Positions 1-64,000 of a DNA stretch of 64,000 nucleotides are shown here, in pieces. Numbering within the stretch: position 1 is the stretch's first letter; every line of letters begins with the position of its first letter. Source of the stretch: Thermodesulfobacteriota bacterium (GTDB taxonomy: Bacteria; Desulfobacterota; Binatia; UBA9968; JAJDTQ01). The position numbers and the translations under genes were made by a program. The notes beneath the pieces were generated by a model. It was given only the letters and a program-made list of their open reading frames with translations, ran no database searches and had not been told where the DNA came from. The DNA lies in assembly GCA_965116735.1 (NCBI GenBank), contig OZ220712.1:87378-151377 (forward strand), written 5' to 3'.

Positions 1-696
1 CACGCGGGCGAGCCGGATTTCGGCGAGTCGGCGGCGCAGCGGCTCATTTCCCGCGAGCGCGCTTCCGCGCTCCGCAACGAGATATCCATGGACCTGGCCG
101 CGCGGCGTAGCGGCGCAACGCCGGTGGCAGCCGCCGGCGGGCAAGGCGGCACCAGCCATGTCGGGGTGCTGGACGGCGACGGCAACGCCGTCTCCATGAG
201 CCTCGCCATCGGCAGCTCTTTCGGCTCCAAGGTGCTGGTGCGCGAGACCGGCGTCATCCTCAACAACCGGATGTGCCAATTCTGGCTCCCCGGGACGTCC
301 GCCGGCAACGCCCTCGCCACGCTCAAGCCCCGAAGGCGGCCGGTGAACCGCATGACCCCGGCGATCCTGCTCCGGGACGACCGGCCGGTGCTGATCATCG
401 GCGCTTCCGGAGGGGCGCGGACGACCGGAGCGGTGCTTCAGACCATCCTCAACGTCCTGGACTTCCGCATGCCGGTGACCGAAGCGGTAGCGGCCGCGCG
501 CCTCCACGTGCCTTCGGATCGGACGCGGGTCGTGGAGGTGGAGCCGGCGGTGAGCAACGAAGCGGTAGCGGCTCTCGCGGGCAAGGGTCACACGGTTCTG
601 CGGGCTCGGAGGCTGGGGGAGGTTCAGGCCATCCGGGTCGAGGACAGGCGCATCACCGGAGCCTCGGATCCGCGTGGCGCGGGTGCCGCGCGGTGA
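1..696 (+). CDS. ggt: Gamma-glutamyltransferase family protein, C-terminal part (5' end outside window)
   Basis: Small-subunit nucleophile motif GTSHVGVLD, GSSFGSKV..TGVILNNRM, GASGG and C-terminal GASDPR; frame open from base 1. Confidence 0.85.
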   Translation, partial: HAGEPDFGESAAQRLISRERASALRNEISMDLAARRSGATPVAAAGGQGGTSHVGVLDGDGNAVSMSLAIGSSFGSKVLVRETGVILNNRMCQFWLPGTSAGNALATLKPRRRPVNRMTPAILLRDDRPVLIIGASGGARTTGAVLQTILNVLDFRMPVTEAVAAARLHVPSDRTRVVEVEPAVSNEAVAALAGKGHTVLRARRLGEVQAIRVEDRRITGASDPRGAGAAR

Positions 697-715
697 AGAA
701 GGAAACGGGATTTCT

Positions 716-3629
<2,914 letters not shown>

Positions 3630-3766
3630 GTCGCCTTCACCTCCGCGTCCTCCGAGTGTCCACGGTCATCCCCCGGCCACCCCATCGGCCCCCACTCCCA
3701 GCGCAGGAACGGTTCCTCCGGCCCCCTCTCCCTCTGGGAGAGGGTTGGGGTGAGGGCCTCCGCCAG

Positions 3767-4912
3767 TCAATCCAGCGCCTCCAGCAGGATCTCCTGGGCG
3801 GCCGCCACGCCCCGGCCCAGCGTCACCGGCAGTCCGAACTTCCGGAACGCCATCTCCAGCGCGCTGACGGCCACGATCACGTCGAAGGCGCCCATGTGGC
3901 CCACGTGGGCGATGCGGATGACCTTGCCCGACAGATGGTCCTGTCCTTCCGCCAACGTCACTCCCATGTGCGCCCGCAGGTAGTCGAGCAGGGCATCGCC
4001 GTCGGCGCCCTCGGGGACGCAAAGGCCCGTGGCGGCAGGACTAGGGTTGTCCGGCGACAGCAGTCCGAGGCCCATGGCCGTCACCGCCGCGCGGGTGGCG
4101 CGCGCCATCCGGTCGTGCCGGGCGTACACGCGATCGAGCCCTTCCTCGCGCATCAGCTTGAGAGCGGCGCACAGGCCGAACACCAGCGACACCGCGGGAG
4201 TATAGGCGGTGGAGCCCTTGGCCTGGCCCTTCCGCTCGCTCTCCAGGTCGAAATAGAAGCGCGGAGAGGCGGTTTCCCGAGCCCGTTCCCAAGCGCGATC
4301 GCTGAGGCCGATGAAGGCCAGGCCGGGCGGCAGCATCAACGCTTTCTGCGAGCCTGTCACCAAGGCGTCGATGCCCCACTCGTCCATCGGGACCGACAGC
4401 ACGCCCACCGCGGTGACGCCGTCCACCAGCAGCAGCGGCCCGCCGTCGCGGGTCAGTTCCGCGATCTCGCGCACCGGGTGAAGCGTGGTGGTCGAGGTCT
4501 CGCTGGCCTGTATGAGGACGCCCTTGGTGTCCGGATGCGACCGCAGTGCCGCCTCCACCGCGTTCACCTCGACGGCATTGCCCCATTCGACCTTGATCTC
4601 CACCACGTCGAGGGCGTAGGCGCGGCAGATGCGCAGCCAGCGCTCGCCGAACTTGCCGCCGTTGACCACGATGACCTTGTCGCCGGGCGAGAACAGGTTG
4701 GCCACCCCAGCCTCCATGGCGCCGGTACCCGACGAGGCCAGGATGATGACGTCGTTCTTGGTGCCGAACAGGGTCCTCAGCCCCTGCCGCGCCTCCTCCA
4801 GGACCGCCGCGAACTCCGGCGTCCGGTGGTGGATCATGGTCTGCGCCATGGCCAACTGCACTTCGTTGGGAATGGGCGTCGGACCGGGAGAAAGGAGGTA
4901 TTGCTTGATCAT
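3767..4912 (-). CDS. Class V aminotransferase (alanine-glyoxylate/serine-pyruvate type), probably acting as phosphoserine aminotransferase
   Basis: LLSPGPT, SSGTGAME, ETST, DGVT, GSQKALMLPPG (PLP lysine); directly upstream of serA. Confidence 0.85.
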   Translation of the reverse strand: MIKQYLLSPGPTPIPNEVQLAMAQTMIHHRTPEFAAVLEEARQGLRTLFGTKNDVIILASSGTGAMEAGVANLFSPGDKVIVVNGGKFGERWLRICRAYALDVVEIKVEWGNAVEVNAVEAALRSHPDTKGVLIQASETSTTTLHPVREIAELTRDGGPLLLVDGVTAVGVLSVPMDEWGIDALVTGSQKALMLPPGLAFIGLSDRAWERARETASPRFYFDLESERKGQAKGSTAYTPAVSLVFGLCAALKLMREEGLDRVYARHDRMARATRAAVTAMGLGLLSPDNPSPAATGLCVPEGADGDALLDYLRAHMGVTLAEGQDHLSGKVIRIAHVGHMGAFDVIVAVSALEMAFRKFGLPVTLGRGVAAAQEILLEALD

Positions 4913-4977
4913 GGGCTTACATCCGATAGGGCGTGGGCCGTCCCCTCAACGGAGAGTGAAAGAGACCGGTTTTGCAC

Positions 4978-5016
4978 AAAAAAAAGCCTGAACCTCTCTG
5001 GCATAGAGACCCAGGC
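4978..5016 (-). terminator. Intrinsic terminator forming the riboswitch expression platform
   Basis: Minus strand GCCTGGGTCTCT-atgcc-AGAGAGGTTCAGGC followed by T8; its 5' arm overlaps the CGCCUGGG 3' stem of the aptamer. Confidence 0.8.
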
Positions 5017-5085
5017 GTTCGGCCGTCCAGCAGTCAAGCACTCCCTCGTGGTGAACTCCACGTACACGCCAGTTGTGCGAACTTA
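5008..5085 (-). ncRNA. ZMP/ZTP (pfl) riboswitch aptamer
   Basis: Minus strand GUUCGCAC-AACUGGCG-ugua-CGUGG-aguuca-CCACG-AGGGA-GUGCUUGAC-linker-GGCC-GAACGCCUG-GGUC: P1, conserved ACUGGCG, P2, GGGA, and P3 loop CGCC able to pseudoknot with GGCG. Confidence 0.88.
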
Positions 5086-5179
5086 TTCGTAGCTTGAGCG
5101 GGCGTTTTTGTCAATTCCGCGCGCGGGGCGCGCCGACCCTTTCCATGCGTGTCGCGAGCGTATAAGTTTCCAGCCTGCC

Positions 5180-5890
5180 ATGGCCAACATACCCAAGATC
5201 GTCTTCTTCGACATCGACGGCACCCTGCTCCGTTCCCAGGACGGCCACGTCGCCTTCAACGACGCCATCCTCAAGACCTTCGGCATCCCCGGCGACATCC
5301 GCACCATCCGCCCCGACGGCAAGACCGATCCGATCATCCTGCAGGAAATCTTCGATGTAGCGGGCCACGATGTGGAATGGGGCCCGGCGGACTGGTCCAC
5401 CTTCAGCGCGCACCTCAAGGAAAGCTACACCCGCGCCATCTCCGAAGGCCCCACTCGCGTGAGGGCGCTTCCGGGCGTCCCCGAACTGGTGCGTGAGCTG
5501 AGCCGCCTGCCCGACGTCTGCCTTGGTGTCGTCACCGGCAACATGGAGGTCACGGCCCGTCTGAAGCTACAGGCCGCCGGAGTAGGCGAATACATCGGCC
5601 CCGGCGCCTTCGGCAGCGACTCCGCCGTGCGCAACGACCTCCCCGCCATCGCCATGGAGCGCTGGCGCCGCCACCTCAACCTCCCGGTGGAGCCCCGCCA
5701 CTGCGTCATCGTCGGCGACACGCCCAGGGACCTCGAAGCCGCCCGGACCAACGGCATGAAGTGCCTCCTCGTGGCCACCGGCCGCTACAACCCGCTGGAG
5801 GAGCTGCGGAAACTGGACGCGGACCGGCTGCTGCCGGATTTCTCGGACACCAAGGGTGCGGTGGATGCGTTGCTGAGGCTGTTCGGGTAG
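5180..5890 (+). CDS. HAD-family hydrolase (phosphoglycolate phosphatase-like)
   Basis: FFDIDGTL, VTGN, VGDTPRD motifs; start moved to ATG 5180. Confidence 0.85.
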   Translation: MANIPKIVFFDIDGTLLRSQDGHVAFNDAILKTFGIPGDIRTIRPDGKTDPIILQEIFDVAGHDVEWGPADWSTFSAHLKESYTRAISEGPTRVRALPGVPELVRELSRLPDVCLGVVTGNMEVTARLKLQAAGVGEYIGPGAFGSDSAVRNDLPAIAMERWRRHLNLPVEPRHCVIVGDTPRDLEAARTNGMKCLLVATGRYNPLEELRKLDADRLLPDFSDTKGAVDALLRLFG

Positions 5891-6020
5891 GGGCGTGGAT
5901 TCTCCAATCCTGTATGCTGAATAGCCAACGTGAAGGAGAGCCTTCTGCCGGTGCTGTGAGACCGCCGACACGCTGGCCGTGGCGGATGCGTTGCTTGGAC
6001 TTTTCGGATGGCAGGTAAAG

Positions 6021-6084
6021 CATTTATAGCGAGTTTAGTGAGTTTATCTAGTTTTGATAAACTGTATTAAGGATGCTATAAATG
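6021..6084. promoter_or_regulatory. AT-rich nested inverted repeat just upstream of the AAA ATPase
   Basis: CATTTATAGC (6021-6030)/GCTATAAATG (6075-6084) and AGTTTATC (6041-6048)/GATAAACT (6056-6063) are perfect complements. Confidence 0.5.
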
Positions 6085-6091
6085 ATCTCCG

Positions 6092-7273
6092 ATGGACCCG
6101 ATACTCAACCCATACGCGCCGGGAGCCGGCACGCAACCCCCCGAGTTGGCTGGCCGTAGTGAAATCCGCGAATCGGCACGAATCGCACTGGAGCGTACCA
6201 GAGCAGGACGGCCGACCAAGAGCATCATGATGGTGGGTTTGCGTGGCGTCGGCAAGACCGTGCTCCTGGATGTCATCCGGGAGAATGCCGAGTCCAGCGG
6301 CATCTGCGCAGTGAGAATCGAGGCGCCGGAAAACAGGTCCCTTCCTTCCATCCTCGCGCCTCAACTCCGGATTGCGCTGTTGAAGCTCTCGAACAGGCAG
6401 GCCGCAAGGCAACTGGCGCAGAGGGCCTTGCGGGGACTCGCTGGATTCGTTGCTGCTCTCAGGGTCAAGTTCCAGGATATCGAGGTGGGTTTGGATCTCA
6501 AACCGGAACCCGGTTTGGCGGACAACGGAGACCTCGAGGCCGACTTGCAGGACTTGTTCGAAGCCGTCGGCGCCGCGGCCAAGGCGGACGGTACCTGTGT
6601 TGCCCTCTTTGTCGATGAGCTTCAGTACGTGGAAGAGGATCAGTTGGCCGCGTTGATCACCGCGTTGCACCGCACATCTCAGCGGCGCCTTCCCGTGGTG
6701 ATGCTGGGTGCGGGACTGCCCCAGTTACGGGCGCATATGGGAAAGGCGAAGTCGTACGCCGAACGGCTGTTCGAGTTTCCCGAGATCGGACCGCTGTCGC
6801 GTGAAGATGCCAAGGTTGCCATCGCCAAGCCGGCGAAGGACGAAGGAGTCGGTATAGAGCCCGACGCGCTTGATGCCGTCGTTGCCCGAACTGAAGGGTA
6901 TCCCTACTTCCTGCAGGAATGGGGAAAGCACTTGTGGAATGTGGCCGAGGGTTCTCCGATTACGATCTCAAGCGTTGAGGTCGCATCCAGACAGGCCATC
7001 GCCGACCTCGACGAGAGTTTCTTTCTGATGAGGTTCGACAGGCTTACGCCGACGGAGAAAAAGTATCTTCGGGCCATGGCCCAACTCGGCCCCGGACCAC
7101 ATCGTTCCGGGGACATCGCCGACGAGTTGGGCCGCAAGGTAACCTCTCTCGCCCCCATTCGGAGTCACTTGCTCAACAAGGGCATGATTTGGAGTCCGAG
7201 TCATGGAGACACGGCCTTTACCGTGCCGATGTTTGACGAATTCATGCGGCGGATTATGCCGGGCGATCAGTGA
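6092..7273 (+). CDS. AAA-family (AAA_16-like) P-loop ATPase with probable C-terminal winged-helix domain
   Basis: NPYAPGAGTQPPELAGR N-terminus, Walker A GLRGVGKT, Walker B LFVDE, GYPYFLQ, HTH-like C-terminus. Confidence 0.85.
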   Translation: MDPILNPYAPGAGTQPPELAGRSEIRESARIALERTRAGRPTKSIMMVGLRGVGKTVLLDVIRENAESSGICAVRIEAPENRSLPSILAPQLRIALLKLSNRQAARQLAQRALRGLAGFVAALRVKFQDIEVGLDLKPEPGLADNGDLEADLQDLFEAVGAAAKADGTCVALFVDELQYVEEDQLAALITALHRTSQRRLPVVMLGAGLPQLRAHMGKAKSYAERLFEFPEIGPLSREDAKVAIAKPAKDEGVGIEPDALDAVVARTEGYPYFLQEWGKHLWNVAEGSPITISSVEVASRQAIADLDESFFLMRFDRLTPTEKKYLRAMAQLGPGPHRSGDIADELGRKVTSLAPIRSHLLNKGMIWSPSHGDTAFTVPMFDEFMRRIMPGDQ

Positions 7274-7334
7274 CGGTAGTCTATTATCGTACGCACGGCC
7301 ATTCAAGAATCTGAGTCAAAGAAGGGGAGGAACT

Positions 7335-7628
7335 ATGGCAGGTAAGAAGAGCGGTCAGTTCAGCAAGGAGGGAATCGAAGCCCTCGCGAAGGACAAGCCC
7401 GTGGTGTATGTGATCGAGGGCAACAGGAGAAACAATCTGTATACGGGTGTCGCAAAGAGAGGCCGGGTCGCGGAGCGTTTGAAGGAGCACCTGCCAAGTG
7501 GCCCAGACCCCGTAACCGGTGGTAGGAGAGTGCGGATTCAGCAAAAGCCAAGCATAGCGGAAGCGAAAGAGTCCGAGGCAAGAATAATCAAGCGAAGCAA
7601 GCCACCTCAGAACAAGAAGGGAAAATGA
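7335..7628 (+). CDS. Small stand-alone GIY-YIG nuclease-domain protein (97 aa)
   Basis: GGAGG RBS then ATG 7335; VVYVI..LYTGVA..R..RLKEH..E..II..KPPQN matches the GIY-YIG/UvrC-N pattern. Confidence 0.7.
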   Translation: MAGKKSGQFSKEGIEALAKDKPVVYVIEGNRRNNLYTGVAKRGRVAERLKEHLPSGPDPVTGGRRVRIQQKPSIAEAKESEARIIKRSKPPQNKKGK

Positions 7629-7666
7629 TCCACCACGCAGGGTAAGCATCCTTTAGGCGAAACGTC

Positions 7667-10600
7667 ATGTCCAACCCGTTCTTTGAGCAGCCGGTCCTGA
7701 ACTCCCCTTACGAGTATCCCGACCGCCATTGGGAGCTGGACGAGACCGGACAACCGACACAGGAGATTGTCGACCGCCGGAGGCCGGCTCAGTTCATCAC
7801 GCCGATCCCGAAACCAAAGAAACGCAGGGGTTCCGGGACGGATCAGACCGCACCGTTGTTCAGCGACGGGAAAGGTCTTTCCACGGAGAACCAGCAATAC
7901 GAACTCACCGCCATCATCAACAGCGTGCGCCAGCAGGTCGACCGGTGGCGCAGCATACCGAACCCGAATCAGTGGCAGGTAACGCCGGAAACGGCCCGGC
8001 TTCTCCAGCACTGGCGGCACCACCGCTATAGCGGCGTCCGGCCCTTCTTTTGCCAGGTCGAGGCGGTGGAGACGGTTATCTGGTTGACCGAGGTCGCTCC
8101 TCAGGCCGGTCGCACGGGCAGACGGTTCCTCGACCACTTGGCAGACGCCAACCACGAGGCCAATCCCGAGCTGCAAAGGTTGGCGCTCAAGCTGGCCACC
8201 GGCGCGGGCAAGACCACCGTTATGGCGATGCTGATCGCCTGGCAGACCGTCAACGCGGTGCGTCACCCTCAGAGCCGCCGGTTCACGCGCGGCTTCCTGG
8301 TGGTGACGCCCGGCATCACCATCAAGGACCGCTTGAGGGTGCTCCAGCCCAACGATCCCGACAGCTACTATCAGAGCCGCGAGTTGGTCCCGAACGACAT
8401 GCTCCCGGACCTCCAGAAGGCACGGATCGTCATCACCAACTACCACGCCTTCAAGCTGCGTGACCGCATGGCTCTTTCCAAGGGGGGCCGCTCCCTTCTC
8501 CAGGGCAGGGGCGAGGTGCTCGCGACCATGGAAACCGAAGGCCAGATGCTTCAGCGGGTCATGCCTGAACTCATGGGCATCAAGAACATTCTTGCGCTGA
8601 ACGACGAGGCGCACCACTGCTACCGGGAAAAGCCGGGGGAGGACGAGGAAGGAGCGCTCAAGGGCGACGACAGAAAGGAAGCCGACAAGAACACCGAGGC
8701 CGCCCGGTTGTGGATATCGGGGCTCGAAGCGGTGACGCGAAAGCTTGGTGTCAACCGGGTGTTGGATCTCTCGGCGACGCCGTTCTTCCTTCGAGGTTCA
8801 GGGTACGCCGAGGGGACGTTGTTCCCCTGGACCATGAACGATTTCTCGCTCATGGACGCCATCGAATGCGGCATCGTCAAGCTTCCCCGGGTGCCGGTCG
8901 CCGACAACATCCCCGGCGACGAGATGCCCAAGTTCCGCAACCTTTGGGAGAACATCCGCGGCGCAATGCCGAAGAAGGGGCGCGGCAAAGGGGCCGGTCT
9001 CGACCCGCTGGAGCTTCCGACCCTTCTCAAGACCGCGCTGGAGGCCCTGTACGGACACTACAAGAAGCACTACGAGTCCATGGCGGGCGCGGGTATCGAG
9101 GTGCCGCCATGCTTCATCGTGGTCTGCAACAACACATCCACCTCCAAGCTCGTCTACGACTACATATCGGGGTTTCACCGCGAGAATCCCGATGGCTCGA
9201 CCACGCTGCAGAACGGCAGCCTGGAGTTGTTCCGCAACTTCGACGAGCACGGCAACCCCTACCCGCGGCCCCGTACTCTGCTGATCGACAGCGAGCAACT
9301 GGAGTCCGGCGACACCCTGGACAAGGACTTCCGCAAGATGGCGGCGGAAGAGATCGAGCGTTTCCGGCGGGAGATCACGGAGCGTACCGGCGACCGTCAG
9401 AAGGCGGAGAACATCAGCGATCAGGACCTTCTTCGGGAGGTCATGAACACCGTCGGCAAGCCGGGGCGCCTGGGGAGTTCGATTCGGTGCGTGGTGTCCG
9501 TGTCCATGCTGACCGAGGGCTGGGACGCGAACACGGTGAGTCACGTGCTCGGCGTGCGGGCTTTCGGGACGCAGTTGCTCTGCGAACAGGTGGTCGGGCG
9601 GGCGTTGCGTCGCCAGTCCTACGACCTCAATGACGACGACCTCTTCGACGTCGAATACGCGGACGTGCTGGGCATACCTTTCGACTTTACCGCAAAGCCC
9701 GTGTTGGTCCCGACCAAGCCGCCGCGAGAGACGGTCCAGGTCAAGGCCGAGCGGCCCGAACGCGATGCTCTCGAAATCAGCTTCCCGCGTGTCGCGGGGT
9801 ACCGCGTGGAGTTGCCCGAGGATAGGCTGACCGCCGCCTTCAACGAGGACTCCGTGCTGGAGCTGACGCCCGCTCTCGTGGGACCCTCCATCACGCGGAA
9901 CCAGGGCATCATTGGCGAGGCCGTCGACCTCAACCTGGTTCATACAGGAGACATGCGGCCATCGACGCTGCTCTTTCACCTGACACAACGGTTGCTCACC
10001 ACCAAGTGGCGTGATCCGGGCGAAGAGCCCAAGCTCCATCTTTTCGGACAACTCAAACGCTTGACCAGGCAGTGGCTTGACCGCTGTCTTGTCTGCAAGG
10101 GCAACACCTACCCGGCCCAGCTCATGTACCAGGAGCTGGCCGACATGGCGTGCGAGCGCATCACCGCCGCCATCACCCGCGCCGAGATGAGCAGTAGCCG
10201 GCCCGTGAAGGCGGTGCTGGACCCCTACAACGCGGTGGGTTCTACAGCCCACGTGAACTTCACCACCACCAAGACAAGCCGTTGGAAGACGGATCCAAGC
10301 CGCTGCCATGTCAACTGGGTGGTCCTCGACAGCGACTGGGAGGCCGAGTTCTGCCGCGTGGCCGAATCCCATCCGCGGGTAAGGGCGTACGTCAAGAACC
10401 ATAGCCTCGGCTTTGAGGTTCCTTATCGCTACGCCTCCGAGGCACGGACCTACATCCCGGACTTCATCGTTCTCGTGGACGACGGTCACGGGGACGAGGA
10501 TCTCTTGCGTCTCGTCGTCGAGATCAAGGGCTATCGCGGGGAGGACGCCAAGGAGAAGAAGGCTGCCATGGACACCTATTGGGTGCCGGGAGTCAACCGT

Positions 10601-10816
10601 CACGGCTGCTACGGCCGCTGGGCATTCGCCGAGTTCACGGAGGTGTACGAAATTCAGACAGACTTCGAGGCGAGAGTCGAGGAAGCGTTCAACGACATGA
10701 TCAAACGGTGTCTTCCGGAGGCAGAAGTCGAAGCTGCGCAGTGGCTCGCTGCGGCAGGTGGCAGCGGACCGGACATGGCCGACGTTCCGCGGCGACGCAG
10801 CGAGATCGACGGATGA
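7667..10816 (+). CDS. res: Type III-like restriction endonuclease/helicase (Res, BPTD_3080-like) with a VapB-like C-terminal extension
   Basis: Walker A ATGAGKT, NDEAHH, LTEGWD, EQVVGRALRR, PD-(D/E)xK nuclease IPDFIV..VEIKG; about 35 extra C-terminal residues. Confidence 0.9.
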   Translation: MSNPFFEQPVLNSPYEYPDRHWELDETGQPTQEIVDRRRPAQFITPIPKPKKRRGSGTDQTAPLFSDGKGLSTENQQYELTAIINSVRQQVDRWRSIPNPNQWQVTPETARLLQHWRHHRYSGVRPFFCQVEAVETVIWLTEVAPQAGRTGRRFLDHLADANHEANPELQRLALKLATGAGKTTVMAMLIAWQTVNAVRHPQSRRFTRGFLVVTPGITIKDRLRVLQPNDPDSYYQSRELVPNDMLPDLQKARIVITNYHAFKLRDRMALSKGGRSLLQGRGEVLATMETEGQMLQRVMPELMGIKNILALNDEAHHCYREKPGEDEEGALKGDDRKEADKNTEAARLWISGLEAVTRKLGVNRVLDLSATPFFLRGSGYAEGTLFPWTMNDFSLMDAIECGIVKLPRVPVADNIPGDEMPKFRNLWENIRGAMPKKGRGKGAGLDPLELPTLLKTALEALYGHYKKHYESMAGAGIEVPPCFIVVCNNTSTSKLVYDYISGFHRENPDGSTTLQNGSLELFRNFDEHGNPYPRPRTLLIDSEQLESGDTLDKDFRKMAAEEIERFRREITERTGDRQKAENISDQDLLREVMNTVGKPGRLGSSIRCVVSVSMLTEGWDANTVSHVLGVRAFGTQLLCEQVVGRALRRQSYDLNDDDLFDVEYADVLGIPFDFTAKPVLVPTKPPRETVQVKAERPERDALEISFPRVAGYRVELPEDRLTAAFNEDSVLELTPALVGPSITRNQGIIGEAVDLNLVHTGDMRPSTLLFHLTQRLLTTKWRDPGEEPKLHLFGQLKRLTRQWLDRCLVCKGNTYPAQLMYQELADMACERITAAITRAEMSSSRPVKAVLDPYNAVGSTAHVNFTTTKTSRWKTDPSRCHVNWVVLDSDWEAEFCRVAESHPRVRAYVKNHSLGFEVPYRYASEARTYIPDFIVLVDDGHGDEDLLRLVVEIKGYRGEDAKEKKAAMDTYWVPGVNRHGCYGRWAFAEFTEVYEIQTDFEARVEEAFNDMIKRCLPEAEVEAAQWLAAAGGSGPDMADVPRRRSEIDG

Positions 10817-11190
10817 TCCTGGTCGACACCTCGGTCTGGATTGATCACTTTCGCAGTCCGGAGCCATCTCTCCAGGAACACTTGGCCGCTGGCCAAGTCC
10901 TGATGCACTCCATGGTTATTGGGGAACTCGCCTGCGGCAACTTGCCCAGGAGAAACGACACCTTGCAAAGATTGGCGTCACTGTCGAGAATCGTCGAGTT
11001 GGATCACGGTGAGGTGCTGCAACAGGTCGAGGGCCGAAGACTTATGGGCCGTGGCATCGGGTTTGTCGATGCTCACCTGATTTGCTCGGTACTGAACCGG
11101 AGAGGGGCGTCACTTTGGACTCGGGATCGACGCTTGAAGAACATCGCAGACGATCTCGGCATCGCGTTTCCGGAACAAGCTAGGGGGTAG
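10813..11190 (+). CDS. vapC: VapC-family PIN-domain ribonuclease toxin (125 aa)
   Basis: MILVDTSVWIDH, IGELACG, GIGFVDAHL, LWTRD; acidic residues D5/E38/D86/D105 intact; ATGA overlap with res stop. Confidence 0.9.
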   Translation: MILVDTSVWIDHFRSPEPSLQEHLAAGQVLMHSMVIGELACGNLPRRNDTLQRLASLSRIVELDHGEVLQQVEGRRLMGRGIGFVDAHLICSVLNRRGASLWTRDRRLKNIADDLGIAFPEQARG

Positions 11191-11256
11191 GTGACGACGG
11201 AAGTCGTTGCGGCAGTTGACGCGAGACGACGGAAGACACTGGAAAGGCTGTGATCA

Positions 11257-14064
11257 ATGGCGAGGGCGCGTAAATCAACGCGAAAAGCCGTGGAGAGTCT
11301 CACCCACGGCAAGGCGTCACGAAAGAATATCCCCACGGCTGAATATCAGCCTCTGATGAAGAAGGACGATGAGAGTCCGATCCAGGTCGCCTATGAGCGC
11401 CGCAACCGAGACCTCGACCCACAACTCGTCTGGCGCGGCAAGGATTTGCAGGACTGGTCCGACCTCGTTGTACAGGCGCCGCCGCTGTTCATACAGGAAA
11501 AGGTTCACCCGAAGGCGCTGATCGAGGATCTCCTGCGCAGAAGCAAGCAAGGGGAACAGGCGGGTGACGAGCCCGGTTTCCAGCCGGATCTGTTCGCCGA
11601 TTTCAACGGTCTTCCTTCCGAGGACGCCAAGACCGAGTTCTACCAGCACGATGCCAACTGGTCGAACCGGATGATCCTGGGCGACAGCCTGCAGGTGATG
11701 GCTTCGCTGGCGGAGAGGGAAGGGCTGCGCGGCAAGGTGCAGTGCATCTACATCGACCCGCCCTACGGCATCAAGTTCAACTCCAACTTCCAGTGGTCAA
11801 CCACCAGCCGCGACGTCAAAGACGGCAATGCGCAGCACATCACCCGCGAGCCGGAACAGGTGAAGGCGTTTCGGGATACGTGGCGGGATGGGATTCACTC
11901 GTATCTGACGTATTTGCGGGATCGGCTCACTCTGGCGCGGGATTTGTTGGCTGAAAGCGGGTCGGTGTTTGTGCAGATCGGGGACGAAAATGTGCATCGG
12001 GTGCGGGCAGTGATGGATGAGGTGTTTGGTGGCGATAGTTTCGTTACGGAGATCAAATTCAAAACGACAAGCAACCGAACCTCGGAGTTCATCCCTACGG
12101 TCTTTGATTCCATAGTCTTCTACGCTAAAGATCGAGACAAGCTGAAGTTCCGTCGGCCATTTCGTTCAAAAGGCTACGATGAAGTAACTGAAGATTCTTA
12201 CGGTTGCGTAGAGGAGTCGCTCAACTCCTGGAGAAGACTGACCAGACACGAAAAGGACCATCCGAACCAAGCAGAGAAAAATGGGCCGCTGTTCGGTTTA
12301 AGTGATCTGACTTCGTCCCACGAATATACAAGGGAACCGTTCCAGTGGTTCCATAAGTCATTCACTACAAGGCGGCGTTACTGGTCGACTTCACATGATG
12401 GGTTAACTCGGCTGGGTAGAGCGAATCGTCTTTGCGACGTTAACGGCACCCTTCGATACAAGCGTCTATTCAAAGATACGCATGTTTTCGCATTGGACAA
12501 TATCTGGCATGAGTTAGGTAGTGGTTCTCAGACAGAAGAACGGACCTACGTCGTCCAAACGCTTTCGAAAGCCGTCGAACGCTGCATCCTCATGGCCACC
12601 GACCCTGGTGACCTCGTCCTCGACCCTACCTGCGGCTCTGGCACCGCCGCGTACGTCGCCGAGCAGTGGGGCCGCCGCTGGATCACCATCGACACCTCTC
12701 GCGTTGCCCTCGCGCTCGCTCGCGCGCGCATCATGGGCGCCCGTTATCCCTACTACCTGCTCGCTGACAGCCGCGACGGCCAAATCAAAGAAGCTGAGCT
12801 CGTCCGTAAAGCCCCCTCGCATGCGCCCACGTATGACGACATCCGACAAGGCTTCGTTTACGAGCGCGTCCCCCACATCACACTTAAGTCCATCGCGAAC
12901 AACGCTGAAATCGACGTGATCTGGGAAAAATTCCAGGAAACGCTGGAGCCGCTACGTCAGGACTTGAACGACGCGCTCGGCGCATCCTACGAGGAATGGG
13001 AAATTCCGCGCGACCCGGATGAGGCTTGGTCTGCGAAGGCGCGAGGTATTCACGCGGACTGGTGGGAACAACGCATCGCCCGGCAAAAGGAAATCGATGC
13101 CTCCATCGCCGCTAAGGCCGACTACGAATACCTCTACGACAAACCATACGAAGACGGCAAGAAGGTTCGCGTCGCCGGCCCCTTTACGGTGGAGAGTCTA
13201 TCGCCACACCGCCTGCTAGCCGTCGATGAACACGATGAACTCATCGACAAGGCCGCCGAAAGCACGGTCGAATACGGCGACCGGCAGGACTTCGCCGCGA
13301 TGATCCTCGAGAATCTCAAGACCTCCGGCGTCCAGCAGGCTCACAAAGAGGACCGCATCGCCTTCTCCAGTATCAGACCCTGGCCCGGGAGTTTCATTTG
13401 CGCCGAGGCAACCTACGTCGAAGGCAACGCCGACTCGGGTCCTAGAAAGCGCGCCGGCGTCTTCATCGGCCCAGAATTCGGAACCGTCTCCCGCCCCGAT
13501 CTCGTATCGGCGGTGCGCGAGGCCGCCGACGCCGACTTCGACGTGCTGATCGCCTGTGCCTTCAACTACGACGCTCACGCTTCGGAGTTCAACAAACTCG
13601 GCCGCATCCCAGTCCTCAAGGCCCGCATGAACGCTGACCTCCACATGGCCGACGACCTCAAGAACACCGGCAAAGGCAATCTCTTCGTCATCTTTGGCGA
13701 ACCGGACATCGACATTCTCGACGCGGAGAACGGACAGATCCAAGTCAAGGTTAACGGCGTGGATGTGTTCCACCCCAACACCGGAGAGATCCGCAGTGAC
13801 GGCGCCGACGGTATCGCCTGCTGGTTCATCGATACCGACTACAACGAGGAAAGCTTCTTCGTCCGCCACGCCTACTTCCTTGGCGCCAACGACCCGTACA
13901 AGGCACTCAAGACCACCCTCAAGGCCGAGATCAACGAGGAGGCGTGGGAGACGCTACACAGCGACACTTCCCGGCCTTTCGACAAACCTGCCTCCGGCCG
14001 CATCGCCGTCAAGGTAATCAATCACTTCGGGGACGAAGTGATGAAAGTATTTCGAGCCTATTGA
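11257..14064 (+). CDS. mod: Type III-like N6-adenine DNA methyltransferase (Mod)
   Basis: IYIDPPYGIKF catalytic motif, VLDPTCGSGT SAM-binding motif, central variable region; current stop supplied by IS630. Confidence 0.92.
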   Translation: MARARKSTRKAVESLTHGKASRKNIPTAEYQPLMKKDDESPIQVAYERRNRDLDPQLVWRGKDLQDWSDLVVQAPPLFIQEKVHPKALIEDLLRRSKQGEQAGDEPGFQPDLFADFNGLPSEDAKTEFYQHDANWSNRMILGDSLQVMASLAEREGLRGKVQCIYIDPPYGIKFNSNFQWSTTSRDVKDGNAQHITREPEQVKAFRDTWRDGIHSYLTYLRDRLTLARDLLAESGSVFVQIGDENVHRVRAVMDEVFGGDSFVTEIKFKTTSNRTSEFIPTVFDSIVFYAKDRDKLKFRRPFRSKGYDEVTEDSYGCVEESLNSWRRLTRHEKDHPNQAEKNGPLFGLSDLTSSHEYTREPFQWFHKSFTTRRRYWSTSHDGLTRLGRANRLCDVNGTLRYKRLFKDTHVFALDNIWHELGSGSQTEERTYVVQTLSKAVERCILMATDPGDLVLDPTCGSGTAAYVAEQWGRRWITIDTSRVALALARARIMGARYPYYLLADSRDGQIKEAELVRKAPSHAPTYDDIRQGFVYERVPHITLKSIANNAEIDVIWEKFQETLEPLRQDLNDALGASYEEWEIPRDPDEAWSAKARGIHADWWEQRIARQKEIDASIAAKADYEYLYDKPYEDGKKVRVAGPFTVESLSPHRLLAVDEHDELIDKAAESTVEYGDRQDFAAMILENLKTSGVQQAHKEDRIAFSSIRPWPGSFICAEATYVEGNADSGPRKRAGVFIGPEFGTVSRPDLVSAVREAADADFDVLIACAFNYDAHASEFNKLGRIPVLKARMNADLHMADDLKNTGKGNLFVIFGEPDIDILDAENGQIQVKVNGVDVFHPNTGEIRSDGADGIACWFIDTDYNEESFFVRHAYFLGANDPYKALKTTLKAEINEEAWETLHSDTSRPFDKPASGRIAVKVINHFGDEVMKVFRAY

Positions 14065-15149
14065 GACTCGTAAAATATAGTGACAACAAATAAGAACGAT
14101 GGTATAGTGGCTTGATGGGAAATCCAGTTGGAGTGAGACGGGACTTTGAAGCCTTGGAGCAGCGGCGGATGGAGGCGGGGAGGCTTTTGAAGCGAGGGCT
14201 GTCGGAGGCGGAGGTGTCGCGTCGGGTGGGAGTGCACCGCCAGTCGGTGAATCGATGGGCGCGGCAGTTGGCGGAGGGAGGCCGGGCGGGGCTCAAGCAG
14301 GCGGGGCGAGCGGGACGCAAGCCGCGGCTGAGTGCGGCGGACGTGAAGAAGGTCGAGGGAGGCTTGAAACGGGGACCCGAAGCCCTGGGGTACGACACCA
14401 GCCTGTGGACCGCGAGGCGAGTGGCGCACTTGATCGAGGAGGTCTGCGACGTCCGGTACCACCCTGGCCATGTCTGGCGGCTCTTGCGACAGTTGGGGTG
14501 GAGTTGCCAGCGACCGACGGGGCGTGCGTTGGAACGGGATGAAGAGGCGATCCGGCAGTGGAAGAAGAAGCGATGGCCGGAGCTTAAAAAAAAGCCCGCA
14601 ACGAGGGTCGCACCATAGTGTTCGTGGACGAGAGCGGGCTGAGCGAGCGGCCGAACCGGTATCGCACGTGGTCGCCGCGGGGACAGACGCCGGTGCTGCA
14701 ATATCACTTCAACTGGAAGAGCCTCTCGGCCATTGCCGGGGTCACCTGGTGGCGCTTCTACTTCCGACTGTATCCGGGAGCCATCAAGAGTCCGCAGGTC
14801 ATCGAATTCCTGAAGCACTTGATGCGGCATGTCCCGGGGCCGTTGCTGGTGGTGTGGGACGGGCTGCCCAGCCACCGGAGCCGCGCGGTGCGAGACTTCG
14901 TTGCCGCCACCGAGGGCGTGTTGGTGCTGGAACGACTGCCGGCCTATGCGCCGGAGCTGAATCCGGTCGAGTACCTCTGGGGATACTGGAAGCATCACGA
15001 ACTACCCAACTTCTGCGCCAGGGACTTCGCTCAACTCAGCCACCATGCTCGCCGCGCCCTTCAACGAATGCGCCGCAGGCCACGTCTCGTTACTGCTTTC
15101 TGGAAACAGGCAAGCCTGTTCTGATGTCACTATATTATGCAATACTCAA
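14061..15149 (+). mobile_element. IS630-family insertion sequence, copy 1 (1089 bp)
   Basis: Imperfect 25-bp TIRs TTGAGACTCGTAAAATATAGTGACA / TGTCACTATATTATGCAATACTCAA; TA duplicated (14059-60, 15150-51) in a CTAG target. Confidence 0.93.
14115..15124 (+). CDS. IS630 transposase, two ORFs joined by a -1 frameshift
   Basis: HTH ORF then FVDE..VWDG..APELNPVE DDE ORF in the -1 frame; slippery CTT-A8-G at about 14583-14594. Confidence 0.9.
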
Positions 15150-15176
15150 TAGATGCCGACTTTCGGGATGTATTCG

Positions 15177-15257
15177 ATGATATGGAGTGACAGTCATGGA
15201 GGTGCGGCCTTTACCGTGCCGATATTCGGCGAGTTGGACTATAACGGATGATCAGTG
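15177..15257 (+). repeat. Degenerate copy of the 3' end of the AAA ATPase gene (7184-7273)
   Basis: 48/59 identical bases by manual alignment, then a second similar block ending GATCAGTG. Confidence 0.75.
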
Positions 15258-15297
15258 GAGGCGGTCGTGAAACGTACCCCTAACCTATACGAAGCTA

Positions 15298-16386
15298 TTG
15301 AGACTCGTAAAATATAGTGACAACAAATAAGAACGATGGTATAGTGGCTTGATGGGAAATCCAGTTGGAGTGAGACGGGACTTTGAAGCCTTGGAGCAGC
15401 GGCGGATGGAGGCGGGGAGGCTTTTGAAGCGAGGGCTGTCGGAGGCGGAGGTGTCGCGTCGGGTGGGAGTGCACCGCCAGTCGGTGAATCGATGGGCGCG
15501 GCAGTTGGCGGAGGGAGGCCGGGCGGGGCTCAAGCAGGCGGGGCGAGCGGGACGCAAGCCGCGGCTGAGTGCGGCGGACGTGAAGAAGGTCGAGGGAGGC
15601 TTGAAACGGGGACCCGAAGCCCTGGGGTACGACACCAGCCTGTGGACCGCGAGGCGAGTGGCGCACTTGATCGAGGAGGTCTGCGACGTCCGGTACCACC
15701 CTGGCCATGTCTGGCGGCTCTTGCGACAGTTGGGGTGGAGTTGCCAGCGACCGACGGGGCGTGCGTTGGAACGGGATGAAGAGGCGATCCGGCAGTGGAA
15801 GAAGAAGCGATGGCCGGAGCTTAAAAAAAAGCCCGCAACGAGGGTCGCACCATAGTGTTCGTGGACGAGAGCGGGCTGAGCGAGCGGCCGAACCGGTATC
15901 GCACGTGGTCGCCGCGGGGACAGACGCCGGTGCTGCAATATCACTTCAACTGGAAGAGCCTCTCGGCCATTGCCGGGGTCACCTGGTGGCGCTTCTACTT
16001 CCGACTGTATCCGGGAGCCATCAAGAGTCCGCAGGTCATCGAATTCCTGAAGCACTTGATGCGGCATGTCCCGGGGCCGTTGCTGGTGGTGTGGGACGGG
16101 CTGCCCAGCCACCGGAGCCGCGCGGTGCGAGACTTCGTTGCCGCCACCGAGGGCGTGTTGGTGCTGGAACGACTGCCGGCCTATGCGCCGGAGCTGAATC
16201 CGGTCGAGTACCTCTGGGGATACTGGAAGCATCACGAACTACCCAACTTCTGCGCCAGGGACTTCGCTCAACTCAGCCACCATGCTCGCCGCGCCCTTCA
16301 ACGAATGCGCCGCAGGCCACGTCTCGTTACTGCTTTCTGGAAACAGGCAAGCCTGTTCTGATGTCACTATATTATGCAATACTCAA
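15298..16386 (+). mobile_element. IS630-family insertion sequence, copy 2 (apparently identical to copy 1)
   Basis: Same TIRs and identical translated ORFs; TA duplication in CTAG (gaagC-TA..TA-Gaagcc). Confidence 0.93.
15352..16361 (+). CDS. IS630 transposase, -1 frameshift
   Basis: Translations identical to copy 1. Confidence 0.9.
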
Positions 16387-16505
16387 TAGAAGCCAGTTGC
16401 AGTGGGTTGGTCAGAGGGTGAGGTTGCACCTAGTCAGACTCGGCAAATGGCGGTCGAGGGGTGGTACCCCAACGATTGGTGACCTCAGTGGTGCAGCCAC
16501 ACTAG

Positions 16506-17323
16506 GGCCTGTTAACACTAATCACTATCGTAATGCCTCAACAATGAGCGAGAAGTGGATGAAGCCGAGGAAGACCACGTCGAGCTTCTCGAAGCGGGAG
16601 AAGATGCGCCGGAATCCCTTGAGACGGCGAAACAACCTCTCGATTTCATTGCGGCGCTTGTACATGTGGCGATCATACATCCATGGGTCGAGTCGCGTCG
16701 ACAACGGCGGCACCACGGGGATAAACCCTAGATCGAGGGCCAACTGGCGCGTCTCGTTGCCTTCGTACGCTCGGTCCATGACCAGCGAGGGACTGTCATG
16801 CTGCTGACCCAAGCGATTCAGCAGCTTCCGTCCTTCTGGGGCGTCGTGGGCCTGTCCAGGGGAGAGCGAGAAGGTGATGGCCGTTCGAGCATCCGCGGCA
16901 ACCATATGAATCTTGGTGGTCCAGCCTCCTCGGGATTTGCCGATGGCTTGGGGGCCGTTTTTTTTAGCGCCCCCGTCCCGTCGGGATGGACCTTGACGAT
17001 GGTGCTGTCCAGCGACACCGCCTCGATCTTGATGCGCACCATCTGCTCCCTCTGGAGCAGCTCGAACACCTGGTCCAGCACCCCGTTCTTCGACCAGCGA
17101 TTCATCCGGGTATAGATCGTGTGCCAATTGCCGAACCGAGCCGGTAACCCTCGCCACTTGCAACCATGCTCCGCCACATACAAAATAGCGTTGAGCACCT
17201 GTCGGTTCGAAAGGCTCACATTCCCTCGCTGCACCGGGAGGTACCCTGCAATGCGCTCATATTGCGCTTCCGTCAATTCCATCCCATGAGCATAGCATAT
17301 CTTCAATTTAGTGTTAACAGGCC
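16506..17323 (-). mobile_element. IS5-family (IS427-like) insertion sequence, 818 bp
   Basis: Perfect 16-bp TIR GGCCTGTTAACACTAA flanked by duplicated CTAG (16502-05, 17324-27). Confidence 0.9.
16525..17282 (-). CDS. IS5-family transposase, two ORFs joined by a frameshift
   Basis: GCKWRGLP..FGNWHTIY.R, LDSTIVKVH, GKSRGGWTTKIH, DRAY, YKRRNEIERLF; A8 run at the junction. Confidence 0.9.
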
Positions 17324-18142
17324 CTAGTACAGGTTGGGGAAAGAAGAGGTATTTTGACCGCAGCCCACAATATTAGGTGCAAGTTCCCTGGTGGCAAAAA
17401 CGCACTCAAAGGGGAAACTATGTCGGTTATCTTCGGGAAGCATCAAGGTGCCGAAGTGATATCCAAGGAAGTTGATTTGACCAACGCAGTTGTTGAAGGC
17501 GGTACTGGCACGACTGGAGAACCAGAGGATATGTGCCCAGACATTGCTTGGATACCGTTGGACTCTGAGTCGGCTAATTTCTTCACGCTATACGGGAAAG
17601 TATTTTTTGGCTGGAGAGACAATAGATTTCCTGCCACGTCCGGCCAAACCAACACCACCGACGGTCGTCGTATCGCAGTTGGACACCTTATCACCGGATT
17701 CAGCGGCGAAAGGGAACAGATCGCGTCTGATGTATCTGGGCCCTACATTATGGAAGTCGCCCAGGATGTCTTTTTTCCGGATAGAGAGTGGCGAATAGAT
17801 GGATGGGACTACGAGGAAAGAGTCCTGGAAAGCGGATGTGAAGCCGAAGGTGAACAGATGATGACTTTCGACGATAACGTCTCGCAAGCAGTAAGGGAGG
17901 TAATCCCGTTACGAGTAGACCATGTCGGAGGCCTGAGTGGGGGAGGACTGTGGCGATTTGGTGGTAACGACGACAACCGTTATTTTGATTTGGCAGGAGT
18001 CGTTTGGTACCAGCGTTGGAGAGCTGACGATGGAACACTACGCATAGTAAATCATGGACGGGATAGTATACGAAGAATAATTACGTCCGGGAAGGGAAAT
18101 GCCTCTCAGGAGCGTGACTAGCGGGCTCAATACACACTGTTG

Positions 18143-18778
18143 TCACAAGTCGTCATCCCGCGGCGGGATCTGTAATCCCTGCTGCACCGCCGGCCGACCG
18201 CCAACGCGCGCCAGCCACTCCCGCACGTTGGGATAGCTGTCCAGGTCGATCTCTTGCATCTGCCAGCGGTAGATCCAGGGGTAGGCGGCCACGTCGGCTA
18301 TGGAGTAGTCCCCCGCCAGATAGTCCCGTCCTTCCAGCCCGCGGTCGAGCACCCCGTAGACGCGGTTGTTCTCCGTCTGCCAGACGTCCAGGTGGGCGTG
18401 CTCCTCGCCGGCGTCGCGGCAGCGGACCTGCCAGTGCACGCCCAGGCCGGTGTGGGTGATGTGGCCGGAGGCGAAGAAGAGCCAGTTCAGCGCTTCCATG
18501 CGGGCGGCCGGGTCATCGGGCAGAAGCCGCCCTGACTTCTCCGCGAGGTAGATCAGGATGGCGCCGGACTCGAACACGGTGACGGCCTCGCCGCCCGGGC
18601 CGTTGTCGTCCACGATGCAGGGTATCCGGCCGTTGGGGTTGATGGCGAGGTACCAGTCTTCCTTCTGTTCCATGTTTTCCAGGGCCATCGGCCTGACGGT
18701 GTATTCCAGTCCCGATTCCTCCAGCATGATGGAGGCCTTGCGGCCGTTGGAGGTTGCCTTGCTGTAAAGCGTGATCAT
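18143..18778 (-). CDS. Glutathione S-transferase family protein (YfcG-like)
   Basis: INPNGRIP, FESGAILIYLAEK, YSIADVA motifs. Confidence 0.9.
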   Translation of the reverse strand: MITLYSKATSNGRKASIMLEESGLEYTVRPMALENMEQKEDWYLAINPNGRIPCIVDDNGPGGEAVTVFESGAILIYLAEKSGRLLPDDPAARMEALNWLFFASGHITHTGLGVHWQVRCRDAGEEHAHLDVWQTENNRVYGVLDRGLEGRDYLAGDYSIADVAAYPWIYRWQMQEIDLDSYPNVREWLARVGGRPAVQQGLQIPPRDDDL

Positions 18779-18886
18779 GTGTCCGTCCTTTTTGGCTGCG
18801 GGTTTATAGAGACTTCATCGAATTCCTGTAAACTGAACACAGGGAATACATCCATCTCAAGGCTCTGCCTCAAAGGATCCCGTCTC

Positions 18887-20524
18887 ATGTCTACACCCTA
18901 TCGCGACGTCCTTGACAAGGTGCGGCTGGCGTTTCCACAGCCGGTCTCCGATCCCATCCACGATTCGTACTTCGTCCACTCCATCATGCGCGCCCTCGAC
19001 CAGGTGGATGCGTTGAAGTCCGACCTGCCGATCCTCGGCGAGTTGGTGCCGGGTGACTTCGAGGCCGCTCGGAAGGCGGTCTTGCCGGAGGGCCCGGCGT
19101 CGGTGGAGGCGGTGACCGCCGATCTCGTGGGCTACCTGCAGGGCATGACCATCTTCGGCCATCCCCGCACACAGCAGAACGTCATTCCGCCGCCCACCAT
19201 CCCCAGCGTCATCGGCGTGCTGCTGGCCGCGTTGTACAACGCCAACGTCGCCTGGGACGAGTACAGCCGGCTGGTGGCGCTGGCCGAGGTGGAGGCCACG
19301 GGCATGACCGCGGGACTCGTGGGCTACGACCCGGATCAGGCCGGCGGCGTGTTCACGTTCGGCGGCACCGGCACGTCCCTCTACGGGGTGAAGATGGGGC
19401 TGGAGAAGGCGTGCCCGAACACGATTCAGAACGGCGTATCCCAGGAGGCCGTGGTCCTGGTATCCGACACCGGGCATTACTGCGCCGCCAACATCGCCGG
19501 CTGGCTCGGCCTGGGCACCCGTAACCTGATCACGGTCCCGACGACTCCGGAGAACGAGATCGATCTGGCGCAACTGGAGGAAGCGGCGCGCAAGGCGTTG
19601 TCGGAAGGCAGGAAGATCGCCGCCATCATCGCCACCATGGGCACCACCGATTCCTTCGGCCTCGACGACCTGGAGGCCATCGCGACGCTGCGGGACACAC
19701 TGGTGGACGAGTTCCAGCTCGCCTACCGGCCGCACATACACGCCGACGCGGTCATCGGCTGGGCTTGGTCGGTGTTCAACGGCTACGATTTCGAGGGCAA
19801 CCCGCTGGGGTTCCGGCCGCGCACGTTGCGCGCCCTAGCGGGGGCGTGCCGCCGCATCCGCCACCTGTCGCTGGCGGATTCCGTGGGCGTGGACTTCCAC
19901 AAGACCGGCTTCACGCCGTACATCTCCAGCCTGGTGCTGGTCAAGGACCGCGCGGACCTGCAGCGGGTGGCGCGGGACCCGGAGCAGATGCCCTACCTCT
20001 ACCACTTCGGCGAGCACCGTCCCGGCATGTACACGCTGGAGACCTCCCGGGCCGGCACCGGCCCCCTCGCCGCCATCGCCAACTACCGCCTGTTCGGGCG
20101 CGAGGGCCTGCGGGTGGTGCTGGGACACATGGTGGAGATGGCGCAGCTCCTGCGCGAGCACCTGGAGGGACGCGAGGGCACCACCGTGCTCAACCGCGAC
20201 AACTTCGGCACGGTGACCCTGTTCCGCGCCTATCCGCCGGGCGTGGATACCTTCTCCATCAAGGGCCAGGAGTTCGCCGACCCGGCCTGCCGCGACACCC
20301 TGCTGGCCCACAACGAGTTCAACCGGAAGATCTTCGGATACGTCCACTCCGAAGCCATGGCCGGCCGCGGCGTGGTCATCTCCTCCACCGACTGCTACCG
20401 CCGCACCGGCTACGGCGAGCCCATCCACGCGTTGAAGTCCTACATCATGTCGCCGTTCGTGGACGAGGCCGACGTCGAGGCCGTGGTCCACAAGATCATG
20501 GAAGCGCGGGAGAGGGTCGATTAG
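18887..20524 (+). CDS. Group II PLP-dependent decarboxylase (DDC/GAD family)
   Basis: GVFTFGGT, ATMGTT, HADA, DFHK (PLP lysine); start at ATG 18887. Confidence 0.85.
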   Translation: MSTPYRDVLDKVRLAFPQPVSDPIHDSYFVHSIMRALDQVDALKSDLPILGELVPGDFEAARKAVLPEGPASVEAVTADLVGYLQGMTIFGHPRTQQNVIPPPTIPSVIGVLLAALYNANVAWDEYSRLVALAEVEATGMTAGLVGYDPDQAGGVFTFGGTGTSLYGVKMGLEKACPNTIQNGVSQEAVVLVSDTGHYCAANIAGWLGLGTRNLITVPTTPENEIDLAQLEEAARKALSEGRKIAAIIATMGTTDSFGLDDLEAIATLRDTLVDEFQLAYRPHIHADAVIGWAWSVFNGYDFEGNPLGFRPRTLRALAGACRRIRHLSLADSVGVDFHKTGFTPYISSLVLVKDRADLQRVARDPEQMPYLYHFGEHRPGMYTLETSRAGTGPLAAIANYRLFGREGLRVVLGHMVEMAQLLREHLEGREGTTVLNRDNFGTVTLFRAYPPGVDTFSIKGQEFADPACRDTLLAHNEFNRKIFGYVHSEAMAGRGVVISSTDCYRRTGYGEPIHALKSYIMSPFVDEADVEAVVHKIMEARERVD

Positions 20525-20526
20525 GG

Positions 20527-20742
20527 TTACCCGGCCCGATAAGTGCGCACCGGCAGCGCTTCAGTTTCCAGGGTAGCAAGGTCGAGGCGTTTGGAGGCAT
20601 TATCGATGTCGAAGCCCACGACATCACCGTTGGCATCGAGGTCGACGTTGAGCCCTCCGGCAACCTCGCGCGTCTCCGTGCCTAGCCCGGCCTTGAGTTC
20701 GACGTATAGGCTGTCGGTTTCGGGATAGTAGTGTAGCTTCAT
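20527..20742 (-). CDS. DUF2283-domain small protein
   Basis: MKLHYYPETDSLYVEL..VDLDANGDVVGFDIDNAS pattern. Confidence 0.8.
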   Translation of the reverse strand: MKLHYYPETDSLYVELKAGLGTETREVAGGLNVDLDANGDVVGFDIDNASKRLDLATLETEALPVRTYRAG

Positions 20743-20751
20743 CGTTCCCCA

Positions 20752-21849
20752 TCACTCCCTGTCCAGCTCCCGGTGCAGCCAGCGAAGGATCGTCGGAAAC
20801 ACGTCCGGCGACTCGCCCATGTGGCCGCCGGGGAAGAGGCGCATGGCCTTGGGGCTGCCGCATTCCAGCAGCATGAAGAAGTCCTCGATGGGGACCTGGA
20901 GGTCGTCCTTGCCGTTGACGAGCAGCATGGGGGCGCAGGGCTTGTCGAGCAGGCCCTGGTCCTTGAGGGAGAGGATGGGCATGATCTCGCAGAGCTCCTC
21001 GAAGGTGCGCTTGCCGAACAGGTTGGCGCGGGCCTCGATGAGGTCGAAGAGGTAGGACGAGGCGTTGCGGGAGCGCTGCTGCCAGTCGGGCTGAAAGAAG
21101 CCGTGGATGCCGCCGCCCCAGTTGACGGCGGCGCGCAGCCGTTCCGGTTCCACGTGGGCCAGCTTGGTGGACCAGTAGCCGCCGAAGCTGGCGCCGAGGG
21201 CGGCGATGCGGCCCGGATCCACTTCCGGGCGGGTGACCAGGTAGTCCAGCGCGGTGCTGTATACTTCGTGAGCCGTGTCCGAGGCGAGCACCGGGGATTC
21301 GCCGGTACCGGGGCTGTCCATGATGAAGCAGCCCCAGCCCTCGGCGAGCATGGACTCCACGAAGTTGTGCCGATCCTCCTTCCAGTTGTCGATGCCGCCC
21401 CAGTGCATGATGACCGGCGCGGGCCGCCTGACGGGCAGACGCAGGTAGCCCACCACCTCTTTGTCGCGCAAGGGGAGGGCGATGCGTTCCAGCGGCGGGT
21501 CGAAGTAGCGCGCGGCGGACAGGTAGTTGTCGATGGTCTTGCGGTAGGCTTCCTGCTTGCCGGGAGAACCGGGGAAGGGGTGGCGGGCGGTGCCGTAGTA
21601 GCCGGCGGCCTGGAAGTAGGCCGCTTTGGCCTCGTCGGCCTTTCCTTTTCCCTCCGCGTCCTTGGCCGCCTGTTCCCAGCGCGCGCCGGGTTTGCTCCAG
21701 GCCTCCGCCCAATGGTCGGCGTCCAGACTGTTCAGCTCGGCCAGCGCGCTTTCGGCTTCGGCCGGGTCCATCATGTGGAACGGGCTGCGCCTTCCCACGC
21801 GCTTGCGGATGCGGTCCTTGATTTCGTCGAGAGTTGCGGCGTCCGCCAT
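20752..21849 (-). CDS. Alpha/beta hydrolase (FrsA / 2,6-dihydroxypseudooxynicotine hydrolase-like)
   Basis: GGIDNWKE, DSPGTGES, GASFGG nucleophile elbow, GKDD, GGH. Confidence 0.8.
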   Translation of the reverse strand: MADAATLDEIKDRIRKRVGRRSPFHMMDPAEAESALAELNSLDADHWAEAWSKPGARWEQAAKDAEGKGKADEAKAAYFQAAGYYGTARHPFPGSPGKQEAYRKTIDNYLSAARYFDPPLERIALPLRDKEVVGYLRLPVRRPAPVIMHWGGIDNWKEDRHNFVESMLAEGWGCFIMDSPGTGESPVLASDTAHEVYSTALDYLVTRPEVDPGRIAALGASFGGYWSTKLAHVEPERLRAAVNWGGGIHGFFQPDWQQRSRNASSYLFDLIEARANLFGKRTFEELCEIMPILSLKDQGLLDKPCAPMLLVNGKDDLQVPIEDFFMLLECGSPKAMRLFPGGHMGESPDVFPTILRWLHRELDRE

Positions 21850-21992
21850 GAAGGGGTCCTCCGGGTTGATGTGGCTGTCGTGAGGCCGCGGGTCGGGGCC
21901 TCGGCGCCGGGACGCCGGCCACTTCGCCCCGCGCGTTCGGTTGAGAATATCACGATTTCGTAATACAGATTAGGTCCATTGGGTGAAGCCCG

Positions 21993-22325
21993 ATGACGAA
22001 AGAGGACCATTACATCCAGGGGATGGAGGCGTACGCCGACGACCGGGTGGACGAGGCCATCGAGTCTTACAACAAGGCTCTGGCCGACGACCCGGACTAC
22101 GCCGACGCACTGCATGCCCTGGGAATGGCGTACGCGAATACGGACCGCCTGGATGAGGCCATCGAGGTGGGCAAGCGCCTGATCGAGGTGAGCCCCGACG
22201 ATGAGCTGGCCTACACGAGCCTTTCCATCTTCTACCAGCGCAAGGGGATGATCGAGGAGGCCGAAGCCGTCGGCGCCAAGGCCAGGACCCTGGGGTGGAA
22301 ACGGCAGCTCGCCGAGAACAAGTAG
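21993..22325 (+). CDS. Small TPR-repeat protein
   Basis: Helical repeats with A..LG.AY and DPD turns. Confidence 0.75.
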   Translation: MTKEDHYIQGMEAYADDRVDEAIESYNKALADDPDYADALHALGMAYANTDRLDEAIEVGKRLIEVSPDDELAYTSLSIFYQRKGMIEEAEAVGAKARTLGWKRQLAENK

Positions 22326-22411
22326 CCGGTAGCCGCCACGCAAGCGGCCTTGCCGCCGCGCGCAAACAGCAATCACAAAATCACCGGGCCGTCCGCGAAG
22401 AAGGGATACGC

Positions 22412-23340
<929 letters not shown>

Positions 23341-23344
<4 letters not shown>

Positions 23345-23366
23345 GGGCGGGTTTCAAACCCGCCCG
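23341..23366. repeat. GTAG-type REP palindrome (family B)
   Basis: GTAGGGGCGGGTTTCAAACCCGCCC; relatives at 29140-29167, 52793-52819, 52909-52932, 53995-54019, 54042-54065, 58226-58250, 62017-62041. Confidence 0.75.
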
Positions 23367-23429
23367 TGTCCGCACACGCTCAGGAGGCGACCCGAACGCA
23401 GAAACGGCCGCAGGCCAGGAAATCTCATC

Positions 23430-24650
23430 ATGGCGAGAGAGTTGACCGACGAACAGATCATCCGCGCGGTGGAGCGCTACAAGCCTCTGCGCGGCCAGGG
23501 AACGCTGGCGAACATGCTCATGTTCGGCCGGGTGCTCAAGGACCTGGGGTTCCGCCTGGGCCTGAGCCAGGTCATCGACGCCAACCGCTCCATGCCGCTC
23601 ATCGACATTCAGAGCCGGCCGGACTTCCACCGGGCGCTGGCCGCCAACCTGCTGCACGACCACGAGGACATCGAGCTCTTCGACCAGGTGTTCGATGCCT
23701 TCTGGCAGGGCGACATGGACATCGAAGAGGGCATCGAGACCATGGAGGTGCCGGCCCAGAGCCCGGACGAGGGGATGGACTCGTCGGACGACAGCAGCGG
23801 CACCACGGAAGAGACGTTGACCGAGCAGGAAGGCGCCAGCGACGAGGGCCCGGATGATCCGGACCCGCTGATGGTGCCCACCTACAGCCCCAACGAGCAG
23901 CTCAACGAGAAGGACTTCAGCGAGATGGGCATCGAGGAGAGCCGGGCCGTGACCCAGGCGATCCTGCTCATCGCCTCCAAGATCGCCACCCAGGTGAGCC
24001 GGCGCAAGAAGCGGGCGCGCCGGGGCACCGAGATCGACCCCCGCGGCACCATGCGCCGCAACATCAAGTACGGCGGCGAGCTGGTGGAGCTGGTGGCGCG
24101 CAAGCGCCGCATCAAGAAGACCCGGGTGGTGCTCTTGTGCGACGTGAGCGGCTCCATGGACTGCTACAGCCGCTTCCTGATCCAGTTCATGTACGGCCTG
24201 CAGAACGAGTTGTGGGGCGTGGAGACCTTTGTCTTCAGCACCACCCTGAGCCGCATCACGCACCTGATCCGCACCAAGAACATCGGCAACGCCCTGGAGA
24301 AGATCTCCAAGAGCGTGCTGGGCTGGTCCGGCGGCACCAACATCGGGCGCTCGCTGGAGATCTTCAACCGCGATTTCGCGGTGAGCATGGTCACCCATCG
24401 CACCGTCGTGGTCATCATCAGCGACGGCTGGGACCGTGGCGACGTGGGGGTGCTGGAGCGGCAGATGCAGGCGCTCAAGCGGCGCTGCGGCAAGATGATC
24501 TGGCTCAATCCGCTGCTGGCCAGCGAGAACTACGAGCCCTTGTGCAAGGGCATGCAGGCGGCGCTGCCGTACCTGGACCTGTTCCTGTCGGCGCACAACG
24601 CCAACAGCCTGGTCCACCTGGGCCACACCATGCGCAGGCTGGTGGCGTAG
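23430..24650 (+). CDS. CoxE-like VWA-domain protein
   Basis: LCDVSGSM MIDAS motif, WSGGTNIG, ISDGWD, WLNPL. Confidence 0.9.
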   Translation: MARELTDEQIIRAVERYKPLRGQGTLANMLMFGRVLKDLGFRLGLSQVIDANRSMPLIDIQSRPDFHRALAANLLHDHEDIELFDQVFDAFWQGDMDIEEGIETMEVPAQSPDEGMDSSDDSSGTTEETLTEQEGASDEGPDDPDPLMVPTYSPNEQLNEKDFSEMGIEESRAVTQAILLIASKIATQVSRRKKRARRGTEIDPRGTMRRNIKYGGELVELVARKRRIKKTRVVLLCDVSGSMDCYSRFLIQFMYGLQNELWGVETFVFSTTLSRITHLIRTKNIGNALEKISKSVLGWSGGTNIGRSLEIFNRDFAVSMVTHRTVVVIISDGWDRGDVGVLERQMQALKRRCGKMIWLNPLLASENYEPLCKGMQAALPYLDLFLSAHNANSLVHLGHTMRRLVA

Positions 24651-24722
24651 GAGTCTGTCCGAGTAATCAAACGCAACCCCTCTCCCTATGGGAGAGGGTG
24701 GCCGAAGGCCGGGTGAGGGCCT
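24648..24722 (+). repeat. Extended REP-like element (family A, CCCTCTCCC-N4-GGGAGAGGG..GGGTGAGGG)
   Basis: Near-identical 75-bp copy at 26318-26392; core also at 3724-3756, 30470-30511, 30571-30603, 35427-35459, 44867-44908, 44937-44969. Confidence 0.8.
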
Positions 24723-24743
24723 AGGGCGCGACTGGGAGGATCA

Positions 24744-25076
24744 ATGGAAAACATCTACGACGAGGTCAAGGAGTTCCTGGACAAGGGCGAGACCGTGGCG
24801 GTGGCCACCATCGTCTCCACCAAGGGCTCGACGCCGCGGGAGGTGGGGGCCAAGATGGTGGTGACGGCGTGGGGCGAGATCCTCGGCACCATCGGCGGCG
24901 GCTGCGGCGAGGCCGACGTCCGGCGCGAGGCCATCGAGGTGGTGCGGACCCGCAAGCCCCGCACCGTGCGCGTGGACCTGCTGGACGACATCTCCTCCGA
25001 CAGCCCGGCGGTGTGCGGCGGCATCATGAACGTCTTCATCGATCCTTGGTGGCAGGACAAGGAGACCGACGGATAG
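24744..25076 (+). CDS. XdhC/CoxI N-terminal domain protein
   Basis: GSTPREVGAKM, GTIGGGCGE, CGG motifs. Confidence 0.88.
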   Translation: MENIYDEVKEFLDKGETVAVATIVSTKGSTPREVGAKMVVTAWGEILGTIGGGCGEADVRREAIEVVRTRKPRTVRVDLLDDISSDSPAVCGGIMNVFIDPWWQDKETDG

Positions 25077-25124
25077 GGCGGAAACGCCGGCCGGCCGGCC
25101 GGGGTGCGACAAGGTCGGGGACGA

Positions 25125-25898
25125 ATGGACGCGCTGGTTGAAGAGCTGATCAAGATCAAGAGCGAAGGCGCGGGCGCGGTGCTCGTCACGGTGGTGGAGT
25201 CCGAGGGCCTCGACGGATTCGACAGCGGCTCCAAGTGCCTCATCCGGGACGGCCGCATCGTCCTGGGCGAGGTCAACGACGCGGAGCTCGAGCAGACGTT
25301 GCTCCAGGAGGCCGCGGAACGCCTTTCCGAAGAGCGCTCCCGTCTGGTGTCGGTGGAGACCGCGTCCGGCGGCCAGGCAGACGTCTTCTTCGAGGCGATG
25401 CCGTCGCCGCCCAAGCTCATCGTCGTCGGCGCCGGACACATCGCCGTGCCGCTGGTCAGGATGGCCAAGCTCATGGACTACCACGTGGTGGTCATCGACG
25501 ACCGCATCCTCTTCGCCAACCACGAACGGTTTCCCGATGCCGACGAGGTGATGGTGGGCGACATGGCCGAGACCGTGAAGGCCCTCGACATCACCCCCAC
25601 CACTTATGTGGTGCTCATCACCCGCGGCCACAAGTACGACGAGCCGTGCCTGCGCGAGCTGCTGGACCGGCCGGCCAAGTACGTCGGCATGATCGGCAGC
25701 AAGCGGCGCATCAAGGCCTGCTTCGAGCGCTTCAAGGCGGAGCAGCACATCTCCGAGGAGCTCATCTCCCGGGTGTACGCGCCCATCGGGCTCGACATCG
25801 CCACCGAGACCCCGGAGGAGATCGCGCTGGGCATCCTGGGCGAGATCATCAAGGTGCGGCGCGGCGGCAAGGCGCAGTCCCTCTCGCAAAAGCGGTGA
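25125..25898 (+). CDS. XdhC-family molybdoenzyme maturation protein (Rossmann C-terminal domain)
   Basis: VGAGHIA, TRGHKYD, YVGMIGSKRR, APIGLDI..ETPEEIA. Confidence 0.88.
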   Translation: MDALVEELIKIKSEGAGAVLVTVVESEGLDGFDSGSKCLIRDGRIVLGEVNDAELEQTLLQEAAERLSEERSRLVSVETASGGQADVFFEAMPSPPKLIVVGAGHIAVPLVRMAKLMDYHVVVIDDRILFANHERFPDADEVMVGDMAETVKALDITPTTYVVLITRGHKYDEPCLRELLDRPAKYVGMIGSKRRIKACFERFKAEQHISEELISRVYAPIGLDIATETPEEIALGILGEIIKVRRGGKAQSLSQKR

Positions 25899-26320
25899 GC
25901 GGTTCCCGCGACAACCTGGTGAAGGGGGTGGTGTTCTCGGACCTGGGCCGGGCCGGAGCGTTCCTGGGCATCGACTGGGTGCGGGAGGCCGTCCGGGAGC
26001 GGGTCGGCTTCGATCCCTATCCCGGCACCCTCAACGTGCGGGCGCGCGGGGCGGACCTGGACCGCTGGGAGCAGGTCCGGCAACACGGTGGCAAGATCGT
26101 CCTGCCGTCGCCGGATCCGGCTTTCTGCAACGCCTTCCTGTTCACGGGGTTTGTTGAAGGTTGGGAATCCGCGACCGGGTGCCGGGAGCGCGCCGCGGTG
26201 GTTGTGCCGGAGGTAAGGGAATATCCCGCCGACAAGCTGGAGATCATCGCCGCGGTCTCGTTGAAGGAGGCCCATTCGGTGCGGGACGGCGACGAACTGA
26301 CCGTCGTTTTCGACGGCTAG
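25895..26320 (+). CDS. CTP-dependent (archaeal-type, DUF120) riboflavin kinase
   Basis: GVVFSDLGRAG.F, GFDPYPGTLNV, LEIIA..L..DGDEL; GTG start overlapping the XdhC stop. Confidence 0.75.
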   Translation: MSGSRDNLVKGVVFSDLGRAGAFLGIDWVREAVRERVGFDPYPGTLNVRARGADLDRWEQVRQHGGKIVLPSPDPAFCNAFLFTGFVEGWESATGCRERAAVVVPEVREYPADKLEIIAAVSLKEAHSVRDGDELTVVFDG

Positions 26321-26425
26321 GAGCCTGTCCGAGTAATCAAACCCAACCCCTCTCCCTCTGGGAGAGGGTGGCCGAAGGCCGGGTGAGGGCCTGGCCGGAA
26401 GAAGGGTTACAGGAGGTAAGTCAGC

Positions 26426-27019
26426 ATGCGCCGTCTCATCGTAGGCATGTCGGGGGCCACCGGGTCCATCTACGGGATCCGCATTCTTCAGGTCCTGGCG
26501 CGGATGCCGGATCTGGAGACCCATCTGGTCATGAGCAAGGCCGCCAAGATGACCGTGCAGGTGGAGACGCCGCACTCGGTGAAGGAGGTGGAGGAGTTGG
26601 CCGACGTGGTCCACGACATCAACAACATCGGCGCCAGCATCGCCAGCGGCTCCTTTCGCACCGCCGGCATGGTCATCGCGCCGTGCTCCATGAAGTCCAT
26701 GGGCGGCATCGTGCTGTCGGTGGGGGGCGACCTCTTGGTGCGCGCCTCGGACGTGATCCTCAAGGAGCGCAAGAAGCTCGTGCTGGTGGCGCGTGAAACG
26801 CCCCTGCACCTGGGCCACCTGGAGAGCATGGCGCAGCTCACCCGCATGGGGGCGGTGATCTTTCCGCCCGTGCCCGCCTTCTACCACCGCCCCAAGACCC
26901 TGGACGACGTCATCAACCAGACCGTGGCCCGCATCCTGGACCAGTTCGAGATCGAGACCGACATGTTCCACCGCTGGGACGAGGAGTCCCTTAGCCGCTA
27001 TCCCGGGGACAAGGAGTAG
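26426..27019 (+). CDS. ubiX: Flavin prenyltransferase
   Basis: GMSGATG, ASIASGS, APCSMKS, LKERKKLVLVARETP, PPVPAFY. Confidence 0.95.
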   Translation: MRRLIVGMSGATGSIYGIRILQVLARMPDLETHLVMSKAAKMTVQVETPHSVKEVEELADVVHDINNIGASIASGSFRTAGMVIAPCSMKSMGGIVLSVGGDLLVRASDVILKERKKLVLVARETPLHLGHLESMAQLTRMGAVIFPPVPAFYHRPKTLDDVINQTVARILDQFEIETDMFHRWDEESLSRYPGDKE

Positions 27020-27113
27020 TCTGTCGTCCTTCGATTTCGCTCCGCTGACGCGGAGCTACGCTCTGGACGAACGGGAATGGTTCCGCAACCGTTTGTCTTG
27101 AGCCTTTCGACAC

Positions 27114-27599
27114 ATGGCCGATCTTGAAGAACAGGTCCTCGAATACCTCCGGACCCACAACACCATGACCCTCGGCACCTGCGCGGACGGGGCGCCGTGG
27201 AACGCCACGGTCTTCTACGCCAGCGACGGCTTCCATCTGTATTTCTTTTCCGCTCCCGACTCGCGCCACTGCACCAACCTCGCGGCCAACCCGCGGGTGG
27301 CGGTGACGGTCCAGGAGGACTACAAGGACTGGCGCGAGATCAAGGGGATCCAGCTCGAGGGGACCGTGGAGCTGGTCGATTCGGTGATCGCCAAGGGCAA
27401 GGCCATGGCGGTCTACGCGCGCAAGTACCCCGGCGTCATCAAGCTGTTCACGGACCCCGCGAGGGGGGTCTATCACCGGGCGTTTCTCAAGGTGAAGTTC
27501 TACCGCGTGATTCCGGAGACGTTGTATTTCATCGACAACCAGCAAGGGTTCGGCAAGAGGCAGGAGCTGGCCCTGGTCGGCCGCACGGCCGGGAACTGA
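27114..27599 (+). CDS. Pyridoxamine 5'-phosphate oxidase-like FMN split-barrel protein
   Basis: MTLGT..PWNATVFYA, SRHCTNL..NPRVAV, IKGIQLEG, DNQQGFG. Confidence 0.8.
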   Translation: MADLEEQVLEYLRTHNTMTLGTCADGAPWNATVFYASDGFHLYFFSAPDSRHCTNLAANPRVAVTVQEDYKDWREIKGIQLEGTVELVDSVIAKGKAMAVYARKYPGVIKLFTDPARGVYHRAFLKVKFYRVIPETLYFIDNQQGFGKRQELALVGRTAGN

Positions 27600-27631
27600 C
27601 CTCGTCGCGCCGGACCGGGAGGGATTCTTTC

Positions 27632-28117
27632 GTGTCACGACTAGTGGGCAAGGAAATGCCGGACGACCTGTTCACGCTGATGAGCGGCAAGGCCGTCGAG
27701 GCCGGCAAGGTCTTCATCATGGCCACGGTGGACGAGAACGGCTGGTGCCACCCGGCGATGGGATCCTACTACGAGCTGGTGGCCAAGAGCCCGGGACGCA
27801 TCCACCTGGCCGTGGGCAAGAACAGCACCACCGAGAGGAACCTCGTGCGCACCGGCGCCCTGACCCTGGTGGTCACCGACCACGGCCTCAACTACTACCT
27901 CAAGGGCGCCGCCAAGCGAACGCGCGAGCGGCTGGACGACACCCCCTTCGCGCTGTTTCAGGTGGAGCTCGAGACGGTCCTGGAAGACCAGGAACAGGGT
28001 GTCACCATCGTCAGCGGCGTCCGCTACGAGCTGAACCAGGGCGGCAACTCCGAGTTCATGCGGAACATGCTCGACAATGCCCTCAAGGCATTGTCGGCCG
28101 CGCCCTGGGAGACGTAG
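27632..28117 (+). CDS. Pyridoxamine 5'-phosphate oxidase-like split-barrel protein
   Basis: MATVDENGWCH..S..ELVA, NSTTERNL.RTG.LTL; GTG start after GGGAGG. Confidence 0.7.
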   Translation: MSRLVGKEMPDDLFTLMSGKAVEAGKVFIMATVDENGWCHPAMGSYYELVAKSPGRIHLAVGKNSTTERNLVRTGALTLVVTDHGLNYYLKGAAKRTRERLDDTPFALFQVELETVLEDQEQGVTIVSGVRYELNQGGNSEFMRNMLDNALKALSAAPWET

Positions 28118-28264
28118 GGAGGGGCTTCGGGCCTGCCCGTGCGTACGGCGGGGGTCCGCGGCTGCGCTGGCCAGGCAGCGCGGATCGTGTTAGCTGTAAC
28201 TAGTTTTTGGTCAGTGGCGTCAAGCTGCTGCCGACATTCGTGAAGCTCCAAGGAGGTTTGAAGT

Positions 28265-29125
28265 ATGGACCCGATTACGGACCCGATTGCAATTGACGTG
28301 CACGTGCACCTTTGCGACGAGCTGACCCTGAGCTCCAAGGGCGACCGCCCCAAGCAGATGGCCCAATACTTCAAGCGCGAACGCAAGCCCGTGTCCATCG
28401 ACGAGATGGCGGATGAGTACCGCGCGCGCAACATGATGGCCGTGATTCAGAACACCACCGACGAGACCATCACGGGATTGACGCCGGTCCCCAACCAGCA
28501 CGTGGCCGACGGAGTCCATCGCAACGCCGACGTCTTCCTGGGCTTCGGCGTGATCGATCCATGGCAGCAGAAGGTGGCCCTGCAGGAGATCCAACGCATC
28601 AAGGACATGGGGCTGCATGGCGTGGGCGAGATCAATCCGGCGCGGCAGCAGTTCTTCCCCAACGACACCCGCTTCTACCCCCTGTGGGAGGAATGCCAGA
28701 AGCTCGAGCTGCCGATCCTGTTCCACAGCGGCATGGCCGGCGCCGGCGCCGGCACTCCCGGCGGCATGGGCAACAAGCTCAAGTTCACCCAGCCCATCCA
28801 CCTCGACGACGTAGCCGCGGACTTCCCCGAGCTGAAGATCATCTGCGCCCATCCGTCGTGGCCCTGGACCGCCGAGAGCCTCGCCATCGCCCGTCACAAG
28901 AGCAACTTCTACATCGACCTCTCGGGCTGGTCGCCCAAGTACTTCGCCGCCGAGCTGGTGCAGCAGGTGAACTCGATCCTGCAGGACAAAGCCATGTTCG
29001 GCTCCGACTGGCCGGCCATCGGCGTGGAGCGCTGGCTGGACGACTTCGCCAAGCTCACCATCAAGCCCGAAGTCAAGCAGAAGCTCATGCTGGACAACGC
29101 CAAGAAGTTCTTCAACATGGACTAG
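28265..29125 (+). CDS. Amidohydrolase_2 family protein
   Basis: IDVHVH, LFHSG, AHPSWPW, DLSGW.PKY, FGSDWP. Confidence 0.88.
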   Translation: MDPITDPIAIDVHVHLCDELTLSSKGDRPKQMAQYFKRERKPVSIDEMADEYRARNMMAVIQNTTDETITGLTPVPNQHVADGVHRNADVFLGFGVIDPWQQKVALQEIQRIKDMGLHGVGEINPARQQFFPNDTRFYPLWEECQKLELPILFHSGMAGAGAGTPGGMGNKLKFTQPIHLDDVAADFPELKIICAHPSWPWTAESLAIARHKSNFYIDLSGWSPKYFAAELVQQVNSILQDKAMFGSDWPAIGVERWLDDFAKLTIKPEVKQKLMLDNAKKFFNMD

Positions 29126-29185
29126 GAGCGGTCGAAACCGTAGGGGCGACCGGCCGGTCGCCCCTACCCCCGCGAGGGTCTCCAC

Positions 29186-30469
<1,284 letters not shown>

Positions 30470-30625
30470 CCCTCTCCCTTTGGGAGAGGGTGGCCGAAGG
30501 CCGGGTGAGGGCGGTACGCGCACGTCGCCCTTCCGAGATCAAGGACGCGAGGGGCTGCTGGACCCGGGGACCCTCACCCCGACCCTCTCCCAGAGGGAGA
30601 GGGAGTCGGAGGGCTGTGGAGGGCC

Positions 30626-31309
30626 CTAGTTGAGCGTGCGTGGACCCGAGCTGGGCGGTGCGGCCGCGCCGCCGCCGAACTCCAGGAGGCTGATGAGGAT
30701 CTTTTGCCGGTCCTCCACGGAGCCGGCCTCCAGGAGCGCCTGCTTTTCCGACGGGTGGAAGGGCATGGCGACCCCCAGGAAGTTCACCAAGTCGGCGTCC
30801 GACACCGGCTCGAGCTGCCCCAGGTCGATGGCGAGGCCGTGGCCCTGCGCGTAGCTGTCCAGCGCGCGCGTCAGGCGCTGGCGGTCGATGGTCCCGGGTT
30901 CCGTCTCCCCGAGGTCGCCGAAGCAGTCGTAGTCCGGCAGCACGCGGCGGTAACCGCGTTCGAGAGTCAACTCCTCCTTGACCCGAAACCGGCTGATGCC
31001 GCGAAGCTGCACCATGTAGCGGCCGTCGGGAGCTTGCTCCCAACGCTCGATGTGTCCGGCGCAACCGACGGGGTAAAGCTCGGGCGCGCTGCGCTCGGCG
31101 CCGGGTTGGGGGCGGTTGTCGTTCTGGGGAACGAAGGGCTGGATCATGCCGAAAACGCCTTCCGCTTCGAGCGCGTCATGCACCATGTTACGGTAGCGGG
31201 GCTCGAAAATGTGCAGCGGAAGCCGCGTGCCGGGCAGCAGCAGCACGCCGGTAAGCGGAAACACGGAAAGAATATTCGGCAACGAGACGGGTTCGGTTTT
31301 GTCTTCCAT
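30626..31309 (-). CDS. LON peptidase substrate-binding-domain protein
   Basis: VFPL..LLPG..LPLHIFEPRY, DGRY, EKQALLE. Confidence 0.88.
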   Translation of the reverse strand: MEDKTEPVSLPNILSVFPLTGVLLLPGTRLPLHIFEPRYRNMVHDALEAEGVFGMIQPFVPQNDNRPQPGAERSAPELYPVGCAGHIERWEQAPDGRYMVQLRGISRFRVKEELTLERGYRRVLPDYDCFGDLGETEPGTIDRQRLTRALDSYAQGHGLAIDLGQLEPVSDADLVNFLGVAMPFHPSEKQALLEAGSVEDRQKILISLLEFGGGAAAPPSSGPRTLN

Positions 31310-31381
31310 GCTGACCCCCCTGCGTTGATTATAGAGCCGCTTCCGTCGCCGTCAACCAATGGTGTTGAGTGGAACGCATGC

Positions 31382-32050
31382 TCACGCGTACGCGTCGTAG
31401 ATGCCGTCGAACTTGGCCAGCTTGAAGCGGACCATGTTGCGGGCCGCGTGCTCGACCACGCGGCGGTCCCGCTCGGTGGTGCAGTACCGCTCGACGACCC
31501 GCGCCGCCAGCGCGGTATGCTCCTGGTCCGCCACCGCGTGCACCGTGAAGAATTCCCGGTCGTGGTCGTTGATCCCGTATCCCTCGGGCAGGCAGGCGTC
31601 GAACTCCGCCGCGTAGCGCCCCACCATGCTCTCGTTCACCAATGCGCTCGTGCGGCTTTCGGCGGGCGAGCCGAGGAACATGCCCCGGAGTATGGCGGCG
31701 GCGTGGGCCTGGCATTCGAAGATGGGCAGGGCCTCGTCGAAGTCCTCTTCGGTGAGGCCGATGGCGAGGCCGAACCGCTTCATGAGGTCGGGGTGCGTCT
31801 GTTCCTCGGTGAAGGCGTGGAGGAACAGGTCATAGAGCTCCTGGTTGTGGGCGTTCTTGGCCATGCACAGGGTGAAGCCCTTGTTGATGGCGACGTTCAG
31901 GAGATAGTGCTGAAGCGCGAAGCCCTGGAGCCTGCGGGTCGACAGCGTGCCGTTGCGCAGGTCGGAAAAATACCGTCCAGCCATCAGCCGCTCGACTCCG
32001 GGAGCGATGACCTCTTCGACAACCGAGTCTACAAAGCCGTGTGTTGTCAT
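31382..32050 (-). CDS. Heme-oxygenase-like fold (TenA/PqqC/CADD) iron redox protein
   Basis: EEQTH, NE and FFTVHAVADQEH metal-ligand pattern. Confidence 0.75.
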   Translation of the reverse strand: MTTHGFVDSVVEEVIAPGVERLMAGRYFSDLRNGTLSTRRLQGFALQHYLLNVAINKGFTLCMAKNAHNQELYDLFLHAFTEEQTHPDLMKRFGLAIGLTEEDFDEALPIFECQAHAAAILRGMFLGSPAESRTSALVNESMVGRYAAEFDACLPEGYGINDHDREFFTVHAVADQEHTALAARVVERYCTTERDRRVVEHAARNMVRFKLAKFDGIYDAYA

Positions 32051-32096
32051 GATGCTTCTAGCGAGCTCGGACGGGTCGGTACGGGCGTCGCCAACC

Positions 32097-32140
32097 CTAG
32101 GGTCCTGTCTCGTAAATTAATTTACGAGACAGGACCCTAG
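32097..32140. repeat. Perfect 44-bp palindrome bounded by CTAG (empty IS ends or minimal MITE)
   Basis: CTAGGGTCCTGTCTCGTAAATT|AATTTACGAGACAGGACCCTAG. Confidence 0.85.
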
Positions 32141-32263
32141 TGGAATCGCCGCGCCGCTGTCAAGGGTCGGCGGCGCGGTTGAAGCGGGACGCGAAACAGT
32201 GAATAGTAACAGGCGTGCCGTGCCTGGGCCCGCGGACGGCCCGCGACTGAAAGGAGCGCCATC

Positions 32264-33433
32264 ATGTGGAAGGGATTCAAGGTCATTGACGCGGACGCGC
32301 ACATGCACGAGCCGCAGTACCTCTGGGAGCGGTACGTCGAGCCCGCCTACCGGGACCAGGTGCCCAAGGTGGCGTTCATGGACGGGGCCTTCATGGTCTA
32401 TGAGCCGGACGGGCGGATCATTCCCAAGACCGAGAAGCAGCCGAAGCTGCCGGCCACCGCGTGGGCCGACATGGAGGCCAAGTACGGCGACGGGTACCGC
32501 ACTTGGTGGTCCGCGGAAACCCGGCTCAAGGACATGGACACGCACGGCTGGGATGTCCAGGTCCTGCTGCCCACGGGCAACAACGGCAACTTCGCCTACC
32601 GAGTGGCGCTGAAGGACGCCAAGCTCGGCGCCGCCATGTGCCGCGCCTACAACAACTGGTGCCGGGACTACTGCGACGCCGACCCCAAGCGCCTCAAGTT
32701 CGTGGCGGTGCTGCCGGCATCGGATACCGAGGCCATGCTGGTGGAGGCCCGGAGGGCCGTGGACGAGCTGGGCGCCGTGTCCGTGCGGAACCCTTTCCTG
32801 CCCGAGGGCAGGTGGCTGCATGAACCCGAGTACGACGCGCTGTGGGACCTGGCCTGTGAGCTGGACTTCCCCGTCTCCGTCCACGGCGAATACCGTCAAC
32901 GCCGCTTCCACCCGTTCGCCGGCGGCAACCGCGGCAACGTCGACGACCGCGACATGCAGATGCTGGCGCTGCGCGGCCTCGACCACGCCCTGGGCTTCCC
33001 GTGCGACAACATGGCCACCATGGGACAGTTCATCTTCACCGGCATCCTCGAACGTTTCCCAAAGCTGCGGCTGGGGATCCTCGAGTCCAACGTCGGTTGG
33101 GTGCCGTTCTGGCTCGGCCGGATGGACGAGCACACCCACGGACGCAACAGCGTCATGGGCAACGCGGTGGAGCGCCTGCCGATGCTCCCCAGCGAGTACT
33201 TCAAGCGGCAGATCACGGTGACCTGCGACAGCGACGAAAGCGCCCTGTCCTACGCGGTGGACCACCTCGACGGCGACAACATCGCCTGGAATACCGATTA
33301 CCCGCATCCCGATGCGCCACGGCCGGAGAAGGCGCTGCCCGATCTGGACGCGCAACCGATCACGGACGAGGCCAAGGGCAAGATCCTGTGGGACAACGCC
33401 GTCACGCTGTTCGGTTCCCGCATCCTCGAGTAA
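32264..33433 (+). CDS. Amidohydrolase_2 family protein
   Basis: IDADAH, SVHG, LESNVGW.P, WNTDYPHPD. Confidence 0.88.
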   Translation: MWKGFKVIDADAHMHEPQYLWERYVEPAYRDQVPKVAFMDGAFMVYEPDGRIIPKTEKQPKLPATAWADMEAKYGDGYRTWWSAETRLKDMDTHGWDVQVLLPTGNNGNFAYRVALKDAKLGAAMCRAYNNWCRDYCDADPKRLKFVAVLPASDTEAMLVEARRAVDELGAVSVRNPFLPEGRWLHEPEYDALWDLACELDFPVSVHGEYRQRRFHPFAGGNRGNVDDRDMQMLALRGLDHALGFPCDNMATMGQFIFTGILERFPKLRLGILESNVGWVPFWLGRMDEHTHGRNSVMGNAVERLPMLPSEYFKRQITVTCDSDESALSYAVDHLDGDNIAWNTDYPHPDAPRPEKALPDLDAQPITDEAKGKILWDNAVTLFGSRILE

Positions 33434-33436
33434 CAG

Positions 33437-34894
33437 ATGGACGAGATCCGATTCGTAGACACCACGTTGCGCGACGGCCACCAGAGCCTCTGGGCCGAGC
33501 GGATGACCACCGGCATGATGCTGCCCGTGGCCCGGACCATGGACGAGGCCGGGTTCGATGCCATCGAGCTCATGTCCGCCTCCCACCTGAAGAAGTGCGT
33601 CCGCGAGCTCAAGGAGGATCCCTGGGACCGGGTGCGGATGGTGGCGGAGCGCGTCACCCGCACGCCGTTGCGCCTCATGGCCGGCCGGGTCAACGCGTTC
33701 GAGATCACGCCGGTGTCGGTGTACGAGCTGTTCATCGAGCGGATGGCGGCCAACGGCATCCGGCAGGCGCGCATCTCCGAGGAGTGGAACGAGCTGGAGG
33801 GGTGGGAGCGCAAGGTCGGCATCGCGCGCAAGAACGGCCTCCAGCCCATCGTCAACCTGATCTACTCGGTGTCGCCGAAGCACACCGACGAGTACTATGC
33901 GCGGAAGACCCGCGAGGCCGCCTCCCTGGGGGTCCCGTACCTCTGCCTCAAGGACCCCGGCGGCCTGCTCACCCCCGAGCGCACGCGCACCCTGGTGCCG
34001 ATGATATTCGAGAACTCCGGCGGTATCCCGGTGGAGCTGCACACCCACTGCACCACGGGGCTTGGACCCCTTTGCTGCCTGGAGGCGGTGAAGCTCGGCA
34101 TCCGCACCGTCAACACGGCGGTGCCGCCGCTGGCCAACGCCTCGTCGAACCCGTCGGTGTTCAGCGTCGCCGCCAACCTCCGCGCCCTGGGCTACGCCTG
34201 CGCGGTGGACATGGACGCGCTGGAGGAAGTGTCCGAGCACTTCACCAACGTCGCCCGGCAGGAAGGCTTTCCCATGGGCGCCCCGGTGGAATACGACTAT
34301 GCCCAGTACCAGCACCAGGTTCCGGGCGGGATGATCTCGAACCTCCGCCATCAGCTCGCCAAGGTGGGCCTGGAAGACAAGGTCGAGGAGGCGCTGGAAG
34401 AGGTGGTGCGGGTGCGGGCCGATCTCGGCTACCCCATCATGGTCACGCCGCTCTCGCAGTTCGTGGGCAGCCAGGCGGCCATCAACGTCATCGTCGGCGA
34501 GCGCTACCGGGAAGTCACCGACCAGATCATCCAGTACGCGCTCGGCCTTTGGGGCCGGGAGGGCGCCGAGACCATGGACCCCGACGTCAAGCACAAGATC
34601 CTGGACCGGCCCCGCGGCAAGGAAATGGCCGAGTGGGAGCCCCCGGACCTCGCCATCGAAGAGGTGCGGCGCAAGCTCGGCGGCCCGGGGGTGACCGACG
34701 AGGAGCTGCTGCTCCGCTGGATGCTCAGCGAAGAAGAGATCGCCGCCATGCGCGCCGCCGGTCCGCCGCGGGAATACCTGAGCGCCAGGCTGCCCATGGT
34801 GACGCTGATGGAGCGGCTCACCGGCCGCAGCTATGCCGGCATCCACGTTCGCCGGCCGGGCCTGTCGCTGTCGCTGCAGAAGGGCGGAGCGTAG
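33437..34894 (+). CDS. Pyruvate/oxaloacetate carboxyltransferase domain protein lacking a biotinyl domain
   Basis: DTTLRDGHQSL, LKDPGG, LHTHCTTG, HQVPGGMISN, LGYPIMVTPLSQFVG; no MKM biotin motif. Confidence 0.85.
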   Translation: MDEIRFVDTTLRDGHQSLWAERMTTGMMLPVARTMDEAGFDAIELMSASHLKKCVRELKEDPWDRVRMVAERVTRTPLRLMAGRVNAFEITPVSVYELFIERMAANGIRQARISEEWNELEGWERKVGIARKNGLQPIVNLIYSVSPKHTDEYYARKTREAASLGVPYLCLKDPGGLLTPERTRTLVPMIFENSGGIPVELHTHCTTGLGPLCCLEAVKLGIRTVNTAVPPLANASSNPSVFSVAANLRALGYACAVDMDALEEVSEHFTNVARQEGFPMGAPVEYDYAQYQHQVPGGMISNLRHQLAKVGLEDKVEEALEEVVRVRADLGYPIMVTPLSQFVGSQAAINVIVGERYREVTDQIIQYALGLWGREGAETMDPDVKHKILDRPRGKEMAEWEPPDLAIEEVRRKLGGPGVTDEELLLRWMLSEEEIAAMRAAGPPREYLSARLPMVTLMERLTGRSYAGIHVRRPGLSLSLQKGGA

Positions 34895-34917
34895 CGCAAT
34901 ACAGAAAGGGAGGGCTC

Positions 34918-35400
34918 ATGCCGGATCTGATCACCCTCGGACGTTCGGTTGGCGAATTGCTCAAGGAACGGAACCAGACCGTGGCGGTGGCCGAGTCCTC
35001 CACCGGCGGCCTGATCTCCGCGGCGCTGCTGTCGTTGCCCGGAGCGTCGGCCTATTTCGTCGGCGGCGGCGTCATCTACACCCGGCATGCCCGGGCGGGC
35101 CTCCTGATGATGCCCGAGAGCGAGGTGACGGTCCGTGGCAGCACCGAACCCTACGCGCTCAACATGGCGCGATTGATCCAGGGGCGGTTGAACACCACCT
35201 GGGGCCTTTCCGAGAGCGGCGCAACCGGCCCCACGGGCAACCGCTACGGCGACGCCGCCGGCCACAGTTGCATGGCCGTCGTCGGACCGGTAGAGAGGGC
35301 CATCACCATCGAGACCGGCGATTCGGACCGGGAAGCAAACATGTGGGCCTTCACCAAGGCCGCCCTGACGCTGCTGGAAGAGGCGCTCCGCCAAGGCTAG
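34918..35400 (+). CDS. CinA C-terminal / PncC-like NMN amidohydrolase
   Basis: VAVAESSTGGLI..PGASAYF.GG, SG.TGP; ATG 34918 after GGGAGG. Confidence 0.85.
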   Translation: MPDLITLGRSVGELLKERNQTVAVAESSTGGLISAALLSLPGASAYFVGGGVIYTRHARAGLLMMPESEVTVRGSTEPYALNMARLIQGRLNTTWGLSESGATGPTGNRYGDAAGHSCMAVVGPVERAITIETGDSDREANMWAFTKAALTLLEEALRQG

Positions 35401-35496
35401 CGCCATGTGCCAAGCCCCCTCCGGCTCCCTCTCCCTCTGGGAGAGGGTTGGGGTGAGGGCCGCCGAGGATCGGATGGCGATGTCGGGAGCAATCAA

Positions 35497-36831
35497 ATGA
35501 CCTCCAGGGACGATCTCAAAGCCGAGGCCTGCCGCGTCATCGACGCCCGCAGGCAGGAGATCGTCGACCTCGGCGAGACGATCCTGCGCAACCCGGAGAC
35601 GGGTTTCAACGAGAACAAGACCGCGGACCTGGTTGCCGCGCGGCTTCAGGGGCTCGGGGTCGAGCCCGAGCGGGGCCTGGCCGTCACCGGCGTCAAGGGC
35701 CGGCGCGAGTGCGGCGGTCCGGGTCCGACCCTGGCCATACTGGGAGAGTTGGACGCGCTCGTGGTGCCGGACCACCCCCATGCCGATCCCCGGACCGGCG
35801 CGGCCCATGCCTGCGGCCACAACGCTCAAGTCGCGGGGATGGTGGGCGCGGCCATGGGGCTGCTGTCCGCCGCGGTGTTGCCGGCGCTCGGCGGTTCGCT
35901 GGTGTTCTTCGCCGTTCCCGCCGAAGAGATGATCGACGTCGACGGGCGCATGCGTCGCAAGGCGCGCGACGAACTCGAGTTTCTCTCGGGCAAGGCGGAG
36001 CTCATCCGGCTCGGGCACTTCGACGACGTCGACCTGGCGATGATGTTCCACACCAAGACCGACACCCTGGCCTCCCACGTCGCGCGCTCCTCCAACGGCG
36101 CCATCATCAAGAAGATCCGCTTCATCGGCAAGGCCGCGCACGCGGGCGGGAGTCCTCAGAAGGGCATCAACGCCCTCAACGCAGCCAACCTGGCCATGAC
36201 CGCCATCGCCTATCAGCGCGAGACCTTCTACGATGACGACACCATCCGCATCCACCCCATCATCACACGGGGCGGCGACGCCGTCAGCGTGGTGCCGGCG
36301 GAGGTGACCCTGGAGACGTTCATTCGCGGCAAGACCCTGGAGGGCATCCTCGACGCCAACCGCAAGGTGGACAACGCGCTGCGGGGCTCGGCCATGGCGG
36401 TGGGCGCATCGGTGGAGATCACCACGGTGCCCGGTTACCTGCCGCAGACCAACAACGAGGCCATGGCCCGTCTGTGGGGCGACAACGCCGAGGCGCTGTT
36501 CGGCGCCGGCCAGTTCGCGCTCGGCACCGAGCACCGCACCAGCAGCACCGACTTCGGCGACCTCGCCCACATCATGCCGGCGGTGCAGCCCTACGTCGCC
36601 GGCGCCGCCGGCGGCGGGCACACCAACGGATATCTCCTGGTGGACCACGACTCGGTCTACGTGAAGTCCGCCAAGCTGCTGGCCATGACCGCCATCGACC
36701 TGCTGCACGACGGCGCCGGAGCGGCACGGCGGATCCTCCGGGAAGACAAGCCCCGGATGACGAAGCGGGCGTACCTGGACTATCAGCGCAAGCTCGACGC
36801 GACGGAGGTGTTCGAGCCCGACGGTCGCTAG
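35497..36831 (+). CDS. M20-family amidohydrolase
   Basis: NPETGF.E, GELDAL, HACGHNAQ, PAEE, GKAAHAG, STDFGD. Confidence 0.88.
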   Translation: MTSRDDLKAEACRVIDARRQEIVDLGETILRNPETGFNENKTADLVAARLQGLGVEPERGLAVTGVKGRRECGGPGPTLAILGELDALVVPDHPHADPRTGAAHACGHNAQVAGMVGAAMGLLSAAVLPALGGSLVFFAVPAEEMIDVDGRMRRKARDELEFLSGKAELIRLGHFDDVDLAMMFHTKTDTLASHVARSSNGAIIKKIRFIGKAAHAGGSPQKGINALNAANLAMTAIAYQRETFYDDDTIRIHPIITRGGDAVSVVPAEVTLETFIRGKTLEGILDANRKVDNALRGSAMAVGASVEITTVPGYLPQTNNEAMARLWGDNAEALFGAGQFALGTEHRTSSTDFGDLAHIMPAVQPYVAGAAGGGHTNGYLLVDHDSVYVKSAKLLAMTAIDLLHDGAGAARRILREDKPRMTKRAYLDYQRKLDATEVFEPDGR

Positions 36832-36892
36832 TGGCGGTCGCGCGGGGTTTTCGGGTGGGTTGGCCCCGGCGGGAACGGAAAAGGAGTTGCAA

Positions 36893-37648
36893 ATGGGTAA
36901 CGTAGCTGGTCCGGCGGGTATCGCGAGGGCACTCGGTGCCGCGACGCTTCTGGCGGTGGCGCTGCTGGTCTTCTCCACCGCGGCGCACGCGCAGCGGGGG
37001 AGTGGACTCTATCTGGCCGCGGATCTGGGCATGGCCTTGAGCTCCACCTCGGACATCAAATCAGGGGGCACGAAAGGCAAGACCGACTTCGATTCCTCCT
37101 TGGGATACAGCGCCGCTCTCGGCTTCGGCTGGGGTCCGTTGCGGATGGAGGGAGAGGCCTCGTGGCGGGAAACCGACGTCGACTCCATCAGGTATGCCCG
37201 GTTCAGCGTAAATGGAGTTCCGCTCAGTCCCGAGACTGTCGCCGAAATCAACAACCAGGTGGACCTGAAAGGGAGCCGTGCGACGTTGAGTTTCATGGCC
37301 AACGCCTGGTACGACGTGGACGTAGGCATCGGTTTCGCACCGTATTTCGGCGGCGGCCTCGGCGTCCAGTACGTGAGATACGACATCGATCGACCGGACG
37401 ATACTGTGGAATACGAGCCCGACGTACTCCGAGCCGCCAGAACCATCGGCGGCGACGACGGCGACTGGGTGCTCGCCTACCAGTTCGGCGGCGGAGTGGC
37501 GTATCGGCTGATGGAGTCGCTGGTGGTTCAGGTGGGCTATCGGTACATGGGCGCGGGCGACCCGAAGCTCAAATCGCTCTCCGATTCCTCGGCCAAGTCC
37601 GAGTCCGGCAACCACGTCTTCCGGGCGGGCATCCGCATCGGGTTCTAG
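36893..37648 (+). CDS. Outer-membrane beta-barrel protein (OmpA-like/Opa-type)
   Basis: Signal peptide ending AHA, MANAWYD, PYFGGGLG, C-terminal aromatic RIGF. Confidence 0.8.
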   Translation: MGNVAGPAGIARALGAATLLAVALLVFSTAAHAQRGSGLYLAADLGMALSSTSDIKSGGTKGKTDFDSSLGYSAALGFGWGPLRMEGEASWRETDVDSIRYARFSVNGVPLSPETVAEINNQVDLKGSRATLSFMANAWYDVDVGIGFAPYFGGGLGVQYVRYDIDRPDDTVEYEPDVLRAARTIGGDDGDWVLAYQFGGGVAYRLMESLVVQVGYRYMGAGDPKLKSLSDSSAKSESGNHVFRAGIRIGF

Positions 37649-38499
37649 TCCGCGTCCCGGCCCTTCGGTTCCGGGGTTCGATGCTCGGGGTTCGCCATGA
37701 ACGAGCGCCAGGCGTCCCAGTACCGCTCTCCGCCCGCGAGATAGGTGTCGTTGTGCCCCGCTCCGGCAATGACGTGGAAGTGCTTGGGCGGGTTGGCAAG
37801 CTCGAAGAGCCGCTGCCCCTGGGCGAGGGGGACGATCCGGTCGGCGTCCCCGTGAAGGATCAACACCGGGAGTCTTACTCGGGGAAGGTACTTGAGGTTG
37901 TTGAACTCCTGGGAGACGAGCCATCTCACGGGAAGAAGGGGGAAGACCGTTCTCCCCATGGCCACCAGGCTCTCGAAGGGTGACTCGAGTATCAGGCCAC
38001 GGGCCGCCGCGCCCTCGGCGACGATGCGGACCACGACGGCCGCGCCGAGAGAACGGCCGAAGACAAAGATCCGTTCCGGCGCCACCCGCCGGCGCAGCCA
38101 GGCGTACGCGCCCCGGGCATCCTCGTAGAGGCCCGGCTCCCCGGGCTTTCCATCGCTCCGCCCGAAGCCCCTGTAGTCGAACAGGAAGACTCCCGCGCGC
38201 AGTTCCGTGTGGATCATGGCGATGTTGTGAGCCCGGTGGGAGAGGTTGCCCGCGTTGCCGTGCGCCCAGAGCAGCACCGGGCGGTCCGGACCGGGGGGTT
38301 CCACGTACCAGCCGTGCAGGCGGACGCCGTCCCCGGCCTGGAAGCGCACGTCCTCGAAGCGTACGCCGTGATCGGCGGGAGTGACGTCGATCTGCCGGAG
38401 CGGGTGGTAGAGGAAGAAGTTCTCGAGGAAGCCGGTAAAGCTCATCAGCAGAACGGCCGGAAAGGACCAGAGGACGGATCGACGCCCTATCGCCCGCAC
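37645..38499 (-). CDS. Alpha/beta hydrolase (ABHD13/Bem46-like)
   Basis: HGNAGN, DYRGFG.SDG.P.E.GLY.D, GRSLG, HGDAD, GAGHND. Confidence 0.88.
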   Translation of the reverse strand: MRAIGRRSVLWSFPAVLLMSFTGFLENFFLYHPLRQIDVTPADHGVRFEDVRFQAGDGVRLHGWYVEPPGPDRPVLLWAHGNAGNLSHRAHNIAMIHTELRAGVFLFDYRGFGRSDGKPGEPGLYEDARGAYAWLRRRVAPERIFVFGRSLGAAVVVRIVAEGAAARGLILESPFESLVAMGRTVFPLLPVRWLVSQEFNNLKYLPRVRLPVLILHGDADRIVPLAQGQRLFELANPPKHFHVIAGAGHNDTYLAGGERYWDAWRSFMANPEHRTPEPKGRDAD

Positions 38500-38521
38500 G
38501 CCGCCGTTCTCCGCACCGACG

Positions 38522-39895
38522 CTACCGGTTCTCCGCCTTGTCGAAGTACTCCCGCGTCACCTTGAAGACCATGGGCGCCAGCAGCAACAGGCCGATGAGG
38601 TTGGGCACCGCCATCAGCCCGTTGAGGGTGTCCGAGAGGTTCCAGACGAAGGCCACCTTGACGTTTGCGAAGGTCAGGGCCGCCAGCACCCAGAGTCCGC
38701 GGTAGACCAACAGGCTGTTCTCGCTGAACAGGAACTGCCAGCAGCGCTCTCCGTAGTAGGACCAGCCGAGAATGGTGGTGAAGGCGAAGACCGCCAGCGC
38801 CACGGTGACGATGTAGCGCCCGCCCGTCACCGTGCTCTCGAAGCCCGCCGAGGTGAGCACCACGCCGGTGAGGCCGCCGCCGTCCGCGCCTGTCAACGTC
38901 CACGCCCCCGAGGTCAGGATCACCAGCGCCGTCATGGTGCAGACGACGATGGTGTCGATGAACGTCCCCAGCATGGCGATGACGCCCTGCCGCACCGGGC
39001 TGTTGGTCTGCGCCGCGGCGTGGGCGATGGCCGCCGAGCCCAGCCCGGACTCGTTGGAGAACACCCCGCGCGCCACGCCGAAGCGGACGGCCGCCGCCAC
39101 CGCCGCGCCCGCGAAGCCGCCGGCCGCCGCCGCCGGCGTGAAAGCGTGGGTGAAGATCAGCGCGATGGCCGCCGGCACCGAGGTGATGTTGATGACGATG
39201 ATCAGCAGAGCGGCGCCGATGTAGAGCACGATCATGGCCGGCACCAGCTTGCCGGCCACCTCGCCGATGCGCTGTATGCCGCCGATCACCACCACCCCGA
39301 CCAGCACCGCCACGATCACACCGGTGAGCCAGGTGGGGACGCCGAAGCTGTCCACCAGCGCCGTGGCCATGGAGTTCACCTGTACCGCGTTGCCGATGCC
39401 GAAGGCCGCCACCGCGCCGAAGACCGCGAACGCCAGCCCGAGCCACTTGCCGAGCTCCGGAGCGAACTCTCCCACGCCGTTGCGCAGGTAGTACATGGGG
39501 CCGCCGACGTGATGGCCGTTGCCGTCCACCTCCCGGTAGGTGACCGCGCACACCGCCTCCGCGTACTTGGTGGCCATGCCGAAGAGAGCGATGAGCCACA
39601 TGTAGAAGATCGCCCCCGGCCCGCCCAACGCGATGGCGGTGGCGACGCCGGCGATGTTGCCGGTGCCCACCGTGGCCGACAGCGCGGTCATGAGCGCGTT
39701 GAAGGGCTTGACCTCGCCCTCCCCGGCGGCTCCGCTCTTGTCGAACAGCAGGCGAAAGCCGTAACCCACCTTGCGCCAGGGCATGAACACCAGGCCCAGT
39801 GTCAGGAGCACGCCGGTCACTCCCAGCATGCCCAGCATGGGCGGCCCCCAGGCGAATGCGTTGACCGAGTCGATAATGGAGTTCAGGCGTTCCAT
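38522..39895 (-). CDS. Sodium:alanine/glycine symporter (AGCS family)
   Basis: TVGTGNIAGVA, GGPGAIF, GGPMYY, FSNESGLGS, FTTILGWSYYG, PNLIG. Confidence 0.93.
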   Translation of the reverse strand: MERLNSIIDSVNAFAWGPPMLGMLGVTGVLLTLGLVFMPWRKVGYGFRLLFDKSGAAGEGEVKPFNALMTALSATVGTGNIAGVATAIALGGPGAIFYMWLIALFGMATKYAEAVCAVTYREVDGNGHHVGGPMYYLRNGVGEFAPELGKWLGLAFAVFGAVAAFGIGNAVQVNSMATALVDSFGVPTWLTGVIVAVLVGVVVIGGIQRIGEVAGKLVPAMIVLYIGAALLIIVINITSVPAAIALIFTHAFTPAAAAGGFAGAAVAAAVRFGVARGVFSNESGLGSAAIAHAAAQTNSPVRQGVIAMLGTFIDTIVVCTMTALVILTSGAWTLTGADGGGLTGVVLTSAGFESTVTGGRYIVTVALAVFAFTTILGWSYYGERCWQFLFSENSLLVYRGLWVLAALTFANVKVAFVWNLSDTLNGLMAVPNLIGLLLLAPMVFKVTREYFDKAENR

Positions 39896-39926
39896 GGCAT
39901 CCTCCGCGGCTCTGGGTTGCGCGCGG

Positions 39927-41210
39927 CTACGCGGACAGCGCCGAGTTCACGGCGCGGCTGAGCTCGAACAGCCGGTGATCGTGACCGCGGTGACCCACCA
40001 GTTGCAAGCCTACCGGGAGGCCCGAGGGGCCCGTGAAGAGGGGAAGCGTCACGCACGGCACGTGGGTCCAGGTGGCGAGGATGTTGAAGGCGGTGTCGCC
40101 GGTGCTGTCCAGCCCCTCGGGGGCTTCGCCCGTGGCGCTGGGGGTCAGCAGCACGTCGATCTCCCTGGAGGCCTCCTCCAGAGAGGCGCGGCACGCCGCC
40201 ATGACCCGCTCCGATTCCCGGTATTCCTCATAGGACACCACGGGCCAATCCTTCATCTTGCCCTGCTGGTACTCGCTCAACAGTTCGAAGTGATGCGTGC
40301 GCTCCCACGTCAAGGCGCGCGCGATCTCGTAGTCGCTGAGGCGCCGGCCCATGGCCTCGAAGTCCGCGAACGGCCCGCCGAGGTCTACATCCGATACCGC
40401 CGCTCCGGCCTTCGAGAGTTCGGCGGCGGCGCCTTCCACCAGGGCCTTGGTGTAGTCATGCGCACGGTCCCAGAGCGGCGTGCGGCACAGTCCCACCCGA
40501 AGCCCCTTCACCGAAACCGGCGCCAGCGGCCGTACCGGCTCGCCGGTGACCGCCGCCCGGAAGAGGGGGAGATCCTCCACGGCCCGGCCGAAAAGCCCCA
40601 CCGTGTCGAAGGAGCCGGTGTTCTCCTTCACTCCCTCGGCGCTGATCTCTCCGAAGGTGGGCTTGTACGCCACGCAGCCGCAGAACGACGCCGGCCGGAT
40701 CACCGAGCCGAGGGTCTGGGTGCCGAAGGCCATGAAGGTCATGAAGTCCCCCACCGCGGCGGCCGAGCCGCTGGAGGAGCCGCCGGGCGTGTGGGTCGGG
40801 TCGTGGGGGTTGTGGGTCTTGCCGGGATGGCGGCTCGCGAACTCCGCGGTGACGGTCTTGCCCAGAAGCACACCGCCCGCCGCCCGCGTGAGCGCCACGC
40901 ACGCCGCGTCCGCCCGGGGCCGGAAGCCCTCCCAGATGGGCGAGCCGTAGCTCGTGGGCATGTCGGCGGTGTCGATGATATCCTTGACCGCGAACGGAAG
41001 GCCGTGCACCGGCCCGCGGTTCGACGCGCGGTCGCGCTCCCGCGCCTGCGCCAGTGAGTAGTCGGCGTCCAGGTGGACCCAGGCTTCCACCTCCGGCTCC
41101 CGTTCCTCGATCCGCTCCAGGCACGCCCGGACCAGTTCCTCGGAAGTCACCTTGCCCTGTTGGATCAGTCCCACGGCTTCACTGGCGGAGAGTCGGCACA
41201 AGTCGTTCAT
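39927..41210 (-). CDS. Amidase signature family protein
   Basis: GLPFAVKD, PGGSSSGSAAAV, GTQTLGSVIRPASFCG; start ATG 41210 after AGAGG. Confidence 0.92.
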   Translation of the reverse strand: MNDLCRLSASEAVGLIQQGKVTSEELVRACLERIEEREPEVEAWVHLDADYSLAQARERDRASNRGPVHGLPFAVKDIIDTADMPTSYGSPIWEGFRPRADAACVALTRAAGGVLLGKTVTAEFASRHPGKTHNPHDPTHTPGGSSSGSAAAVGDFMTFMAFGTQTLGSVIRPASFCGCVAYKPTFGEISAEGVKENTGSFDTVGLFGRAVEDLPLFRAAVTGEPVRPLAPVSVKGLRVGLCRTPLWDRAHDYTKALVEGAAAELSKAGAAVSDVDLGGPFADFEAMGRRLSDYEIARALTWERTHHFELLSEYQQGKMKDWPVVSYEEYRESERVMAACRASLEEASREIDVLLTPSATGEAPEGLDSTGDTAFNILATWTHVPCVTLPLFTGPSGLPVGLQLVGHRGHDHRLFELSRAVNSALSA

Positions 41211-41230
41211 CGACGTTGTCCTCTGGCTAG

Positions 41231-41387
41231 TGTGGTGTCTGGTTAATTCGCACAATAATCTGCGGGTCTTTTTCGCCGTCGGCTGCGTTGCTCTTCCTCG
41301 CGTGGTGCCTGCCACTGCTCGTCATCGCGCCTTGCCGACGACGAAAAATCCTCCGCATATTATTATGCGAATTAACCAGACACCACA
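41231..41387. mobile_element. MITE-like element (157 bp) with CTAG target duplication
   Basis: 22-bp perfect terminal IR TGTGGTGTCTGGTTAATTCGCA extending imperfectly inward; CTAG at 41227-30 and 41388-91; no transposase. Confidence 0.8.
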
Positions 41388-41488
41388 CTAGTGTTTTTGT
41401 TGGCGATGATGGAGACTTTGCCATAACACGTTTTCGTGCGGGATTCGACTGAGAATGAGACAAGGCCCCGAGGGCCGGGAGGTGAGGT

Positions 41489-41896
41489 ATGATCAAGACC
41501 AAGGGACTCTACCACAGCGGCATCCCCGTGAACGATATCGACCGGGCGGTGGCCTTCTACCGCGATGTCCTGGGCATGGAGGTGGCCAACGTCGCCCGCG
41601 ACGACCTCCGGGGACTCGGCCGCGCCGACATGCGCTCCGGCAAGAGCATCGTGGTGCTGTTCCAGCGCCCCAACCCCATCGACCGCGACGCACTCGCCGA
41701 AGACGGCGTCACCCACCAGGCCTTCTACGTCGACAGCGACGACTTCGACAACGCCGAGGAACGCATGCGCGCAGCCGGCGTCCGCATCCACGAGGTCCCG
41801 GTGGTGGAGCGCCGCTCCGGCCGCGGCTTCTACTTCTTCGACCCCGACGGCAACCTGCTCCAGCTCTACGCCCCGCCGCGGCGGAAGGAGGGGTGA
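41489..41896 (+). CDS. VOC/glyoxalase family protein
   Basis: H.GIPVNDIDRA..FYRDVLG, HQAF, FYFFDPDGNLL. Confidence 0.88.
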   Translation: MIKTKGLYHSGIPVNDIDRAVAFYRDVLGMEVANVARDDLRGLGRADMRSGKSIVVLFQRPNPIDRDALAEDGVTHQAFYVDSDDFDNAEERMRAAGVRIHEVPVVERRSGRGFYFFDPDGNLLQLYAPPRRKEG

Positions 41897-41903
41897 GCCC
41901 ATT

Positions 41904-41941
41904 CTGGACAAAATATTTGGCTGGTCATATAATGTGTCCAG
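41904..41941 (+). promoter_or_regulatory. Sigma70-type promoter with overlapping operator IR for the Phd-VapC operon
   Basis: TGGACA (41905-10), 17 bp, TATAAT (41928-33); IR CTGGACA/TGTCCAG. Confidence 0.7.
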
Positions 41942-41961
41942 TAGAGCGCGGAGGTACAGCC

Positions 41962-42186
41962 ATGAAGACGATCGGGGCCGCCAAGTTCAAGGAGCAATGC
42001 CTGGCTTTACTGGACAGCCTTGACACGGAGGGATTGATCGTCACCAAGCACGGCAAACCCGTGGCGCGGGTGGTTCCCTACGACCAGCAGTGGGCCGACC
42101 TCATCGGCAGCTTGCGACACAAGATCGAGATCAAGGGCGATATCTTCAGTACGGGTGTTCGCTGGGACGCGGATGCTCAATCTTGA
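41962..42186 (+). CDS. Phd/YefM-family antitoxin
   Basis: MKTIGAAKFKEQCLALLD..IVTKHGKPVARVVP; GGAGG RBS. Confidence 0.9.
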   Translation: MKTIGAAKFKEQCLALLDSLDTEGLIVTKHGKPVARVVPYDQQWADLIGSLRHKIEIKGDIFSTGVRWDADAQS

Positions 42187-42568
42187 CACTCACGTGCTCG
42201 TCCTGGCGATCAACGGTGAACTCCGGCGGCGCGAGCAGGCCGTTCTGACCCGGAATCCGTGGTCCGTTTCCGCCATCGTGTTGTGGGAGTTGGCGAAGCT
42301 CGTTCAACTCGATCGGCTGGACATGGACCTCGACGACCGTGAGGTGGTCCGAGTATTGAACCGTCTGCACGTCTGGCCCATCGACCTCGCAGTTGCCCGA
42401 GCCTCGACCCGGCTCGATTTCAGAAGCGATCCCGCGGACGAGATCATTGCCGCCACCAGTGTCGTCCACGGCGTGCCGTTGGTCACCCGCGACCGCGTCA
42501 TGCGCCGTTCAAAGGTCGTTCCGCTTGCGAACATTGTTCGGAATGCGGAAGGAGTCGAAACAGACTGA
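42173..42568 (+). CDS. vapC: VapC-family PIN toxin
   Basis: LDTHV, SAIVLWE, DPAD.IIAAT, LVTRD; overlaps the antitoxin stop. Confidence 0.88.
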   Translation: MLNLDTHVLVLAINGELRRREQAVLTRNPWSVSAIVLWELAKLVQLDRLDMDLDDREVVRVLNRLHVWPIDLAVARASTRLDFRSDPADEIIAATSVVHGVPLVTRDRVMRRSKVVPLANIVRNAEGVETD

Positions 42569-42756
42569 TTGTGGCGGATACGATCTCATCGCCGCCGGCC
42601 TCAGTCCTTTTCGTACGGACTTGGTGGCGGTTCGGGCCGGAAACTCGGGGGACGCACCGAAATTGTTGGCAGAGGAGGTTCGAGGATGAGATCAGGGAAC
42701 CGACGGCCAGCGGGGACAAACCGTGATCCGGACTTCGCCGGGGCGGAAGCGGCCCG

Positions 42757-42942
42757 TTGAGCAAGCTGTACGGCTACACCTCTGACGAACAGGGCATTCG
42801 TCATCCGTTGTTGGACGGTGGGAAGGCCAAGGTTGGAATGGATGAGGCAGTCTTGATGTTGGGTGCGTGTGCTTCTTTCGCTAGCTACCTTTCGCGTAGA
42901 GGCAAGGCCCTTCCTTCAGATCCCGGATCAAGTCCGCGATGA
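42757..42942 (+). pseudogene. C-terminal remnant of an AbiJ-like abortive-infection protein
   Basis: KLYGYTSDEQGIRH.LLD..A.LMLGAC.SF.SYL resembles the AbiJ-related C-terminus; no N-terminal part or convincing RBS. Confidence 0.55.
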
Positions 42943-43114
42943 CGTTGCCTGTGTTCGAGCCGTCGCGAATCGATGTTGGGGGGCGCTGTCGTCGTCGGCG
43001 TTCAGGACGGTTCATTATCCGTTTGAACCGCAATAGGGTCTCTGTGGTATACGGTAGAGACCTTGAACCGTTGTTCGTGACATCCCGTCAACTGCGACGA
43101 CACAGGAGGACGCC

Positions 43115-44149
43115 ATGACCCGGAAACTCGTGCTTTCGACCTTGGCTCTGTTCGCGGCCCTTGCCATGGCCGCTTCCGCGGCGCATGCCGCCGAGAACTT
43201 CTATGCCGGCAAGACCATGCACATCATGGTCGCGGCCTCCCCGGGCGGCGGTTTCGACGCCTATTCGCGGCTCCTGGCGCGGCACATGCCCAAGCACATA
43301 CCGGGCAACCCCTCGATGATCGTCCAGAACCGCCCTGGAGCCGGCGGCCGCATCACCGCCAACTACATGTACAACAAGGCCAAGCCCGACGGGCTGACCA
43401 TGGGCATGTGGATCGGCGGCCTGGTCCTGCAGCAGTACCTGGGGGACAAGGGGGTGAAGTTCGACGCGGCCAACTTCGAGTGGGTGGGCGCGCCGGTGCG
43501 GATCCACAACGTGTGCATGGCCCACAAGTCGAGCGGCGTCACCGATCTGGCGTCCTGGCGCGCGGCCAAGAAGCCGCTCAAGTTCGGCGGCCAGCGGCCC
43601 GGCTCCACCATGTCGGACATCCCGGCAATCCTGGACAAGCACTCGGAGCTTCCCCTCCAGCTCATCGAGGGGTACGGCGGCACGGCGCCCGTGCGGCTCG
43701 CGGCCGAGAGGGGCGAGGTCGGCGGCGTGTGCGCGAGCTGGGAAGGACTCAAGAACCCCTGGGCCGCGGCGCTGAAGAGCGGCGACGTGCGCGTGCTGCT
43801 GCAATTCGTGGACAAGCCCCACTACGCCCTCAAGAAGGTGCCCTTGGGCATCGACCAGATGAAGAGCGAGGAGGGCAGGGTGGTGATGAAGACCGTCGTC
43901 CACGATATCGGAGGTTCCCTCAACCGGCCTTACTCCCTGCCTCCGGGGACTCCCAAGGACCGGGTGATGATCCTGCGCCGCGCCTTTGACGCCGCCACCA
44001 AGGACCCCGAGCTTCTGGCCGAGGCCAAGGGCAAGTTCGACGTCACCCCCGTCTCCGGCGAGGAGGTGGAACGGCTCGTGGGCAATATCGCCAAGCTGCC
44101 GGCGGAGCTGATGGCGACAATCAAGAAGACCTTTGCGCCCAAGAAGTAG
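43115..44149 (+). CDS. Tripartite tricarboxylate transporter substrate-binding protein (TctC/Bug)
   Basis: Signal peptide, PGGGFD.Y.R, NRPGAGG, KPDG, GY.G, GEV.G. Confidence 0.88.
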   Translation: MTRKLVLSTLALFAALAMAASAAHAAENFYAGKTMHIMVAASPGGGFDAYSRLLARHMPKHIPGNPSMIVQNRPGAGGRITANYMYNKAKPDGLTMGMWIGGLVLQQYLGDKGVKFDAANFEWVGAPVRIHNVCMAHKSSGVTDLASWRAAKKPLKFGGQRPGSTMSDIPAILDKHSELPLQLIEGYGGTAPVRLAAERGEVGGVCASWEGLKNPWAAALKSGDVRVLLQFVDKPHYALKKVPLGIDQMKSEEGRVVMKTVVHDIGGSLNRPYSLPPGTPKDRVMILRRAFDAATKDPELLAEAKGKFDVTPVSGEEVERLVGNIAKLPAELMATIKKTFAPKK

Positions 44150-44204
44150 CGTCCACCACGTTTCCGCCAACGAGGGGCGGGCCTTGACGCAGGACACCGT
44201 GTAA

Positions 44205-44831
44205 ATGGCCCGCCCCTCGGGACTGGCTTACAGCATTCACACGCCGCGTCTGATCCTCCGCTGCTGGCATCCGACCGATGCCAACCTGCTGCAGCGGGCG
44301 ATCAACGACAACCTGGACTATCTGCGTCCGTGGATGGACTGGGCGCGCCAGGAGCCGGAATCCCTGGAGATGAAGACGGAGCGGTTACGGCGCTTCCGGG
44401 ACGACTTCCTCTCGCGGCGGGATTTCGTCTACGGCATCTTCGGCGCCGACGGCGTCCGCATCATCGGCGGCACCGGCCTGCACACGCGCGAGAACAAGGA
44501 CGCGCGGGAGATCGGCTACTGGATCGCCGAGCCGTACGCCAACAAGGGGTTGGCCACCGAGTCCACGGCGGCGCTCACGCGGGTGGCGTTCGAGATCAAC
44601 CGGGTGGAGCGGGTGGAGATACGTTGCGACCCTCGCAACGAGGCCAGCGCCCGGGTGGCCGAGAAGCTCGGCTACGTCCACCGTTCGACGCTCTACGGCA
44701 ACAAGACCGATATGGAGGGGCTGGTGCGGGACACCATGATATGGAGTCTGGACGCCGCGGACTACCCTCAAAGCCGTGCCTCGGCGGCCTCCGTGGCCGC
44801 CTACAACCGCGCCAAGATCCAGATCCTGTAG
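44205..44831 (+). CDS. RimJ/RimL-type GNAT acetyltransferase
   Basis: TPRLILR, EIGYW..GLATE, NEASARVAEKLGY. Confidence 0.88.
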   Translation: MARPSGLAYSIHTPRLILRCWHPTDANLLQRAINDNLDYLRPWMDWARQEPESLEMKTERLRRFRDDFLSRRDFVYGIFGADGVRIIGGTGLHTRENKDAREIGYWIAEPYANKGLATESTAALTRVAFEINRVERVEIRCDPRNEASARVAEKLGYVHRSTLYGNKTDMEGLVRDTMIWSLDAADYPQSRASAASVAAYNRAKIQIL

Positions 44832-44990
44832 CGCCTGGCTGTCGGGCGACCCGTCCCAAATCCAACCCCTCTCCCTCCGGGAGAGGGTGGCCGAAGGCCG
44901 GGTGTGGGCTCCCCGGCAACCCTGCCCCTCCGGGCACCCTCACCCCGACCCTCTCCCGGAGGGAGAGGGAGTCGGAGGCCGCGGCGTCCC

Positions 44991-46121
44991 CTACTGGATG
45001 TCGTACAACCGCGTTACGTTGTCCGCGGTAAGCCGCCGGCGCATCTTCTCGCTCAGCCCGCTCATGGTCTGCGCGATGAACTCCTGGGAGTCCGGCCACA
45101 CCCCGTCCCGGTGCGGATAGTCGGAAGCCCAGCAGAAGTTCTCCGGGGCGTACTCCTCGGCGAGGTGGGCGCCGACCTTGTCATCCTGGAAGGTGGCCCA
45201 CATCTGACGCCGGAAGAGCGCGCTCGGCGGCGTGCTGATCATGCCCTCGTACTCGCCTTCCCGGAACTTGGTGTCCAGCCGCTCCAGCACGTAAGGGATC
45301 CAGCCGATGTGGCTCTCGGCCATGACCACCTTGAGGGCGGGATGGCGCTCGAGGGTGCCGCACAGGATGATGGATACGAGGCACTCGTCGGCCTGCATCG
45401 CCACGACCGCTACATGGGCTTCCCGGGAAACCTTCGGGATGTCCCCCCTGAGCTTTTCCTCCGCGCTCCGGGGGCCGACCGTGGTGGTGCCGTGGCCCGC
45501 GCCGATATGGAAGGACAGCGCCACTTCCTCCTCCTCGGCGGCGTCCCACATGGGTTCCCACATCTCGTGCCAGATGGGCGCGGGGCCGTTGAAGAAGTCG
45601 AACAGCGCGCCCTTGAGCCCAAGCCCGTTCTTGCCGATGCGGCGGATCTCCGCGGCCGCGGCGTCGGCGGAATGGGCGGGAATGTCGGCGATGCCGATGA
45701 AGCGGTTGGGGTCGTGCTCGCAGAACTCGGCGATGAAGTCGTTGTAGGCCCGGTAGGTGGCGGTGATCACGTCCGGGTCCTTGATGCTGTCCTCGACGAA
45801 ACGGATTCCGTAGATGACCTCGGCGGCGATGTTGTCGATGTCCAGGTCCCTTGCCCTGAGCTTCGGATCCGAGGGGTGGGTGGGTTCCCATCCGGCCTCG
45901 CGCATCCGCCGGCCCCGGTGGTTGGTCATGGGCTGCCGCCCCATCCACGCCCGGTGTCCGCCCATCATGGCGCCGTCGCCAACCCACGTGGGCTTGCCGT
46001 CCACCGTGTGCACGTTGGGCACGCGGTCCTTCAGCTTCGCCGGCGCGCGAGACCGGAACGTATCCTCGTCGAGATAGAAGAGGTCCATGTGTCCGTCAGC
46101 AGAGATGATTCGGTCGCTCAT
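44991..46121 (-). CDS. Amidohydrolase_2 family protein
   Basis: ISADGH, SFH, AESHIGWIP, WASDYPHRD. Confidence 0.88.
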   Translation of the reverse strand: MSDRIISADGHMDLFYLDEDTFRSRAPAKLKDRVPNVHTVDGKPTWVGDGAMMGGHRAWMGRQPMTNHRGRRMREAGWEPTHPSDPKLRARDLDIDNIAAEVIYGIRFVEDSIKDPDVITATYRAYNDFIAEFCEHDPNRFIGIADIPAHSADAAAAEIRRIGKNGLGLKGALFDFFNGPAPIWHEMWEPMWDAAEEEEVALSFHIGAGHGTTTVGPRSAEEKLRGDIPKVSREAHVAVVAMQADECLVSIILCGTLERHPALKVVMAESHIGWIPYVLERLDTKFREGEYEGMISTPPSALFRRQMWATFQDDKVGAHLAEEYAPENFCWASDYPHRDGVWPDSQEFIAQTMSGLSEKMRRRLTADNVTRLYDIQ

Positions 46122-46194
46122 GATCGTTCCCTCCGGTTCCCACTTCTCTCATAGTCTTCCGGTACTGGCAAGCTTGGCGACGTCGTGCCGCCCA

Positions 46195-46270
46195 GCCCGG
46201 AGCCCGCGTCAGGCCCGGAATGACGTTGGGTCCGCCCTCCGTCATTCCGGGCCTGACGCGGGCTCCGGGC
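46195..46270. repeat. 31-bp perfect inverted repeat (GTCATTCCGG-type REP doublet) in a divergent intergenic region
   Basis: 46195-46225 is the exact reverse complement of 46240-46270. Confidence 0.8.
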
Positions 46271-46352
46271 ATCCTCGTGCCGAACGACCTTCCCGATTTG
46301 ACTGGCTCGATCGGGCGTGCAACCATCCCCGAACCGGAGAGGAGGATCATCC

Positions 46353-47552
46353 ATGACGACTGCGATCGACGATCTCCAGGGCGAGTGGCGCGACCGCGCC
46401 GCGGTGCCGGACCACGTGATCTGGGGGCCCGGATCGCATGAGCGCCTGAAAGGGCTGCTGGAAGAGATGGGCTGCGGCCGGGCGCTGCTTCTGACCAGCG
46501 GTTCGCTGAAGAAGCGCACGCCGTGGGTGGACCGGATCGTGGACGGGCTGGGCGGCACGGTGGCGGCGGTCCGCAGCGACAGCGCGGAGTTCACCCCGGA
46601 TTGGCTGTGCTTCGACACGGCACGCCAGGCGCGGGAGGTCGAGCCCGACGTCATCGTCACGGTGGGCGGCGGCAGCGTGGCGGACTGGGGCAAGGCAGTG
46701 GCCTTTATCCTCGCCCAGGGCCTCGAATCGGTAGAGGAGTTGGACGGGTACGTGGCCTCCCCGGACAACCAGCGGCTGCCCGCGCTGCCCAAGTCGCCGA
46801 TACCGCAGGTGGCGATCCCCACCACCCTGTCGGCCTCTGAGGCCACCTGGTCGGTGACCATCAACCGCCCGGAGCGCAAGTTCAAGGACCATGTGCGGCA
46901 TCCCGATCTCGTGCCCCGGGCGGTGATCCTCGACGCCGCCATCGCCTCATCCACCCCCGCGGGCCTGTGGTGCGCCACCGGCCTCAAGGCCATGGAGCAC
47001 GTGGTGGAGAAGCTCTACACCGTGGACCGTAACCCGGTGGTGGACAACATGTGCCTCAAGGCCGGCGAGCTGCTCTACCGCCACCTGCCCCGCTGCAAGG
47101 ACAACCCCGAGGACCTGGAAGCCTTCACCCAGTGCCACGTGGCGCTGGTGGGCGTGGGCTTTCACGGACGCGGCGTGCACAAGGGGCTGTCCCAGGTCAT
47201 CGGCTGGCAGCTCGGCGCCTACGGCGTCGCCCATGGCCACACCTCCTGCGTCATGCTGCCGCACGTGATGCGGTTCAACCGTTCCGTAACCCGCTCCGCA
47301 CAGGCCGCTCTGGGGCGGGCGCTGGGCGGGGACGCCGCCACCGATGAAGAGCTTGCCGAGAGCGCGCAGGCTGCGGTGGCGGGCCTGGTCCGGGACCTGG
47401 ACCTGCCCTATCGGTTGCGGGACGTGGGCATAGGCCGCGAGGATCTTGCGGACATCGCCGAGAAAGTCATCGTCTCTCCCAACATCATCTACAACCCGCG
47501 GCCGGTGACGGACCCCCGGGAAGTCCTGGAGGTGCTGGAAGGAGCGTGGTAG
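46353..47552 (+). CDS. Iron-containing alcohol dehydrogenase / maleylacetate reductase-like protein
   Basis: VGGGSVAD, IPTTLS, HG..LPHVMRFN, NPRP; several canonical metal ligands substituted. Confidence 0.8.
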   Translation: MTTAIDDLQGEWRDRAAVPDHVIWGPGSHERLKGLLEEMGCGRALLLTSGSLKKRTPWVDRIVDGLGGTVAAVRSDSAEFTPDWLCFDTARQAREVEPDVIVTVGGGSVADWGKAVAFILAQGLESVEELDGYVASPDNQRLPALPKSPIPQVAIPTTLSASEATWSVTINRPERKFKDHVRHPDLVPRAVILDAAIASSTPAGLWCATGLKAMEHVVEKLYTVDRNPVVDNMCLKAGELLYRHLPRCKDNPEDLEAFTQCHVALVGVGFHGRGVHKGLSQVIGWQLGAYGVAHGHTSCVMLPHVMRFNRSVTRSAQAALGRALGGDAATDEELAESAQAAVAGLVRDLDLPYRLRDVGIGREDLADIAEKVIVSPNIIYNPRPVTDPREVLEVLEGAW

Positions 47553-47557
47553 CGGTC

Positions 47558-49675
47558 ATGGATCCCGCAGGACCCCAATACCGGGTCGGCGTGGACATCG
47601 GCGGCACTTTTACCGACTGTGTCACCATGGATGCGGCCGGAACGGTGACCGTGGGCAAGGCGCTCTCCACCCCGGAGGACTACTCCATCGGCGCGTTGAA
47701 CGCGGTGCGAGACGCCGCCGAGAACCTGGGGCTGGCGGGTGAGGCCGAGCTGCTCGCGTGCACCCGGCTGTTCTTCCACGCCTGCACCATCGGAGACAAC
47801 GCGCTGATCACGGGCTCCGGGGCCGTCACGGGTCTGATCACCACCAAGGGGTTTGCCGATACGCTCCGCATCATGCGCGGGCGCTTCACCGACGGCGTCC
47901 CGGAGTCCGAGATCTTCCATCTCGCCACCCTCGACAAGCCCGCGCCCATGGTGCCTAGGCCGCTGATCGCGGAGCTGGACGAACGCGTGGACTACAAGGG
48001 CTCCGTGCTGGTGCGGCTCGATCCGGCCCAGGTGGAGAAGGCCGTGGCGGAGCTGGAATCGAAGGGGGTGGAGGCCCTCGCGGTGTGCCTCATATGGTCC
48101 GTCGCCAACGACAGCCACGAGCGGGCCGTCGCCGACATCGTCGCCAGGAGACACCCGAACGTATTCCTCAGCCTTTCCAGCGAGGTGGCGCCGTACCTGG
48201 GCGAGTACGAGCGCACGGCCACCACCGTGTTCAACGCCGGCATCGGCCCGCGGATCTCGACGTACGTTAAGCGGCTGGGAGCCCGTCTGCGGGAGCGGGG
48301 CCTCGACGGGCAGCCGCTGATCATGCAGTCCTACGGCGGCGTGCTGGGCGTCGAGGCCACCGCCCGCAACGCCATCGGCACCATCGAGTCGGGACCCGCC
48401 GCCGGGGTGGCGGGCAGCGCGTGGCTGGGCGGGCTCATGGAGTTGCCGGACATCCTTGCGACGGACATGGGAGGCACGACGTTCAAGGTCAGCGTGATCC
48501 GCGACGGCGCCATCGAGATGGACTACAAGCCGGTGCTGCTGCGTCATCAGATCTATTCCACCAAGATCTGGGTGGAGTCCATCGGCGCCGGGGGCGGCAG
48601 CATTGCCTGGGCCGACCCCAAGACCGGGTTGCTCAAGGTGGGGCCGGAGGGGGCAGGTGCGCAGCCGGGGCCCGCATGTTACGGCCTGGGCGGCGCCGAG
48701 CCCACGGTGTCGGACGCCGACCTGGTGCTCGGTTACCTGAATCCGGACTACTTCTTGGGCGGGCGCATGTCGCTGGATGCGCAACGGGCGCGGCAGGCCG
48801 TCGAAGAAAAGGTCGCCGAGCCCTTGGGGCTGTCCGTCGAGGCCGCGGCTGCCGGCATCTTCCGCATCATCAACGCCCACATGAGCGACCTCATCCGCCG
48901 CGCTACCGTGGAGCGGGGCTACGACCCACGGGACTTCACGCTGTTCGCGTTCGGCGGCGCCGGGCCGGTGCACGCGGCGCGCTACGCCGCGGAGCTCGGT
49001 ATCAGGCAGGTGGTGGTGCCACTGACCGCCTCGGTGCACAGCGCCACCGGTCTGGTCAGCTCGGACATCGTCTACCAGTACGGCAAGTCGGACCGGTTGC
49101 TGGTGCCGGCGGACCGCGACCGCGTCAACCGCGACTTCGACGAGCTGGTGCGGCGCGCCCGCGCCGATCTGGCCGCGGCAGGATTCGAAGGGAAGGGCGT
49201 TCGCATCGAGCGGAGTCTCGATATGCGGTATCGTTACCAGGTGCATGAGTTGAATGTCGGCATGGCCGAGGGCGACGCGCCGTTGTCCGAGCAGGAGCTG
49301 GACGGCGTGTATGAACGCTTCGATGAGCTGTACGAACGCACCTATGGCCGCGGCTCCGGCTACCGCGAGGCCGGCAAGGAAATCATGAATTTCCGCCTCA
49401 CCGCCACCGGCGCGCTGGACAAGCCACGGCTGCAGCGCTACCCGCTGTCCGTGAGCGATGCCGGCGGGGCGACAAAGGGAAGCCGCAAGGTCTTCTTCGA
49501 GGAGTTCGAGGAGCAGCGCGACACCCCGGTGTACGGCTTCGAGCCCTTGCGCCCGGGGAACGAGGTCCCGGGCCCCGCCGTCATCGAGACGCCGGTGACC
49601 ACCATCGTGGTGAACCCTGGCGACCGGGCGGTCATGGACGACTATCGCAACGTCAGGTTGCTCATCGGCCACTGA
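47558..49675 (+). CDS. Hydantoinase A / 5-oxoprolinase ATP-binding subunit
   Basis: GVDIGGTFTD, ESGPAAG, DMGGTT, IGAGGGS, PTVSDA, FGGAG. Confidence 0.92.
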   Translation: MDPAGPQYRVGVDIGGTFTDCVTMDAAGTVTVGKALSTPEDYSIGALNAVRDAAENLGLAGEAELLACTRLFFHACTIGDNALITGSGAVTGLITTKGFADTLRIMRGRFTDGVPESEIFHLATLDKPAPMVPRPLIAELDERVDYKGSVLVRLDPAQVEKAVAELESKGVEALAVCLIWSVANDSHERAVADIVARRHPNVFLSLSSEVAPYLGEYERTATTVFNAGIGPRISTYVKRLGARLRERGLDGQPLIMQSYGGVLGVEATARNAIGTIESGPAAGVAGSAWLGGLMELPDILATDMGGTTFKVSVIRDGAIEMDYKPVLLRHQIYSTKIWVESIGAGGGSIAWADPKTGLLKVGPEGAGAQPGPACYGLGGAEPTVSDADLVLGYLNPDYFLGGRMSLDAQRARQAVEEKVAEPLGLSVEAAAAGIFRIINAHMSDLIRRATVERGYDPRDFTLFAFGGAGPVHAARYAAELGIRQVVVPLTASVHSATGLVSSDIVYQYGKSDRLLVPADRDRVNRDFDELVRRARADLAAAGFEGKGVRIERSLDMRYRYQVHELNVGMAEGDAPLSEQELDGVYERFDELYERTYGRGSGYREAGKEIMNFRLTATGALDKPRLQRYPLSVSDAGGATKGSRKVFFEEFEEQRDTPVYGFEPLRPGNEVPGPAVIETPVTTIVVNPGDRAVMDDYRNVRLLIGH

Positions 49676-49686
49676 GAGGGGATACC

Positions 49687-51510
49687 ATGGATACCCGAAT
49701 CCGCGGCGTCGATCCCGTGACCTTCGAGATCCTGTCGCACCGGCTGCACCAGGTCACCCGCGAGATGGGCATCACCCTGGAACGCACCGGCGGCACCGTC
49801 AACACCACCCAGCAGCGGGACTACATGGCCTCGCTCTACCGGCCGGACGGGGAGATCCTGTGCGCCGGCGCCACCCTCGGACAGCACGTGGCCTGCGCTA
49901 GTTGCGCGGTCAAGTCCATCATCGAGCGCTTTCCGGCCGGCGAGGTGTTCGAGGACGACGTCTTCCTGCTGAACGATCCCTACCTGGCCGCCATCCACCA
50001 GTCCGACGTCTACGTCATCGCGCCGATCCACTACCGCGGCCGGCTGGTGGCCTGGAGCGCCACCTTCGTCCATGTGAACGACGTCGGCGCCAATTCGCCG
50101 GGGGGCGACTCCCCCGACGCCACGGAGATCTTTCACGAGGGGCTGCGGGTCCCGGGCATCAAGCTGGTAGAGCGGGGCAGGCCGCGCCAGGACGTGTTCG
50201 ACACCCTCACCAACATGACCCGCCAGCCGGGCATGGTGGGGCTGGACTTCAAGTGCGAGATCGCCGCCAACAACGTCGCCAAGGCGCGGCTCGCGGAGAT
50301 GTACGACCACTACGGCCCGGAGCTGCTGGAGTCGGTGGGCAACGAGATGATCCGCTACACCGAGGCGATCCTGCGCGAGCGGATTGCGTCGTTCGAGGAC
50401 GGCGAGTGGACCGAGGAGCTGGCTCTGGAGGCCCAGGACACCTGGCGCATGAAGGTCACGTTGCGCAAGCGCGCCGACCGGCTGATCTTCGACTTCACCG
50501 GCACCGACCCCCAGGCCTCCACGGGCGTCAACCTGCCGCTCCACGGCACCGCCGGGTTCTGCTTCGCCGCGGTGCTGACCACGCTGGTGTACGATCTCCC
50601 CAAGAACCACGGCGTGCTGCGGCCCCTGGAGGTCATCGCCCCGGAAGGGACCCTGGTGAACGTCACCCCGCCCGCTCCGGTGTCGATGAACACCACCTCG
50701 TGCGGCTTCGCCGTCGGCTTCCTGGCCAGCTCGGTGCTGATGCAGATGCTCGGCACCCACGAGCACTGGAAGGATGAGATCGTCACCCCCAACGCCAGCC
50801 ACCGGAACGGCAAGCACTCGGGCGTCAACCAGTACGGCCGCTACTGCGTGTTCAACCTCGCCCACGGCGCCATGGACGGCAACGGCGCGCGCGCCTACCG
50901 CGACGGCATCGACTCCGGCGGCACCTACATGAGCTGTCCCAACGCCGAGTGGTTCGAGATGAACTTCCCGGTGCTCTACCTGTTCCGCCGCCACGCCGAA
51001 GACTCGGCCGGGCCGGGGAAGTTCCGGGGCGGACTGGCGGTGGAGACGGCGCACACCCCCCACGACGCCCCCGAGGGCAGGCTGGGCGGCGTGGCCTACG
51101 GCGTCGCCGGGCTCCGGAACTCGGGCCACGGCATGTACGGCGGCTACCCCGGCGCGCCCAGCGTCATTGTGCTCAGGGAGGGTACGCGGGTCCGCGAGGT
51201 CATGGCCCGCCACCGGAACGCCGTGGACCTCGACGAGGTGGGCGGGCGGGAGCGCGTCCTGCCGTACTGCAACTTCGACTTCAACGAGGGGGACGTGCTC
51301 TACATGCGCGTGGCCAGCGGCGGCGGCTACGGCGATCCGCTGAGACGGGAGCCGGGCCTGGTGCAGGCGGACGTGAAGAACGGGGTGGTCTCCGAGGACG
51401 CGGCCCGCGACATCTACGGCGTGGCGCTCGACCCCGAAACCGGCTGGGTGGACCCGGAGGCTACCGACGCTCTCCGGCGCCGGCTCGCCGGAGAAAGGGC
51501 GGAGGCGTAG
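49687..51510 (+). CDS. Hydantoinase B / 5-oxoprolinase subunit
   Basis: NDPY..HQSD, H..DVG, EGLRVP, DSAGPG.FRGG, GGGYGDP. Confidence 0.92.
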   Translation: MDTRIRGVDPVTFEILSHRLHQVTREMGITLERTGGTVNTTQQRDYMASLYRPDGEILCAGATLGQHVACASCAVKSIIERFPAGEVFEDDVFLLNDPYLAAIHQSDVYVIAPIHYRGRLVAWSATFVHVNDVGANSPGGDSPDATEIFHEGLRVPGIKLVERGRPRQDVFDTLTNMTRQPGMVGLDFKCEIAANNVAKARLAEMYDHYGPELLESVGNEMIRYTEAILRERIASFEDGEWTEELALEAQDTWRMKVTLRKRADRLIFDFTGTDPQASTGVNLPLHGTAGFCFAAVLTTLVYDLPKNHGVLRPLEVIAPEGTLVNVTPPAPVSMNTTSCGFAVGFLASSVLMQMLGTHEHWKDEIVTPNASHRNGKHSGVNQYGRYCVFNLAHGAMDGNGARAYRDGIDSGGTYMSCPNAEWFEMNFPVLYLFRRHAEDSAGPGKFRGGLAVETAHTPHDAPEGRLGGVAYGVAGLRNSGHGMYGGYPGAPSVIVLREGTRVREVMARHRNAVDLDEVGGRERVLPYCNFDFNEGDVLYMRVASGGGYGDPLRREPGLVQADVKNGVVSEDAARDIYGVALDPETGWVDPEATDALRRRLAGERAEA

Positions 51511-51594
51511 GTCGGGTTAGCCGAAGGCGTAATCCGACATCGGTTTGGGACGACTGTGTCGCGTGGTGTCGGATTACGCTCCGCTAATCCGACC
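51507..51594. repeat. GTAG-type REP pair between convergent genes
   Basis: GTAGGTCGGGTTAGCCGAAGGCGTAATCCGAC and inverted GTCGGATTACGCTCCGCTAATCCGACC. Confidence 0.7.
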
Positions 51595-51641
51595 AACGAA
51601 CAACCTCTGAATCCGACCTGTCTGCAACGCACGCTCGCCCC

Positions 51642-52757
51642 TCAGAACCCGAACTGCGCCATGTCTACCTCCGCGCCGCTCTTCCCGCACTCCTCCACGA
51701 AGACCCGGTGGATCTCGGGGTCCTGGTCCTGGTACTCGATCTGCGCGCCGCCCTTCTTGACGTCCTCGCCGGTGTCTTTGAGCTCCTCCACCTTGTACTT
51801 GAAGCCCCAGGGCTTCAGCGCCAGGTAGCGCGCCGGCTCCGCGCCGTTGTTGAAGTGCTGGTGCCACCACTGGATGGGCGGCACGAACATGCTCATGCGG
51901 CCCCATTCCACGCGCTTCCTGGGGGCGCCTTCTTCCCACAGGAACGAGTAGCCGGAGCCGGTCAGCATGATGATGTGGGCGCCGGCGCCGTGGCGGTGGG
52001 CTTTCTTGTACTTGCCCACCGGGAATTCCGAGAGGTGCGCGCTCATGGTGTTGTCGACGAACTCGAAAAGCGTGGTGCGGTTGCCGCCGCCGCGCTCCTT
52101 GTAGTCCTTGGGCGAGAACTGCCACAGGTCCGCGATGAAGTTGGACTCCCACACGCGGCCCTTCTTCACCCCATCAAGATAGCGCCCGGGCTTGCCCCAC
52201 TCGTTGGCGTCGCCAGCGTAACGGTCGCCGAAGGTGAAGGGGTTGTTGAAAATGTAGTCGAGGTTCCGGTAGCGGTTGATGATGACGGTGGCGTCGGTCA
52301 GCGAGATCATCCGCACCGGCTCCCGTCCCTGGGCGTTGAAGTGCTGGAACCAGGCGTTGAGCGGAATCGAGAACAGGCTTCCCTTCTGCCACTCCAGGGT
52401 GTGCTTGCGGCCGCCCTCGTTCCAAAGGGTGGTGGCGCCCTGGCCCGACAGGATGAACACCGCTTCTTCGTAGAGGTGGTGCTGCGGCCGTAGCTCGCCG
52501 CCCGGCGTGATCTCCTGGATCACCGTGTCGCAGGTGCCGCCGGCGCCGTCGAGGTTGACGAAGGCGCCCTTGCCGCCGGTACGCGCCCAGTCCCCCAACT
52601 CCAGCTCCAGCAGGTCGTCGATGATGAACCCCTTGTACACCGGGATTCCCTCCCACTGCTGGTAGATCTCGTAGGGGCTGATGGGGGCGAAGCCGGAGGC
52701 TTCGTTCAGGTTCCGTTCCGAACCGTTGGCTGTGTCGATGGTGGCGGGTTTGCTCAT
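51642..52757 (-). CDS. Bicupin-domain protein
   Basis: PQHHLYEE..P.NAWFQH and AHRH..P..WWHQH cupin motifs; start ATG 52757. Confidence 0.8.
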   Translation of the reverse strand: MSKPATIDTANGSERNLNEASGFAPISPYEIYQQWEGIPVYKGFIIDDLLELELGDWARTGGKGAFVNLDGAGGTCDTVIQEITPGGELRPQHHLYEEAVFILSGQGATTLWNEGGRKHTLEWQKGSLFSIPLNAWFQHFNAQGREPVRMISLTDATVIINRYRNLDYIFNNPFTFGDRYAGDANEWGKPGRYLDGVKKGRVWESNFIADLWQFSPKDYKERGGGNRTTLFEFVDNTMSAHLSEFPVGKYKKAHRHGAGAHIIMLTGSGYSFLWEEGAPRKRVEWGRMSMFVPPIQWWHQHFNNGAEPARYLALKPWGFKYKVEELKDTGEDVKKGGAQIEYQDQDPEIHRVFVEECGKSGAEVDMAQFGF

Positions 52758-52936
52758 GGGAAAGCTCCTTCCTGCGGGTACGATGGACCGTCGTGTGGGC
52801 GACCGCCGGTCGCCCACACGGACTTCTTCCCGCGGGTACGACGTCCCCTTGTACGGGTGACGGCGGGTCGGCCCTGCGCATTCCTTCCTGGGGGTGTGGT
52901 GGACCCCTGTAGGGGCGACCGGCGGTCGCCCTTGCC

Positions 52937-53956
52937 TCAACCGCGTTCCTCCCGGTACAGCCCGAAGGCTTCCTTTACCGGGCGGTCGTTGACCGAGAAC
53001 AGGATGGCCTCGTCCCTGTTTCCGTTCTCGTGCTGGTGCCAGGACCACAGCGGCACGGTGAAGAAGTCGCCCTCGCTCCATTCCATGCGCCGGTCGTCGA
53101 CCATGGTTGAGCCGCTGCCGCGGAACACGTGGTAGATTGTCGTGCTGGTGTGGCGGTGCGAGCGCGTCTTCTCGCCGGGCCGGATCATCTGGATCTCGCA
53201 ACCGATGGTGCGCAACGTAAAGCCGCCGTTCCGGGGGTTCACGTAGCGCAGCAGCACCCCGTCGCACTCGTCGCCCGGCGTTGATGCCAGCGCCTTCAGC
53301 GATTCGTAGGTGGTCTCCCACGGGTAGCGGAAGGGCGGGTCCGGAAACTCCGAGAGCTGCTCCGGGGGTCGCGCCCAGCCGAACTGGTGCAGGCTGAAGT
53401 CGGGCATGGCCTCCACCGGTTGCTGTTTCTGGCTGAAGGGCTCCACCGCCATCACCTCCAGCGCCTTGAGCAGGGGGCCGTCATGGCCGTCCAGCCACAT
53501 GATGTTCTCGCCGGTTCCGTTGTAGTGGTCGTGCCAGGTCCACTGGGGCGTGAGGATCAGGTCGCCGGGATTCATGGTGAAGCGCTCGCCCTCCACCGTC
53601 GTGAAGGCGCCGCCGCCCCGTAGCACGAAGCGCAGCGCCGTCAGCGTATGGCGGTGGGCCTTGGCGATCTCTCCCGGCTTCACGAGCTGGATGGAGGTGT
53701 GCACCGTGTTGGTGGCGCCGGTGGTGCCGGGCACGCCGGGATTCAGGAGGCGGATGGTGCGCCGCTCCGACTGCTCCAGGCTTACGAGTTCCCCGGCCTG
53801 CAGCAGCCCGTTGTAGATATCGTCCCACTTCCACAGGTAGGGGACCACGGTGGTCCGGGGTTCCAGCACCTCGCCGTCGTTGTCGGTGATGTTGGAGGCC
53901 CAGAAACCCGCCAACTGTTTCGTGGCCAGATCCTTGTTGAGATCTTCGAGGTTCAT
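52937..53956 (-). CDS. Gentisate 1,2-dioxygenase-like bicupin ring-cleavage dioxygenase
   Basis: ERR..L.NPG, AHRHT..ALRF, GDLILTP.WTWHDH, HRHT, VP.W.WH.H. Confidence 0.85.
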   Translation of the reverse strand: MNLEDLNKDLATKQLAGFWASNITDNDGEVLEPRTTVVPYLWKWDDIYNGLLQAGELVSLEQSERRTIRLLNPGVPGTTGATNTVHTSIQLVKPGEIAKAHRHTLTALRFVLRGGGAFTTVEGERFTMNPGDLILTPQWTWHDHYNGTGENIMWLDGHDGPLLKALEVMAVEPFSQKQQPVEAMPDFSLHQFGWARPPEQLSEFPDPPFRYPWETTYESLKALASTPGDECDGVLLRYVNPRNGGFTLRTIGCEIQMIRPGEKTRSHRHTSTTIYHVFRGSGSTMVDDRRMEWSEGDFFTVPLWSWHQHENGNRDEAILFSVNDRPVKEAFGLYREERG

Positions 53957-54063
53957 GGTCGTCTCCTGCGCAGCCTTTGGTGCCGGTTTCCGTCAGGGGC
54001 GACCACGGGTCGCCCCTACGCACCCGAGCGATCAACCCCATGTAGGGGCGACCCGCGGTCGCC

Positions 54064-54771
54064 CTAGCCCTCGATACGCCGCATGACGTAGGCCATTCCG
54101 CCCCGGTAGGCCCGGTCCACGGCCATGCACTGCTTGGCGGCCCGCAGCACGGTGTCGTGGTCCTCCTGCGTGCGAACGTGCTTGTCGTAGACGCCGTCCA
54201 TCATGTCCGAATGGTCGGTGTCCGCGGTGGAATGCACGTCCAGCGAGATCATCCGCTTGAGGCTGATGCCCAGTTCGTTCTCGAACTTCCTGCCGATGCG
54301 GTAGGACATACCGCCGCCCTCGACGATGTCGGGGTTGTTGCGGCGCTCGAGCATCTGTGACGAGGTAAACGCGGCCAGCCATGGGCCCTTGATGGCGATG
54401 TGATGCCATGCGAGGAACGCGGCCTGCGTCATGGGCGGCGGCTCCGCCGTTTCGAAGTCCTCGCGCGTGAGGCCGATGACCTCGCCCTGCTTGACGTTCA
54501 GGGAGTAGTGATCCATCCCGGCACGCGGATCGTTGATCAGCTCGTCGCTCTCGTGCTGCCACACCAGGGACTTGACGTCCAGGGGAGAGGCGGCCTGCAC
54601 GTAGCCCCAGCAATCGCGGCGGTTCTTCGTGTAGAGAGCGTTCTGCACCACGTAGTAGCGCCCGCGCTCCATGGTCCAGGGCAACGTCAGCAGGTCCTGG
54701 AACTCGTCGGTCTCGAACTGGCGTCTGCACATATCGTTCAGGATGCTTTTGAGCTGTGCGATATCGGGCAT
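54064..54771 (-). CDS. Heme-oxygenase-like (PqqC/CADD-type) diiron protein, paralogue 2
   Basis: HESDEL..DH, LE, HSTADTDH ligand pattern. Confidence 0.75.
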   Translation of the reverse strand: MPDIAQLKSILNDMCRRQFETDEFQDLLTLPWTMERGRYYVVQNALYTKNRRDCWGYVQAASPLDVKSLVWQHESDELINDPRAGMDHYSLNVKQGEVIGLTREDFETAEPPPMTQAAFLAWHHIAIKGPWLAAFTSSQMLERRNNPDIVEGGGMSYRIGRKFENELGISLKRMISLDVHSTADTDHSDMMDGVYDKHVRTQEDHDTVLRAAKQCMAVDRAYRGGMAYVMRRIEG

Positions 54772-54817
54772 GGTCTCCGACTCCTCTTCGGCGCGCCGGG
54801 CGCCGTTTGTTCCGGGT

Positions 54818-55546
54818 TCAATCCAGCGCCTCCATCATGTTCGCCAGCTGTTCCCGGTAGGCCCGGTCGATCATGAGGCTCTCGCGCGCCCCCCGCAGCA
54901 GCGCCTGTTGCTCTTCCTCGGTATGGCAGTGTTCCCGCGCCACGGCGAGCAGGAGCTGGCCGTGCTCCACGTCGGCGGTGACGTGCTCGGCATTGTTGAT
55001 CTGCCGCTTCAGCGGAATCCCCAGGTCCCGTTCCAGGTTCTTGCCGACGCGGTACGAGAGCGAGCCGCCGCGCACCAGGTCGTCGGAGTTGCGCATCTCC
55101 AGAACCGCCGACGCCGCGATGGCCTCGCGCCAGGGCCGATCCTTGGCCAGGTGGATCCACGCGTAGAAGCACGCCACTGCCGCGTCCAGCGGCCGCACCC
55201 GCTCGTAGTCCTCGGGGGAGAGCCCGAAGATCTTCCCCTCCTGCACCGCCAGCGTGATGTGGTCCACCTTGCCCGCGGCCTTGTCGCCCATCAACTCCTC
55301 GCCCTCGTGCTCCCAGATGAGCCGCTTGACGCTCAGCGGTGCCGCCCCCGCCACGAACGCCCAACAGTCGCGTCGGTTGGCCACGTAGTGCTTCATCTGG
55401 ATGGACAGGGCCTGGGCGCGCGCCTGGTTGAACCGCAGGTCCAGCAGCCGCCGGAAGGGCGGGGTCTCGAACTGCCGGTTCACCAGCTCCACCAGTTCCT
55501 GCCAGACGCTCTCCACGCCGTTCTGTTTTGCAGCGTGCGTTTCCAT
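54818..55546 (-). CDS. Heme-oxygenase-like (PqqC/CADD-type) diiron protein, paralogue 1
   Basis: HEGEEL..DH, LE, HVTADVEH; shares NRRDCW and DRAYR with its neighbour. Confidence 0.75.
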   Translation of the reverse strand: METHAAKQNGVESVWQELVELVNRQFETPPFRRLLDLRFNQARAQALSIQMKHYVANRRDCWAFVAGAAPLSVKRLIWEHEGEELMGDKAAGKVDHITLAVQEGKIFGLSPEDYERVRPLDAAVACFYAWIHLAKDRPWREAIAASAVLEMRNSDDLVRGGSLSYRVGKNLERDLGIPLKRQINNAEHVTADVEHGQLLLAVAREHCHTEEEQQALLRGARESLMIDRAYREQLANMMEALD

Positions 55547-55565
55547 GCGGCTTCCCTCGGACGCC

Positions 55566-56600
55566 CTACTTTCCCTTGACCAGCCGCTCGAGCCGCGCCT
55601 TCGCCCCCGGCCCGATGGAAAAGACCTGCTTTACCAGGCCCAGGATCTCGGTGCCCGACAGGTACGAGATCTCGATGCCGATCTTCCTGGACGCCGCCTT
55701 GAACTCCGGGTCGTCCAGGGTGTTCTTGAAGGCGGTCTGCAGCGCCGTCAGCCGGTCCTTCGGGATGCCCGGCGGCGTCACGTAGGCACGGAAGAGCTTG
55801 TACGGCGCCAGCCACGCCTCGTAGGCCGCGCGCTCGTCGGCGTTCTTGATGTGGTCGGCGAACAGCGGCAGGTCCTTGAGCACCGGCTCGTTCTTGTCGC
55901 CGCTGGTGAGGAAGGGGATCAGCCGGTCGCCTTCCTTGCCCTTGAGCATTTCCGTGGCCTGGATCCGCACCGACTCCCACGAAGAGCAGTAGCCGTCCAC
56001 CTCCTTGCGCCCCACCGCCGCGCGGATCTGCGCCGTGCCGTTGTACCCCCGGACGACGTTGATCTTGCCGCCCACGAAATCCCGCAGGATCAGCGGGGTG
56101 TCGCGGGTGAGGGTGCCCGCGGATCCGAAGTTGATGGGCTTCGGGGCGTTCAGGATTCCCTTGAGGTCGGTCACCCCGGTGCGCGACATCACCATGCACG
56201 TGGGCGTGGCCTTGCCGGCGCTGCCCAGCCAGCCGAACTTGGCATTGTCGAACCGGATGCCCTTCTCGCCGAGCACCTGCTTCATCACCAGCCCGCTGTT
56301 GGTCGCGCCGATTACCGAGCCGTCGCGCTTGGCGACGTTGTAGACGTAGTTCATGGCGATGGCGAAACCGGCGCCGGGCATGTTCTGGACGATGATCTTC
56401 GGTTCGCCCGGGATGTGCTTCGTGAGGGTGCGGGCGATGGTGCGGGCGTAGGTGTCGAAGCCTCCTCCCGGAGACGCGCCCAGGATGAACCGCAGAGTCT
56501 TGCCCTTGTAGAACCCTGCCACTTCGGCGCCTGCCGTGGCCGTCACGCCCACGCACAGCAGCAACGAGAAGACCGCAGCCAGTCGGAATGGGTGTCGCAT
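55566..56600 (-). CDS. TctC/Bug-type substrate-binding protein
   Basis: Signal peptide, PGGGFDTYAR, NMPGAG, GYNG, EVDG; start ATG 56600. Confidence 0.88.
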   Translation of the reverse strand: MRHPFRLAAVFSLLLCVGVTATAGAEVAGFYKGKTLRFILGASPGGGFDTYARTIARTLTKHIPGEPKIIVQNMPGAGFAIAMNYVYNVAKRDGSVIGATNSGLVMKQVLGEKGIRFDNAKFGWLGSAGKATPTCMVMSRTGVTDLKGILNAPKPINFGSAGTLTRDTPLILRDFVGGKINVVRGYNGTAQIRAAVGRKEVDGYCSSWESVRIQATEMLKGKEGDRLIPFLTSGDKNEPVLKDLPLFADHIKNADERAAYEAWLAPYKLFRAYVTPPGIPKDRLTALQTAFKNTLDDPEFKAASRKIGIEISYLSGTEILGLVKQVFSIGPGAKARLERLVKGK

Positions 56601-56647
56601 GGCAAATCCCCCTGCCGGTGAACCGGGCGTGGCGCCCGTCGCCGGTG

Positions 56648-58096
56648 TCACAGTCGGTCCGCCCATTTCTTGCGGACCTCGGCCTTGTATTCGTCGCTCA
56701 CGGTCGAGATCTTCGGGAACTCGTCCTTCCAACTGTAGGGCCGGCACGCGTCCACCACCATGCAGGAGGTGGTCAGTTCCCGGCGCTGTTTGTCCTCCGG
56801 CGAAAGGCGCGGGTTCAGGATGCTGGCGGCGACGTCGAGGATCTCGGAGTCGGTTCGGGGGTCCCAGCGGGTGGACATGGCCCAGAGCACCTCGCCCATG
56901 TTGGTGATGTCCACGTCCTCGTCCACCACGATGACCATGCGCACGTCGCGCCCGCCGTCCCGGGTGGAGAGGACGCCGTAGCCCGCCTGCTTGGCGTGGC
57001 CCGAGTAGCGCTGCTTGATGGCCACGGTGACCACGAAGCGGCCCTGCCGCGGAAACCACACCCCCTGCACCTCGGGGATGCCGGCGCGCTCCAGCGACGA
57101 CCAGATGTTGGCCGAGCGGATGTACTTGTGGGCCTCGCTGTTGAGGTAGGTCCGGAGCGGCGGGTCGCCGGTGATGATGGGGTCGTCGCGGTGATAGACG
57201 GCCTCCACCTTCACCACCGGAGCCTGCCGCGAACCCGAGGCGTAGTATCCGGGCCACTCGCCGAACGGCCCCTCCTCGTGGGACTCCTGCTCCGGCGGCG
57301 GAATGCGCCCTTCGAGCACGATGTCCGCGAAAGCGGGCACGGGCAGTCCCGTCTTCTGTCCCTTGATGACCGGGACCGGGGTCTCCAGGAGGCCCCCCAG
57401 GAAATCGTACTCGCTCATGTTCCAGGGAATGCCCACGGCGCTCGCGGTCATCATGCCCGGCGGCAGGCCGCACACGACGGCCACCGGGCAGCTATCGCCC
57501 CGTGCCCAGTACTTCCGGGTGATGAGGTCGCCGTGCTTTCCAGGGATCATCCACACGCCGACCGTGTTCTCGTCATGGACCTGGACGCGGTAGGTGCCGA
57601 CGTTGACGTAGCCGGTGTCGGGATCGCGGCAGACCGTGGCCGTGAAGGTGCCGATGTAGCGGCCGCCGTCGTCCGCGTGCCACTTGGGAGTGGGGAACTT
57701 GAGCACGTTGACGTCGCCGTCGAAGGCGACGTTCTCCAGCAGCGGCGACTCGCTGATCTCGGTGGGGGGCACGGGCTTCAGGTCCTGGAGCCGGCCCTTG
57801 ACCGCCCGGACGACGTCCAGGCCGCGGACGTCCGGCGGCATGCCCAGGGCCAGGGCGTCGGATTCCGGGGACCGGAGGACGTTGCTCAGCACGCGGTACC
57901 CTTCCGGATGGTCCGGGACGGCGTCGAGGAGCAGCGCCGAGCCCTCGCCGGATTCCGCCGCTATCTCGGTGAGCGCGCCGATCTCCAGGTCCCAGTGGGC
58001 GCCCTTGATCTGTTTGAGCTTCCCGGCCTGCCTGAGCCGGTCGATGAAAGTCCGCAGGTTCAGGGCCGCTTCAACGTCCCGTGGCTCGCTCGTCAT
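56648..58096 (-). CDS. UbiD-family prFMN-dependent (de)carboxylase
   Basis: DGGRYIGT, NVGTYR, EGPFGEWPGYY, VVDEDVD..V.WA..TR; start ATG 58096. Confidence 0.92.
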   Translation of the reverse strand: MTSEPRDVEAALNLRTFIDRLRQAGKLKQIKGAHWDLEIGALTEIAAESGEGSALLLDAVPDHPEGYRVLSNVLRSPESDALALGMPPDVRGLDVVRAVKGRLQDLKPVPPTEISESPLLENVAFDGDVNVLKFPTPKWHADDGGRYIGTFTATVCRDPDTGYVNVGTYRVQVHDENTVGVWMIPGKHGDLITRKYWARGDSCPVAVVCGLPPGMMTASAVGIPWNMSEYDFLGGLLETPVPVIKGQKTGLPVPAFADIVLEGRIPPPEQESHEEGPFGEWPGYYASGSRQAPVVKVEAVYHRDDPIITGDPPLRTYLNSEAHKYIRSANIWSSLERAGIPEVQGVWFPRQGRFVVTVAIKQRYSGHAKQAGYGVLSTRDGGRDVRMVIVVDEDVDITNMGEVLWAMSTRWDPRTDSEILDVAASILNPRLSPEDKQRRELTTSCMVVDACRPYSWKDEFPKISTVSDEYKAEVRKKWADRL

Positions 58097-58326
58097 GCAT
58101 CCATCTCCGTGGCGCTGGCGTCCAGCCGTCGATCCGTGACCGTCATCATGGCCATCCATAGGCCCTATAGGCCCACGGCGGGCGGCTGTCAACCTGGACA
58201 TCCGGCCCTATTTTGTCTAAGCGTTGTAGGGGCGGGCTCCAAACCCGCCCGCTCCCGGCCACGACCGACACCGCCGCCGGACAGGGCTCAGGACCCAGCC
58301 ACTCCAGAGGAGGTCGAGAAGCAGAA

Positions 58327-58923
58327 ATGGCACAGATCACCGACCCGTTGCGGCAGCACGATTGGAACTCCGAGGAATACGTCGAGGATTGGGCGCAGCG
58401 CCAGATGCGCAACGAGACGTTGCGGGCCCGGCAGTTCGCGCTCATCGCGAGCCTGGTGCCGTTCGACAAGGACGCGGCCTTCCGGTTCATGGATGTCGGG
58501 TGCGGCTACGGGGCGCTCAGCAAGTTTCTGCTGGAAACCTTCCCCGAGTGCACGGCGGTGTGCCACGACGGCTCGGCGGCCATGGCCAAGCTGGGCGGCG
58601 AACGCATGAAGGATTTCGAGGGGCGCTTCGAGTACGTCATCTCCGATTTCAGCAAGAAGGACTGGAGCCGGGTGGCCGACGGCGAGTTCGATCTCGTGGT
58701 CTCGTGCAACGCCATCCACAACGTCCGGGTCGGAGAGACCATCAAGGCCGTCTACGAGGAGATCTTCGGACGGCTGCGGTCCGGCGGCCGGTTCTTCAAC
58801 CTCGATCGCGGCTCGGCGTCGATGGACGACCAGCTCGCCTGGTTCAGGAGCGCCGGCTTCCAGAACGTGGCGTGCCATCAGAAGAGCTCCGGACTCTCCC
58901 TCTACGGCGGCTCCAGGCCCTGA
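58327..58923 (+). CDS. Class I SAM-dependent methyltransferase
   Basis: MDVGCGYG, FDLVVS..AIH, GGRFFNLD. Confidence 0.85.
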   Translation: MAQITDPLRQHDWNSEEYVEDWAQRQMRNETLRARQFALIASLVPFDKDAAFRFMDVGCGYGALSKFLLETFPECTAVCHDGSAAMAKLGGERMKDFEGRFEYVISDFSKKDWSRVADGEFDLVVSCNAIHNVRVGETIKAVYEEIFGRLRSGGRFFNLDRGSASMDDQLAWFRSAGFQNVACHQKSSGLSLYGGSRP

Positions 58924-58950
58924 CTCTTTCCGGCTCCGGGTCCATTCTCG

Positions 58951-60126
58951 ATGACGGGCGCACGGGCCGGCAGCCTCGCACTTCTTTACAGCACGGTCCT
59001 GCTCATGAGCCTGGGGCAGGGCATGGTGTTCCCGACCATCCCGTTGCTGGCGGAGTCCTTCGCGGTGTCGGCCGGGCTGGCGGTGCAGGTGGTGACCGCC
59101 CACGCCCTTGGCCGCACTATCATCCTGATTCCCGCGGGCCTGCTCATCGATCGCTACGGCGCCAAGACCGCCATGCTGGCGGGAAGCGCCCTGGTGCTGA
59201 CCGGCGCCTTCATGACCGCCGTCACCCCCTACTTCGTTCTGCTCTGTTTCGGGCAGTTCCTGGCCGGCCTGGGCGACAGCGTCTGGACCATGGGGCGGGA
59301 AGTGTCCGGGGTCGAGATGGTGCCTCAACGCCAGCGGGGGCGCCTGTTGAGCGGCTTCATGGGGGTCAAGTCGGCGGGCATGGCCATCGGCCCGGTGGCG
59401 GGCGGGATCATCGCCCAGTGGCTGGGGTTCAGGATGGTGTTCACGGTCTACGCGGCCGTCGCGTTGGGCGTGTTCGTGACCGCGGTGCTGGCACGGAAGG
59501 ACAGGGCGCGCGGGCACGTTGGCAAGATCGCCTGGTGGGGGAAGGTCTCGGACGTCCTTCCCGGCCTCCGCGCCACGTTCGTGGCCGTGGTGATCGCGAC
59601 CTTCAGCATGCAGATGTACCGCACCACGCTTCAGGGCATGCTGCCGCTGTACGCGGGCGTGGAACTGGGTTTCTCCGCGGCCCACGTGGGCGGCCTGTTC
59701 GGCGTATCCGGCGTGTTCGTCCTGCTCATGATCCTGCCCGCGGGCTTCATCACCGACCGCGTCGGGCGAAAGTTCGCGAGCGTGCCCAGCACGGCCTTGC
59801 CGGGCATCGCCTTCCTGGCCTTTCCGTTTGCCTCGACCCTGCCCCAACTCACGGTCATCATGGTGGTCATCGGCCTCGCCCAGGGGATGTCCCTGGGCGC
59901 CCTGGCGGTGTCCACCTACGACGTGATCCCGGCGGAGGCCCGGGGACGCCTGCAGGGGCTCCGCCGCACCGTGGGCGAGTCCGGCGCGGTGATGGGTCCG
60001 CTGGTGGGCGGCTGGCTCGTGGACCTCGTGAGCGCCGGCAGGACGTTCCTCATCTACGCGCCTATCCTGCTTGGGGCCGCCGCCGGGCTGGCCTTCGTGG
60101 CCAGGGAGACGCTCGAACGGAGGTGA
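58951..60126 (+). CDS. MFS transporter
   Basis: About 12 hydrophobic segments, G.LIDRYG and G..TDRVGRK motif A. Confidence 0.9.
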   Translation: MTGARAGSLALLYSTVLLMSLGQGMVFPTIPLLAESFAVSAGLAVQVVTAHALGRTIILIPAGLLIDRYGAKTAMLAGSALVLTGAFMTAVTPYFVLLCFGQFLAGLGDSVWTMGREVSGVEMVPQRQRGRLLSGFMGVKSAGMAIGPVAGGIIAQWLGFRMVFTVYAAVALGVFVTAVLARKDRARGHVGKIAWWGKVSDVLPGLRATFVAVVIATFSMQMYRTTLQGMLPLYAGVELGFSAAHVGGLFGVSGVFVLLMILPAGFITDRVGRKFASVPSTALPGIAFLAFPFASTLPQLTVIMVVIGLAQGMSLGALAVSTYDVIPAEARGRLQGLRRTVGESGAVMGPLVGGWLVDLVSAGRTFLIYAPILLGAAAGLAFVARETLERR

Positions 60127-60210
60127 GGAGGGCGCCGCGGGCCGCGGCCGTTGCGGCGGGCGGCGCGGCGTAGCATCCTGGAAGGGGAGTTCCGGAACGG
60201 GAGAGAGACC

Positions 60211-60672
60211 ATGGCGGAGAAGACGCCCGAATCAACGGCCGGCGAATGGCAGTACCAGCTACGCGTCGATCTGGCGGATGAAGCCGCCGAGGCCGCGCGG
60301 GCGGGCGAAAGCCATCCGGCCCTTGAACCGCTCACCGGCATACTCGCGAGGCACAACGCGGCGCTGCAATGCCAGTACGACGCCTTCGCCGGCTATTGCG
60401 CCGAGGCCGAACAGCAGGGCGTCGACAAGTACCCGCTCTACGCTTGGACCAAGGCCACCATTGAAGACCCGGTCAAAAAGGCCAGGTACGTAACATCCTT
60501 CACGCTGTACGTGGACGGAGACCAGGTCTACTCCAAGGCCAAGGCAGACGCGCTGGAGGCGGATCTGCGGCCCCTGGTGGGCGGCGCGGCGGTGACGGCG
60601 ATGGCGAAACTCGACACCAATCCCGCCAACAACCCGCAGCCGCCGAAACGCTACCGCGCCGGAAAACGGTAA
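60211..60672 (+). CDS. Hypothetical protein (153 aa)
   Basis: Host-like codon usage and plausible RBS; no family recognised. Confidence 0.65.
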   Translation: MAEKTPESTAGEWQYQLRVDLADEAAEAARAGESHPALEPLTGILARHNAALQCQYDAFAGYCAEAEQQGVDKYPLYAWTKATIEDPVKKARYVTSFTLYVDGDQVYSKAKADALEADLRPLVGGAAVTAMAKLDTNPANNPQPPKRYRAGKR

Positions 60673-60856
60673 TCGATTTCGGACGAACAGCGCCTATTCT
60701 AAGTGTTTTGGTACACGGTTAATCGATTCCGGATGTCCAAGAGTAACCATGATTCCTGGAGCGCCGCTCTGTTGACAACCAGCCCTCGCTCAAAATATGG
60801 ATAGCCCAGTTCCTCGATGTGACGGAAGGCCGCAGTGATTCTGGGAGGTAACGACG

Positions 60857-61981
60857 ATGAGAGTTCTTTCCGGGCGATTTGACATGGGTCTTCCTTGGCC
60901 GCGCGCCGCCGCCGTCGCGACGGCCGCGGGAATGGTACTGGCGTCGATCGGCATGACGGCGGCGCAGGCGTCCGCCCAGACGGGCGGCGACGCGCTCAAG
61001 CAACTGGTTGCCGCGGCACAAAAGGAAGGCGAGCTGAACGTCTTCGGCTCGGGGGACTGGAACTCTCCCAAGCTCATGGCGGCACTGGAGAAGGGACTCA
61101 ACAAGACCTACGGCATCAACATCCAGCTCAAGACGACCCCCGGCCCCAGCGCGTCGAAGCTGATGCCGCGGATCATCGACGAGGCCAAGACCGGCCGCCC
61201 TGCCAGCACGGACGTCTTCTTCGCCCCTTCGCGCCAGACGATCCCCTCGGATCAGGCCGGCGCGCTCCTGCGCGTGGACTGGAAGAAGCTCATGCCAGGG
61301 TTGAGGGACGAGGAGATCGGCATCAACGGTGCGGCCGTGGTCATCGGCGCCTCGATTCACATCATTGGCTACAACACCAACCTCGTGAAGGCCAGGGACC
61401 TGCCGAAGTCGTACAAGGACTTCACCGACCCCAAGTACAAGGGCAAGATCGGCACCACGGTCTTTGCCGTCGGCTGGGTAGAGGCGGCGATCCACCTGGG
61501 TGAGGAAGAGGCCACCCGCATCGTCGACGCCATGGTCGCCAACGGCACCATCATCGGCACCACCCGCACGGGCGTCCACAACCGCGTGGCCACGGGCGAG
61601 TTCCCGATATTTGCCTTCGACACCAAGCCGGTGGCCTACTCGCGCCTCAAGGCCAAGGGAGGGCCGGTGGACTACGCCACCATGGACGATTTCATGTCGG
61701 GCACCGCCAGCGAGGTCAGCGTGCCGAAGACGAGCGCGCATCCCAATCTCGCCAAGCTCCTGTCGGTCTACATGCTGACCAAGCAGGGCCAGGACACCAT
61801 CTGGAAGGTGATCGGGCGCGATTCGCCGTTCCGCGCCGGCTCGCAGCTCAACAAGCTGGTGGAGAGCAAGCGCGCCGCCGGCGCCAAAATCTACTTCGGC
61901 ACCGACCAGAACGTGGTGAAGAACGCCTACTTCTACCGCAAGGTCTCCCGGAAGCTCGCCAAGAAACTGCGCGGGAACTAG
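60857..61981 (+). CDS. ABC-transporter extracellular solute-binding protein (Fe3+/thiamine/spermidine-like)
   Basis: Signal peptide, AAQKEGEL, YNTNLV..LPKSY.D.TDPKYKGK, HPNLAKL. Confidence 0.8.
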   Translation: MRVLSGRFDMGLPWPRAAAVATAAGMVLASIGMTAAQASAQTGGDALKQLVAAAQKEGELNVFGSGDWNSPKLMAALEKGLNKTYGINIQLKTTPGPSASKLMPRIIDEAKTGRPASTDVFFAPSRQTIPSDQAGALLRVDWKKLMPGLRDEEIGINGAAVVIGASIHIIGYNTNLVKARDLPKSYKDFTDPKYKGKIGTTVFAVGWVEAAIHLGEEEATRIVDAMVANGTIIGTTRTGVHNRVATGEFPIFAFDTKPVAYSRLKAKGGPVDYATMDDFMSGTASEVSVPKTSAHPNLAKLLSVYMLTKQGQDTIWKVIGRDSPFRAGSQLNKLVESKRAAGAKIYFGTDQNVVKNAYFYRKVSRKLAKKLRGN

Positions 61982-62109
61982 GTGTCTTTGCCGACGCCAC
62001 GGTGCGGCCCGGGCGCGGGCGGGTTTGAAACCCGCCCCTACAAGATTCTGCGGCGCAGACCTACAGCGTGCGTGCCGTTCGCCGCCCACACGGCGGCAGG
62101 GACAGGAGC

Positions 62110-64000
62110 GTGAGCGACACCTACATCGTCGGCGTCGACATCGGCGGCACCTTCACCGATTGCGTCGCGGTGAGCGGCGAGGGGAGCATGACCCTGGGAA
62201 AGGCGTCGTCGACGCCGCGGAACTTCGCGGTGGGGGTGCTCGACGCGGTGCGGGACGCGGCGCGAAACCTCGGCATGGCCGACGAGGGCGACCTGCTGAG
62301 CGCCACGCGGCTCTTCTACCACGCCTGCACCATCGGCGATAACACGCTGATCACGCGCACCGGCGCGCGCACCGGTCTCATCGCCACCGCCGGGTTCGGC
62401 GACACCATCCTGATGATGCGCGGCGGCGTGGTGGCGGGGCTGCCGGAGTCCGAAGCGCACCACATGGCGGCGCTTACGAAGCCGGAGCCCCTGGTTCCCA
62501 AGCCCCTCATTGCCGAGGTCAACGAACGCATGGATTTCGAGGGGGATGCGCTCGTGGACCTGGACGAAGCGGAAGCTGAGCGCGCCATCGGAAAGCTCGT
62601 GGAACGCGGCGTCGAGTCGGTGGCGGTCTCGCTCCTGTGGTCCATCGCCAACGACGGCCATGAACGGATCATCGGCGAGCTGCTGGGCCGGCGGCATCCC
62701 GACCTGTTCGTGACCCTTTCCAGCGAGGCGGCTCCCTTCCAGGGAGAATACGAACGCACCGCGACGACGGTCTTCAACGCCTATATCGGTCCCCGGATCG
62801 GCGCGTACCTGAACCAACTGCGCGCGCTCCTGCGAGACCGGGGCCTGAGGAGGGAGCCGCTGATCATGCAGGCCTACGGCGGCGTCCTGGGCGTTGACGA
62901 CTCCGTGCGCAAGGCGGTGGGGACCATCGAGTCGGGTCCCGCGGCCGGGGTCGCGGCCTGCCATTACATGGGCCGCCTGAGCGGCATCGACAACATCGTG
63001 GCGGCGGACATGGGCGGCACCACCTTCAAGGTCGGCATTATCCGCGGCGGCGCCATGGAGCGGGACTACCAGCCCGTCTTCCTGCGCTACCGGCTGCTGT
63101 CTCCCAAGATCTGGGTGGAATCCATCGGCGCCGGAGGCGGCAGCATCGCCTGGATCGAGGAAGGGACCGGCCTCTTGAAGGTCGGCCCGCGCGGCGCCGG
63201 CGCCAATCCCGGTCCGGTGTGCTACAACCGCGGCGGCACCGAGCCCACCGTCACCGATGCCAGCCTGGTCCTGGGCTACCTGAACCCCGAGTACTTCCTC
63301 GGCGGCCAGATCGCCCTCGACGTGGAGGCCGCGCGCCGGGCGGTGGAGGAGAAGGTGGCTCGGCCTCTGGGCATGAGCGTCACCGAGGCGGCTGGCGCCA
63401 TCCACCGCATCGTCAACGCCCAGATGAGCGACCTGATCCGCAACGCCACCGTCCAGCGCGGACACGATCCGCGGGGCGACACCCTGTTCGCCTTCGGCGG
63501 CGCCTGCCCGCTGCATGCCGGCCGGTTCGCGGCCGAGCTCGGCATCGAGCAGGTGGTGGTCCCGGTGACCGCCTCGGTGCACGGCGCCGTGGGTCTCGTG
63601 TCCTCCGACGTGGTGTACGAGGAGGGGGTTTCGGACCGCTGCCTGGTGCCGGTCCCGGCCGACCGCGTCAACGCGTCCTTCTCGCCGGTCCTTTCCAAGG
63701 TCCGCCGCAGCCTGGAGGACGCGGGTTTCGCCGGCGCGGACCTCACCCTCGCGCGGAGCGTGGACATGCGGTACCGCTACCAGGTCCACGAGATCAACGT
63801 CCCGATCCCGCCGGGAGAGGCTGACCTGACCGAAGAGGATCTCGAGGCCGTGTATGCCCGGTTCGACGGGCTCTACGAGGCGGTCTACGGCAAGGGCTCG
63901 GCCTACCGGGCCGCCGGCCGGGAAATCGTCACCCTGCGGGTCACCGGCTCGGGGGCGCTGCCCAAGCCGGTACTGCGGCCGCTGGAGGGCGACGGCGATG
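62110..64000 (+). CDS. Second hydantoinase A / oxoprolinase subunit (3' end outside window)
   Basis: GTG after AGGAG; GVDIGGTFTD, ESGPAAG, DMGGTTFK, IGAGGGS; absent from the ORF track because no stop lies in the window. Confidence 0.9.
   Translation, partial: MSDTYIVGVDIGGTFTDCVAVSGEGSMTLGKASSTPRNFAVGVLDAVRDAARNLGMADEGDLLSATRLFYHACTIGDNTLITRTGARTGLIATAGFGDTILMMRGGVVAGLPESEAHHMAALTKPEPLVPKPLIAEVNERMDFEGDALVDLDEAEAERAIGKLVERGVESVAVSLLWSIANDGHERIIGELLGRRHPDLFVTLSSEAAPFQGEYERTATTVFNAYIGPRIGAYLNQLRALLRDRGLRREPLIMQAYGGVLGVDDSVRKAVGTIESGPAAGVAACHYMGRLSGIDNIVAADMGGTTFKVGIIRGGAMERDYQPVFLRYRLLSPKIWVESIGAGGGSIAWIEEGTGLLKVGPRGAGANPGPVCYNRGGTEPTVTDASLVLGYLNPEYFLGGQIALDVEAARRAVEEKVARPLGMSVTEAAGAIHRIVNAQMSDLIRNATVQRGHDPRGDTLFAFGGACPLHAGRFAAELGIEQVVVPVTASVHGAVGLVSSDVVYEEGVSDRCLVPVPADRVNASFSPVLSKVRRSLEDAGFAGADLTLARSVDMRYRYQVHEINVPIPPGEADLTEEDLEAVYARFDGLYEAVYGKGSAYRAAGREIVTLRVTGSGALPKPVLRPLEGDGD

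Follow-up and report, generated by a model that had tools for sequence, protein, structure and literature searches.

A type III-like restriction subunit with a VapB-like tail as the probable antitoxin of an overlapping vapC gene

Restriction-modification (R-M) systems and toxin-antitoxin modules cluster with each other and both have been termed addictive; to our knowledge, a direct link between R-M and toxin proteins has been documented essentially once, for PrrC and EcoprrI. Classical antitoxins are labile, and in classical type III enzymes mod precedes res. In the fused CapRel-type toxin-antitoxins the neutralizing element is located within a larger defence gene.

The PrrC RNase is described as silent while it is associated with EcoprrI, encoded at the same locus, and as freed when the restriction enzyme is inhibited (PMC1484252, PMC2610378); the parts of these accounts considered here describe no antitoxin-derived peptide on the restriction subunit. 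A neutralizing element encoded inside a larger defence gene is also described, in the part of the work considered here, for RpnL and RpnS of the Rpn nucleases (PMC10327210). PIN genes have been reported in type I R-M operons, some of them without an antitoxin gene, by Matelska et al. 2017 (PMC5499597), where direct interaction between toxin-antitoxin and R-M systems is stated, in the part considered, as not yet shown.

The locus described here lies in the window, that is, the whole stretch of 64,000 nucleotides that was analysed, and its gene order is res, vapC, mod. With the type III systems EcoP1I and EcoP15I it shares a Res subunit combining SF2 helicase and endonuclease and an N6/N4 methylase Mod, but it differs in gene order, in the little-studied BPTD_3080 family of its Res, and in an extra tail on Res. 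With canonical VapBC modules (VapB of the DUF2191/PF09957 type, MRTT.N.DD...ESARRLA.LGGSEP....PRRR) it shares the VapC lineage, at 44-59% identity to the window's VapC, the C-terminal motif of the antitoxin, the stop/start overlap and, in the predicted complex, a tail laid over the PIN pocket; whereas the antitoxin is a separate gene in those modules, the peptide here forms the C-terminus of a 1049-aa restriction enzyme. The locus also departs from the classical type II plan of two small separate genes with a labile, self-repressing antitoxin, in that its antitoxin part belongs to a 1049-aa enzyme and lacks a DNA-binding domain. Antitoxin autoregulation would be impossible here because the ribbon-helix-helix DNA-binding half is missing.

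The likeness to PrrC and EcoprrI, an RNase held by a restriction enzyme of the same locus, is for Res and VapC a proposal by analogy. PrrC joins an ABC-ATPase to an anticodon nuclease and accompanies a type Ic R-M system, whereas VapC is a PIN protein beside a type III-like system; being a 125-aa single PIN domain, and not an ABC-ATPase N-domain joined to an anticodon-nuclease C-domain as in PrrC and RloC, it is an analogue in logic only. In the Rpn and CapRel cases the toxin and antitoxin parts reside in one protein or gene, whereas here the antitoxin would be on an unrelated enzyme with the toxin separate. The operons of Matelska et al. are type I neighbourhoods, and the part of that paper considered here mentions no antitoxin tail on the restriction subunit, unlike the Res of this locus. 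Literature searches, which covered abstracts and passages of main texts, returned no description of a fusion of Res with a VapB tail, and a search for the BPTD_3080 family name returned no paper.

The res-vapC-mod locus

The res gene (7667..10816, + strand) encodes a type III-like restriction subunit of 1049 aa, tail included, with an SF2 helicase and a PD-(D/E)xK endonuclease. The protein matches the NCBIfam family NF046055 (BPTD_3080-family restriction endonuclease) at 1362 bits against a cut-off of 800; in Pfam it matches ResIII at 35.1 bits and, slightly below the cut-off of 23.4, RE_endonuc at 22.1 bits. Mod (935 aa; 11257..14064, + strand) is a type III DNA methyltransferase by the PADLOC profile MTase_III PDLC03632 (1387 bits) and by Pfam N6_N4_Mtase (6.3e-29). 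Judged by these family matches, the locus has the helicase motor and endonuclease in Res and the paired Mod that mark type III R-M systems. Upstream of res, on the same strand, are an AAA_16 ATPase gene (6092-7273) and, just before res, a gene for a small GIY-YIG protein (7335-7628), both assigned by Pfam; this region (6092..7628) gave no match in PADLOC. Directly 3' of mod there are two tandem copies of an IS630-type element (14112..16361, + strand), which are identical pairs of ORFs with HTH and DDE_3 domains (Pfam HTH_33, DDE_3). An Rfam search of 7000-14500 matched no family. In contigs from public sequencing runs, pieces from a relative reach the 3' end of res up to position 10773 and leave vapC uncovered; the one RNA run among them held a small share only.

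Between res and mod lies vapC (10813..11190, + strand), encoding a 125-aa PIN-domain toxin with intact catalytic acidic residues. The PIN domain is recognized by PF01850 over residues 2-112 (37.2 bits, cut-off 23.6; 5.2e-9). The acids D5, E38 and D86 are invariant in 78 relatives and D105 is conserved in at least 90% of them, and all four are invariant within a sub-clade of 13 members. The match to the NCBIfam VapC equivalog NF047959 reaches just 30.9 bits, the cut-off being 80, and a phmmer search of PDB sequences gave nothing at E <= 0.01. No vapC paralogue was found in the genome. The vapC start overlaps the res stop as ATGA (10813..10816, + strand), an arrangement consistent with translational coupling, and the junction has no strong Shine-Dalgarno sequence. 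A stop/start overlap is found in every fused locus examined: it is ATGA in 9 of 9 other loci with tailed Res and in a species of the same genus (G423), TGATG in two methylase loci and GTGA in two Zn-ribbon loci. Between the window and G423, vapC has a dN/dS of 0.115 and the tail one of 0.106, while that of Res ranges over 0.03-0.09; vapC is under purifying selection.

Ancestry and distribution of the tail

The match to NF046055 covers Res residues 6-1002 (profile positions 1-968 of 970), and Res continues for a further ~36-45 aa after residue 1002, ending in ...DFEARVEEAFNDMIKRCLPEAEVEAAQWLAAAGGSGPDMADVPRRRSEIDG. Relatives of Res without the tail, which are 80-83% identical, end 10-20 residues past the ...FN.MI.. 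motif; because they end near that motif, about 36 residues of Res (10706-10813) are extra. This tail (10706..10813, + strand; residues 1014-1049) is derived from the part of a DUF2191-type VapB that binds the toxin, its C-terminal end. Aligned with 24 canonical VapB C-termini it has in common with them the pattern E[AS]A..L..GGS.P.....PRRR, with GG and RR invariant across the 38 rows of the alignment. The alignment is limited to the last ~25-30 residues of canonical VapB, and in place of the ribbon-helix-helix-like N-terminal DNA-binding domain of VapB, which is absent, the tail is preceded by the nuclease domain of Res. A VapB-like toxin-binding motif is thus located directly 5' of vapC, with overlapping stop and start.

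Further evidence for this ancestry is provided by a profile of canonical antitoxins with the fused ones left out, built on the last 29 alignment columns of 63 VapBs (67 non-fused loci, four of which were dropped by a length and start filter). Among the 89,057 six-frame ORFs of the 5.0-Mb genome, this C-terminal profile ranked the Res ORF first (E 6.9e-4, 21.3 bits), and it was the sole ORF under the inclusion threshold; by this measure, the likeness of the tail to VapB exceeds chance. The 39-aa tail alone matched nothing in Pfam or NCBIfam, because it is too short; as a single query among longer proteins it found three proteins, and the profile of fused tails was needed to find more. A second copy of the tail was not found in the genome, and the PDB matches of a canonical VapB query were weak and confined to the N-terminal part (VapB15, 4chg; VapB11, 6a7v). 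An earlier note on this DNA had claimed that Res runs on in frame past its nuclease domain into something resembling a VapB C-terminus without the DNA-binding half, and that its stop overlaps the start of an intact vapC with the acids D5, E38, D86 and D105. Each of these points was borne out by the above searches, as was the absence of a separate antitoxin gene: inspection of ORFs found none between res and vapC, nor between vapC and mod.

The note had also named a fusion confined to one genome as a sign of accident, and the fusion proved to extend well beyond one genome. Among the 80 loci with the closest VapCs, nine are of the Res-tail/vapC/mod type (Acidobacteriota, Pseudomonadota, Chloroflexota and Gemmatimonadota), two have a tailed methylase followed by vapC and a helicase, and two have a tailed Zn-ribbon protein followed by vapC. 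G423 has the Res-tail/vapC/mod cassette too, as have 10 further genomes, all from a single class. By these sequence comparisons the fusion is maintained in at least four named phyla, the VapCs being just 44-59% identical to that of the window. In a VapC tree of 78 rows (L014 was dropped for its in-frame stop, and L015 and L074 for matches not from the start codon) the 13 VapCs with tailed partners form one clade with an SH-aLRT of 98, and the 65 canonical ones fall outside it. At E <= 1 the fused-tail profile detected 180 proteins, each with a length of 157 aa or more. The top 120 of these 180, which are protein clusters, all have E <= 3.8e-8; Pfam assigns 79 of them to the Res type and 26 to the Eco57I type, and of the 15 left unmatched, 14 are fragments of the Res-type or Eco57I-type families. 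Within the BPTD_3080-type Res, one sub-family hosts the tail-vapC unit, and so does an Eco57I-like type IIG/DrmMI-like methylase that has an HKD-SNF2 helicase downstream. The unit behaves as a cassette plugged in frame onto the 3' ends of large defence genes. It is a minority form, because a metagenome scan with the alignment of fused-clade VapCs gave no fused form among the matches listed (at least 80 loci), the informative loci all having a canonical VapB.

Samples centred on Res allow the co-occurrence of tail and vapC to be examined. Among 30 loci from the class of genome G462, 11 have the tail, the same 11 have vapC and 19 have neither; with the centre genome left out, tail and vapC coincide in 10 of 10. 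In the sample from the window's phylum (30 loci) tail or vapC is present at the window's own locus only, and in that from Acidobacteriota (30 loci) in the centre genome only. Neither in these samples nor in any other set was vapC encountered without the tail. The expectation that Res homologues carry the tail only when vapC follows thus holds in the three samples of 30 loci (1, 1 and 11 loci), with orphan tails in the window's genus as a caveat. In one such genome (G420) tail and Res are intact and vapC is replaced by a hicB-like gene; in another (G412) a TGG codon changed to TGA cuts the tail short, and hicBA stands in place of vapC; in a third (G402) vapC is lost and the tail lies in a broken res. 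In the nearest-VapC set, L014 retains the tail and has an in-frame stop in vapC. The orphan tails of the genus look like recent cargo swaps. In relatives, the gap between res and mod is a hot spot for cargo, in which HicA/HicB and further small genes are found; its content changes fast within the genus. The intact tail without vapC in G420 indicates that a tail can persist alone for some time. On a Res tree of 85 rows the presence of the tail needs six changes, at least three of them forced, and therefore the tail-vapC unit appears to have been frequently gained and lost; the window's Res is placed among tail-less ones. This tree leaves out L090 and L093, the two duplicates of L005 and L013, and 11 loci whose longest ORF was incomplete or in the wrong frame. 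A second, different type of Res tail (...RELQG.L..GRK.TR.EMNER) is carried by 22 Res proteins; a profile of it found nothing significant in the window's genome, and Pfam gave no match.

Predicted interface and competing explanations

Structure prediction of VapC with the tail, a check proposed with the original observation, placed the tail over the active site. The ipSAE of the Res-tail/VapC complex has a median of 0.84 (runs 0.87, 0.84 and 0.80), against 0.02 for the best of three controls. The mark used for ipSAE is reached by 58 of 80 solved complexes and by 2 of 110 mismatched pairs, counts that are only roughly valid here because our own alignments were used, and because VapBC complexes have been solved the score may reflect likeness to VapBC in general and not this pair. 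Agreement between the runs is 96% of contacts or more, and the pLDDT of the partner is 69 or more. The tail segment predicted to contact VapC (10721..10795, + strand) comprises Res residues 1019-1028, 1030-1040 and 1042-1043, and the contacted VapC residues include 6-7, 38-39, 85-86 and 105, at or beside the catalytic acids, so that in the model the tail is laid over the catalytic pocket. In a model of Res alone pLDDT is below 50 at residues 1007-1021 and 1027-1049, which suggests a flexible tail; that model is of low confidence overall (mean pLDDT 64.7, pTM 0.44) and was used only for the low pLDDT of the tail.

Taken with the homology, the architecture, the co-occurrence and the purifying selection established computationally, the predicted interface makes Res the most likely antitoxin of VapC, and the locus is probably a hybrid of a type III-like R-M system and VapBC in which the restriction subunit serves as antitoxin. 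The interpretation first put forward is supported, the in-silico checks being favourable, with the orphan tails as a caveat. In this reading the last ~30 residues of Res are what remains of a DUF2191-type VapB, namely its toxin-binding C-terminus, the DNA-binding half having been lost. Translation of vapC would be coupled to the end of res, and because of the ATGA overlap each Res made would bring about one VapC. The flexible tail would wrap over the PIN active site and keep VapC inactive and tethered to Res, so that free VapC, an RNase, would appear only once Res or its tail is absent, has been clipped, or ceases to be replenished. Such release could come about when res is deleted or mutated, through proteolysis, or through shut-off or inhibition caused by a phage, and growth arrest would follow. 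The R-M locus would thereby be stabilized (addiction), and cells whose restriction has been disabled could have an abortive back-up.

Instead of acting as part of Res, the tail might also, or only, be made from an internal start, a gene within a gene whose free peptide of ~39 aa is the antitoxin. The suggestion goes back to the earlier note, and its premise is correct: ATG 10697 is in frame and opens 39 codons, with GAGGAA ~12-18 nt upstream. There is precedent in the separately translated RpnS domains of Rpn nucleases, according to the part of that work considered (PMC10327210), and in two loci (L010, L020) the tail is carried by a small Zn-ribbon protein of ~89 aa. A stand-alone peptide is nevertheless improbable. 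The Met is a family residue found at the same place in tail-less Res (L084-L089) and is absent there in the tailed L006, L007, L037, L039 and L043, no start position being conserved; the overlap couples vapC to the full res frame at all loci; and the tail forms the in-frame terminus of two large proteins that are unrelated to each other, being C-terminal in 119 of the best 120 of 180 tail-bearing proteins.

Similarly improbable is that the tail is a docking peptide and VapC a working accessory nuclease of the restriction complex, acting for example on phage RNA or DNA ends, and not a toxin held back. Each of the two partner families consists of large defence enzymes that target DNA and depend on ATP, vapC stands between the two genes in each system, and PIN genes without antitoxins are reported for type I R-M operons in the part considered of Matelska et al. 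2017 (PMC5499597), all of which would suit an accessory nuclease. However, the tail is a homologue of that part of VapB which inhibits the toxin, the model puts it at or beside four catalytic acids, and the toxin-first decay (the vapC nonsense change in L014; the loss of vapC with the tail left in G420) fits toxin logic.

That VapC is neutralized in trans by an antitoxin encoded elsewhere in the genome, the tail being irrelevant, is very improbable and was rejected on the profile searches of genome ORFs. Three other DUF2191-type VapB-like ORFs do exist (3896239, 414482 and 1601426), but they match the canonical profile over its first ~50 positions only, their ends are unlike GGS...PRRR in the alignments of two of the three, and only the Res ORF is under the inclusion threshold of the C-terminal profile; cross-talk with other antitoxins is not made likely, because the genome is without a vapC paralogue. 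The least probable reading is a non-functional remnant, left when a chance deletion in vapBC cargo of the res-mod gap fused the vapB 3' end to res: the fast turnover of that hot spot within the genus and the place of the window's Res among tail-less ones would fit it, but the retention of the fusion in at least four named phyla with VapCs 44-59% identical to the window's, the conserved tail motif, the purifying selection on vapC, the perfect co-occurrence in the independent sample of one class (10 of 10, its centre genome not counted) and the same tail on a second enzyme family speak against it, and an accidental deletion in one genome is contradicted by the distribution and rejected.

Implications for defence loci

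If Res is the antitoxin of VapC, a broader function can be sketched, although as a whole we consider it tentative and rather doubtful. The unit might be a portable in-frame plug-in that turns large DNA-targeting defence enzymes into toxin holders, with VapC as a latent second-line effector, freed not just by gene loss but on engagement of the motor enzyme with foreign DNA, on its stalling or when a phage anti-restriction protein blocks it, so that failure of restriction would be converted into translational shut-down. It would then be a PIN-based, peptide-tethered counterpart of PrrC and EcoprrI that extends across several phyla.

Two aspects are highlighted that concern the wider meaning of this arrangement. 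First, the link between R-M and toxin would here be written in the sequence itself, as a toxin-binding peptide of known ancestry on a restriction subunit, an arrangement conserved over two enzyme families, with protein clusters numbering at least 120. Second, some of the "orphan" PIN toxins in defence operons may be accounted for in this way, and such antitoxins, which have no gene of their own, will for that reason escape annotation pipelines and toxin-antitoxin finders. The tail is also a possible minimal VapC inhibitor tag. With three genes, and a tail that can be deleted or transplanted, the locus would offer a simple system for the coupling of immunity with suicide or dormancy.

The locus and the origin of the Res tail

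The restriction-modification locus in the window consists of res (7667-10816, +, 1049 aa), vapC (10813-11190, +, 125 aa) and mod (11257-14064, +, 935 aa). With 1362 bits against a cut-off of 800, Res belongs to NCBIfam NF046055, the 'BPTD_3080 family restriction endonuclease', and is full-length: its residues 6-1002 correspond to profile positions 1-968 of 970. Pfam finds ResIII, and RE_endonuc lies slightly below its cut-off. The mod gene encodes a type III methyltransferase, matched by PADLOC MTase_III at 1387 bits. The features that the earlier note had read from the DNA are all borne out: vapC is intact and encodes a member of the VapC/PIN family (PF01850, 37.2 bits) with the four acidic residues conserved in the VapC alignment, the res stop overlaps the vapC start in ATGA, Res extends about 36 residues (10706-10813) past the end point of its close tail-less relatives, and no separate antitoxin ORF is present at the locus. 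The locus has no Rfam match, and neither a vapC paralogue nor a second copy of the tail was found in the 5.0-Mb genome. A second, more distant Res-family member in the same genome (G000:C1:2673960-2677049, -, 1021 bits, outside the window) has no VapB-like tail. Directly upstream of res, on the same strand, are an AAA_16 (STAND-like) ATPase (6092-7273) and a 97-aa GIY-YIG protein (7335-7628), both without a PADLOC match. Right behind mod there are two tandem copies of an IS630-type element (14112-15124 and 15349-16361), identical in their ORF pairs (HTH + DDE_3), followed by a DDE_Tnp_1 transposase ORF (16525-17163, -), which places the cassette in a mobile, variable stretch.

The tail had been likened to the C-terminus of a VapB antitoxin. 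The 80 closest VapC loci (VapC identity 44-58%) were taken from one-genome-per-species contigs, and the ORF ending at each vapC start was read. In most of them this ORF is a VapB of 65-100 aa with the form MRTT.N.DD...ALIERESARRLA.LGGSEP.L..IPRRR. The Res tail (...EAAQWLAAAGGSGPDMADVPRRRSE...) aligns with the last ~25 residues of these canonical VapBs, and GG and RR are invariant across the 38 rows in which tails and VapB C-termini were aligned. When a profile was built from the final 29 columns in an alignment of 63 canonical VapBs, without fused forms, and run on all 89,057 six-frame ORFs of this genome, the Res ORF came first (E 6.9e-4) and was the only one below the inclusion threshold. 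Judged by its sequence, the tail represents the C-terminal portion of a VapB and not a full one, since the DNA-binding N-terminal half that defines this antitoxin is missing, as had been noticed earlier. In one 1053-aa protein (P0070/P0071), assigned by one source to uncultured Thiodictyon sp., the Res tail is much nearer to canonical VapB than the other fused tails are (...ARESARRLALLGGSEPQIEPIPRR..; 44 bits with the canonical profile), and it may go back to a fusion of its own or be an early form.

Distribution of tailed proteins

The fusion extends beyond one genome, a point raised in the earlier note. Nine of the 80 closest VapC loci (L004, L005, L006, L007, L013, L034, L037, L039 and L043), from records labelled Acidobacteriota, Pseudomonadota, Chloroflexota and Gemmatimonadota, encode a Res of >1000 aa with a matching tail, a 4-nt overlap with vapC and then mod. 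At two further loci (L009 and L014) the tail is carried by a different protein, 1376 aa at full length (P0146), which matches PADLOC REase_MTase_IIG (386 bits, residues 54-1332) and DrmMI; this tailed methylase is followed by vapC and then by an HKD-SNF2 helicase. At L010 (3735-4001) and L020, both Dehalococcoidia records, it is found on a Zn-ribbon protein of ~89 aa; in these small antitoxins the Zn-ribbon (CxxC...CxxC) stands before the tail in place of the usual VapB DNA-binding half. On a VapC tree of 78 rows the 13 VapCs of tailed loci, those of L010 and L020 included, form one clade (SH-aLRT 98), and all 65 VapCs with canonical partners lie outside it.

A fused-tail profile, searched among proteins of >=157 aa in 5.8 billion sequences, found 180 proteins at E <= 1, the best 120 of which all have E <= 3.8e-8. 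In 119 of these 120 the tail is at most 15 residues from the C-terminus; 79 are Res-type and 26 Eco57I-type by Pfam, and 14 of the 15 without a Pfam type appear by eye to be fragments of these two families. The sole internal tail among the best 120 is in P0155 (183 aa; residues 120-145, with a further 38 residues after it), a protein without a family match. P0207 (182 aa, 16 member sequences, 283-kb contig) is a Res with an internal deletion that retains the N-terminus, the last ~60 family residues (NF046055 913-967) and the VapB-like tail, and it looks as though retention was needed for the tail-bearing end alone. Among the best 120 Res proteins matching the C-terminal 170 residues of the window Res, 17 are tailed, including relatives 94%, 88% and 84% identical to it at full length. 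From these comparisons, tailed Res with vapC is evidently a conserved architecture rather than an accident. Another C-terminal extension, unrelated to this tail and strongly conserved, is found on 22 of the same best 120 (P0014, P0023, P0026, P0027 and 18 others), with the motif ...REQQAA.AMR..RELQG.L..GRK.TR.EMNER. In genome G415, of the window's genus (L202:1732-1911), mod follows it directly without a toxin gene; the extension has no match in Pfam or in the window's genome, and it might likewise bind a partner or be antitoxin-like.

Co-occurrence and probable exchange of tail and vapC

Four Res-centred samples of loci were read for tail and vapC, the first three with 30 loci each. In the window's phylum (401 genomes, 47 above the family cut-off) either feature occurs at the window locus only, and in Acidobacteriota (401 genomes, 44 above the cut-off) in the centre genome only. 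In the class of genome G462, Gemmatimonadota by record (301 genomes, 26 above the cut-off), 11 of the 30 loci have the tail; vapC is present at the same 11, where it begins 3 nt ahead of the Res stop, and 19 have neither. The expectation that the tail occurs only where vapC follows stands in these three samples, with a caveat from the fourth, which comprises 12 loci from 61 genomes of the window's genus and order. There, G423 has the tail, mod and a vapC 89.5% identical to that of the window, and seven loci have neither tail nor vapC. Three genomes have the tail without vapC: in G420 Res and tail are intact and a hicB-like gene occupies the place of vapC; in G412 the tail is cut by a TGG-to-TGA change at a Trp codon and hicB/hicA (Pfam 9e-7, 1e-13) are at the vapC site; in G402 the tail belongs to a res with a frame of just 444 aa. 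At L014 the tail is retained and an in-frame stop interrupts vapC at codon 96. No vapC of the fused clade without a preceding tail was seen among the loci read. In these loci the toxin is lost while the antitoxin is retained or decaying, never the reverse, as would be expected if one product is toxic and the other neutralises it. Because the sampled genomes are related, such counts do not represent independent events.

On a Res tree of 85 rows all 20 tailed Res fall within one sub-family of 52 rows (support 100), inside which the tail needs 6 changes, at least 3 of them forced by well-supported branches; the window Res is placed among tail-less Res 80-83% identical to it. The VapCs of tailed loci form one clade despite this scatter. 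The simplest reading is a tail-vapC cassette of single origin that has been exchanged by recombination between the conserved res 3' end and mod 5' end, has frequently given way to other cargo and has transferred at least once to an unrelated methylase. In tail-less relatives the res-mod gap holds varied small cargo (L085-L089, L092, L094, L096, L098, L101, L102, L196-L205); HicA/HicB is confirmed by Pfam (L197), and others we take, by eye, to be nucleotidyltransferase/HEPN-like, Fic-like and further types. This short gap is a hot spot whose cargo differs between species of one genus, and the tail-vapC unit is one such cargo, with its left edge inside res.

Predicted binding and proposed role

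VapC and the last 50 Res residues, both entered as alignments, were modelled as a complex. The model reached an ipSAE of 0.84 (runs 0.87, 0.84 and 0.80) vs 0.02 for the best of three controls. In the calibration of the tool, 58 of the 80 solved complexes and 2 of the 110 mismatched pairs attained this mark; the pass may reflect likeness to VapBC complexes already solved. Agreement between the runs is at least 96% of contacts, with partner pLDDT of at least 69. The predicted tail contacts (Res 1019-1028, 1030-1040 and 1042-1043) start just past the family homology, and those on VapC include 6-7, 38-39, 85-86 and 105, at or beside the catalytic acids; the model supports binding of the tail over the active site. 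When Res was modelled by itself, at low confidence (mean pLDDT 64.7), pLDDT stayed <50 throughout the tail apart from a short helix (1018-1029), which fits a flexible extension. Between the window and G423, dN/dS is 0.115 for vapC (47 nucleotide differences), 0.106 for the tail (4 differences only) and 0.03-0.09 for Res. Stop and start codons overlap in all fused loci and none has a strong Shine-Dalgarno before vapC, which suggests that vapC is translationally coupled to res, with roughly equal amounts of Res and VapC. The earlier note's alternative, a 39-aa stand-alone antitoxin peptide from the internal ATG at 10697, has a precedent for an intragenic antitoxin in Rpn, but it is unlikely, because this Met is a conserved family residue found in tail-less Res too and is missing in several tailed Res.

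The computational analysis shows homology, architecture, co-occurrence, selection and a predicted active-site interface; the system is well supported as an architecture, and its toxin-holding function is a proposal. VapBC and R-M-linked latent toxins are kinds already known, and what appears new is their variant in the window, which falls outside the classical definition of a type II toxin-antitoxin system. Matelska et al. 2017 (PMC5499597) describe type I R-M operons that contain PIN genes, in some cases with no antitoxin, and state that direct TA-RM interaction had not been shown to that date. A search of article text, mainly open-access, turned up no published account of a restriction or methylase subunit with an antitoxin tail. 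We propose that Res is the antitoxin: VapC would be made together with Res and kept inactive on its tail, and would become free upon loss or clipping of Res or its tail, or when their supply stops. This release logic would be that of PrrC-EcoprrI, with no component in common. Free VapC would arrest growth and so stabilise the locus, and the arrest may back up restriction once a phage disables it.
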